Assembly (NCBI RefSeq): GCF_004102945.1
Contig: NZ_CP019384.1
Coordinates: 1,530,001-1,562,000 of the forward strand
DNA length: 32,000 nucleotides
Direction of reading: 5' to 3'
Source of the DNA: Candidatus Velamenicoccus archaeovorus
Lineage (GTDB): Bacteria > Omnitrophota > Gorgyraeia > Velamenicoccales > Velamenicoccaceae
Shown here: in pieces, positions 1-32,000 of the stretch
Layout of the letters: every line of letters starts with the position of its first letter
Position numbering within the stretch: the stretch's first letter is position 1
Translations under genes and position numbers: made by a program
Notes under the pieces: model-generated
Database searches by the model: none
Told to the model about the DNA's origin: nothing
The model's input: the letters and a program-made list of their open reading frames with translations, nothing else

Positions 1-668
1 GAAGCGTCCAAGGACGAACGGGCCGCGCAGACGGCGATCTGGAACTTGGCCGGCTCTGCCCACTCACTCGTGGGATAATTATCCAGCACCTTTTGAAATT
101 CATCCGTCGCCTCGGTAAAATCCCCCTTGGCCTTCAACGTCAGGCCGATCTTGTACTGGCTGGCGGCGGCATACTTACCGTAAGGGGCGTTTTCAATGAC
201 CTTGTGGAATATCTCCAGGGCCGCATTTTCACCCGTGAAACTGATCCCGGCGACGTTCTTGCGGTAGTCCAACAGCCTCTGGGCAAGGATATACTCCTGC
301 TGGAGAACATCGTCGGTCCTTTCCGTAAAAGGATATTTGTCGATGACCTTCTGGTAGGCCTGAAAAGCTTCGTAAAATTTCCCCGTTTCTTCGAGGCATC
401 GCCCCATATAAAACTGCGCCTCGGGGGCCTCCAGGGCGTCCGGATAATACTTCACGAGCTTTTTAAACTCATTATAGGCCGTCTCGTAATCCTTGATCTC
501 AAGATAGCCGAGGGCAAACTTCAACTGCTCCTGGGGACTCTCCTTCGGGGCGTATTTGGGATTGGTCCATTTCTTTGATTCAGGCGTCCAAATCCAATAG
601 CCAAAAGAAGTTTGAGAAAAGAGAAAAAAAAGGATAAGCGTCACACACGCCTTTTTCATCATAGCCAT
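1..668 (-). CDS. TPR-repeat outer-membrane assembly lipoprotein, BamD/YfiO-like (N-terminal ~222 codons; gene continues past left edge)
   Basis: The minus-strand frame is open from the window edge to ATG 668 (alternative ATGs at 662/659). It is absent from the ORF track because no stop lies in the window. My translation is MAMMKKACVTLILFFLFSQTSFGYWIW...LGYLEIKDYETAYNEFKKLVKYYPDALEAPEAQFYMGRCLEETGKFYEAFQAYQKVIDKYP...NYPTSEWAEPAKFQIAVC. This gives a hydrophobic signal sequence followed by repeated TPR-like units ending in YP, as in BamD-type proteins. The + ORF 93..578 is its antisense shadow. Confidence 0.6.
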   Translation of the reverse strand, partial: MAMMKKACVTLILFFLFSQTSFGYWIWTPESKKWTNPKYAPKESPQEQLKFALGYLEIKDYETAYNEFKKLVKYYPDALEAPEAQFYMGRCLEETGKFYEAFQAYQKVIDKYPFTERTDDVLQQEYILAQRLLDYRKNVAGISFTGENAALEIFHKVIENAPYGKYAAASQYKIGLTLKAKGDFTEATDEFQKVLDNYPTSEWAEPAKFQIAVCAARSSLDA

Positions 669-741
669 CTTACCTAAAAGCTCCATTCTGTTTATTATTA
701 TATTTACCGCCGGCGACGCGCCGGCATGATCAGCCTACCCA

Positions 742-790
742 TTCTTGCGTCCGGTACCCGTCCGGGGACCGGCGCCAGACCACGCAAGAA
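742..790 (-). other. GC-rich nested hairpin in the predicted 5' leader of the BamD-like gene
   Basis: TTCTTGCGT (742-750) is the exact reverse complement of ACGCAAGAA (782-790). These arms enclose CCGGTaCCCgtccGGGgACCGG. The hairpin lies between the predicted minus-strand promoter (796-824) and ATG 668. Confidence 0.35.
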
Positions 791-795
791 GCTAT

Positions 796-824
796 AATTT
801 ATCATAGCCCATCGGCTTTGTCAA
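796..824 (-). promoter_or_regulatory. sigma70-like promoter for the BamD-like gene
   Basis: The minus strand reads TTGACA (824->819), a 17-nt spacer aagccgatgggctaTGa, then TAAATT (801->796). The TGn extended -10 element is present. Confidence 0.5.
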
Positions 825-874
825 CGCATGAAGCCCGGCCGGCGCGGCAGACATCCCAGGCGCCGGAGCCGCTA

Positions 875-902
875 TTGACTATCCCTGGAGGCCTGTTACA
901 AT
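875..902 (+). promoter_or_regulatory. sigma70-like promoter of dus; predicts a leaderless mRNA
   Basis: TTGACT (875-880), a 16-nt spacer ending cTGt, then TACAAT (897-902). Only 6 nt (accccc) separate the -10 from ATG 909, and there is no SD. Confidence 0.5.
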
Positions 903-908
903 ACCCCC

Positions 909-1877
909 ATGTTCAAAATCGGCGACCTTCGCCTGCACTCCAATGTCCTATTGGCACCCCTGGCCGGCATCAGCGACTCTTCCTTTCGCCTGCTTTGCAG
1001 GCAGTTTGGGGCCTCTTTCACCTTCATCGAAATGATCAACGCGCGCGCGATCTCCTATAAAAACAAAAAAACAAAAAAGATGCTCGAAACAGACCCCATG
1101 GACAGACCCATCGGCATCCAACTTCTGGGCGCAGAGATCCCCTATCTTCTGCGGGCCATGGATGTCATCGCTCCCTACGATTTCGACCTCTTGGATTTCA
1201 ACGCGGCCTGCCCCGTCCGCAAGGTATGCCGCCGTCAGGAAGGCGCCGCCCTCCTCAAGAACATCCCGAAGCTCAAAAACATTCTCATGGCCATGGTCAA
1301 GGCATGGAAAAAACCCGTAACGGTCAAAATCCGCAGCGGCTGGGACATAAACAGCCGCAACGCGACCGATGCCGCCTGCGCTGCCGAAGACGCAGGCGTT
1401 TCCGCCATCTTTATCCACGGACGCGATCGTCAACAGTTTTACAAAGGGACTGTGGACTATGCCGTCATCGCCGCTGTCAAAAAAAACGTACGGATCCCCG
1501 TCATCGCCAGCGGCGACATCTGGTCTGCCGCCCATGCCAAAAAGATGTTCGATGAAACGGGCTGCGACGGCATCCTCGTGGCCCGCGGAGGCCTCGGCAA
1601 CCCGTGGATCTTCCGCCAGATAGAAGAATATCTCTCACAAGGACGCCTCCTGCCGGCGCCGGAGACCGAAGAAATTTTAAGCGTCATGCAGCAGCACATG
1701 GAGATGATGGTCACCGAACACGGAGAAAAGAACGGCATCGCCCTGATGCGCAAATTCGTCGGATGGTACCTGAAAGGCCGGAGATTCGTGCGATCCGTCC
1801 GCCAACGGATCAACAATATCAAAACACGCGAAGAATTCCTGGACATGATCGCCCATGCGCGCCAGTTGGCATCATGA
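909..1877 (+). CDS. dus: tRNA-dihydrouridine synthase (Dus family, DusB-like)
   Basis: 322 aa. It has the N-terminal LAPLAGISDSSFRLLCRQFGA, FNAACPVRKV (catalytic Cys region), VTVKIRSGW, IFIHGRDRQQFYKG, IPVIASGDI and a C-terminal helical domain, which is the typical Dus TIM-barrel pattern. Confidence 0.9.
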   Translation: MFKIGDLRLHSNVLLAPLAGISDSSFRLLCRQFGASFTFIEMINARAISYKNKKTKKMLETDPMDRPIGIQLLGAEIPYLLRAMDVIAPYDFDLLDFNAACPVRKVCRRQEGAALLKNIPKLKNILMAMVKAWKKPVTVKIRSGWDINSRNATDAACAAEDAGVSAIFIHGRDRQQFYKGTVDYAVIAAVKKNVRIPVIASGDIWSAAHAKKMFDETGCDGILVARGGLGNPWIFRQIEEYLSQGRLLPAPETEEILSVMQQHMEMMVTEHGEKNGIALMRKFVGWYLKGRRFVRSVRQRINNIKTREEFLDMIAHARQLAS

Positions 1878-1903
1878 ACAAGATATGCTAAAATTGGAGT
1901 GAC

Positions 1904-2521
1904 ATGAAGAGATACGCCACATCCATAGCTGTGATGTTCCTCGCATGGAATGCGATGATGCTGTCCGCCGGGGCGGCTAAATTCGGCGACGCATCTACGG
2001 ATTACGTCACACAGGACGAAATTTCCAAAACACCGATCAAGGCCCCGTCGGCAGCAACATCCGTTCCCGTCCCGGCCCCGGCATCTTCGTCAAACCCGTG
2101 GCAGGCGCCCAAGATACCCGCGTCCACCGAATTGACACCGGCCGTCGTCGTGCCCGCCGCCCTCCCGACGTCGGGCCTCGGCGCTCCCGTAGGGCCGGCC
2201 GCCATGCCGGAGATGAAAAACCTGGTCGACATCAAGCCTCCTGACATCACCGTCCCAAATTACGAAGCCAGATATAAAGCCATGCTCAACGCCAAGGCCA
2301 AAGCCATCTCCGAACGAAAGAAACACCTGAAGCTCATCGACAGGATCCTGGAAGAAGTCGCCAATTACGGCATCTGGCTTATGCTGGGATTGATCGCCTT
2401 TGTCTTGATCTACACGATCTACAAAGAAAAAGAAACGGAACAAAAAATTGTGGCCGGACAGGAACGACTGGAGCAAAAAGAGCAGGGAGAAAAGAAAGAC
2501 ATCTGGCAGGATGAGTTTTAA
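1904..2521 (+). CDS. hypothetical exported, C-terminally anchored Pro/Ala-rich protein
   Basis: 205 aa with a GGAG SD 6 nt upstream of the ATG. It has an N-terminal signal-like segment (IAVMFLAWNAMMLSAGAA), a long P/A/S-rich low-complexity region, one C-terminal TM helix (IWLMLGLIAFVLIYTIY) and a charged KE-rich tail. I recognise no family. Confidence 0.55.
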   Translation: MKRYATSIAVMFLAWNAMMLSAGAAKFGDASTDYVTQDEISKTPIKAPSAATSVPVPAPASSSNPWQAPKIPASTELTPAVVVPAALPTSGLGAPVGPAAMPEMKNLVDIKPPDITVPNYEARYKAMLNAKAKAISERKKHLKLIDRILEEVANYGIWLMLGLIAFVLIYTIYKEKETEQKIVAGQERLEQKEQGEKKDIWQDEF

Positions 2522-2524
2522 AAA

Positions 2525-2556
2525 AGTGTCATGGTGTCAAAGTATCAAAGTGTCGA
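2525..2556. repeat. 4 x 8-nt degenerate tandem repeat in a convergent intergenic spacer
   Basis: AGTGTCAT GGTGTCAA AGTATCAA AGTGTCGA, starting 4 nt after the stop of ORF 1904..2521. Confidence 0.6.
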
Positions 2557-2582
2557 AGCAAGAGAAAAAACCTCGCATCCCT

Positions 2583-3398
2583 CTAGCCCTTCTTGAATCT
2601 CAAATAATCCTCCAACACTTGCCGGTGGTCAAAAGCAAGGTCGAGTTTTTTCCATTCCTTGGAGGAAAAAACGCCAGCAGCCCCCGCATCGGAGGCGGCC
2701 TTCGGCCTGCCCTTGGCTTTTGCCACAAAGACAGTGGTCACCGTCTGGAAACGCGGATCGCGTCCCGGCGCCGAATAGGTATGCATCTGCCGTAAATCGT
2801 AAACACGAAGCCTGGTCTCTTCGGCGGCTTCACGCGCCGCTGCCTCCTCAAGGCTCTCTCCGTAATCAACGAATCCTCCAGGCAGGGCCCAGCCGAACGG
2901 CGGGTTCTTGCGCCGGATCAGGACGATGCCGTGGCCAATCTCGATGATCGTATCCACCGTCACAAAAGGACCCCATGCCAGGACATTGCGGATATGCCCC
3001 AGATATCCCTCGACGATCGCCTTCACGCGTGCGGCATCGCGGGGGCTCTTGACCCATAAGATAATCGCCCCCGGCAGATGCGATTGCCCCGTCGCGCGGA
3101 TGAAACGGAAAATCTCCTGCGCCGCGATCCTGGATGCGGCAGGAAGCTCAAGGCCGGCGGCATAAAACGGCAGGACAACCGTCCTGCCCCGCCCTGTGGA
3201 ACATCTCTTAAGGACAGAGGCATAAGCCACCCTCAACTCGAAAGGGCCTGCCGGCCGATCCTCATCCAGGGGCCACACGACGACGTTACCCGTTTTGCTC
3301 CGATGCAAAGGCGCCTGGCCGGAAATGACCATCCGATCGACCTTCAGGCCGTGCGGCAGGCGGACGGCAACTTCAACTTCGATATCTCTGATGTTCAT
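2583..3398 (-). CDS. NUDIX hydrolase with ~130-aa N-terminal domain of unknown function
   Basis: 271 aa. The Nudix box is [24 protein letters not shown] in the C-terminal half. I cannot assign the N-terminal half ([17 protein letters not shown]...[27 protein letters not shown]...). The start overlaps the upstream cca stop as ATGA (3398-3395). Confidence 0.8.
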
Positions 3399-4873
3399 CG
3401 TTCCTTTCTCCCGGGACGGCCGGCTTCTTTTTCCGCGATCATCTTGGCCAGGGCAATCGCTTGCGGCTTCGTGCGCACGCGGCCCTCCACCTGGGCGTCC
3501 TCGACAGCATCAAGGATAGTTGAAAAAACCGGACCCGGTTCCAACCTGAGTCTCCGGATAAGGTCCGTCCCGTTGATGAGCCTGACGAAAGGCTTCTGCT
3601 TCAAAGAATCAAAATACTCGCCGATGAGCGCAAACGACACTTTTTCGTGCCTCTTGCGGCTCTCCGGCGTAGCCAACGGCCCGCGCGTCGCCCGCTGATC
3701 GGCAATGGAGACCAAAAGGACGCTCACCGCCTCCTCTTTGGTGTCGCGGAAGAACCGGTGGACCGCGCGCCTGGTCAAGACCTTATTGTCGGCCAGGTAG
3801 CCGGGCCGCAGATGCCAAAAAATGATCGTATCCAGGGCGAAGCGTTCGCGCGTCGAAAGCCTGAGCCTCTCCGAAACGGCGTCCGAGATGATACGGCCGA
3901 TGCGTTCATGACCGTGAAACATCGTCTTGCCTGCCTTTACCTCATGGGCCTTGGGCTTGCCGATATCATGCAGCATCGCCGCCAGTTTGATCAACTGCCT
4001 GCGGCTGCGGCCCGTCGTCATCGGTTCATCCAGGTAGCGTGCCACGTCCCGGTCGCCCCTGAAACGCCCTAATTGCTCCTCGAGCTTTCGCACCGTCTCC
4101 AAGGAATGGCCCCAAACATCCAGATGATGGTACCCTCCCTGTTTGACGTTATGCATCACACGGATCTGAGGGATAACATTCTCCAGCACGCGCCGGCGGT
4201 CCATCTTGCGGATATGCCGCCAGGCATCGCCGGCAGCCAGGACCTTGAAAAATTCATCGCGTAATCTCTCGCCCGCGACCCCCCTTAGTTGTTCCCTCTT
4301 GAGTTGTGCCAGCCTCAATGTCGCAGGCTCGATGGCAAAACCCAATGTCGCGCTTAAAGAAAAGGCCCGCAGGATGCGCAGCGGGTCTTCGTCGAAAGAA
4401 GACGGACCGACCATACGGACCGTCTTGGCATGCAAATCTTTGAGGCCGCCGCAGACGTCCAGAAGCCCCGTCCTCTTGAATGGCAGCCGCACGGCCAGCG
4501 TGTTGACCGTAAAATCCCTTTTTTTCAGGTCTGCCTCAAAATCGCGGCCCCGAAAATCAACGAAATCAAACGTCGCGGCCGGCCCGGCTACGCCCCCCTT
4601 GAAAACGAGGCGGCAGCATCCATGCTCACGGTCCAAAACGACAAAACCCGCCCTGAGGCGACGGGCCAGCATCCTGCCGAAATCAATAGCGCCGCTTTCT
4701 ACGGAAAAATCGAGGTCCAAAGACGGCTTTTTGTATCCGGCAAAAAGATCACGCAGAAAGCCGCCGACCAGATAGACCTCTTTTTTTTGGGAAACGGCCA
4801 GTGCCGCCGTGGTCCGGAAGGCCCGGGAACGAAACACCGGATGGTCGGGGATAATCTTGGGTCTGGTTTTCAT
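3395..4873 (-). CDS. cca: CCA-adding enzyme / class II tRNA nucleotidyltransferase with HD domain
   Basis: 492 aa. It has the head motif [11 protein letters not shown]...DLDF, the [10 protein letters not shown]... body and the HD-domain signature [10 protein letters not shown]. Confidence 0.85.
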
Positions 4874-4893
4874 GGGAAATGCCGAGAGGGAAA

Positions 4894-5322
4894 TCAGGGT
4901 TGCTGATGAAAAACCTCGGAACGCTTGATGACTTCCTCCTCGACAAAAATAGGCGCATGGGCGCGCACGGCCATGGCGACAGCATCCGAGGGCCTGGCGT
5001 CGATGATCTTCTCGGACGCTTCGCCTGAAAGCCGCAGCACGAGTTTGGCATAGAAAGTATTGTTCTCGAGCGCGTCGATCAAGATTTTGGCGACAGAAGC
5101 CCCCAGCCCCTCTATGACGGAAAACAGAAGGTCGTGCGTCAAGGGCCTTGGCGGCGTAACACCGCTCACTTTCAATTTGATCGCGTTGGCCTCGAGATAT
5201 CCGATGATGATAGGCATCAGCCGCGAGCCGTTCTTCTCTTTCAAGACGATGATCTGATCCGGTCTCTTTTCGTCGATAATGATCTTGTTCAGTTCCATCT
5301 CGATCATGGCCATCCCTTCCAT
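4894..5322 (-). CDS. bifunctional nuclease (BFN/DUF151) family protein
   Basis: 142 aa. The pattern LMPIIIGYLEANAI...PRPLTHDLL...ARPSDAVAMAVR is typical of the BFN domain. An internal ATG at 5307 (MIEMELNK...) has a better SD (GGAAGGG) and may be the real start. Confidence 0.75.
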   Translation of the reverse strand: MEGMAMIEMELNKIIIDEKRPDQIIVLKEKNGSRLMPIIIGYLEANAIKLKVSGVTPPRPLTHDLLFSVIEGLGASVAKILIDALENNTFYAKLVLRLSGEASEKIIDARPSDAVAMAVRAHAPIFVEEEVIKRSEVFHQQP

Positions 5323-5333
5323 AGGCGCGCCGC

Positions 5334-5795
5334 CTATTTCCCCGCCTTTTTCAAAAGATCGCGCAATTCCGACATGAACTGGTTGACGTCCTTGAACTGG
5401 CGATAGACAGAGGCGAAGCGCACGTAAGCGACTTCATCCAGAGACGCCAGCCTGTCCATAACGAGTTCGCCCACATCCCTGGAGCGGACCTCCCGGTCGA
5501 ACTTCCTGGAGATCTCGCGTTCGATACCGGTCACCACCTCTTCCATCTTCTCCAGGGAAACAGGTCTTTTCTCGCAGGCCTTCAATATCCCCGAGAGGAT
5601 CTTTTTGCGGTCGAAGGCCTCCCGGCGGCCATCCTTCTTGACGACCATCAGGGCCGTCTCCTCAACAACCTCATAGGTGGTGAAGCGACGGCCGCATTTG
5701 GTGCATTCCCGCCTGCGGCGCACGGCATTGCCTTCGGAGCTCGCGCGCGAATCAATCACTTTATCGTCAACACAACCGCAGTAGGGACATTTCAT
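5334..5795 (-). CDS. nrdR: transcriptional repressor NrdR (zinc ribbon + ATP-cone)
   Basis: 153 aa. MKCPYCG...[28 protein letters not shown] followed by an ATP-cone ([16 protein letters not shown]...[10 protein letters not shown]). Confidence 0.95.
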
Positions 5796-6252
5796 TAATT
5801 TTGCCTATAACCGGGTATTAATTCCTTACAAAATTAGGCCCTCCGCTTACTTGGTATTACCTGGCTCAATCGGATGAGCCAGTATGCCGTCCAGCGGGAC
5901 GCACCCGCTTATCCTATTAAAGCGGGGTGCAGCTTTCTGCGGCATGCGGAGGCCTACCCTTTCTGGGTTAACTCCGCACTTACTCGATCTGCTGAAACAG
6001 CAGACCAGGAAAATTTACGCCGGATGGCCGTCCTGGCCGGCTGCGCCCAGGCCGACGGCCTACCCTGGCGGAAATTTTCAAGCGCCCAAGTGCGGAGTCA
6101 ACGTTTATTCCTTAACTTTGCCTATAATGAGGTATTTTTCCCTGCAAAGTTAACTCCGAGCCTGCGAAAGAAATTTCACGCCGGTCTACCCTGGCGTGAA
6201 ATTTACGAGCGTCGAGGCGAGGAGTAACGCTTATTCCTTAATTTTGCCTGTA
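5796..6252 (-). repeat. mosaic hairpin-repeat block (P, S, H modules) upstream of nrdR
   Basis: P boxes lie at 5795-5836, 6112-6153 and (degenerate) 6231-6252. S hairpins are CTGGCTC/GAGCCAG 5861-5882 and CCCGCTT/AAGCGGG 5904-5925. H hairpins are 5970-6098 (arms AACTCCGCACTT/AAGTGCGGAGT) and 6152-6225 (inner stem AAATTTCACGCC/GGCGTGAAATTT). The region is homologous to 20198-20690 and 22125-22370. Confidence 0.85.
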
Positions 6253-6271
6253 GCGAGAAATCGCTTCGCTC

Positions 6272-6387
6272 CAAAAAACAAAAATGAACGGGTTGGCGGG
6301 TTGACGGGTAAGCGGGTTAGCGAATCGAGAACTAAAACAAGCTTTTCTCTTTTAACCCGTGCACCCGTTTACGCATGCACCCGCTTA
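6272..6387 (-). terminator. probable intrinsic terminator of the glyA-comEB unit, built from periodic 8-mers
   Basis: Read on the minus strand just after the comEB stop, four ACGGGT-type 8-mers (6386->6355) face four ACCCG-type 8-mers (6320->6289). These are followed by TTCATTTTTGTTTTTT (6288->6273). Confidence 0.45.
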
Positions 6388-6846
6388 CTATTTTACTTTT
6401 CTCACCTTGATCCTGGCTTCTTTCAGGAAACTCAGCGCCATCGGGTCAGGATAATGACCCGCCATCACCACTTCCTTGATGCCGGCATTGATGATCATCT
6501 TGGCGCAGATGATGCAAGGCTGGTTCGTCACGTAGATCGCGCTGTCTTTCAGAGAAACTCCATGCAAAGAGGCCTGAAGAAGGACATTCTGCTCGGCGTG
6601 CAGCCCGCGGCAGAGTTCATGCCTTTCCCCTGAGGGGATCTTGAGTTTAGCGCGCAAACATCCCACCTGCGAACAATGCTTGATCCCCGAGGGTGTGCCG
6701 TTGTAGCCCGTAGCCAGGATGCGCCTGTCTTTGACGACAAGGGCCCCGACCTTGCGGCGCAGGCACGTCGAGCGCTGGGCCACCAGATCGGCGATCCCCA
6801 TGAAATACTCATCCCACCCCGGCCTGCGGTCCTTTTTTTTCATCAC
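6388..6846 (-). CDS. comEB: deoxycytidylate (dCMP) deaminase, ComEB family
   Basis: 152 aa. Zinc motifs are HAEQNVLLQ and [14 protein letters not shown]. The track start is GTG 6846. ATG 6843 shares one nt with the glyA stop and is equally possible. Confidence 0.9.
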
Positions 6847-8123
6847 AATGCTCCCTTGAATTTCTTCAATAATGGTTGATACAACGGAAATTTCCTGATC
6901 AGGGCCTCTACCTTTTTGGCTGCGGCGGCGACCGCCTCTTCCTGGCCTCGGGCCGAGATCACCTCAAAAATCATGGCGGCGATCTGGCGCATTTCACGCA
7001 GGCCCATGCCCCTGGTCGTGACAGCCGGCGTCCCCAGCCGCAGGCCGCTCGTCTGAAACGGGCTTCTTTTATCAAAAGGAATCAGGTTCTTGTTGACGGT
7101 GATGCGCGCGGCATCCAGCATGGCCGCCGCTTCTTTTCCGGAAAGGTCCTTGCTGGTCAGATCGACCAAGAGAAGATGGTTGTCCGTTCCGCCGGAGACG
7201 ATCCTGAGGCCCTTCTGGGCCAGCTCATCCGCCAGGCCTTTGGCATTCACGACGATCTTCTGCTGGTATTTCTTGAACTCCGGGCCCAGGGCCTCTTTCA
7301 AGGCAACGGCCTTTCCTGCGATCACATGCATCAACGGCCCGCCCTGGGTGCCGGGAAAAACGATGCTGTCGATCTTTTTGGCAAAATCCTTGCGGCAGAG
7401 GATCATGCCGCCCCGCGGGCCGCGTAAAGTTTTATGCGTCGTGGTCGTCACGAATTCCGCATAAGAAACGGGCGACGGATGCAGGCCGGCGGCGACGAGG
7501 CCGGCGATATGGGCCATGTCCACAAAAAGATAAGCGCCGACGGAATCCGCGATCTCGCGGAACCTCTTGAAATCGATGATGCGGGGATATGCCGAAGCCC
7601 CCGCCAGGATCATGCGCGGCTTATGGCGCAAGGCGAGGTCCGCCACCTCGTCGTAATCGATCGTCTCTGTCTTGGGGCTGACGCCGTAAGAAACGATCTT
7701 ATAAAACATGCCGGAAAAATTATGGCTCAAACCGTGCGACAAGTGGCCGCCGCAGGCCAAATCCATCGCCAAAACCGTATCGCCGGGATTGATCGCCGCC
7801 ATATAAACGGCCATGTTCGCCTGTGTCCCCGAATGCGGCTGGACATTGGCGTGGTCGGCGCCGAACAGTTGTTTGGCGCGTTCGCGCGCCAGGTCTTCGA
7901 CGCCGTCGACATGCTCGCAACCGCCGTACCAGCGGGCCTTGGGATATCCTTCGGCATACTTGTTGGTCAAGACAGACCCCTGGGCCTCCAGGACGGCCAT
8001 GGAGGTAAAATTCTCGCTGGCGATGAGCTCGATATTGCGATGCTGGCGATAGAGTTCTCGCGCAATCATCTTGTAGACTTCCGGATCGACGTCTTTCAAA
8101 GAACTGGCTATGGTCGGACGCAT
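6843..8123 (-). CDS. glyA: serine hydroxymethyltransferase
   Basis: 426 aa. [22 protein letters not shown] and [14 protein letters not shown] (PLP lysine). Confidence 0.97.
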
Positions 8124-8145
8124 AACTTTTCAATCCTTTCCTTGG

Positions 8146-8166
8146 CTCGCGAAAAAACTCCGCGAG
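8146..8166 (-). other. GC hairpin in the rpiB-glyA intercistronic spacer
   Basis: CTCGCG (8146-8151) pairs with CGCGAG (8161-8166) across a 9-nt A-rich loop. On the minus strand it sits just upstream of the glyA SD AAGGAAAGGA. Confidence 0.3.
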
Positions 8167-8209
8167 TCCGATGACACAGATTTTTAGAAATGATTACACG
8201 GATCGCCTG

Positions 8210-8674
8210 TCATCTGCTTCTATTCATCCGTTCGATTTTTTCTATTTTTTTAAGGCGCCGGGCGTGGCGGCCGCCTTCGAAAGGCGTGGCGAGCCACACG
8301 TCGACCATCTTTTTGGCCATGGGCCCCTTGACAAAAAAAGAACCCAAAACCAGGATGTTGGCGTCATTGTGCTGCCGCGAAAGCCTGACAGCCCGGAGCT
8401 GATGGCAGAGCGCGGCGCGCACTCCTGCCACCTTGTTAGCCACGATGCAATTGCCGATGCCGCTTTTGCAGATCAGGATCCCGCGGTACGCGCGCTTGCC
8501 GGCGACCGCACGGGCCACCTTGTAGGCCGTATCGGGATAATCCATGGACTCCTCGGAAAACGCGCCCATATCCAGGACACAAAGACCTTTTCTCCTGAGA
8601 TGCCTGACGATAGCTTCTTTGAGCCGATAGCCGCCGTGATCGCAGCCGACGGCAATCCTGGATACGCAGTTCAT
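8210..8674 (-). CDS. rpiB: ribose-5-phosphate isomerase B (RpiB/LacA/LacB family)
   Basis: IAVGCDHGGYRLKEAI...ICKSGIGNCIVANK...LCHQ..AVRLSRQHNDANILVLG. I place the start at ATG 8674 (MNCVSRIAVG), which forms an ATGA overlap with the upstream stop. The track's 8722 start would overlap the upstream gene by 52 nt. Confidence 0.85.
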   Translation of the reverse strand: MNCVSRIAVGCDHGGYRLKEAIVRHLRRKGLCVLDMGAFSEESMDYPDTAYKVARAVAGKRAYRGILICKSGIGNCIVANKVAGVRAALCHQLRAVRLSRQHNDANILVLGSFFVKGPMAKKMVDVWLATPFEGGRHARRLKKIEKIERMNRSR

Positions 8675-9732
8675 AGCAAAGCTCCTAATTTTTGGACGGC
8701 ATTCTTGATCGTTGAAAAACAATCCGCATAAAACCCTTCGGACTTGCCGATAGGATCCTCTATCTCCGCCTCGAAAGGTTCCAGACCGATATACTCGCCC
8801 AAAAGATGGATCCTTCCGGCCTCGGAAGGAAACTGCCTCATGAGCTCCTCCTGGTGCCGGCGCTCCATGGTCAGGATGATATCGGACTGACGCACCAGCT
8901 CGTCGGTAACGCGCCGAGCCCTGTGTTCGGAGGCATCGAGGCCGATGCCGTGGATCAGTTTGGCCGTCTCGTGCGTCGGCAACATCCCCAAGAACGCAAA
9001 CGTCCCCGCAGAGATGACATCCACGTCCTTGCGGCCGTGGTCAACAAGATACTTCTTCAAAAGATATTCGGCCATCACCGACCGGCAGGAATTCCCCGTG
9101 CAGACAAAAAGCACCGTTTTCTTGGAAGCCTCCTGCAGGACAGCGTCTGCCGGCAGGATCCCCTCCCGCAAGATCGCGGCAGGAAGCCTGCAAAGATCTG
9201 CAACCGTCGATTCACGGCCTAGTTCGGTCGTGCCGCCGTCCAGGACAAGATCGACCAGGCCCTCCAGGCCGGCCAAAACACCTGCGGCATCACGGGGGGC
9301 CGGCTGGCCCGCCCTGTTTGCCGACGGAGCAACAACAGGAAAATCCACGCTGCCCAACAAAGCCAGCGCAATGGCATTCTTCGGCATCCTCAGACCCACG
9401 GTCTTATCATGCGGGGCGCACAAAACAAGGGTCAGCGGCCCAGGCCAAAAACGCACCATCAGCTTGCAGGCCCGCGGTGAAACATCGACAGCATACTTCT
9501 CAACATCGTTCCTGTCGGATATATGGATGGTGAATGGTTTATCCTGAGGCCGCTCCTTGATTTTTTTAAGCCTTCCCATCGCCCCTTTATGCAGAAGGTT
9601 GGCCCCGATGCCGTAAACCGTCTCTGTCGGGAAAACGACAAGACCGCCCCTCTCGAGGACGGCAGCCGCCTCCTGGATCACGAGGGGCTCGATGTGAAGC
9701 GGATCGATTTTGCAAACTTTAGTGTTCGTCAA
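8671..9732 (-). CDS. fusion protein: L-threonylcarbamoyladenylate synthase (TsaC/YwlC) + low-molecular-weight protein phosphatase (YwlE/LMW-PTP type)
   Basis: 353 aa. The N-terminal ~200 aa carry GGLVVFPTETVYGIGANLL...SANRAGQP (YrdC/TsaC fold). The C-terminal ~150 aa carry VLFVCTGNSCRSVMAEYL (the CX5R(S/T) P-loop of LMW phosphatases) and a DPIG motif. The start is TTG 9732, overlapping the purE stop as TTGA. Confidence 0.8.
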   Translation of the reverse strand: MTNTKVCKIDPLHIEPLVIQEAAAVLERGGLVVFPTETVYGIGANLLHKGAMGRLKKIKERPQDKPFTIHISDRNDVEKYAVDVSPRACKLMVRFWPGPLTLVLCAPHDKTVGLRMPKNAIALALLGSVDFPVVAPSANRAGQPAPRDAAGVLAGLEGLVDLVLDGGTTELGRESTVADLCRLPAAILREGILPADAVLQEASKKTVLFVCTGNSCRSVMAEYLLKKYLVDHGRKDVDVISAGTFAFLGMLPTHETAKLIHGIGLDASEHRARRVTDELVRQSDIILTMERRHQEELMRQFPSEAGRIHLLGEYIGLEPFEAEIEDPIGKSEGFYADCFSTIKNAVQKLGALL

Positions 9733-10217
9733 ACGCTCAACCTCGTTGCCTTGACGGCCTGCGCCTGTTTCTTGCGGAAACGTTTCAGCCGTCCCGATGC
9801 CGTCTTGGATGCCTGGCTCAAGAGCGCCACGGCAAAAAGAGCGGCATTTTTGGCGCCGGACTTTCCTATGGCGAATGTCGCGACGGGGATCCCCGCCGGC
9901 ATCTGCACGATGGACAGAAGCGAATCCAGCCCTTTCAAACTTTTTGTCTCGATGGGAACGCCCAAAACAGGCACCGCCGTCAAGGACGCGATAACGCCCG
10001 GAAGCGCGGCCGCGCCGCCCGCACCCGCGATAAACGCCTTGACGCCCAAGTGGTCCATCGCCACAACAAAGGCTTCCAGTTCCTTGGGGGTACGGTGCGC
10101 CGAAAGCACCTTGGCCATGATGGGAACACGAAATTCTTTCAGGATATCGATAGCGCCCTGCATTGTTTCCAGATCAGAAACGCTGCCCATGACGATCGCA
10201 ACTTCAGGCTTCTTCAT
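9729..10217 (-). CDS. purE: 5-(carboxyamino)imidazole ribonucleotide mutase
   Basis: 162 aa. VAIVMGSVSDLETM...SAHRTP...AGGAAALPGVIAS.T..PVLGVP. Confidence 0.93.
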   Translation of the reverse strand: MKKPEVAIVMGSVSDLETMQGAIDILKEFRVPIMAKVLSAHRTPKELEAFVVAMDHLGVKAFIAGAGGAAALPGVIASLTAVPVLGVPIETKSLKGLDSLLSIVQMPAGIPVATFAIGKSGAKNAALFAVALLSQASKTASGRLKRFRKKQAQAVKATRLSV

Positions 10218-10233
10218 ATATACCCCTTATTTA

Positions 10234-10268
10234 AGTAATCAGTAGACAGTAGTCGGTAGTCGGTAAAA
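10234..10268. repeat. 5 x 7-nt degenerate tandem repeat filling the purD-purE spacer
   Basis: AGTAATC AGTAGAC AGTAGTC GGTAGTC GGTAAAA on the plus strand. The minus-strand RNA sense reads UUUUACC GACUACC GACUACU GUCUACU GAUUACU, directly upstream of the purE SD AAGGGG. Confidence 0.6.
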
Positions 10269-11552
10269 TCAGCCTGTCTGCTTTTTCTCCAGCGCCCGCC
10301 AGCCGATATCCGTGCGGTAATGTGCGCCTTCGAAGCGGATCTTGCCGACGGCTTCATAGGTATGCGCGATGGCTTCCTTGAGCGTACTCCCGAGGCCGGT
10401 CACGCCCAGGACGCGGCCGCCGCTGGTGACGATCCGGCCGCCGTCTTCTTTGGTCCCGGCATGAAAAACAACGATATCCTGCATGCGGGCCGCCTCGCCT
10501 AAACCGCTGATCGCCTTGCCCGTCTCATAAGACCCTGGATATCCCTTGGAGGCCATGACCACGCAAACAGACGGACGCCTCTCCCAGCGCAACAAGGGGA
10601 TTTCTTGCCCGCCGTCGACGGACCAGAGGACCGCTTCGATAATATCCGACTGCAACCGCGCCAGGACGGCCTGTGTCTCAGGGTCTCCGAACCGCACGTT
10701 GAACTCCAGGACCTTCAGACCCTTCGCCGTCATCATGAGGCCGGCGTAAAGAATGCCCGTATAAGGCATGCCTTCCTTGGCCATGCCATAGATCACCGGC
10801 TTGACCACAGTTTTCATGATCTCATCCATCACGCCCGGGGTCACGATCGGCGCCGGCGAATAAGCCCCCATGCCTCCGGTATTAGGACCCTGGTCGTGGT
10901 CAAAAACCCTTTTATGGTCTTGCGACGACGCCAGGGGCACCGCGTCTTCGCCGTCCGTCAACACCAGGATGGAAACTTCTTCACCCTGTAGGAATTCTTC
11001 GACGACGATGGTCTCGCCCGAGGCGCCGAAAATCTTCTTGACCAGCATCTCGTCTGCGGTTGCAGCCGCCTCTTCCCCAGACCGGCAGATCACAACCCCC
11101 TTGCCTGCCGCCAGGCCGTCGGCCTTCAGGACGACGGGGAATCCGAAACGGCCTGCAGCCGAGACGACCTCCGCGGCCGTGCGGCAGACGGCGAACGCGG
11201 CCGTCGGGACGCGATACTTCGCCATGATCTCCTTGGCAAAGAGCTTGCTCGCCTCAAGACGCGCCGGGCGGCGGCGCGGCCCGAAAACCTTCAGCCCCGC
11301 ATCCTGGAACACATCCACAATGCCATCCACAAGGGGCGCTTCAGGACCGACCACGACGAGGTCGACAAGGCGGCTCTGCGCAAAATCCAGAAGCCCGGCA
11401 ATATCGTCGGCCTTGATCGCCACGCACTCGGCAAGGCCGGCGATGCCGCCGTTGCCCGGCGCGCAATAGATCTTGCTGACGTGACGCGACTGCGTGATCT
11501 TCCATACCAGGGCGTGTTCCCTGCCGCCGGATCCAACCACAAGAACCTTCAC
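10269..11552 (-). CDS. purD: phosphoribosylamine-glycine ligase
   Basis: (V/M)KVLVVGSGGREHALVWK begins at GTG 11552, preceded by AGGAGG (11562->11557). The remainder is a typical ATP-grasp PurD. The track's 482-aa version adds 55 low-complexity residues and overlaps purM by 113 nt. Confidence 0.9.
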   Translation of the reverse strand: MKVLVVGSGGREHALVWKITQSRHVSKIYCAPGNGGIAGLAECVAIKADDIAGLLDFAQSRLVDLVVVGPEAPLVDGIVDVFQDAGLKVFGPRRRPARLEASKLFAKEIMAKYRVPTAAFAVCRTAAEVVSAAGRFGFPVVLKADGLAAGKGVVICRSGEEAAATADEMLVKKIFGASGETIVVEEFLQGEEVSILVLTDGEDAVPLASSQDHKRVFDHDQGPNTGGMGAYSPAPIVTPGVMDEIMKTVVKPVIYGMAKEGMPYTGILYAGLMMTAKGLKVLEFNVRFGDPETQAVLARLQSDIIEAVLWSVDGGQEIPLLRWERRPSVCVVMASKGYPGSYETGKAISGLGEAARMQDIVVFHAGTKEDGGRIVTSGGRVLGVTGLGSTLKEAIAHTYEAVGKIRFEGAHYRTDIGWRALEKKQTG

Positions 11553-11604
11553 ACGACCTCCTGCCCGTGCCCAGCCTTCCCCCGCGGCGAAAATGGCACG
11601 ACCA

Positions 11605-12615
11605 TCACACAACGGCGACGCCGCCGACGCCGCTGACGATCTCGCCGATGATGGCGGCTTTGACGCCATGCCTGGAAAATGCCCGCACGATATCCATTTT
11701 GACCGCGTCCCGCACAACAGCGATCATGCCGATACCCATATTGAACGTCCGGAACATCTCTTTCTCGTCGATCTTACCCAAATGCTGCAATTCTTCAAAG
11801 ATCGGAGAACGCACCCAGGCGTTCTTGTAAATGATCATCGTCATCTTGGAAGGCACGGCCCGGCCGGCCTTGTCATAAAACGCGCCGCCGGTGATATGGG
11901 CCAGGGCCTTGATGTTGCAGGACGAAGAATTAAAAGCTTTCAAGACGGACAAAACCGGCTTGACATAGATACGCGTGGGCTTGAGGAATTCCTGCGCGCG
12001 CGCGCGCAATTCCAGGGGCGTGAAGGCTTTGCGCACGAGCGAAAAACCGTTGGAATGCAACCCGGAAGACTCCAGGCCGATCACGGCATCCCCCAGGACG
12101 ACGCGCGGGCTGCCGAGAATATTCTTCCTCTCGACGATACCGACACAAAATCCAGCGAGGTCATAATCTCCCGACTTATACATCCCCGGCATCTCCGCAG
12201 TCTCGCCGCCCACAAGGGCGCAATGGGCCTGACGGCACCCCTCGGCGATACCGCGCACGACGTCTTTCAGGACACCGGGCTCGATCTTGCCCGTCGCAAT
12301 ATAATCCAGAAAAAACAAGGGTTCCGCCCCGCTGCACAAAACGTCATTGACACTCATGGCTACCAGGTCGATACCGACGGTATGATGGATCCGGGCGGCG
12401 ATGGCGATCTTAAGCTTCGTGCCGACGCCGTCGCAGGAAGAGACAAGCACGGGATCCTTGTATTTGGTCTTCGCCAAATCAAAAAACGCCCCGAACCCGC
12501 CGATCCCCCCCATGACCTCCCGCCGCTGGCTTTTTTGGACCAACCCCTTGATGCCATCCACAAAAAGGTTGGCCTTATCGATATCCACACCCGCTCGTTT
12601 ATAATTCAGGCTCAT
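11605..12615 (-). CDS. purM: phosphoribosylformylglycinamidine cyclo-ligase (AIR synthetase)
   Basis: 336 aa. YKRAGVDIDKAN..., GGFGAFF, DGVGTKLK and GGETAEMPG. Confidence 0.95.
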   Translation of the reverse strand: MSLNYKRAGVDIDKANLFVDGIKGLVQKSQRREVMGGIGGFGAFFDLAKTKYKDPVLVSSCDGVGTKLKIAIAARIHHTVGIDLVAMSVNDVLCSGAEPLFFLDYIATGKIEPGVLKDVVRGIAEGCRQAHCALVGGETAEMPGMYKSGDYDLAGFCVGIVERKNILGSPRVVLGDAVIGLESSGLHSNGFSLVRKAFTPLELRARAQEFLKPTRIYVKPVLSVLKAFNSSSCNIKALAHITGGAFYDKAGRAVPSKMTMIIYKNAWVRSPIFEELQHLGKIDEKEMFRTFNMGIGMIAVVRDAVKMDIVRAFSRHGVKAAIIGEIVSGVGGVAVV

Positions 12616-12618
12616 GTC

Positions 12619-14046
12619 TCATCCTTCTTTTATTTCGATACGCTGGCATACGCATTTTTTTTCCAAGACATTCTTGAGGGTGCCGGCCCCCTTGAAAGGA
12701 TATTTTCCAACCCAGCAAGAGACACAGTATTTGTGCGCCGGCATCTTGACGGCGGAAAGCATCCCTTCCAGGCTCAGATAACCCAGGCTGTCAACCCCGA
12801 GGTAGTCGCGAATCTCATTCACCGAATAGCGGTTGGCGATCAACTCGTCCGGCGAAGGAAAGTCGATACCGTAGAAGCATGGAAAACGGTGCGGCGGACA
12901 GGAAATGCGCATGTGCACTTCTCGCGCGCCTGCGGCCCGGAAATTCTTGACGCGGATGCGCGAAGTCGTGCCGCGCACGATGGAATCGTCGACAATGACG
13001 ACTTTTTTTCCGGCGACCACCTCGCGCAGGATGTTGATCTTGACTTTGACGCCGAGGTCGCGGATCTTCTGGTGCGGCTGAATGAACGTGCGCCCGACAT
13101 AATGGTTCCTGATCGCCCCCCATTCCAGAGGGATCCCCGAGGCATGGCTGAAACCGAGAGCGGCGGACGTGCCGGAATCAGGGATGGGAATGACGTAATC
13201 AGCGTCGACCGGATGCTCTTTGGCGAGGGTCTCACCCAATTTCTGACGCACCAGATGCACGGTCTCTCCGAAAATAATGGAATCGGGCCTGGCAAAATAG
13301 ATATGTTCAAAGATACAGCAGGAATTCCTCTTCGCCCGGGCGGCAAATCTCGCCGATGTCAAGCCCTTGTCGGTGATGACGACGATCTCACCGGGTTCCA
13401 CCTCCCGCACGAACTTCGCCTCGATCAGGTCGAAGGCGCACGTCTCGGAGGCCAAACACCAGCTCTCGCCCTTTTTGCCCAGACACAGCGGCCGAAAACC
13501 TTCGGGGTCCCGCACGCCGATCAGCTCTTTTTCCGTCAGGAGCACCAGGGAATAGGCGCCCTTGATCTTCTTCAGGGCGCTCTTGAGCTTGGTGACGACG
13601 TTACGCGAAGAGGAACGGGCCATGAGATGAACGATGACCTCGCTGTCACATGTCGTCTGAAAGATCGACCCGGTCCGCTCCAATTCCTTGCGCAAAGAAG
13701 AGCTATTGACAAGATTGCCGTTATGCGCCACGGCCAGCGAATTACCCAGATAATCCACGAACAACGGCTGGGCATTCTTAACGAGACTGGAACCGGTCGT
13801 GGAATAACGCACATGGCCGATCCCCCTGTCGCCTTTCAATAAACGCAGATTCTCGTCGTTGAAGACGTCGGATACCAACCCCATGTCCTTATGGATGCTG
13901 AGCTCCTCACCGTCGCTGGTCACGATCCCGCAGGACTCTTCTCCCCGGTGCTGAAGGGCGTAGAGTCCCAGATAAATCAGGTAGCTGGCATTAGGAACGC
14001 CAAAGACACCGAAAAGACCGCAGTAATGCTTAGGATGATCGTTCAT
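12619..14046 (-). CDS. purF: amidophosphoribosyltransferase ([4Fe-4S]-type, short propeptide)
   Basis: 475 aa. MNDHPKHY|CGLFGVFG (Ntn Cys after an 8-aa leader), RGEESCGI, DSGTSAA, VVIVDDSIVRGTT, and Cys ligands CPPHRFPCFYGID...YCVSC. Confidence 0.95.
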   Translation of the reverse strand: MNDHPKHYCGLFGVFGVPNASYLIYLGLYALQHRGEESCGIVTSDGEELSIHKDMGLVSDVFNDENLRLLKGDRGIGHVRYSTTGSSLVKNAQPLFVDYLGNSLAVAHNGNLVNSSSLRKELERTGSIFQTTCDSEVIVHLMARSSSRNVVTKLKSALKKIKGAYSLVLLTEKELIGVRDPEGFRPLCLGKKGESWCLASETCAFDLIEAKFVREVEPGEIVVITDKGLTSARFAARAKRNSCCIFEHIYFARPDSIIFGETVHLVRQKLGETLAKEHPVDADYVIPIPDSGTSAALGFSHASGIPLEWGAIRNHYVGRTFIQPHQKIRDLGVKVKINILREVVAGKKVVIVDDSIVRGTTSRIRVKNFRAAGAREVHMRISCPPHRFPCFYGIDFPSPDELIANRYSVNEIRDYLGVDSLGYLSLEGMLSAVKMPAHKYCVSCWVGKYPFKGAGTLKNVLEKKCVCQRIEIKEG

Positions 14047-14055
14047 GGCAGGCCG

Positions 14056-14829
14056 TCATTTGAAATAATTAACTGCGTTCAAAAATATCTGGAACCCGTC
14101 GCCGTGCCTCTTGGTGCCCAGACGCGTCCATCGTGGATGCTGCAGACTGATAAGGTGCCTTTCCGGATGGGGCATGAGACCGAAGACACGGCCTGTTTCG
14201 TCGCAGATGCCGGCGATGGCATCGATGGAACCGTTGGGATTGACGGGATAATCTCCTGTCTTCCCCTTATCGTCGCCATAGCGAAAGACGACCTGACGAT
14301 TCTCCCGCAGGCGCGTCAAAATCTCTTCGCTCTTGGGGATGAACTTTCCTTCACCGTGCGCGATCGGCAGATAGATGACCTCTGGACACCCCCGTGTCCA
14401 GACACACCGGCTCTCCTCAACCTTCAAATGCACCCACTTATCCTGAAAAACACCGCAATCATTGGGGGCGAGGGTCGCTTCCTGGGCGCATGCCGCATGA
14501 CCCGGCAGCAGTCCGGCCTTGACCAGGACCTGAAAGCCGTTGCAGATACCGATGATCAGGCGCTCCCTTTGGATGAAAGCGCGCAGGTCATCAAACAGTT
14601 TATATTTTAACTCGTTTGCCAGGATCTTGCCAGCAGATATGTCGTCGCCGTAGGAAAAACCGCCTGAGATCGCCAGGATCTGAAAATCGGCCAGGCGGCG
14701 TTCGCCGCGGGCCAGTTCGTTGATGTGCACCGCTTCCGGCGCCGCGCCGGCGGTCTCAAAGGCAAAGGCCGTCTCCAGATCGCAGTTCGTGCCGGCTGTC
14801 TTGAGGATCAAAACTTTAGGTTTAACCAT
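14056..14829 (-). CDS. purQ: phosphoribosylformylglycinamidine synthase, glutaminase subunit (long PurQ form)
   Basis: KVLILKTAGTNCDLE, GICNGFQVL (nucleophile Cys) and MPHPER. The track start 14841 is a TTG. ATG 14829 (MVKPKVLIL) matches usual PurQ N-termini. The start is uncertain by 12 nt. Confidence 0.85.
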   Translation of the reverse strand: MVKPKVLILKTAGTNCDLETAFAFETAGAAPEAVHINELARGERRLADFQILAISGGFSYGDDISAGKILANELKYKLFDDLRAFIQRERLIIGICNGFQVLVKAGLLPGHAACAQEATLAPNDCGVFQDKWVHLKVEESRCVWTRGCPEVIYLPIAHGEGKFIPKSEEILTRLRENRQVVFRYGDDKGKTGDYPVNPNGSIDAIAGICDETGRVFGLMPHPERHLISLQHPRWTRLGTKRHGDGFQIFLNAVNYFK

Positions 14830-14841
14830 AATAGGAGCCAA

Positions 14842-14978
14842 TCACCAATAACCAGGATACAATCATCAAAAAAATTCCAAACACCAATAACCAATCTTCC
14901 AAAAGCCATCTCTTTGATTATTGAAATTTGGTTATTGGTCATTGTTTGATTATTGTAGCTTGGAAGTTGGTTATTATG
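14842..14978 (-). promoter_or_regulatory. AT-rich structured spacer upstream of purQ with four CCAATAACCA-type boxes (candidate attenuator)
   Basis: Direct copies are CACCAATAACCAgg 14843-14856 and CACCAATAACCAat 14882-14895. Inverted copies are TTGGTTATTGGT 14928-14939 and TTGGTTATTA 14967-14976. A T7 run on the minus strand (14877->14871) follows one alternative hairpin. Confidence 0.45.
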
Positions 14979-15671
14979 TTACAGTCTGTGATAAAACTTG
15001 TTGATGATATGGACCACATCTTCGGGTTTGTCGACCAGGGAAAAAAGGCTCAGGTCGCTCTCGCCAATGCAGCCGCGGCGCAGCATCACGGACATGATCC
15101 AATGCAGTAATCCCCGCCAGTAGCGCCCGCCGACCAAAATGACGGGAAACTGCGGGATGCGCCCCGTCTGGATGAGGTTCACGGACTCAAACAACTCGTC
15201 CATGGTCCCGTATCCTCCCGGAAAGATGACGAATGCCTTGGCGTAACGCACGAACATCACCTTGCGCACAAAGAAATAATGGAACTCCAAAAGCGTATTG
15301 ATATAAGGATTGGCCTTTTGTTCCGTCGGAATATAGATATTGAGGCCGATGGAGGCGCTGCCGGCGCGCGAGGCGCCCTTATTGGCAGCCTCCATGATGC
15401 TGGGGCCCCCGCCGGAAATAATCTCATAGCCCGCCCTGCCCAACAGATACGCCGTCTTCTCCGCAAGCTTATAGTATTCATCCTTCGGCGTCAATCGCGA
15501 AGACCCAAAGATCGAAACCGCATTCCTGAATTTTGAAAGGGCGCGAAAACCCCTGTCAAACTCTTTAGCAATGCGCTGCACCCGCGCGCGATCGCCTTCC
15601 TCGAATTCATCGATCCGCATATGGAAATTGATGGCCTCTGTTTTTGATCTATGTTTTCCTGTCTTGTTCAT
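14979..15671 (-). CDS. LOG / TIGR00730-family nucleotide 5'-monophosphate nucleosidase-like protein
   Basis: 230 aa. SIFGSSR, GGGPSIMEAANKGA and the LOG signature PGGYGTMDELFE. It starts 4 nt after the purL stop. Confidence 0.85.
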   Translation of the reverse strand: MNKTGKHRSKTEAINFHMRIDEFEEGDRARVQRIAKEFDRGFRALSKFRNAVSIFGSSRLTPKDEYYKLAEKTAYLLGRAGYEIISGGGPSIMEAANKGASRAGSASIGLNIYIPTEQKANPYINTLLEFHYFFVRKVMFVRYAKAFVIFPGGYGTMDELFESVNLIQTGRIPQFPVILVGGRYWRGLLHWIMSVMLRRGCIGESDLSLFSLVDKPEDVVHIINKFYHRL

Positions 15672-15675
15672 GGGA

Positions 15676-18591
15676 TCAAACGGATTTCAAAGGCTCCTGC
15701 CAGGCCGCTTTCAGAGAAACCACGGGAGTTTCTACGCACCCTTCACCCTTGAGCCCGAAAATCTTCAAGACCGGATGTTCGGTGACACAGCCGGCCAGAC
15801 GAAAGATAGAACCCTTGAGGGCGCGCTCAAAGACCTTGCCGTGCTGACGCTCGACTTCAACGATAAAACGCGAGTGGGACTCGGAAAAAAGAATGGAATC
15901 GTTGCGCTTCTGACGGCCGCTCCAAACAACGTCGCTCAAGAAAAGATTTGCGCCCAGGCCGCCGGCCAGGCACATCTCCGCCAACGCAACGCCCAGGCCG
16001 CCTTCGGAGCAGTCATGGATGGAACACACGAACCCCTTGGCCGAGGCCGCCGCCAGACGGTGCATGAGCCTGCGCGCCCCGGCAAAATCGACCACGGGCA
16101 CCTGGCCGCCCCTGGCCTTGATCCGCTCGTAATAATGCGAACCGCCGAGCTCCGGCCGCGTCTCTCCGACGACATAAATCAGGTTTCCTGGCGTCTTGAG
16201 ATCCATCGTGACACAGCGGCCGACATCGGCCATGACGCCTATCGCCGAAATCAAGAGCGTCCCGGGGATCGCGATGGTCCTTTTGCCATGCGTGAATTCA
16301 TTGTAAAAACTGTCCTTGCCGGAGATGAATGGAACGCCGAAGGCCTTGGCCGCGTCATAACATCCGTAGGCGGCGCGCACAAGGGCGCCCAGCCGGTCCG
16401 GCTTATCGGGATTCCCCCAGCAGAAATTATCCAGGATCGCCACTTCATCGAGGGGGCATCCGACGGCCACTAACTGCCGCAAGGCCTCATCGATGCATCC
16501 GGCCGCCATCCAGTAAGGATCCAGGTCGCCATATTTAAAATTAATGCCGTTGGAAACTGCAAATCCGCGCAGAGAATCGAAACGCGGTTTAATGACACAG
16601 GCATCCGACGGCCCGTCATTGGCGGCGCCGACGAGGGGTTTGACCACCGTACCGCCCTGCACCTCGTGGTCATACTGACGGATGACCCATTCCTTGGAGG
16701 CGATATTGGGCATGGACAAAAGCCCCAGCAAATCCTGTGTAAGGTCTTTTTTGGGACGGCGCGCTTTCTCTTTGATGCGCGGCGCCTGCCAGGAGGCGCG
16801 TTTGGTCGTGCGCGGCAGGCCATCGTGCACGAAGGCCATGTCCAGATCGCATACCTTGTGTCCGTCATAGAAAAGCTCAAGCCGGCCTGAATCCGTGAAT
16901 TCCCCGATAACGGTCGCCTCCACATCCTGCCGGCGGAAGAGATCGACGAGCCTCTCGACCTTGTCTTTGGCGACAGCCAAAACCATCCGCTCCTGGGCCT
17001 CGGAGATCCATATCTCGGTATAACTCAACCCGTGATACTTCAAAGGCACTTTCTCCAGCATGACGCGCGCCCCGCACTCCGCGCCCATCTCCCCAATGGC
17101 GCTGGACAAGCCGCCGGCGCCGCAATCCGTAATCGCCTCATAAAGCCCTTCATCACGCGCCAGAAGGAGAACATCGAGCACCTTCTTTTCGGTGATCGCA
17201 TTGCCGATCTGGACAGCCCCGGAAGACAGGCTTTCGGACTCGTGCGTCAGCTCGCCCGAGGAGAATGTTGCGCCGTGGATGCCGTCACGGCCGGTCCTGC
17301 CGCCGACGACAACGATCACCTCGCCGGCAGAGACCTTCTTGAAAGATCTGTCTTTAGGCAGGATGCCGACTGTCCCGCAATACACCAGAGGATTGCCGAC
17401 AAAACGCTCGTCAAAAAGGACCGCGCCGTTGGCCGTCGGAATCCCCATCCTGTTGCCGTAATCCCGGACACCGCTGACCACGCCTTTCATGACGCGGCGG
17501 GGAGCCAAAGCCCCCTGAGGAAGCTTTTGTGCCGGATAATCCAGGGGCCCGAAACAGAAAACGTCAGTGTTCAAAATGGGCTTGGCCCCCAGACCCGTCC
17601 CGAGGGGATCGCGGATGACGCCGCCGATACCGGTGTTAGCGCCTCCATATGGCTCCAAGGCCGAGGGATGATTGTGGGTCTCGACCTTGAAACAAAGATT
17701 GAAGCGGTCGTCAAAACGGATGACACCGGAGTTGTCCTTAAAAACAGAAACACAATAGGGCTTTTTGAGCTGCTGCGTCGCCTTCACGATCGTCTCTTTG
17801 AGAAGGTTCGGGATGACACGGCTGCCGATCTTCCTGACATGGCAGGAACCGCTCGCCTTCTCGCGGTAATCGATCCGGCCGCGGAACGTCTTGTGGACGC
17901 AATGCTCCGACCAAGTCTGCGCCAGGGTCTCGAGCTCGCAGTCCGTGGGATTGCGCTTGAGCAAACGGAAATGGCGCTGGATCGCGCGCATCTCCTCGAT
18001 ATTAAGATAAAGCTGGCCCGTGCGGCTCAAGCGCTCCAGTTCCTTATCGCAAAGATCCACGATATCGACGATCTTAAGGGAAAACGCATAATCGGGGATA
18101 TTCGAAAAATCGCGCAGGCTGTGCTGGTCTTCCGGCAGAACGGATTGGATCAATTTATTGTAGAGGAGCTTCTCGGCTATGGACATGAGGTCCCGGCGGC
18201 CCACCGTCCCTTTGAAAAAATACCTCTTGGCCGTGCGGACGGCATTCACGCTTGAGATCCCCAGATCACGGATACCCCTCAACGTGGATTCTTCCACGGG
18301 CTCCATGACGCCGGGATTATAAATAATCTGCAAAGGGGTATATCCTGCGGGGGTCAAAGGGGTCTGGTCCTGCGCATAGACCTCGAAATCCTCAATGACC
18401 TGGTCGGTCAGGAGCTCTGCGGCGATGCGCCGGGCTTCCGTCTCTGTCGGCGACCCGACGAGAAAATAGATGTGGTGGAGACGGACGTCTGTGACGCCTT
18501 GATACCCGAGGTGGGCGATATCCGCCAGAAGGCCTTCACAGAAACCGCTGAAAACCCCCTCTTTTTCCTTGATTTCTACGCGCCAGTACAT
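15676..18591 (-). CDS. purL: phosphoribosylformylglycinamidine synthase, PurS-PurL fusion
   Basis: 971 aa. The first ~85 aa resemble PurS (MYWRVEIKEKEGV...DVRLHHIYFL...EDFEV). The rest is FGAM synthase II (HCVHKTF, ETHNHPSALEPYGGA, DCGAGGLSSA, DCSEGGLGVA). Confidence 0.9.
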   Translation of the reverse strand: MYWRVEIKEKEGVFSGFCEGLLADIAHLGYQGVTDVRLHHIYFLVGSPTETEARRIAAELLTDQVIEDFEVYAQDQTPLTPAGYTPLQIIYNPGVMEPVEESTLRGIRDLGISSVNAVRTAKRYFFKGTVGRRDLMSIAEKLLYNKLIQSVLPEDQHSLRDFSNIPDYAFSLKIVDIVDLCDKELERLSRTGQLYLNIEEMRAIQRHFRLLKRNPTDCELETLAQTWSEHCVHKTFRGRIDYREKASGSCHVRKIGSRVIPNLLKETIVKATQQLKKPYCVSVFKDNSGVIRFDDRFNLCFKVETHNHPSALEPYGGANTGIGGVIRDPLGTGLGAKPILNTDVFCFGPLDYPAQKLPQGALAPRRVMKGVVSGVRDYGNRMGIPTANGAVLFDERFVGNPLVYCGTVGILPKDRSFKKVSAGEVIVVVGGRTGRDGIHGATFSSGELTHESESLSSGAVQIGNAITEKKVLDVLLLARDEGLYEAITDCGAGGLSSAIGEMGAECGARVMLEKVPLKYHGLSYTEIWISEAQERMVLAVAKDKVERLVDLFRRQDVEATVIGEFTDSGRLELFYDGHKVCDLDMAFVHDGLPRTTKRASWQAPRIKEKARRPKKDLTQDLLGLLSMPNIASKEWVIRQYDHEVQGGTVVKPLVGAANDGPSDACVIKPRFDSLRGFAVSNGINFKYGDLDPYWMAAGCIDEALRQLVAVGCPLDEVAILDNFCWGNPDKPDRLGALVRAAYGCYDAAKAFGVPFISGKDSFYNEFTHGKRTIAIPGTLLISAIGVMADVGRCVTMDLKTPGNLIYVVGETRPELGGSHYYERIKARGGQVPVVDFAGARRLMHRLAAASAKGFVCSIHDCSEGGLGVALAEMCLAGGLGANLFLSDVVWSGRQKRNDSILFSESHSRFIVEVERQHGKVFERALKGSIFRLAGCVTEHPVLKIFGLKGEGCVETPVVSLKAAWQEPLKSV

Positions 18592-18629
18592 TGTGGAAGG
18601 ACCTTTTTTTCGAGAAAAACGGAAGATTT

Positions 18630-18658
18630 ACTATAGCAGAAAAAACGACAAAAATCAA
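18630..18658 (-). promoter_or_regulatory. extended -10 promoter of the purL operon
   Basis: The minus strand reads TTGATT (18658->18653), a 17-nt spacer ending cTGc, then TATAGT (18635->18630), about 40 nt upstream of ATG 18591. It is nearly identical in layout to the promoter at 20700-20728. Confidence 0.55.
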
Positions 18659-18904
18659 TCCTGTCAGAGACGCCGTTTCGCCCTAACATATGGCCAACGC
18701 TATAAGCGGGTTCCGAACAATCTGAAAAAAATTGAATTTCTTGGCGAGGCCTGTCTCTAACGGGGCCAACGCAGGCGCAACGGTCCTCCGAAGGCCATCC
18801 CCTGTTTCCATCCGAACTTTTCGTGTGGAATACCGGTCAAAACAACCGGCGCACACAAGAATGTACTCTCAAACAGAGACAAAAACGGTAGACCATCCGG
18901 CCTG

Positions 18905-20197
18905 TCACAAACCCAGGTTCTTGAAGATCCTGTTGATGTGCCGCAGATAATACCTGATGTCGAAGCACGCTTCGATCTCACCGGTGCTCAGGTGACGCTT
19001 GACCTTCGGATCGCTCAATAGGACGCCCTTAAAATCCCTGTTGAGCGAACGCGACGTAAACGCATTCTTCTGGACGATATCGTAAGCCACCGGCCGGCTC
19101 AGGCCTTTTTTCATCAACGCCAGAAGCACGCACTGGGAATAGATCAGACCGTTGGTCCGCCCCAGATTGACGAGCATGTTCTTAGGATACACATCGAGCC
19201 CCTCAGCCACCTCGATAAAAAGATTGAGGACATAGTCCAAGGCGATCGTCGAATCCGGCAGGACCACGCGCTCCACCGACGAATGGCTGATGTCGCGCTC
19301 ATGCCACAGGGCGATATTCTCAAGGCCGGCCATGGCATTGGCGCGCAGGAGGCGGCTCAAACCGCAAATCCGCTCGCAGATGACGGGGTTACGCTTGTGC
19401 GGCATGGCCGAAGACCCTTTCTGGTGTTTACCGAACGGCTCCTCGGCTTCCTGGACCTCGGTGCGGCTCAGATGCCGGATCTCGATGGCAAACTTCTCCA
19501 GAGAAGATCCTGTCATCGCCACGCTCATGAGGCAGGCGGCATGACGGTCGCGCGGGACAACCTGCGTGGAGCCGTAAGAAACCCCGAGGCCCAGTTTGGA
19601 ACAGACATATTCTTCGACCTCGGGTTCGATGTTGGAATACGTACCGATGGTCCCCGAAAGCTTGCCGACGGCAATGCCGTGCTGCGTGGCCCGTAGCCGT
19701 TCGAGATTCCTCTTCATCTCGTCGTGCCAGAGGGCTACTTTAAGACCGAAGGTCGTCGGTTCGGCGTGCACGCCGTGCGTCCGGCCGATGCAGGGGGTCT
19801 CTTTATATTTTTTGGCTGTTTTCGCCAGGATCGGCAGCAATCTCTCCACGTCTTCGATAAGGATATTAAAAGCATCCCGCATCTGCAGGGCCAGGGTCGT
19901 ATCCAACACATCGTTGGATGTCAGCCCCATGTGGATATATTTGGCGTCCGTCCCGAGACTCTCGGAAAGGTTATTGACAAAGGCGACGACATCATGCTTG
20001 GTCTTCTCTTCGATCTCCTTGATCTTCTGGATGTCGATCTTGGCCTTGGCCTTGATGGCAGCGATGGACTTTTTGGGAATGCGCCCCAGCTTTTGCCAAG
20101 CTTCGCACACACAGAGCTCGACAGCCAGCATGATATCGAACTTGTGTTCTTCGCTCCACACCTTGGCCATCTTCGGCAGACAATAGCGTTCGATCAT
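18905..20197 (-). CDS. purB: adenylosuccinate lyase
   Basis: 430 aa. MIERY..P.M...WSEE.K, HMGLTSNDV, and GSSAMPHKRNP (the fumarate-lyase signature). Confidence 0.95.
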   Translation of the reverse strand: MIERYCLPKMAKVWSEEHKFDIMLAVELCVCEAWQKLGRIPKKSIAAIKAKAKIDIQKIKEIEEKTKHDVVAFVNNLSESLGTDAKYIHMGLTSNDVLDTTLALQMRDAFNILIEDVERLLPILAKTAKKYKETPCIGRTHGVHAEPTTFGLKVALWHDEMKRNLERLRATQHGIAVGKLSGTIGTYSNIEPEVEEYVCSKLGLGVSYGSTQVVPRDRHAACLMSVAMTGSSLEKFAIEIRHLSRTEVQEAEEPFGKHQKGSSAMPHKRNPVICERICGLSRLLRANAMAGLENIALWHERDISHSSVERVVLPDSTIALDYVLNLFIEVAEGLDVYPKNMLVNLGRTNGLIYSQCVLLALMKKGLSRPVAYDIVQKNAFTSRSLNRDFKGVLLSDPKVKRHLSTGEIEACFDIRYYLRHINRIFKNLGL

Positions 20198-20690
20198 GCG
20201 TCACCTCTTAATTTTGTCTATAACAGAGTTTCTATCCCTTGCAAAATTAACTCCAAGCCTGCGAGAGAAATTTTACACCGGCCCACCCTGGTGGAAAATT
20301 TCCGAGCGCTTAGGCGAGGAGTAACGTCTATTCCTTGATTTTGCCTATAACAGGGTAACTTTTCCTTACACCTGGCCCTATCGGAAAGGGCCAGTACGCC
20401 GCTTTCTGCGGCGCAAAATCAACCCCGAGTCTGCGAAGAAAATTTTTGCCGACCCATCCTGGCAAAAATTTTCAAGCGTTTAGGCAAGGGGTAAACGCTT
20501 ATTCCTTAATTTTGTCTATAACAGGGTTTCTATCCCTTGCAAAATTAACTCCGAGCCTGCGAGAGAAATTTTACACCGGGTGGCGAAGCCCCCCTGGTGG
20601 AAAATTTCCGAGCGCTTAGGCGAGGAGTAACGTTTATTCCTTCTTTTGCCTATAACCAGGCATTTATTTCTCTCAAAATCAATTCTCTTA
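20198..20690 (-). repeat. 3.5 tandem mosaic hairpin-repeat units forming the purB 5' leader
   Basis: Units lie at about 20204-20328, 20329-20498, 20499-20633 and 20634-20690 (degenerate). P stems are 20208-20217/20241-20250, 20335-20344/20413-20422 and 20506-20515/20539-20548. H hairpins are 20249-20322, 20421-20492 and 20547-20628. Confidence 0.9.
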
Positions 20691-20699
20691 ACGGGGCTT

Positions 20700-20728
20700 A
20701 CTATAGCAGAGTTCAGGACAAGAGTCAA
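20700..20728 (-). promoter_or_regulatory. extended -10 promoter upstream of the purB repeat leader
   Basis: The minus strand reads TTGACT (20728->20723), the 17-nt spacer cttgtcctgaactcTGc, then TATAGT (20705->20700). Confidence 0.55.
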
Positions 20729-20760
20729 TCCCATTAGGGACCTTCGTTGCAAAAAACTAT

Positions 20761-20786
20761 AAAAAAAGATGCCGCTGGGGGCATCT
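20761..20786 (-). terminator. Rho-independent terminator after the 111-aa membrane protein gene
   Basis: The minus strand reads AGATGCC-cccagc-GGCATCT followed by TTTTTT(T). Confidence 0.75.
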
Positions 20787-20828
20787 GTCTATAAACAAAC
20801 TTAAGTATATGTAAAATAATAATTTACA

Positions 20829-21164
20829 TCATTTTACTATTTTGTGTGGAACGTCAATCACATCGTCATCTTTTGGCTCCCGCTTGGGGCTCCCCAAGGA
20901 AAAAAACCAGGACAAGAAAGCAGGCAGACCGATCAAAAAGAGGAAAAAGAGAAAACGACCGATCAGGGGGAAAACAAGGAAAAGGAACACAAAGCCGAAG
21001 AAGATCCCTTGCGCAAATGCCCATCGCACCAAAAGGGCCACCAGAAGAAGGCCGCCGGCCAAAAACGCCAGGCCCCCCAGCATGATAAAAAAAGCCGCCA
21101 CCCTCTGCGGCCAACCGCCAAGCTGAAAACGCTCCGAATGGAAATAAATCTTCATGGTTTTCAA
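20829..21164 (-). CDS. hypothetical small integral membrane protein
   Basis: 111 aa with three or so strongly hydrophobic segments (VAAFFIMLGGLAFLAGGLLLVALLV, IFFGFVFLFLVFPLIGRFLFFLFLIGLPAFLSWFF) and an acidic C-terminal tail. No family recognised. The four overlapping + strand ORFs are lysine-rich antisense artefacts. Confidence 0.5.
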   Translation of the reverse strand: MKTMKIYFHSERFQLGGWPQRVAAFFIMLGGLAFLAGGLLLVALLVRWAFAQGIFFGFVFLFLVFPLIGRFLFFLFLIGLPAFLSWFFSLGSPKREPKDDDVIDVPHKIVK

Positions 21165-21192
21165 TAAATGTTATGGATGCCGCCGGTCCTTT

Positions 21193-21708
21193 TTAAAACC
21201 AGCCGCAAAAGGCCAGCGCGCAGATCGTCTTGGCATCCAGGATCTTGCCGCGCCGCCAAAGCTCCCGCATCTGGCGCCTCGTAAAAATCTTTGAGTCGAA
21301 GACTTCATCCCGGTCTTTGGCCCTGGGGGAGACCTTGAGCCCCTCGGCTTTATAAATGGATATCCTTTCCGTTGCGTAACCGGGAACCGGATAAATCCTT
21401 CCCAAAAGAGAAATCCTGGACGCGGCATATCCCGTCTCTTCCTGGATCTCCCGGCGCGCGCAATCCAGGAGCGATTCGCGGCCTTCCCGCGTGCCGGCAG
21501 GGAACTCATAAAGCCAGGTGTCGACGGCAGGCCTGAACTGCCTGAGCAAGATCACGCGATCCCTGTCCAGGAACGGAACGATCAGGGCCGCCCCCGGATG
21601 CTCGATCACCTCTACGTCTGTCATACGGCCATCCGGCAGCCTCCTCAGGCACCGAACGAGGTCAAAGACGCGGCCGCGGTAAATCAGGGCTTTCGCATCA
21701 TTTTTCAT
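21193..21708 (-). CDS. NUDIX hydrolase (ADP-ribose pyrophosphatase-like)
   Basis: 171 aa with the Nudix box GTREGRESLLDCARREIQEETGY. Its overall length and layout resemble NudF/ADPRase. It overlaps the upstream EamA gene stop by 4 nt. Confidence 0.8.
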   Translation of the reverse strand: MKNDAKALIYRGRVFDLVRCLRRLPDGRMTDVEVIEHPGAALIVPFLDRDRVILLRQFRPAVDTWLYEFPAGTREGRESLLDCARREIQEETGYAASRISLLGRIYPVPGYATERISIYKAEGLKVSPRAKDRDEVFDSKIFTRRQMRELWRRGKILDAKTICALAFCGWF

Positions 21709-22124
21709 CGCAACAAAAATACCCCCAAAAGGACGAAGCCGATCCCGAACATCTTCGCCGTCGTCAATGCCTCTCCCAAGACAAGGATCCCCATAAGAAA
21801 AGCGATCAAAGGATAGGCCCCTGCAATAGGAGTGACCCGGGACACATCGCCGCCTTTAAGCGCGTTGTAAAACAACAACTGGCCGATAAAATTAGCGGTA
21901 AAACCGCCAAAGACGATCAGGCCGATGTTGCGCAAAGGCGTATGCGCCAGCTCGGACAGGATTTGAGGCCGCGCGACGAGAAGAACGATCGCTCCCGAAG
22001 AAACCGCCAGGCACCGGACAAAGATGCCCGCCGCAGGCGTCAGCCGCGACAACCCCATCTTTTCAAAAACCGGCACCAAACCCCAGACGAGAGCCGTCAA
22101 CAAAGCAAAATAATAAGATTTCAT
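21705..22124 (-). CDS. small single-domain EamA/DMT-family transporter
   Basis: 139 aa with 4-5 TM segments. The EamA-like pattern is ALLTALVWGL.PVF.K...TPAAG...NALKGGDVSRVTPIAGAYPLI...LGE. SD AAGGAG lies upstream. Confidence 0.75.
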   Translation of the reverse strand: MKSYYFALLTALVWGLVPVFEKMGLSRLTPAAGIFVRCLAVSSGAIVLLVARPQILSELAHTPLRNIGLIVFGGFTANFIGQLLFYNALKGGDVSRVTPIAGAYPLIAFLMGILVLGEALTTAKMFGIGFVLLGVFLLR

Positions 22125-22370
22125 GCGTCTCCTTGATTTTGCCTATAACAAGGTTTCTATTCCTTGCACCTGGCCCTATCGGAAAGGGCCGCACCTTGCC
22201 TCATTGGACTGGCAAGTGCGCCACCTTCTGTGGCGGTGCGCCGCTTTCTGCGGCGCAAAATCAACTCCGGGCCTGCGAAAAAAGTTTTTGCGGACTGGCC
22301 AGCTTCGCTGGCCGAGTCCTGGCAAAAATTTTCAAGCGCCCGCCACCACTGCTTAGGCGGACCCGCCGAT
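22125..22370 (-). repeat. mosaic hairpin-repeat unit (expanded P/S + H) between the cupin gene and the EamA gene
   Basis: P stem TTGATTTTGC 22133-22142 pairs with GCAAAATCAA 22255-22264 and encloses four GC hairpins (22171-22190, 22191-22219, 22218-22238, 22238-22256). The H module from 22263 has an apical GGCCAGC-ttc-GCTGGCC insertion (22297-22313). Confidence 0.85.
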
Positions 22371-22467
22371 CTTTAGGGACGGGCATCCCACAGGTTAAAG
22401 CCGGGGATGCCTGTGAAGGATTAGAAATTCCTTCAGCATCGGTTATTAGAAATTTAACCGCGTAATC

Positions 22468-22800
22468 CTATTCCCTGATCATCGTCAAGAGCATCTTGAA
22501 GCGCTCTTTGGCAAATACCGCGTGAGGCACGCCTGCCGGCATGATGACGAGACCTCCGGCCGACGCCACGACTTCGTCGTCGCCGATCAAAAGCCTGGCC
22601 TGCCCCTCCAGGACCTGGACAACGGCATCGAAAGGCGCCGTATGCTCGCTTAGATTCTGCCCGGCATCAAAAGCAAAAAGCGTCATGGTCCCCGCCGCTT
22701 TATCGACGAGGGTCTTGCTGACGACGGCCTGAGACGCGTAGGCGACGTCTTCTTTCAATTCAATCACATGTCTAAGCATTCCGTCTTCTCCTAGAAGCAC
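22468..22800 (-). CDS. cupin domain protein
   Basis: 110 aa with a single cupin barrel pattern (FDAGQNLSEHTAPFDAVVQVLEG...VIMPAGVPHAV). The start is uncertain (22800 or ATG 22779). Confidence 0.7.
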   Translation of the reverse strand: MLLGEDGMLRHVIELKEDVAYASQAVVSKTLVDKAAGTMTLFAFDAGQNLSEHTAPFDAVVQVLEGQARLLIGDDEVVASAGGLVIMPAGVPHAVFAKERFKMLLTMIRE

Positions 22801-23840
22801 TTCCCTTTTGTTTTTTTAACGCAGACCTTCCTGGAACAACGATAACAGATCTCATGCGTCAGAAGGCGACCACGCACGAAATCATCGATATTCTGTAAGG
22901 TGGTGCGGGCGATATTCGTCAGGGCCTCCTGCGTAAAAAACCCCTGGTGCGCCGTCACCAGGACATTGGGAAACGTCAGCAGTCTCGCCAGGACGTCGTC
23001 CGAAATCACATCCGAAGAGAAATCCTCGAAGAAATATTCGTTCTCTTCTTCATAAACATCGAGGCCCGCGTAGCCGACTTTTTTGTTTTTGAGCGCCTCG
23101 ATCAAGGCCCGGGTATCGATCAGCTTGCCGCGGCCCGTATTGACGATCATGACGCCTGTCTTCATCGTCTGGATAGTTTTGGCGTTGATCATACGGTATG
23201 TCTGCCGGGTCAGGGGACAATGCAGTGAGATGACGTCGGATTTTTTATAGAGGGTCTTGAGATCCGTATAGGAAAATCCCGCTTCCGCAGCAAAAGCCTC
23301 GTCCGGACCGGGGTCATAAGCCAAGACATGCATCCCGAAGCCTTTAAGGATCCGGATGAGCTCCCGGCCGATCGCGCCCGTGCCGATGACGCCCGCGGTC
23401 TTGCCGAACATGTCGAATCCCAAAAGCCCCTGAATGGAAAAATTGTTGTCGCGGGTCCTGTGATACGCCCGATGTGTCTTGCGGTTCAAGGCCAGCATCA
23501 ACGCCACGGCATGCTCTGCGACGGCATGCGGCGAATAAGCCGGCACGCGCACGACATGGATTTTGCCGAATGCCGCCCTGAAATCCACGTTGTTATATCC
23601 CGAGGCCCGCAGGGCGATGAGACGGACGCCGTTCCGATGGAGCGCCTTGATGACGTCGGCATTGACGACGTCGTTGACAAAGATACAGACCGTATCGAAG
23701 CCCCGCGTCAAAGCCGTCGTCCCGGGACCGAGATGCTCTTCAAAATAGGTGACAGGAAAACCGAATTTTTTTCCGGCCGCGTCGAAGAATTTCCTGTCGT
23801 AAGGCTTGGTATCGAAAAAAGCGATCCTGGGAGACTTCAT
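22791..23840 (-). CDS. ldhA: D-lactate dehydrogenase (D-isomer-specific 2-hydroxyacid dehydrogenase)
   Basis: It is collinear with enterobacterial LdhA: IAFFDTKPYD..., VCIFVNDVV, LRASGYNNVD, VVRVPAYSPHAVAEHA, GKTAGVIGTGAIG, ISLHCPLT, IVNTGRG.LID and VLVTAHQGFFT. I place the start at ATG 23840 (MKSPRIAFF). The track's extra 36 residues look non-coding. Confidence 0.9.
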   Translation of the reverse strand: MKSPRIAFFDTKPYDRKFFDAAGKKFGFPVTYFEEHLGPGTTALTRGFDTVCIFVNDVVNADVIKALHRNGVRLIALRASGYNNVDFRAAFGKIHVVRVPAYSPHAVAEHAVALMLALNRKTHRAYHRTRDNNFSIQGLLGFDMFGKTAGVIGTGAIGRELIRILKGFGMHVLAYDPGPDEAFAAEAGFSYTDLKTLYKKSDVISLHCPLTRQTYRMINAKTIQTMKTGVMIVNTGRGKLIDTRALIEALKNKKVGYAGLDVYEEENEYFFEDFSSDVISDDVLARLLTFPNVLVTAHQGFFTQEALTNIARTTLQNIDDFVRGRLLTHEICYRCSRKVCVKKTKGKCF

Positions 23841-23994
23841 GGCTTTTCTCTCGACATCTTTAGCTTGGTTTAGGCGCCTGCCTGTCTGGCCTTGCCCTGC
23901 CGAAGGCGAGACAGTCCAAGACAGGCGCGCGCCACCGGGCCGCCTCACCGACCTAAATAAAACATCTTGGAAATTCTCGGCGGCCGCGCTAAAC

Positions 23995-24016
23995 GGTCGG
24001 ACTTATTCGTCCGACC
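23995..24016 (-). terminator. candidate terminator hairpin after the amidase gene
   Basis: The minus strand reads GGTCGGAC-gaataa-GTCCGACC (8-bp stem) followed by a weak GTTTAGCG tail, 12 nt after the stop at 24028. Confidence 0.4.
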
Positions 24017-24027
24017 AGCGCCCTTCG

Positions 24028-24807
24028 TTACTCGCCTTTCCTGAGCCGCTCTTTGAATTCATGCCACGGGAAGCTGTTGCCGGGACACTCGGTCCTGGCG
24101 CCGGAAGCGTCCTTGTGCCGGATGACGCGCGACAACGGTATGCGATAATAATTCCTCAGGGTCTCGACGAGCAGAACGAGGGAATCCATCTGCGCCTTTG
24201 TGGGCTGCTCGTGTGTGAAGTCGCCGACAAGACAGATGCCGATGCCGCATTGGTTCATGCCCCCGGCCTTGCAGTGCGCGCCGTCCATCTGTTTGATCCA
24301 GCGTGGCGAAGCCTCGATCTGTCCGTCCCGCCGCGTCCTGGTGCCGTTATCGATCACAAAATCGTATCCCAAACCTCTGTCGAACCCGCGGCGGCGGTGG
24401 ATTCTGTCGAGGGACGTCGCATCGCCGTCATCGGTCACGCTGTGATGGATCACGATATATTTCCACTTCGACGACTTAAACAGAGGAATAACAGGCCGCA
24501 GAGGCGCGGCGCCGGGGATCAGAATCTTCTGGCCGATCTTGAGGCTGCGCGGGTCGGTGATGTGATTGGCTCTCAAGATGGCGTCCGCAGGAACATCATA
24601 CATCCGGCCGATACGGTAAACCGTCTCCGCAGGGCCGATGACATGATACAGGTCCTGACGCGGGCCGGCCTCGAAAACGGGCTTGTAGACCATCTCTGTC
24701 GACGGAGGAACAGTCGCGCAGGAGGACAAAATCAGCGCCAGGCCGGCACAGACACATCCATAGAAGAGGGAATATAAAGAAGAAAAACGGGTCCGTATGC
24801 GCATCAT
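24028..24807 (-). CDS. lipoprotein with LysM domain and N-acetylmuramoyl-L-alanine amidase (Amidase_2/PGRP) domain
   Basis: 259 aa. It has a lipobox-like LILSSC, a LysM domain (YHVIGPAETVYRIGRMYDVPADAILRANHI....LKIGQKILIP) and an amidase_2 pattern (IVIHHS.T...........HR.RGF..LGYDFVI...G). Confidence 0.8.
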   Translation of the reverse strand: MMRIRTRFSSLYSLFYGCVCAGLALILSSCATVPPSTEMVYKPVFEAGPRQDLYHVIGPAETVYRIGRMYDVPADAILRANHITDPRSLKIGQKILIPGAAPLRPVIPLFKSSKWKYIVIHHSVTDDGDATSLDRIHRRRGFDRGLGYDFVIDNGTRTRRDGQIEASPRWIKQMDGAHCKAGGMNQCGIGICLVGDFTHEQPTKAQMDSLVLLVETLRNYYRIPLSRVIRHKDASGARTECPGNSFPWHEFKERLRKGE

Positions 24808-25076
24808 ATCTTATCGAAGAACAAAAGAATACCCATGACCACAAAAATAAAGCCGCCCGCCATCTTCAGCCATTCGGGTTTAAGGAACCGCGACAAAATA
24901 GCCCCCAAAAAGACGGAGATCGCCGTCACCACGATGTAGGCGCTGACAGAACCCAGCCAGACCACCCAGGGCCTCTGGGATTTTGCAGCCATGGTCAGGC
25001 CGACCATCTGGGTCTTGTCCGCCATCTCGGCAAAAAAGATAGCGCTGAATGTCGCCAGAAATATCTTCCAATCCAT
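24804..25076 (-). CDS. UPF0016 / GDT1-TMEM165 family cation transporter, single-repeat form
   Basis: 90 aa with 3 TM segments and the family signature E-x-G/A-D-K-T (FFAEMADKTQ). It overlaps the amidase start by 4 nt. Confidence 0.75.
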   Translation of the reverse strand: MDWKIFLATFSAIFFAEMADKTQMVGLTMAAKSQRPWVVWLGSVSAYIVVTAISVFLGAILSRFLKPEWLKMAGGFIFVVMGILLFFDKI

Positions 25077-25130
25077 ACGTAACCTCGTTTTTTAAGAAAC
25101 AGGAAAAACGCGGGTCCTTCCTCTAAAGAT

Positions 25131-25871
25131 TTATTTGCGTTTCCCGATCACTTTTTCCTTCAGCGGATATTTACCGCAGGAAAAGGCCTCCCCTTCTGGG
25201 CAATATCCCAAGGCGTCGCACTTGGCCCCCGCGTCGACAAAGACCTCCGGCAGCTTCTGGCGGCAGATCTTGAGCATCTCGTCGCCCAGCCGCTTGATCT
25301 CCCACTGCGCGCGTTGACAACAGCGCTGATGGAAAAAATGGATCAGCTCGCGGCAATTCATGGTAACGACGATCTTGGTCTCCGCCGCCTGGGGCAGGAC
25401 AAAGCGCACGTCCTGGTTGGCGTTCTGCCCCACCTTGCCTTTTTTATTGAAGGCCTCCAGCAGCCTGTTATAGCTCGACTGGATCATCTCCATGGTCTTG
25501 AGAAATTCCGCTTTCAGAGACGCATCCTGCTCGATGGAGGGCGGGATGACATAATCGAAATTTGTCTCTTTCACATAACGCTGGCTCTGCTGGGAAAAAG
25601 AAGCGATCCTGTGGCGTACCAGCTGGTGCGTCAGCGCGCGCGACACGCCTTCGATCGCGAAGGTGAATTTCACGTGCTCCAGCGGACTTTCGTGTCCCGA
25701 GGCGACGACCTTGCGGATGAACGCCGCCTGCTTCTTCGGGTCCTCCTCCTTCTCGTCGAACAGCTCGCCGGCAAAACGAGGAGAATAACACTGACGGCAG
25801 GCGGCGTAGATCAGGGCCACGGGATGCTGCGACATTTCCAACAGGCGGACATTCAATTGGACCTGAGGCAT
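25131..25871 (-). CDS. thyX: FAD-dependent thymidylate synthase
   Basis: 246 aa with the ThyX motif RHRIASFSQQSQRY and the upstream ESPLEHV.FTF. Confidence 0.93.
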   Translation of the reverse strand: MPQVQLNVRLLEMSQHPVALIYAACRQCYSPRFAGELFDEKEEDPKKQAAFIRKVVASGHESPLEHVKFTFAIEGVSRALTHQLVRHRIASFSQQSQRYVKETNFDYVIPPSIEQDASLKAEFLKTMEMIQSSYNRLLEAFNKKGKVGQNANQDVRFVLPQAAETKIVVTMNCRELIHFFHQRCCQRAQWEIKRLGDEMLKICRQKLPEVFVDAGAKCDALGYCPEGEAFSCGKYPLKEKVIGKRK

Positions 25872-25918
25872 AGATCAAGACTCCTTTTCTGAAAAGAAAT
25901 TCTGCGTTTCGTTGTCCT

Positions 25919-25947
25919 ATCATAGCAAACAATGCCAAGCCTGTGAA
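25919..25947 (-). promoter_or_regulatory. extended -10 promoter of thyX
   Basis: The minus strand reads TTCACA (25947->25942), a 17-nt spacer ending tTGc, then TATGAT (25924->25919). SD AAGGAGT lies 8-9 nt before ATG 25871. Confidence 0.5.
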
Positions 25948-25959
25948 AAGATTTTTTAT

Positions 25960-25987
25960 TTGCCAACCCCCCGGTCTTTGATATAAT
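25960..25987 (+). promoter_or_regulatory. extended -10 promoter of the gcv operon
   Basis: TTGCCA (25960-25965), a 16-nt spacer ending tTGa, then TATAAT (25982-25987). Confidence 0.55.
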
Positions 25988-26064
25988 ACAGATACAACTT
26001 GGTAACAAAAGCTTCTGGCGACATGGAATCAACCATGAGGAAGCGTATTTGAAAGAAAATCGTG

Positions 26065-26093
26065 AGCCTGGGTTTTCGTAACCAGGCTTTTTT
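26065..26093 (+). terminator. intrinsic terminator inside the gcvT 5' leader (attenuator candidate)
   Basis: AGCCTGG (26065-26071) pairs with CCAGGCT (26082-26088). The stem is extendable to CCTGGGTT/AACCAGG and is followed by the run TTTTTT ATT. It lies 55 nt upstream of ATG 26149. Confidence 0.6.
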
Positions 26094-26096
26094 ATT

Positions 26097-26137
26097 GCCG
26101 CAGAAAGCGGCGCACTGGCCCATCCAATTGGGCCAGG
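26097..26137 (+). repeat. S-module hairpins of the mosaic repeat family, plus-strand copy in the gcvT leader
   Basis: GCCGC-agaaa-GCGGC (26097-26111) and CTGGCCC-atccaatt-GGGCCAG (26115-26136). This is the reverse complement of the arrangement at 20372-20413 and 22171-22256. Confidence 0.8.
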
Positions 26138-26148
26138 TGTAAATAACC

Positions 26149-27237
26149 ATGAATTCAATCCTCTCAACCCCCCTCACAGCCGACCATATCGTCCGCGGCG
26201 CACGCATGGCCCCCTTTGCCGGCTGGAACATGCCTATCCAATATGAAGGCATCATCGCCGAGACCCTGCATACGCGGTCTGCGGTGAGCTGTTTCGACAT
26301 CTGCCACATGGGCGAATTTCTCCTCAAAGGAGACCCGCAGACCTGCGGCCTGGAACGCCTCGTCACGGCGCGGCTGTGCGATATGCCGACGGGAAGCTGC
26401 CGCTACGGCTCCATCCTCAACGAAAAAGGCGGAGTCTTGGACGACCTGATCGTCTACCGCAAGGGGCCGGCGGACTGGATGATCGTCGTCAATGCCGCTA
26501 CCATTGAAAAAGACAAAAAGCATTTCCAGGCACACCTGAAGCCCGGTACGGAATTCCGCGACGTCTCTGCCGAAACCGGCAAGATAGACCTGCAGGGCCC
26601 CCTCTCGCGCGATATCATCAAAACGATCGCGCCAAAGGCGGCAAATCTCGGCTATTACACGTTTTTGGAAACCGAAGTTTTGGGCAGGCCGGGCCTCGTC
26701 AGCCGCACAGGATACACCGGAGAGCTGGGCTATGAGCTTTATCTCCCCTCACAAGAGATCCCGGCGCTCTGGAAAAAGCTTCTGGACGACCCGCGCGTCA
26801 AGCCTGCGGGCCTCGGTGCCCGCGACGTCCTGCGTCTGGAAATGGGCTACAGCCTCTACGGCCAGGACATCGACGAAGAAACAACCCCCCTTGAGGCGGG
26901 CCTCGAAAAATTCGTCGACTTCAAAAAAGATTTCATCGGCAGGGACGCGCTGACATTCAAAAAGAAAACGGGCGTGTCGCGCCGGCGCGTCTATCTGCGC
27001 GCGCTCTCACGCCGCTCTCCCCGGCATGAACATCATATCTTCATCGACGGCGAGAAAAAAGGACTTGTGACCAGCGGCACCTTCTCTCCGCATTTGAACT
27101 GCGGCATCGGCATGGGATTCCTTGATAATGCCCCTGCGGCGCGCGGACTGGATATTTGCGTCGGAGACGACAAAATAAAAATCGAGGCCGTGATCACGGA
27201 CAAACCGTTCGTGAAGCACACATCCCTTAAACGATAA
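26149..27237 (+). CDS. gcvT: glycine cleavage system aminomethyltransferase (T protein)
   Basis: 362 aa. FAGW.MP.QY, SCFDICHMGE, RTGYTGE.GYE and GLGARD.LRLE. Confidence 0.95.
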   Translation: MNSILSTPLTADHIVRGARMAPFAGWNMPIQYEGIIAETLHTRSAVSCFDICHMGEFLLKGDPQTCGLERLVTARLCDMPTGSCRYGSILNEKGGVLDDLIVYRKGPADWMIVVNAATIEKDKKHFQAHLKPGTEFRDVSAETGKIDLQGPLSRDIIKTIAPKAANLGYYTFLETEVLGRPGLVSRTGYTGELGYELYLPSQEIPALWKKLLDDPRVKPAGLGARDVLRLEMGYSLYGQDIDEETTPLEAGLEKFVDFKKDFIGRDALTFKKKTGVSRRRVYLRALSRRSPRHEHHIFIDGEKKGLVTSGTFSPHLNCGIGMGFLDNAPAARGLDICVGDDKIKIEAVITDKPFVKHTSLKR

Positions 27238-27247
27238 GGAGCACGCC

Positions 27248-27631
27248 ATGAACATCCCGGACGGACTTTATTTTACGAAAGAACATGAATGGGTCAAGAT
27301 CGAAGGAGCAACAGCCACAGCCGGCATTACGGATTATGCCCAGCATGCCTTGGGCGACGTCACGTTCGTCGAGTTGCCCAAAAAAGGCCAGGGCGTCAAA
27401 CAATTTCAGCTGATGGCGACCATTGAATCCGTTAAGGCGGCCTCGGACATCTACGCGCCCGTCTCGGGGATGATCGCCGAAGCGAACGACACGCTCAATG
27501 CCGATCCCGGCCTCGTCAACCAAGACTGCTACGCCAAAGGATGGATCGCCAAGATCAACCTTGCAGATCCCCAGGAAACCAAGAATTTGCTGGACCCGGC
27601 CGCCTACAAGGCCTATGTCGAAGGATTATAG
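27248..27631 (+). CDS. gcvH: glycine cleavage system H protein
   Basis: 127 aa. YFTKEHEWV, ITDYAQ..LGDV.FVELP and the lipoyl-lysine motif IESVKAASDIYAPVSG. Confidence 0.95.
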   Translation: MNIPDGLYFTKEHEWVKIEGATATAGITDYAQHALGDVTFVELPKKGQGVKQFQLMATIESVKAASDIYAPVSGMIAEANDTLNADPGLVNQDCYAKGWIAKINLADPQETKNLLDPAAYKAYVEGL

Positions 27632-27636
27632 CCCCT

Positions 27637-28977
27637 ATGCCCGATTATATCGCCAACACGGAACGCGATAGCCGAGAGATGCTCGATGCCATCGGCGCGC
27701 CGAACATCGAGGCCCTCTTTGACGTCATCAAGAAAGAACAGCGGCCGCGTTCGTTCAATCTCCCGGAGGGGCTTTCCGAGTTCGAGGTCGCATCCAGGAT
27801 AAAGAACCTCGCGGACAAAAACGCCAAGGACCTCCTCTGCTTTATCGGCGCCGGATTCTATGACCACGAGATCCCCGCCGTCGTCGACCATCTCAGCTCC
27901 CGGAGTGAATTCTATACGGCCTACACCCCCTACCAGCCTGAATGTTCTCAAGGAACCCTGCAGGCGATCTACGAATACCAAAGCGCGATCTGTCGCCTCA
28001 CCGGTATGGAGATCGCCAACGCCTCTCTCTATGATGGGGGCACCGCCCTCTACGAGGCCATGATGATGGCGCGGCGGGCCACGGGACGCAACCGCGTCCT
28101 CGTCGACAACGCGGTCTCGCCCATCTACCGCACCATGCTCACCTGCTACACCAAAAACCTGGAGATCGAATTCGTCGAGATCCCCGTCGTCCACGGCCAG
28201 ACAGACCGCTCCAAAATCAAAGAACACTTGAACGACAAGATCGCCTGTGTCATCCTGCAAAACCCGAACTTCTTCGGCGCCATCGACGACCATGGAGATA
28301 TCGTTGCCGATGCCCATGCCTGCGGCGCACTGGCCATCGCCTCCGTCTATCCCATCAGTCTGGGAATGCTCAAGACGCCGGCGGAATGCGGCTTTGACAT
28401 CGCGACCGGCGAAGGCCAAAGCCTGGGACTCCCCCTGGCGTTCGGAGGGCCTTATCTGGGCTTCATGGCGGTCAAAAAAGAGCTGGCGCGCAAGATGCCG
28501 GGCCGCATCGTCGGCCGCGCCGTCGATACGAACGGCAAAACAGGCTTTGTCCTGACGCTCCAGGCCAGAGAACAGCATATCCGCAGGGAAAAGGCGACAT
28601 CCAACATTTGTTCCAACGAAGCACTCTGCGCCCTGCGCGCCTGTATCTATCTTTCCTGCATCGGCAAAGAGGGGTTGGCGGAGCTGGCAGCCCTGAATTA
28701 CCACAATGCCGAGCACCTCAAGAACCTGCTTTCGAAAATCAAGGGCGTCGAGGTCAAGCGCAGCTCGCCGACGTTCAATGAATTCACAGTGGTCTTGCCT
28801 AAAGACCCACATGCCGTTATCGCCGCCATGCTGGAACGCGGCATCGCCGCAGGATTTCCGCTGGGCCGCTATTACAAAGGCATGGAAAGCTATATGACCG
28901 TTGCCGTCACAGAGAAATACAGAAAGAAAGATCTCGCGCATTACGCCAAAACACTGGAGTCGGTCCTATGGAAATGA
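27637..28977 (+). CDS. gcvPA: glycine dehydrogenase (decarboxylating) subunit 1
   Basis: MPDYIANTERDSREMLDAIG begins at ATG 27637, 6 nt after the gcvH stop. YTPYQPE.SQG.LQ..YE.Q is also present. The track start 27541 would overlap gcvH by 91 nt. Confidence 0.92.
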   Translation: MPDYIANTERDSREMLDAIGAPNIEALFDVIKKEQRPRSFNLPEGLSEFEVASRIKNLADKNAKDLLCFIGAGFYDHEIPAVVDHLSSRSEFYTAYTPYQPECSQGTLQAIYEYQSAICRLTGMEIANASLYDGGTALYEAMMMARRATGRNRVLVDNAVSPIYRTMLTCYTKNLEIEFVEIPVVHGQTDRSKIKEHLNDKIACVILQNPNFFGAIDDHGDIVADAHACGALAIASVYPISLGMLKTPAECGFDIATGEGQSLGLPLAFGGPYLGFMAVKKELARKMPGRIVGRAVDTNGKTGFVLTLQAREQHIRREKATSNICSNEALCALRACIYLSCIGKEGLAELAALNYHNAEHLKNLLSKIKGVEVKRSSPTFNEFTVVLPKDPHAVIAAMLERGIAAGFPLGRYYKGMESYMTVAVTEKYRKKDLAHYAKTLESVLWK

Positions 28978-30410
28978 TCTTCGACAAAAGCCGGCCCGGA
29001 AGACGTTGCACGCGCTTCTCTTGCGCCGACGTGCCTCAGGCCAAGGCGCCGGATGCAAAATTTCTGCGCAGGTCCGCCTGCGAGCTGCCGGAAGTCTCGG
29101 AACTCGATGTCGTGCGCCACTTCACAAACCTTTCGCGGTTGAATTTCTCGGTCGATACTAATTTTTATCCTCTCGGCTCCTGCACCATGAAATACAACCC
29201 GAAGTTCACCGAAGATTTAAGCCGCCTAGAAGGATTCTGCAGGCTCCACCCCATCCTGCCGCAGCTTAAAGGAGGCGCCGCCCGCGTCCAGGGCGCGCTC
29301 GAAGTCCTTTATGAAACGGAATGCTTGCTCTGCGAAATCACCGGCATGGACCACTTCACCCTGCAGCCGGCGGCCGGCGCCCACGGGGAGCTGACGGGCG
29401 TCATGCTCATCGCCGCCTACCACCGTGCCAAAAAGAGAAAACGTAGATATGTCATCATCCCGGATTCCGCGCACGGCACCAATCCGGCCAGCGCAGCGAT
29501 CGCCGGCTACGAGATCATCAACACTCCATCCAATGCCGACGGCACGATGGACCTGGCGGCCCTCGAAGAAAAGCTCAACGACGATGTGGCAGCGATCATG
29601 ATGACCTGCCCCAACACGCTGGGACTCTTTGAAAACCAGATCGATGAAATCGCGCGCCTTGCCCATAAGGTCGACGCCCTCATGTATTACGACGGCGCCA
29701 ACCTCAATGCAATCCTGGGGCATTGCCGGCCGGGCGACCTGGGATTTGACGTCATCCATCTCAACCTTCACAAGACATTCTCAACGCCGCACGGCGGCGG
29801 GGGGCCTGGGGCAGGTCCGGTAGGCGTCAAGAACAAACTGGAGAAATTCCTCCCTGTCTCGCGGGTAAAAAAGAACCATGACGGCACGTTTGCCCTAGAC
29901 TATAACCATCCGGACTCCATCGGCTATCTGGCCCATTTTTACGGCAATTTCCTGGTGATCCTGAAGGCCTATGCCTATATCCTCTACTTGGGACGCGAAG
30001 GGCTCATCCGCACGGCCCGGCATGCGGTCCTCAACGCCAACTATGTCCTGGCCAGGCTTAAAGACCACTATGACACGGCGGCCTCGCGTTGCATGCACGA
30101 ATGTGTCTTGTCTGCCGCCCCCCAGACCGCGCACGGCGTCCATGCGCTTGATATCGCCAAATATCTCATCGACTGCGGCTTCCATCCGCCGACGATCTAC
30201 TTTCCCCTCATCGTCAAAGAAGCCCTTATGATCGAACCGACGGAGACGGAATCCAAAGAAACCCTGGATCATTTTATCGACTGCATGGTCCGCGCCGCCT
30301 GCCTGGCCAAAGAAAATCCGGAAGCCCTTAAAAAAGCGCCTCTCACCACGCCTGTCGCCAGGCTCGATGAAACCAAGGCCGCACGCGAAATGAATTGCGC
30401 CTCTATCTAA
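28968..30410 (+). CDS. gcvPB: glycine dehydrogenase (decarboxylating) subunit 2
   Basis: 480 aa. FYPLGSCTMKYNP, QPAAGA.GE, and HLNLHKTFSTPHGGGGPG (PLP lysine). The start is ATG 28968, or ATG 28974 with an ATGA overlap on the gcvPA stop. Confidence 0.93.
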   Translation: MEMIFDKSRPGRRCTRFSCADVPQAKAPDAKFLRRSACELPEVSELDVVRHFTNLSRLNFSVDTNFYPLGSCTMKYNPKFTEDLSRLEGFCRLHPILPQLKGGAARVQGALEVLYETECLLCEITGMDHFTLQPAAGAHGELTGVMLIAAYHRAKKRKRRYVIIPDSAHGTNPASAAIAGYEIINTPSNADGTMDLAALEEKLNDDVAAIMMTCPNTLGLFENQIDEIARLAHKVDALMYYDGANLNAILGHCRPGDLGFDVIHLNLHKTFSTPHGGGGPGAGPVGVKNKLEKFLPVSRVKKNHDGTFALDYNHPDSIGYLAHFYGNFLVILKAYAYILYLGREGLIRTARHAVLNANYVLARLKDHYDTAASRCMHECVLSAAPQTAHGVHALDIAKYLIDCGFHPPTIYFPLIVKEALMIEPTETESKETLDHFIDCMVRAACLAKENPEALKKAPLTTPVARLDETKAAREMNCASI

Positions 30411-30510
30411 AAGAGGCAACCGGCTTAGGTTGACGGACCAACGAAAAAACATCTCTTAACTCGATCCCCGGCAAACCCATGCGCTCGCTACCCCGCAAAG
30501 CTCTAAACCC

Positions 30511-31353
30511 ATGAAAACCTTCCGCCTGATCACGTCCGGATATGCCGACGCAGCCACGAACATGGCCGTCGACGAAGCGCTTTTTTTCTCCTACAGGCAA
30601 AACGGCAGCCTGCCGATCCTGCGCCTCTATGGTTGGAGACCCGCCGCATTCTCCTTTGGCGTTTCTCAGGACCCCGCAGCACTTTTCAACTTCAAGGCCC
30701 TTGAGGCCTGCGGCACGGCCATGGTACGCCGGCCCACGGGGGGCGGCGCCCTTTTTCATAACGATGAACTGACTTACTGCATTGTAGCCTCGACCGAAGA
30801 CCTGGGATTGGAGACGCGCGGCGTCAAGGCATCCTACGGAAGAATTACGTCCTTTCTGATAGAAGCCTACCGGATCCTCGGCCTAGAAGCCTGCTTTGCC
30901 GGAGACAGCGGCGTTCACGGCATGGATCACAAAATCGCAGACTTATGTTCGAGCCGTAACGAAGAATACGATATCCTCATCGACGGCAGGAAACTCGGGG
31001 GCAGCGCGCAAAAACGCTCCAAAAACATCATCCTCCAACACGGTTCGATCCCTCTAAGCTTCGATCGCCGCCGGCCGGAACCCTGCCTGCGGCACCCCTT
31101 GCCGGATGTCGCAGATTTAAGCACCCTTCTGAAACGGCGTATCGGCGGACATGAAACATCGGAAGCCGTCGTATCGGCTTTTAAATCCCACTTCTGTGCC
31201 GATTTCCTGGATTCAAGGCTGGACCGGAAGGAAGAAAAAATAGCCGCTCTCCTGAAAGACAACAAGTACGCCGGGGCCGGCTGGAATCTCAAAAGAATCG
31301 ACCCAATGACAGAAACCATCCATGCCTATCGAACGCAGGCCGCCATGGCTTAA
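30511..31353 (+). CDS. lipoate-protein ligase A family protein lacking the LplA C-terminal domain (octanoyltransferase LipM-like)
   Basis: 280 aa with only the BPL/LPL catalytic domain. LRLYGW.P.A.S.G..Q, VRRPTGGGA.FH and GRKLGGSAQKR (catalytic Lys). The LipM-type call rests on size and the gcvH/lipA context. Confidence 0.75.
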   Translation: MKTFRLITSGYADAATNMAVDEALFFSYRQNGSLPILRLYGWRPAAFSFGVSQDPAALFNFKALEACGTAMVRRPTGGGALFHNDELTYCIVASTEDLGLETRGVKASYGRITSFLIEAYRILGLEACFAGDSGVHGMDHKIADLCSSRNEEYDILIDGRKLGGSAQKRSKNIILQHGSIPLSFDRRRPEPCLRHPLPDVADLSTLLKRRIGGHETSEAVVSAFKSHFCADFLDSRLDRKEEKIAALLKDNKYAGAGWNLKRIDPMTETIHAYRTQAAMA

Positions 31354-32000
31354 AAAAAAGATAGAATTCTCGGGCAGCAAAGAGACGGCCGAACTGCTGG
31401 CCCGCCGCGGTCTCAATACCGTCTGCCGCGAAGCGCGCTGCCCCAACATCTCCGAATGCTACAAGAACCGGCATACGACATTCCTCATCTTGGGAAAAGT
31501 ATGCACCCGTTCCTGCGCCTTTTGCCATGTCGCCAAAGGTACCGCCCCGGAACCCCTTGACCCAACGGAACCTCAACGTGTCGCCGCATGCGCCCGAGAG
31601 ATGGGATTGCGCCACGTCGTTGTCACCAGCGTCACGCGCGACGATCTTGCCGATGGCGGCGCCGGCCACTTTGCGCAGACCATAAAGATGCTGCGACAAA
31701 TCTCATCGCAACCCACCATTGAAGTCCTCGTGCCGGACTTCCAGGGAAACAGGGATGCCGTCGCCGCCGTTGCCGCCAACACGCCCGACATCTTCGGGCA
31801 TAATCTGGAGACTGTCCGCCGCCTTTATCACCTGAGGCCAGGGGCGGATTACAGGCGTTCCCTCGACGTCCTCGCCTCGGCTAAAAAGAAAAACGCACGC
31901 CTCAAAACAAAAACAGCCCTCATGCTGGGGTTGGGAGAAACGCAGAGTGAAGTCACGGAGGCATTCCGTGACTTAAAAAGCGTGGATTGCGACTTTCTGG
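31322..32000 (+). CDS. lipA: lipoyl synthase (partial, continues past right edge)
   Basis: My translation from ATG 31322 is MPIERRPPWLKKKI...NTVCREARCPNISECY...TFLILGKVCTRSCAFCHV...HVVVTSVTRDDL. Both LipA cluster motifs are present (CX4CX5C and the radical-SAM CX3CX2C). It is not in the ORF track because no stop lies in the window. It overlaps the preceding gene by 32 nt. Confidence 0.9.
   Translation, partial: MPIERRPPWLKKKIEFSGSKETAELLARRGLNTVCREARCPNISECYKNRHTTFLILGKVCTRSCAFCHVAKGTAPEPLDPTEPQRVAACAREMGLRHVVVTSVTRDDLADGGAGHFAQTIKMLRQISSQPTIEVLVPDFQGNRDAVAAVAANTPDIFGHNLETVRRLYHLRPGADYRRSLDVLASAKKKNARLKTKTALMLGLGETQSEVTEAFRDLKSVDCDFL

Follow-up and report, generated by a model that had tools for sequence, protein, structure and literature searches.

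A structured tandem leader in front of a purine gene mimics a new riboswitch, and the purB locus of Candidatus Velamenicoccus archaeovorus raises the question of what such a leader is: a regulatory RNA belonging to purB, a stack of terminator-promoter cassettes or a REP/MITE-like hairpin family, the three options named by a first-pass annotation of the sequence. We addressed this question in the window, that is, the whole stretch of 32,000 nt that was analysed, and in loci from related bacteria, and the comparative data show an interspersed repeat. In our assessment, the purB array probably belongs, as one of its loci, to a family of small modular hairpin repeats, interspersed and confined to one lineage, which would be co-transcribed with their genes and whose effect on expression, if any, is putative.

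The leader array upstream of purB

Positions 20198-20690 (minus strand) are made of two alternating module types, P and H, which read P1-H1-P2-H2-P3-H3-P4 (window 20208-20682, minus strand) between a sigma70-type promoter and the purB ribosome-binding site (Table 1). The array of hairpin repeats seen in the first-pass annotation is real, since all modules could be read out and motif matches are far above chance: searches tolerating up to 3 mismatches gave 7 and 5 matches, all on the minus strand, against 0.02 and 0.00 expected. Its description as 3.5 copies of one unit captured the presence of the array but not its composition, the units being unequal: H1-P2 and H3-P4 are 97% identical, while H2-P3 is nearer (88-92%) to the copy preceding the EamA-family gene. 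The spacings between the repeats are 127, 171 and 134 nt, and Tandem Repeats Finder left the array unreported because its units differ through indels and inserts, so that repeat-finding and profile searches were needed. The A/T-rich inner stem noticed in H2 is present, with 13 perfect base pairs (20438-20450/20461-20473); the 10-bp stem ascribed to P exists as well, but P2 and P4 have 9 bp plus a U.G pair or a mismatch. The 511-nt stretch folds better than shuffled sequences on both strands (z -4.5 and -6.9), as expected of palindromic DNA.

The promoter TTGACT-17-TATAGT proposed for purB turned out to be the top promoter-like site of the region, and the leader, as claimed, holds no credible ORF (none of at least 80 aa on the purB strand). 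A conserved small ORF running through H was considered and rejected: the related locus L001 has a TTG-started frame of 29 codons, and in the window copies the frame closes within a few codons. The array is physically a leader, flanked by the likely promoter of purB and by the SD of that gene, and this SD is, on comparison, native to purB, GAGGTGA being found also in relatives without P. In agreement with the view that no described riboswitch is involved, Rfam gave no match across the entire window at the gathering score, the best matches at E up to 10 within 20150-20800 reaching 11-20 bits, which is noise. The array is not a CRISPR either, in keeping with the first-pass annotation, which recognised none: it has two repeat types in alternation and no unique spacers, and the CRISPR-DR model returned only a noise match of 12 bits.

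Table 1. Modules of the purB leader, neighbouring signals and further family loci in the window
Feature	Position	Strand	Evidence or remark
P1, degenerate P module (TTGATTTTG...TTATAGGCAAAAGAA)	20641..20682	-	nhmmer E 7e-9
Junction GGAATAAACGTT ahead of H1	20640-20629	-	
H1, long imperfect hairpin (ACTCC...GGAGT)	20548..20628	-	MFE -38.6 kcal/mol
P2 (TTAATTTTGC...TTATAGACAAAATTAA)	20506..20548	-	sequence and profile match
H2, apex CCAGGAUGGG, 13-bp perfect inner stem	20422..20492	-	repeat comparison and folding
P3, interrupted by two-hairpin GC insert (~20414-20371: GCGCCGCAGAAAGCGGCG / GGCCCTTTCCGATAGGGCC)	20335..20422	-	
H3	20250..20322	-	H3-P4 97% identical to H1-P2
P4, gene-proximal P; 3' foot adjoins purB SD	20208..20250	-	
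purB ribosome-binding site GAGGTGA + CGC (3-nt spacer) + ATG; ATG at 20197	20195..20207	-	
purB (adenylosuccinate lyase)	18905..20197	-	TIGR00928, 527 bits
Sigma70-type extended -10 promoter TTGACT-17-TGcTATAGT, likely for purB	20700..20728	-	10/12, TG present
Intrinsic terminator of upstream gene, GC stem then TTTTTTT	20767..20786	-	position conserved in relatives
Second family locus, upstream of nrdR	5796..6272	-	
Third family locus, upstream of EamA-family gene	22133..22363	-	empty in relatives
Two-hairpin GC sub-module alone, directly before gcvT start	26097..26137	+	

Family members, hairpin structure and strain variation

Recurrence of the family upstream of nrdR, EamA and gcvT had been proposed; the first two loci hold, while gcvT has only the two-hairpin GC sub-module. 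The nrdR locus reads partial P, H, P, H with an apex insert, a small hairpin, a G hairpin with nested inserts, and a final P that adjoins the ATG directly (GGCAAAATTAATG); the EamA locus reads H with a degenerate left arm, P-left, nested GC hairpins, P and AAGGAG-ACGC-ATG. Overall, the family comprises P modules of about 45 nt, H modules of 62-105 nt and optional nested GC hairpins, arranged in gene direction as [P]-GGAATAA-CGTT-H-(small hairpins, optional)-P-SD-start. The search for further copies that had been suggested, carried out with a P profile (nhmmer), found P before many genes and always co-oriented: among the matches listed there are 63, of which 22 have H next and 41 a same-strand start codon, with none in the opposite orientation. 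The end of P lies -1 to +31 nt from the start codon in 41/41 gene-proximal P matches, again among those listed. AAGGAG stands at the foot of P, and the P end itself forms the ATG in nrdR, pheT, MTHFS and hflX; three genes without an SD begin at GGCAAAATTAATG. Leaderless starts for nrdR, pheT and MTHFS, where the A of the ATG is 9 nt past TATAGG, were considered possible but not compelling, and the AGG of the P loop may be a weak SD.

At least about 20 unrelated genes are preceded by the same modules among the matches listed, including nrdR, pheT, infC, rpmI, tsf, rpsF, rpsR, rplY, hflX, miaA, clpP and cbiN. NCBIfam identified purB, nrdR, ClpP, EF-Ts, S6, S18, L25, MTHFS, CbiN, HflX and MiaA, while infC, rpmI, pheT and the PFOR subunits were assigned from sequence and from Pfam on orthologues. 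Approximately 9 of the 20 downstream genes listed serve the translation apparatus (S6, S18, L25, L35, IF3, EF-Ts, PheT, HflX, MiaA), a proportion that comes from a small sample of genes drawn from the listed matches and that gives a hint that the elements have a function and are more than tolerated selfish DNA. Most elements occupy the whole spacer between co-directional operon genes, and they are present between subunit genes of one enzyme as well as in the pheST and infC-rpmI operons. Canonical promoters are found upstream of the elements (window 20728-20700, L004 1340-1312, L018 765-793). The family ranges over a narrow clade of uncultured PVC / Candidatus Omnitrophota-like bacteria. In a metagenome pattern scan, about two thirds of the loci among the matches listed are chance matches, and a scan of viral contigs gave a single chance match, within a phage coding region.

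Compensatory substitutions are shown, by sequence comparison, to maintain both hairpins. In the P stem 94.8% of cells are paired, against 37-57% with the partner slid, and pair 6:47 occurs as AU in 14, GC in 11 and CG in 4 copies; in H the paired share is 97.3% against 29-60% when slid, with both sides changed in 6 of the 17 pairs. On the sense strand G.U pairs exceed A.C-type mismatches (10 vs 4 in H), and pair 13:40 of the P stem is U.G in 20. The folding energy of H favours the antisense strand by 2.3 kcal/mol on average (17 of 21 copies), which makes a DNA-level role of H possible, the strand comparison being not decisive. Besides, the P loop (TTATAGGCAAAAT, AAGGAA) is conserved far beyond the needs of a hairpin, a pattern that points to sequence-specific recognition by some factor, and P contains a pair of invariant, SD-like GGA motifs, AAGGAA (loop) and AAGGAG (foot), separated by about 30 nt.

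Module number and presence differ among strains whose purB genes differ at only 12-23% of four-fold sites (identity 0.88 between the window and L005, 0.77 between the window and L002). Upstream of purB the window has three H units, L005/L022, L002/L090 and L004 have one each, and L064 has P alone; PurB is about 98% identical in these close-relative loci where it is full length. Roughly 50 kb of DNA from relatives whose PurB is 78-83% identical contains neither P nor H, and the promoter is kept: purB of L010, L131, L132 and L135 has no P or H upstream, the leaders of the 78-83% relatives measure 45-230 nt, and the promoter is conserved in L005, L002, L004, L010, L131, L132 and L135, repeat-free relatives included. 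Filled and empty orthologous sites were likewise observed at EamA, cbiM-cbiN, pheS-pheT, infC-rpmI and nifU-MTHFS. At EamA, L005, L010, L131 and L135 all lack the element; between cbiM and cbiN, L044 and L026 carry only P, and L105 and L016 carry H+P; and the pheS-pheT junction is empty in L143, holds P-H-P in L001, L003 and L054 and an unrelated hairpin family in L139. Sister lineages fill the same junctions with unrelated hairpin families, and L137 retains AAGGCAAAGTTAATG without the remainder of P. Altogether, the option of a REP/MITE-like hairpin family is the one supported by the many unrelated genes concerned, the varying unit number and the absence from slightly farther relatives that keep the promoter.

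Outside purB, loci have 0-2 H units. The comparison of L064 with L004 at purB reveals an entire P duplicated around H, P copies that flank one H are near-identical to each other, and in the window both 97%-identical H-P units sit immediately 3' of an older P. The arrays may thus expand and contract in H+P units through recombination at P. P has inverted arms of 9-10 bp, and H consists of a long palindrome. At cbiM-cbiN the H indel is bounded by a direct repeat, GGGTTGA, and there is no consistent short target-site duplication. The RAYT/IS200 transposase search that the first-pass annotation had suggested found no transposase or mobilising gene within 314 kb by tblastn, a weak test with an approximate IS200 TnpA/RAYT query, and no IS element was seen in the loci examined.

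Under the favoured reading of a modular repeat family, the elements would be transcribed together with their genes, and any action would be at the RNA level. P would fold as a stem-loop of 9-10 bp whose 3' foot leaves the SD, or the SD-less AUG, free; this 5'-proximal hairpin could protect or insulate the cistron that follows. H, an imperfect duplex of about 30 bp, would be suited as an RNase III-type processing site or as a 3' stabiliser of the upstream cistron. At purB, the three units probably do no more than tune translation or mRNA stability, and nothing suggests purine sensing.

Alternative readings

A tentative possibility is that P is more than tolerated selfish DNA, namely a clade-wide cis-acting expression signal, recognised in order to co-ordinate genes of the translation apparatus and other housekeeping genes, and spreading to new genes as a portable hairpin-plus-SD cassette. 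The stem-loop, its invariant loop and the two SD-like AAGGA motifs would be what an RNA-binding regulator, a nuclease or the ribosome recognises, and the cassette would enter operons without polar effects.

It is unlikely that the units are cassettes of the Neisseria REP2 type, with P as promoter (TTGYAA...TGnTATAGG) plus RBS and sometimes ATG, and the H or G hairpin plus TAATTTTG as terminator, each unit stopping upstream transcription and restarting it for the next gene, and internal units giving short hairpin RNAs. Such an arrangement has a precedent in REP2 and the Borrelia IR elements (PMC3184786). P does have -35-like and extended -10-like boxes, CTGTTATAGG resembling the real TGnTATAGT promoters of the lineage, and SD-less starts at GGCAAAATTAATG in three genes would fit near-leaderless transcripts. 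However, the spacing between TTGYAA and TATAGG varies (13-16 nt), the -10-like hexamer closes with an almost invariant G where bona fide promoters here end in T, and the promoter scan found no credible site in P, the second hexamer of its single 9/12 match (20220-20193) falling on the purB ATG. A canonical promoter already lies upstream of the elements wherever one is required, and the idea of P as a sigma70 promoter is weakened on these grounds. Covariation of the P arms needs both arms in one molecule, whereas a transcript starting inside P would lack one, and elements lie inside the pheST and infC-rpmI operons and separate subunit genes of one enzyme. A T-rich tract follows the hairpins that precede P, but it (TAATTTTG) is weak compared with real terminators of this DNA: within the array the terminator scan flagged only small sub-hairpins, such as 20438-20423 plus TTGATTTTGC, against the seven T of 20786-20767. 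The cassette option of the first-pass annotation is thus weakened by the upstream promoters, the variable spacing, the invariant G and the positions inside operons.

We regard it as doubtful that the modules define a post-transcriptional regulon, in which P serves as operator or enhancer and is bound by an RNA-binding factor specific to the lineage, either CsrA-like (AAGGA motifs) or ribosome-associated, that co-regulates translation-apparatus and housekeeping genes, tandem units adding binding sites. The paired GGA motifs (AAGGAA loop, AAGGAG foot), a loop conserved well past structural need, the share of about 9/20 translation-related genes among those listed and the persistence of orthologous P copies through species-level divergence would all be consistent with it. 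Unlike a conserved operator, though, the modules turn over in presence and copy number among near-identical strains, unrelated hairpin families occupy the same junctions in sister lineages, the gene sample is small and comes from the matches listed, and csrA was not found within 314 kb in a weak test (tblastn with an approximate query).

An assembly artefact, in which alleles of several strains were threaded through shared P repeats into a three-unit array, appears very unlikely. Logan contigs do break within the repeat (L006, L007 and L009 begin in P or in the GC insert), no relative has more than one H at purB, and H1/H3 resemble the L002 allele while H2-P3 resembles that of L005. Against this, P2 and P4 have a locus-specific variant (TTATAGAC) in common, any alternative path overlaps the P2-to-H2 junction by only about 12 nt, too little for a k-mer mis-join, and arrays with two H units exist in independent assemblies (nrdR locus of the window, L083, L046, L018).

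Finally, tandem riboswitch-like aptamers or a purine-sensing attenuator specific to purB, although compatible with a highly structured array between promoter and purB SD and with the tandem sensory domains known in other riboswitch classes, are hardly credible: Rfam has no match either at its gathering threshold or at E up to 10, the same modules stand before at least about 20 unrelated genes, relatives with a PurB about 98% identical carry one H unit or none, and those at 78-83% identity lack P and H. The proposal of a structured regulatory RNA for purB is therefore contradicted by the missing Rfam match, the lack of conservation at orthologous purB and the absence of a link to a single pathway; as far as comparative data tell, the array is not a purB-specific regulatory RNA.

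Relation to known repeat families

REP2 and the Borrelia repeats IR-A and IR-B lie immediately upstream of unrelated ORFs, co-oriented, with an RBS and sometimes the ATG, and with inverted repeats predicted as stem-loops; REP2 itself, of 120-150 bp and 23-26 copies, is described as promoter-containing (PMC3184786). P likewise sits immediately before ORFs, co-oriented and with RBS and sometimes ATG (all 41 gene-proximal P among the matches listed). Going by the description of REP2, the gene-proximal module here differs in measuring about 45 nt and in its doubtful promoter function, and a second, long hairpin alternates with it in arrays of variable number that are mostly inside operons. The pneumococcal BOX element, boxA-boxB(n)-boxC, is a composite whose module number varies among strains, which is predicted to form structure on transcription and believed to influence the genes transcribed along with it (PMC3049150). 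Similarly, the number of internal modules varies here between strains, purB having 3, 1 or 0 H units. By its description, however, BOX has another sequence, belongs to a host of another phylum, possesses end modules A and C and is not bound to a fixed distance from the start codon, whereas P and H alternate and P is both end unit and repeat unit. Correia (CREE/NEMIS) and ERIC/YPAL elements are short, hairpin-forming, co-transcribed and strain-polymorphic; Correia elements are RNase III targets and may carry promoter boxes, and ERIC acts differently according to its orientation (PMC3049150, PMC3184786). The present modules are also hairpin-forming and show filled and empty orthologous sites between strains. 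In contrast to Correia and ERIC, which end in defined inverted repeats, duplicate a TA target and occur in both orientations, they show no clean target duplication and no variation in orientation.

REP/BIME elements reportedly are mosaic palindromes of transcribed intergenic and intercistronic regions with effects on mRNA stability, and E. coli REP units are GC-rich, about 35 nt long, alternating in orientation, usually 3' of genes and linked to RAYT. Short imperfect palindromes in interspersed intergenic mosaic clusters are common to both; but the present stems are rich in A and T, every module points the same way as its gene and lies 5' of it, and RAYT was not found within 314 kb (approximate query). 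In phage T7, related internal-loop hairpins between the cistrons of polycistronic mRNA are RNase III sites, and we propose, by analogy, that H could be their functional counterpart, with the difference that H belongs to a chromosome-wide bacterial family with copy-number turnover and that its cleavage is putative. An integron attC-like cassette, with GTTRRRY-like flanks and P as att site, was rejected, there being no integrase and no consistent core site; the att-site model serves only as an analogy for P-targeted insertion.

To our knowledge, a literature search having given no relevant result, this is the first repeat family described in this uncultured lineage. It is unusually regular in its full co-orientation, its fixed position at the ribosome-binding site, its modular grammar and its compensatory changes, which makes it a good system for the entry of small repeats into operons and their co-option in mRNA processing or translation. 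Short-read assemblies are broken by these repeats, which could be used as strain markers.

The module array upstream of purB

On the minus strand, two alternating modules, a stem-loop (P) and a long imperfect hairpin (H), make up the 495 nt from the promoter-like site to the purB start codon. They are arranged as P1(degenerate)-H1-P2-H2-P3-H3-P4, and the identity of the downstream gene as purB was confirmed. P spans ~45 nt with the consensus TTRATTTTG-(Y)AAGGAA...CC..TTATAGGCAAAATYAA, while H measures 71–81 nt in this leader and combines outer ACTCC/GGAGT pairs, two short GC helices and a 9–13-bp A/T helix. GGAATAA-CGTT links each internal P copy to the H after it, P4 runs into GAGGTGA-CGC-ATG, and P3 is interrupted by two small nested GC hairpins. 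Two sub-motifs (up to 3 mismatches) gave 7 and 5 matches, all on the minus strand, against 0.02 and 0 expected. The array of two-module hairpin units described in the first-pass annotation is real and has the anatomy claimed for it; it is absent from the Tandem Repeats Finder output. Not all units are alike: H1-P2 matches H3-P4 at 97% identity, and H2-P3 resembles the copy in front of EamA (88–92%). The TTGACT-17-TATAGT promoter, likewise proposed beforehand, was the best site in a promoter scan, contains the TG and has a canonical terminator just upstream. As expected for palindromic DNA, the leader is more stably folded than shuffles on both strands. The family also occurs upstream of nrdR and EamA, as the same annotation had it; at gcvT, the third locus named there, the nested GC-hairpin pair stands alone, with neither P nor H.

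Turnover of modules among relatives

The window and two relatives' loci, L005 and L002, are closely related, with PurB ~98% identical and fractions of 0.88 (window vs L005) and 0.77 (window vs L002) of purB four-fold degenerate sites identical. The purB leader has three H units in the window, one in L005/L022/L008, L002/L090 and L004, and P alone in L064; in L010, L131, L132 and L135 (78–83% PurB identity) terminator and promoter are kept and the leaders, 45–230 nt long, contain no P or H, and neither module was found anywhere in about 50 kb of these four. Compared with L005, the window carries two additional H-P units that are 97% identical, and each sits immediately 3' of a P already there; a single H+P unit is the whole difference between L064 and L004. 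The window has an element at the EamA site, where L005 (22 nt between genes) and every more distant relative have none. Two genomes have P alone in the cbiM-cbiN spacer and two others H+P, with GGGTTGA flanking the H indel; this motif includes the cbiM stop TGA in L044, L026 and L105. Where P stands alone (L044 and L026) the motif is the left arm of P, and in L105 it lies directly 5' of the inserted H. In L016 the H insertion replaces the last cbiM codons, and a TAA within H terminates CbiM four residues further on. Three junctions of a syntenic 13–20-kb region, pheS-pheT, infC-rpmI and nifU-MTHFS, each vary with lineage between empty, P/H-filled and occupied by unrelated hairpin elements.

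Sites that are filled, empty or variable across lineages point to an interspersed, recombining repeat, in keeping with the REP/MITE-like reading offered earlier. A structured cis-regulatory RNA of purB, whether conserved sensor or riboswitch, is not supported, since module number varies at ~98% identical PurB, unrelated genes carry the modules and Rfam searches gave no match. The P copies on either side of an H resemble each other more than they do their orthologues in other genomes, and are 100% identical in L004 and likewise in L003 and L078. From these patterns we infer that H+P units are probably gained and lost by recombination at P, through unequal exchange or H-P integration at P; the 0.3 Mb examined yielded no mobilising gene.

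A second, unrelated long-hairpin family, AATAACCAA...CAATGACCAA...TTGGTTATTGGTGAT (MFE about -40 kcal/mol), occupies further spacers between cistrons (table). In L137, which has no detectable P or H, AAAAGGCAAAGTTAATG precedes the MTHFS gene and matches the 3' end of P only; a P may have been lost here, leaving this remnant, or the P end may derive from a native 5' region. The short-read assemblies L006, L007 and L009 (first 110 nt), which come from close relatives, break in the GC insert or P just upstream of purB, indicating that these repeats fragment assemblies.

Placement, pairing and possible function

Scanned against one genome per species, a 22-nt P pattern matched only two MAGs, both titled 'uncultured Planctomycetia', each with a single P-H-P in the orthologous purB leader and another between pheS and pheT; source-named PurB and PheS homologues are nearly all labelled Candidatus Omnitrophota. 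A looser pattern was run on metagenome contigs and a P profile then separated true loci from chance matches, giving at least about 35 true P loci among the matches listed. With two H-arm profiles, modules at one site were always on the same strand and in the same order. Among the matches listed, 22 of 63 P copies are followed by H, 41 by a same-strand start codon at -1 to +31 nt, and none (0/63) is reversed. The commonest layout is GGCAAAATYAAGGAG-N5-9-ATG; the ATG is the very end of P in nrdR, pheT and MTHFS (GGCAAAATTAATG), and in hflX the P arm itself contains it.

Unrelated genes lie downstream (purB, nrdR, pheT, MTHFS, EamA transporter, cbiN, clpP, tsf, rpsF, rpsR, rplY, infC with an ATT start, rpmI, hflX, miaA, a PFOR subunit and several membrane proteins). 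Some nine of ~20 distinct ones are translation-related (S6, S18, L25, L35, IF3, EF-Ts, PheT, HflX, MiaA), which in this small and incomplete sample looks like more than chance (about 5–8% by our estimate). Most sites lie between co-directional genes, occupying the spacer from stop codon to Shine-Dalgarno sequence (SD), and elements are found inside the classical operons pheST, infC-rpmI, cbiMN and the four PFOR subunit genes. ATT is an unusual start codon known for IF3; in L120 a P module and GGAGG stand before it, with a further H-P unit between infC and rpmI. Variant P-like hairpins between the PFOR subunit genes of L018 differ in their interiors but keep a common frame, TTAATCTCGCC-GGA-GGCGAGATTAA, with GGAGG and the start codon immediately after it, so the TTAAT-stem-loop-ATTAA plus SD architecture may be broader than the P sequence family.

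Base pairing is selected, at the RNA or DNA level, because the stems covary and pair above slid controls. In the P stem 94.8% of cells are paired (37–57% with the partner slid), and one position is AU in 14 copies, GC in 11 and CG in 4. H forms the same multi-helix hairpin in 21/21 distinct copies (-18 to -50 kcal/mol), and an alignment of 15 copies has 97.3% of its cells paired, against 29–60% in slid controls, with both-side changes in 6 of 17 pairs. G.U pairs exceed A.C-type mismatches on the sense strand, and H folding energies show no sense-strand preference. The near-invariant P loop (AAGGAA, TTATAGG) suggests sequence-specific recognition.

Canonical promoters lie upstream of the element where one is required (purB after its terminator, the solo P of L004, the divergent region of L018), the promoter scan found no credible promoter in P, where a single 9-of-12 match overlaps the purB ATG, and the covarying P arms must both be in one molecule; we therefore favour co-transcription of the elements with their genes. 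P would form a stem-loop that offers the SD at its 3' foot and, as a 5'-proximal hairpin, would protect or insulate the cistron downstream, while H, a long duplex, could serve as an RNase III site or stabiliser of the upstream cistron. Two rivals stay in contention. P-bearing genes might form a regulon, as the two AAGGA motifs, the invariant loop and the enrichment in translation genes would allow, or the units might act as REP2-like promoter-terminator cassettes, against which stand the P box spacing of 13–16 nt with its terminal G, the promoters already present upstream and, again, the arms' need to share one molecule. A portable expression or operator cassette defining a regulon seems to us unlikely.

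In adjoining ORF starts and carrying RBS and ATG, P behaves like the REP2 repeats of Neisseria and the IR elements of Borrelia (PMC3184786), and the array shares its variable-number modular build with pneumococcal BOX (PMC3049150). As intercistronic, apparently co-transcribed hairpins, P/H also recall REP/BIME, ERIC and Correia; all these likenesses concern behaviour or build, not sequence membership, and the family lacks the defining features of REP (GC-rich, alternating orientation, 3' location). P/H is a new family within a known class of elements, found in a poorly studied phylum and placed with unusual strictness, and not a novel purB riboswitch.

Other elements of the window

Positions of the features in the window and in relatives' loci or contigs (L handles)
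Feature	Sequence	Position	Strand	Context
P1-P4, H1-H3	window	20208-20682	-	purB ATG at 20197
TTGACT-17-TATAGT	window	20728-20700	-	upstream of purB leader
9-of-12 promoter match	window	20220-20193		
P/H family	window	5796-6272		upstream of nrdR
P/H family	window	22133-22363		upstream of EamA gene
gcvT leader	window	25962-26148	+	
Terminator-like hairpin, T run	window	about 26067-26096	+	gcvT leader
8/16-nt repeats	window	6288-6383		3' of dCMP-deaminase-like gene
purL promoter region	window	18628-18671		
purB promoter region	window	20698-20741		
PurL	window	15676-18591		971 aa
Second hairpin family	window	14841-14985	-	upstream of purQ-like gene
Second hairpin family	L139	9677-9825		pheS-pheT; P-H-P at this junction in L001, L003, L054
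Second hairpin family	L005	12072-12155		
Second hairpin family	L050	about 9436-9472		
Second hairpin family	L073	about 560-600		
Match to 3' end of P	L137	12300-12330		
H insertion	L016	about 2330-2300		
cbiM stop	L044	about 6890-6905		
infC start	L120	about 195-215		
P-like hairpins	L018	1100-1146, 1880-1916		

In the gcvT leader, a TTGCCA-17-TATAAT promoter-like site is followed by the terminator-like hairpin, 3' of which the two-hairpin GC sub-module adjoins the ATG; Rfam detected no glycine riboswitch in this leader. Immediately 5' of the nrdR mosaic, a terminator-like region carries degenerate 8/16-nt repeats (ACGGGTAAGCGGGTTG) and their complements before a T run. The 313-nt purB-purL spacer contains no P or H module, and over 44 nt, including TTGAYT-17-TGCTATAGTAA, the promoter regions of purL and purB are 75% identical. 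PurL itself is a fusion with an N-terminal PurS-like segment, which the relatives share.

Follow-up and report, generated by a model that had tools for sequence, protein, structure and literature searches.

BOX elements can have either orientation and lie at varying distances from genes. REP clusters mostly follow the 3′ ends of genes or separate convergent genes and are not typically joined to ribosome-binding sites. In cyanobacteria, small dispersed repeats, on which Elhai et al. wrote in 2008, reportedly insert so as to extend existing hairpins. The BOX elements of Streptococcus pneumoniae have the composition boxA-(boxB)n-boxC and were judged likely parasitic and able to affect expression (Croucher et al., 2011; PMC3049150). 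The Correia elements of Neisseria (CREE or NEMIS) are single units of 100–155 bp with terminal repeats of about 26 bp, a TA target duplication and an IHF site. They can create promoters next to genes, become hairpin RNA and alter the expression of adjacent genes (Snyder et al., 2009; PMC2649163). REPINs, which belong with the REP/BIME sequences of enterobacteria and pseudomonads, have a conserved head sequence and are mobilised by RAYT transposases (Bertels and Rainey, 2011, PMC3116915; reviewed in PMC2229807). Lastly, reused or mobile promoters, which are defined by similarity only, rewire expression (Nijveen et al., 2012; PMC3575422).

The window analyzed here, a stretch of 32,000 nucleotides from Candidatus Velamenicoccus archaeovorus, contains a repeat family at three sites, 5′ of nrdR, purB and an EamA gene, all on the minus strand and sense to those genes. 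The host is a predatory ultra-small bacterium of the Omnitrophota, which are uncultivated, mostly ultra-small and partly predatory bacteria. The palindromic core under study, in the purB leader, is best explained as a single unit of a fast-changing family of modular, non-coding repeats. The family is lineage-specific, with members in Candidatus Velamenicoccus archaeovorus and a small number of further Omnitrophota, and we assign this reading a probability of about 0.6. The reading that fits best is that of a mobile, interspersed mosaic repeat comparable in kind to BIME/REP, BOX, ERIC and Correia, and not of a gene-specific riboswitch or a new kind of regulatory RNA. Rfam 15 gave no match at the gathering score in the window, and an E-value search of two arrays yielded sub-threshold chance matches only, the best of which reached 20 bits against a gathering score of 39. 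No paper describing the family was found in the literature searched, and no interspersed repeats are described for Omnitrophota in Rfam or in this literature.

Three types of modules make up the units: a long hairpin (H), a promoter-like core (P) and small GC-rich hairpins. Read on the minus strand, H is an imperfect hairpin of 75–150 nt with the base ACYCC/GGRGU, after which comes the U-rich left arm UUGAUUUUG. The P core, 40 nt in length, has a promoter-like TTG-N15/16-TATAGG bracketed by a 9-bp inverted repeat. Its spacer is A-rich, 15–16 nt long and has ACCY at its end, after which GTTATAGG follows, while its right arm, CAAAAUYAA, is joined to a Shine–Dalgarno-like AAGGA at the end of the core. 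The small hairpins (17–25 nt) are inserted in one another's loops as well as in those of P and of other stems; every insertion seen sits in a loop, and none in a stem. Two types, a and b, both with GC stems of 5–8 bp, are found in strings of two to five within the arrays and alone 5′ of gcvT, where the doublet is the same module as the one nested in P cores; they thereby form mosaics in extragenic DNA, as REP/BIME do. The window holds eight P cores, divided over three arrays that each lie 5′ of a minus-strand gene, and all eight have a single orientation (Table 1). Perfect 9-mer inverted-repeat pairs with a gap of 3–120 nt number 50 in the window, vs. 21.1 ± 5.6 (maximum 32) in 30 dinucleotide-preserving shuffles, and 22 of these 50 fall in the three arrays, which cover 4.5% of the window. 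The operon at the EamA site includes a NUDIX hydrolase.

Table 1. Positions of the repeat units and neighbouring signals in the window.
Feature	Position	Strand	Description
purB leader array	20198..20690	-	Contains the core under study; 4 P cores and 3 H hairpins between sigma-70 promoter P0 and the purB start codon at 20197
Promoter P0	20700..20728	-	Canonical sigma-70-type, TTGACT-17-TATAGT, TG upstream; 5′ of whole purB array
purB array, P core 1	20641..20683	-	Right arm with one-base deletion (CAAAAGAAGG)
purB array, H1	~20548-20630	-	
purB array, P core 2	20506..20548	-	Duplicate of core 4, 97% identical
purB array, H2	20422-20492	-	
purB array, P core 3 (core under study)	20335..20422	-	Arms TTGATTTTG/CAAAATCAA around promoter-like spacer and two nested small hairpins
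Nested hairpin in P core 3, type a	20395-20415	-	
Nested hairpin in P core 3, type b	20372-20394	-	
purB array, H hairpin 3	20250..20322	-	Outer arms ACTCC/GGAGT
purB array, P core 4 (purB-proximal)	20208..20250	-	Right arm continues into purB Shine–Dalgarno sequence (CAAAATTAAGAGGTGACGCATG, minus strand)
nrdR leader array	5795..6262	-	
nrdR array, partial core	6238-6262	-	
nrdR array, H1	~6154-6237	-	
nrdR array, P core	6112-6153	-	TTAACTTTG version
nrdR array, H2	5963-6113	-	Large, branched
nrdR array, stem GGCCTCCGC/GCGGAGGCC	~5838-5955	-	Contains nested small hairpins
nrdR array, P core	5795-5837	-	Right arm touches nrdR ATG, without Shine–Dalgarno sequence
EamA leader array	22125..22470	-	Reaches cupin stop codon through further hairpins
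EamA array, P core	22133-22264	-	Four nested small hairpins, 22172-22257
EamA array, H module	~22265-22345	-	Apical hairpin 22297-22313
Free-standing a+b small-hairpin doublet	26096..26136	+	Loops CAGAAAG and TCCAAT; just 5′ of gcvT, sense to gcvT

Relatives of the family were identified by pattern scans. A 17-mer pattern matched 119 stretches in a genome collection, nearly all by chance, the real ones being L002, L006, L035 and L075. In a metagenome collection, in which the family is rare, five of the 63 stretches matching a 21-mer pattern were real (L128, L130, L134, L169, and L182), and a scan of viral contigs returned 60 chance matches and no real one. In these and other relatives, the element is found 5′ of rseP (L002), rplS (L006, L075), purB (L120, L169) and nrdR (L271, L278), and in L130 it lies 5′ of the gene that follows a miaA-like gene. 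All copies in relatives are sense to the downstream gene, and all units seen are located directly 5′ of a start codon or a Shine–Dalgarno sequence, in the orientation of the gene.

Close strains differ in that whole modules have been acquired, lost or multiplied. At the EamA, nrdR and trmD-rplS sites, the element is present in some strains, and others have an intact empty site; for trmD-rplS, the comparison is L075 and L006 vs. L204. The insertion of about 330 nt at the EamA site of the window is absent from L120 and from the outgroup L188. The nrdR site exists in four states, with a leader ranging from 116 to 592 nt among strains. It is empty in L279, with an intact Shine–Dalgarno sequence, has one H and one P only in L271, immediately flanked by the upstream gene's stop codon and nrdR, and carries a 293-nt insertion in L278, to which the window adds a 126-nt unit and 43 nt nested in the loop of a hairpin a. 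The purB leader consists of two cores and one H in L169, of the same modules with nested hairpins in L120, and of four cores and three H in the window. The purB leaders of L188, L189, and L190 (78–83% PurB identity) and of MAG242 are short, unrelated and without the element, which is also absent from the purB leader of L269. The element does occur in a distant genome, MAG242 (73% PurB identity), and it was not seen in samples of about 20 kb of genomes that are closer than MAG242. This patchy distribution could reflect horizontal spread, loss or thin sampling. A conserved trmD-rplS element was not found in the relatives of L006, as P0199 genomes have an unrelated GC-rich spacer of 200 nt and P0197 genomes a gap of 22 nt at this position. 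Moreover, assemblies of related strains break at the arrays.

The 9–10-bp arms bracket the 22-nt core only. AAGAG or AAGGA flanks the cores at purB, and AAGRR is found at some cores but not at all of them; no clean target-site duplication is present at the nrdR and EamA junctions. A scheme in which H is flanked by a right arm and the following left arm that pair with each other, as MITE-like ends or a bidirectional terminator, was rejected: it fits two of nine junctions, vs. 11 of 17 for the arms of the same core. No transposase or other mobilising gene turned up in the analysis, which for this genome covered the window and about 9 kb of flank. Units may spread via recombination or via a putative trans-acting enzyme that acts on folded single strands, and unequal crossing-over between direct repeats would change the length of the arrays.

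Among the expression signals, AAGGAG or AAGAGG directly continues the right arm 5′ of EamA, purB and rplS. At nrdR, the insertion (293 nt in L278) displaces the native Shine–Dalgarno sequence by about 300 nt, and the ATG directly follows TATAGG-CAAAATTA; the gene is nevertheless intact in three lineages. P cores read TTGNNN-15/16-TATAGG or TATAGA, with a -10 element that lacks the final T, whereas the evident promoters of the genome read TTGACT-17-TATAGT. A sigma-70 consensus scan called P0 and the purL promoter and no P core, and from its motifs a P core is possibly a weak or atypical promoter. P0 is kept in L120, L169, L188, L189, and L190. An intrinsic-terminator-like site of the gene preceding the purB array is located at 20767–20786. 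The stem of H, at its length and with its internal loops, falls outside the limits of the terminator scan, which flagged one local sub-hairpin as terminator-like. Several other candidates were rejected. The P core is not an invertible promoter, because about 20 cores from several genomes share one internal orientation and none is inverted. A sigma-54 reading of GG-N10-GC in GGAGTTAATTTTGC has no TGGCAC part, and the GC is variable, being TTGA or TTGT in several cores. Small ORFs after internal AAGGA motifs lack both a suitably spaced start codon and a conserved peptide. Finally, a self-cleaving ribozyme, a type III toxin–antitoxin repeat, an integron attC site and a dif-like site are not matched in Rfam and do not fit in size, spacing or motifs. 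The arrays are probably transcribed within, or as the start of, the mRNA leader of the downstream gene, and would provide this gene with its ribosome-binding region; a promoter and, upstream, a hairpin-plus-U terminator or insulator are further possible contributions.

Alternatively, each H+P unit might be an independent transcription cassette, with P as a real promoter and H plus the U-rich left arm as an intrinsic terminator, such that the internal units are tandem genes for small hairpin RNAs of about 100 nt and the last P drives the protein gene. We hold this to be rather unlikely, and it overlaps with the preferred reading, the main difference being what is transcribed from where. Transcription would start about 8 nt after TATAGG and 3′ ends would be expected in UUGAUUUU, leaving nrdR leaderless and the other genes with a 5′-terminal Shine–Dalgarno sequence. 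The invariance of TTG and TATAG, at promoter-like spacing, in all cores and across distant genomes is in line with such a cassette, as is nrdR, which has no Shine–Dalgarno sequence after the insertion and starts 8 nt after TATAGG in three lineages. The position of the L271 unit between the upstream stop codon and nrdR fits as well, and so does the GC-rich base of H followed by UUGAUUUUG, with one such site flagged as terminator-like. However, the -10 element without a conserved final T, the spacer of 15–16 nt and the absence of any core from the calls of the consensus scan argue against it. Small hairpins placed after TTTTGC turn the -35 TTG into GTG in four cores, two of which are gene-proximal, and a canonical promoter, P0, already lies 5′ of the purB array. 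Furthermore, conservation extends beyond the two hexamers to the entire 22-nt spacer, and the evident terminators of the genome are much shorter and less interrupted than H. It is also conceivable, but doubtful, that the H+P unit is a self-propagating “gene boundary” cassette, composed of terminator, promoter and ribosome site. It would insert exactly at translation starts, cut genes from operons and be able to make nrdR leaderless, its stems being kept by a fold-recognising, single-strand-specific enzyme.

All 10 arm pairs reported in the preliminary description are present at the given coordinates, and the same arms were recovered in an independent repeat search. The stem of P had been described as occurring in three perfectly complementary versions. 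This applies to two of them: TTAACTTTGC/GCAAAGTTAA at 6112–6121/6144–6153 (enclosing 22 nt) and TTGATTTTGC/GCAAAATCAA at 20335–20344/20413–20422 (68 nt) and 22133–22142/22255–22264 (112 nt) have no mismatches. The third version, TTAATTTTGT/GCAAAATTAA at 20208/20241 and 20506/20539, has one mismatch in each copy (T.G on the plus strand) and encloses 23 nt instead of the 22 nt given before. The four H stems and the apical hairpin at 22297–22313 are all perfect. The complementary versions are real, and relatives add a fourth one, TTCATTTTG/CAAAATGAA in L130. Because the P examples are duplicated, the five are not independent, and the window shows three unit lineages with at most two independent double changes: the segments holding the stems at 20208 and 20506 are 97% identical (family D5), and those holding the stems at 20335 and 22133 are 92% identical (family D7). 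The one-base deletion in the right arm of purB core 1 makes its stem imperfect. The expansion of the contents from 22 to 112 nt is no gradual evolution of one structure. The extra material consists of discrete small GC hairpin modules in loops, two in the 68-nt form and four in the 112-nt form, placed directly after TTTTGC of the left arm. Since these hairpins sit inside the loops of older hairpins and are present or absent between close strains, the expanding contents are nested insertions.

For H, 15 copies from several genomes were compared. In these, 95.8% of the cells are paired and seven pairs have double changes, none of 500 shuffles gave a covariation score as high, and pairing falls to 31–59% when partners are shifted by one to three columns. 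The outer arms ACTCC/GGAGT and ACCCC/GGGGT, which had been proposed to change together, do covary (CG in seven copies, UA in seven). Because of this covariation, the double changes and the drop with shifted partners, single-strand pairing, or a process that depends on it, is the best reading for H. In P, with about 20 distinct cores, two of the nine stem pairs vary, both covarying, and 11–23 of 500 shuffles reach the observed values. Exceptions are an A.C pair in L075, G.G and G.U pairs in L120 and a G.U pair at nrdR in L271. Complementarity through paired changes is less clear in P than in H and is modestly supported; in general, the covariation statistics are soft because copies are few and many are related by duplication. 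The earlier conclusion that double changes indicate selection on a folded nucleic acid is thus partly supported: pairing is well supported in H and modestly, with exceptions, in P. Wobble pairs in H (nine G.U vs. four A.C) weakly point to sense-strand RNA rather than single-stranded DNA, while in P the two are about even. Compared with shuffles, folding was far more stable in both arrays that were folded, at z = -4.5 and -6.8 on the sense strand. Strand assignment via folding energy was dropped, as both strands fold well (z = -4.5 sense, -6.5 antisense). An alternative 5′ hairpin, AAGCGTTTA/TAAACGCTT, which would be in competition with the base of H, has a perfect stem in a single unit and is weak elsewhere. 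Complementarity of the stems may be kept because the fold matters for propagation or for the behaviour of the mRNA.

For P, palindrome-templated mutation without selection is possible. Applied to the P stem as a whole, the explanation would be recent birth of the core and duplication of whole units, together with template-switch mutation that copies changes from one arm to the other; we regard this as unlikely. The weak statistics of P agree with it, as do hybrid cores whose arms mismatch at places of unit gain or loss (L120b, G.U) and the nrdR junction palindrome AGCGAAG/CTTCGCT, which is composed of native and inserted sequence. Recent duplication of whole units, which the preliminary description had itself named as an alternative, does account for the repeated occurrences of P in the window, where identical versions are duplicates, but the double changes in H hold over several genomes, and such covariation across genomes is hard to obtain without constraint. 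In addition, the arms are far better conserved than spacer and flanks between genomes at 73% PurB identity, and the insertions seen are confined to loops and spare the stems.

A role of the P palindrome in DNA is very unlikely. It could be the operator of a dimeric regulator bracketing a promoter, or a site for recombination or cruciform formation, in which the arms match through a shared half-site consensus. The high conservation of the arms (seven of nine positions almost invariant), the promoter-like core between them and the wobble counts of P without strand preference are compatible with this. Yet a shared consensus leaves three complementary versions (A-T, G-C and C-G) at one position unexplained, the half-sites tolerate insertions of 46 and 90 nt between them, the core is never inverted in about 20 copies, and the orientation of the element relative to genes is strict. 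Least probable is a gene-specific cis-regulatory RNA (a riboswitch or protein-binding leader of nucleotide-metabolism genes) with a fold under selection, as implied earlier: two of the three window sites precede such genes (purB, nrdR), the operon at the third has a NUDIX hydrolase, H covaries and all copies are sense, but the element is not conserved at orthologous loci, as the purB leaders of L188, L189, L190 and MAG242 demonstrate, occurs 5′ of rplS and rseP too, varies from one to three H modules at one locus and has no Rfam match, and the empty nrdR and EamA sites in close strains largely refute this reading.

The family makes the leaders of near-identical strains differ greatly, moves native ribosome-binding sites out of place and causes breaks in metagenome assemblies. 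It can therefore serve as a practical marker of variation among strains, contributes to differences in expression and leads to spurious ORF calls on the opposite strand. Should the reading as promoter plus terminator be true, the unit would be a natural portable expression part and an entry to the rules of promoters and leaderless translation in an unstudied phylum. If the gene-boundary reading were true, it would represent a mobile element with expression signals as its sole cargo, which rewires transcription units in a genome-reduced predatory bacterium.

Compared to known systems, the nesting of very small repeats in repeats and hairpin loops, with the host stem preserved, resembles what is reportedly seen for the cyanobacterial repeats, in another phylum and with other sequences. 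Mobile promoters likewise comprise highly similar upstream regions before unrelated genes, within and between genomes, but the segment described here is defined by its anatomy of palindromes and hairpins, with putative promoter activity (Nijveen et al., 2012). With CREE, the family shares a small, non-coding nature, inverted repeats and strain-variable presence. It differs from CREE in that 9-bp arms bracket only a 22-nt core and that its units, along with a separate long hairpin, are arranged head to tail in arrays; no clear target duplication was found (Snyder et al., 2009). Short GC-rich extragenic palindromes, mosaics, stems with paired changes and rapid evolution within a genome are shared with REP/BIME and REPINs, the class that the small a and b hairpins resemble most (Bertels and Rainey, 2011). 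BOX elements are similar in being modular and intergenic, with internal modules that vary in number, extensive predicted RNA structure, a narrow lineage and insertion differences between strains, and, as would apply to the present family, co-transcription with neighbouring genes (Croucher et al., 2011). In contrast to BOX, to which it has no sequence relationship and whose host belongs to another phylum, the family has a promoter-like core and a Shine–Dalgarno-like tail, and every copy seen is sense and abuts a start codon or Shine–Dalgarno sequence.

The repeat family is built of three modules, which are arranged in intergenic arrays directly ahead of genes (see table). The core TTTTGYCTATAAC occurs in eight copies in the window. 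Every copy is on the plus strand and precedes a gene of the minus strand, so that the minus strand, in the sense of the genes, is the best direction for reading the element. In this direction the first module, P, reads TTRATTTTG, an A-rich stretch of 15-16 nt ending in ACCY, GTTATAGG, CAAAATYAA and AGGA. Judged by these motifs, P resembles a promoter (TTG ... TATAGG) to which a short A-rich leader and then a Shine-Dalgarno sequence are attached. The 9-nt arms flanking its core are the stem P of the preliminary description. The last P of each array continues into the gene, with the junctions CAAAATTAAGAGGTGACGCATG at purB, CAAAATCAAGGAGACGCATG at EamA and CAAAATTAATG at nrdR, the latter without a Shine-Dalgarno sequence. 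Successive P cores are separated by H, a long hairpin with the base ACYCC/GGRGT and, further inward, GCCT/AGGC, a 4-nt bulge, a GC clamp and an AT-rich stem; its variable apex bears additional hairpins in some copies. Small GC hairpins make up the third module. Their loop is CAGAARG (type a) or TCCRAT (type b), and they sit inside the loops of P and inside a further stem within the nrdR array.

Location of the arrays and of free-standing small hairpins (window coordinates)
Feature	Position	Strand	Setting
nrdR array	5795-6290	minus	upstream of nrdR
purB array	20198-20690	minus	upstream of purB
EamA array	22125-22470	minus	upstream of the EamA-NUDIX pair
Free-standing small GC hairpins	26096-26136		upstream of gcvT

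The purB array is preceded by a canonical promoter (TTGACT-17-TATAGT) and by the canonical terminator of the gene before it, and would therefore most simply be a 500-nt mRNA leader. This promoter (20700-20728, minus) is nearly identical to one upstream of purL (18630-18658, minus; GATTGAYT...TGCTATAGTAA, repeat family D12), and both can be taken as examples of the organism's ordinary promoters. The gcvT leader (25961-26148, plus) has a canonical promoter as well, TTGCCA-17-TATAAT. Downstream of it come a hairpin with a T run that resembles a terminator (AGCCTGG...CCAGGCTTTTTTAT) and, immediately ahead of the ATG, a doublet of type a and type b hairpins. gcvT operons often carry a glycine riboswitch; Rfam detected none in this leader. 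Antisense to the arrays run mechanical ORFs of 110-204 aa (5874-6227, 19724-20338 and 22133-22465, all plus), which annotation pipelines would likely report as hypothetical proteins.

All ten arm pairs listed in the preliminary description lie where it placed them, and a repeat search recovered the same arms. Eight are perfectly complementary, as had been claimed for all, while each of the two TTAATTTTGT/GCAAAATTAA pairs has a single T.G and a 23-nt enclosed segment; otherwise the lengths of 22, 68 and 112 nt hold. The extra GC hairpins of the longer forms are real: the 68-nt form is the 22-nt form plus two small hairpins and the 112-nt form has four, in each case directly after TTTTGC of one arm. 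With gaps of 3-120 nt, 50 perfect inverted pairs of 9-mers are counted in the window versus 21.1 +/- 5.6 in dinucleotide-preserving shuffles, and 22 of the 50 fall within the three arrays, which make up 4.5% of the window.

Related strains differ by whole modules. About 330 nt of the window at EamA are absent from both L120, a stretch from a strain with 98% PurB identity, and the outgroup L188, which makes the insertion derived. The purB leader is core-H-core in L169, carries small hairpins nested in the second core in L120, and has two additional units of about 126 nt each in the window. For nrdR, four states are found. L279 has an empty site with a Shine-Dalgarno sequence (GGAGCGAAGCGAC directly before ATG), L278 has a 293-nt insertion ending in CAAAATTA before ATG, and L271 has only stop-H-P-ATG. 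Compared with L278, the window contains a further 126-nt unit, in register, and 43 nt of hairpins within the loop of a hairpin a, which retains its stem GCCG/CGGC although the enclosed segment has lengthened from 7 to 50 nt. The pattern of preserved stems with expanding contents is thus present, but it results from discrete hairpin modules inserted into loops in a nested manner, polymorphic between strains, and not from slow elaboration of a single structure. Where the nrdR insertion meets native sequence on its left (window 6255-6275, minus; L278 9685-9705), native AGCGAAG is complementary to CTTCGCT of the insert (in the window, AGCGA/TCGCT), and this palindrome spanning the native-insert boundary hints at a fold-back or template-switch step during insertion. 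Just past the dCMP deaminase stop (6290-6385, minus) lies a long hairpin in which CGGGT occurs three times and AACCCG four times, with a T run behind it, probably the operon terminator, which is kept in L278 and L279 and absent in L271.

Two DNA pattern scans gave mostly chance matches, and true relatives were separated by BLAST and a profile. The family is present in close strains of the same lineage (L120, L123, L128, L182, L130, L134, L169, L002), in the more distant genome MAG242 (L006, L035; 73% PurB identity) and in a third group (L075), upstream of rseP, rplS, purB, nrdR and other genes, and in sense orientation in every case. Contigs of related strains often stop within arrays; the short-read contigs of L121, L122, L124, L191, L192, L281, L282 and L284 end inside them, 44-119 nt upstream of purB or nrdR, indicating that the repeat is multi-copy enough to break assemblies. 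P and H were not found in the purB regions of the closer relatives L188, L189 and L190, in the purB leader of MAG242, in the rplS regions of L193-L208 or among the viral contigs scanned. The purB leader of L188 (5000-5160), a relative at 83% identity, has other GC hairpins, one with a CAGAAAG loop, so that the small hairpins may have a wider distribution than P and H. No Rfam family matches the arrays, and no description of the family was found in the literature searched on Ca. V. archaeovorus and Omnitrophota. Other repeats were observed between the LOG-family gene and purQ (14841-14979; inverted CCAATAACC/GGTTATTGG motifs and a 32-nt tandem duplication, family D14), distinct from P and H, and upstream of tgt in another Omnitrophota genome (L193 7855-8005; unrelated palindromic GGTGAGACTAAAGGTC/GACCTTTAGTCTCACC, with a recurring segment ACCAAAGGTGAGACTA...). 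PurS and PurL are fused into a single 971-aa protein (15676-18591, minus) in the window, and fused in all relatives examined.

The preliminary description regarded double changes that keep pairing as a sign of selection on a fold; the pairing itself is well supported for H and modestly for P. A search with a covariance model of 10 H copies recovered 15, all in sense orientation. In their alignment, whose fit to the model favours structure, 95.8% of cells are paired, both sides change in 7 of 18 pairs (21 cells), and none of 500 shuffles reaches the observed covariation score; with partners slid, pairing falls to 31-59%. The consensus folding that had been proposed as a check, performed with RNAalifold on an independent MAFFT alignment, returned the same helices with five compensated pairs. 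The clearest covarying pair is found in ACTCC/GGAGT versus ACCCC/GGGGT (CG:7, UA:7). For P, sixteen distinct arm pairs were compared, with a constant GAAA linker in place of each real loop to keep hairpin insertions from disturbing the alignment. Here 91% of cells are paired, position 3 being A-U, G-C or C-G and position 5 U-A or C-G, but 11-23 of 500 shuffles match the observed values and exceptions exist (A.C in L075; G.G and G.U in L120; G.U in L271; indels in three arms). Duplication of whole units, named beforehand as an alternative source of complementarity, does account for identical P versions within the window. The purB-proximal orthologous core is G-C in L169, G.U in L120 and A-U in the window, which could be a compensatory path via wobble and can equally be a hybrid core from unit gain and loss. 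Pairing of arms across H instead of within the core fitted worse (2/9 junctions).

Both strands of the arrays fold much better than shuffles. Wobbles in H number 9 G.U versus 4 A.C on the sense strand, and counts in P are about even. The sense orientation, strict at eight or nine independent loci, speaks for transcription being important, and it suits a function as RNA as well as one as promoter or ribosome site. On balance, the evidence leans toward a fold acting as sense-strand RNA.

The best explanation, with a probability of roughly 0.6, takes the family to be a mosaic repeat that is mobile and expanding, like BIME, BOX, ERIC or Correia elements. The family would land at translation starts, or persist only there, in sense orientation, be transcribed as part of the leader and supply the ribosome-binding region of the downstream gene, its stems being kept by a fold needed for propagation or mRNA behaviour. 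The main variant, in which P is a true promoter, H with its U tract a terminator and each unit a transcription cassette, appears rather unlikely. In its favour, nrdR is still intact though the insertion removed its Shine-Dalgarno sequence and left the ATG 8 nt past TATAGG. Against it, the P -10 has no final T, the spacer is short and conserved throughout, four cores have their -35 displaced by small hairpins, and a consensus scan rejects the P cores while accepting the evident promoters of the genome. Neutral palindrome-templated mutation possibly underlies the complementarity of P, but fits the H data poorly. Reading the P palindrome as a DNA operator fails to explain the complementary arm versions and the tolerated insertions. 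A gene-specific riboswitch or leader is essentially excluded by the empty sites.

Read as a mobile mosaic repeat, the Velamenicoccus family acts like pneumococcal BOX elements (PMC3049150), Neisseria Correia elements (PMC2649163), REP/BIME/REPINs (PMC3116915, PMC2229807) and reused promoters (PMC3575422), which are among the closest systems, without being a member of any. It has no sequence relationship to these four, and it differs from all of them in its anatomy, i.e., a promoter-like palindromic core with a separate long hairpin and nested mini-hairpins, and in its strict fusion to start sites.
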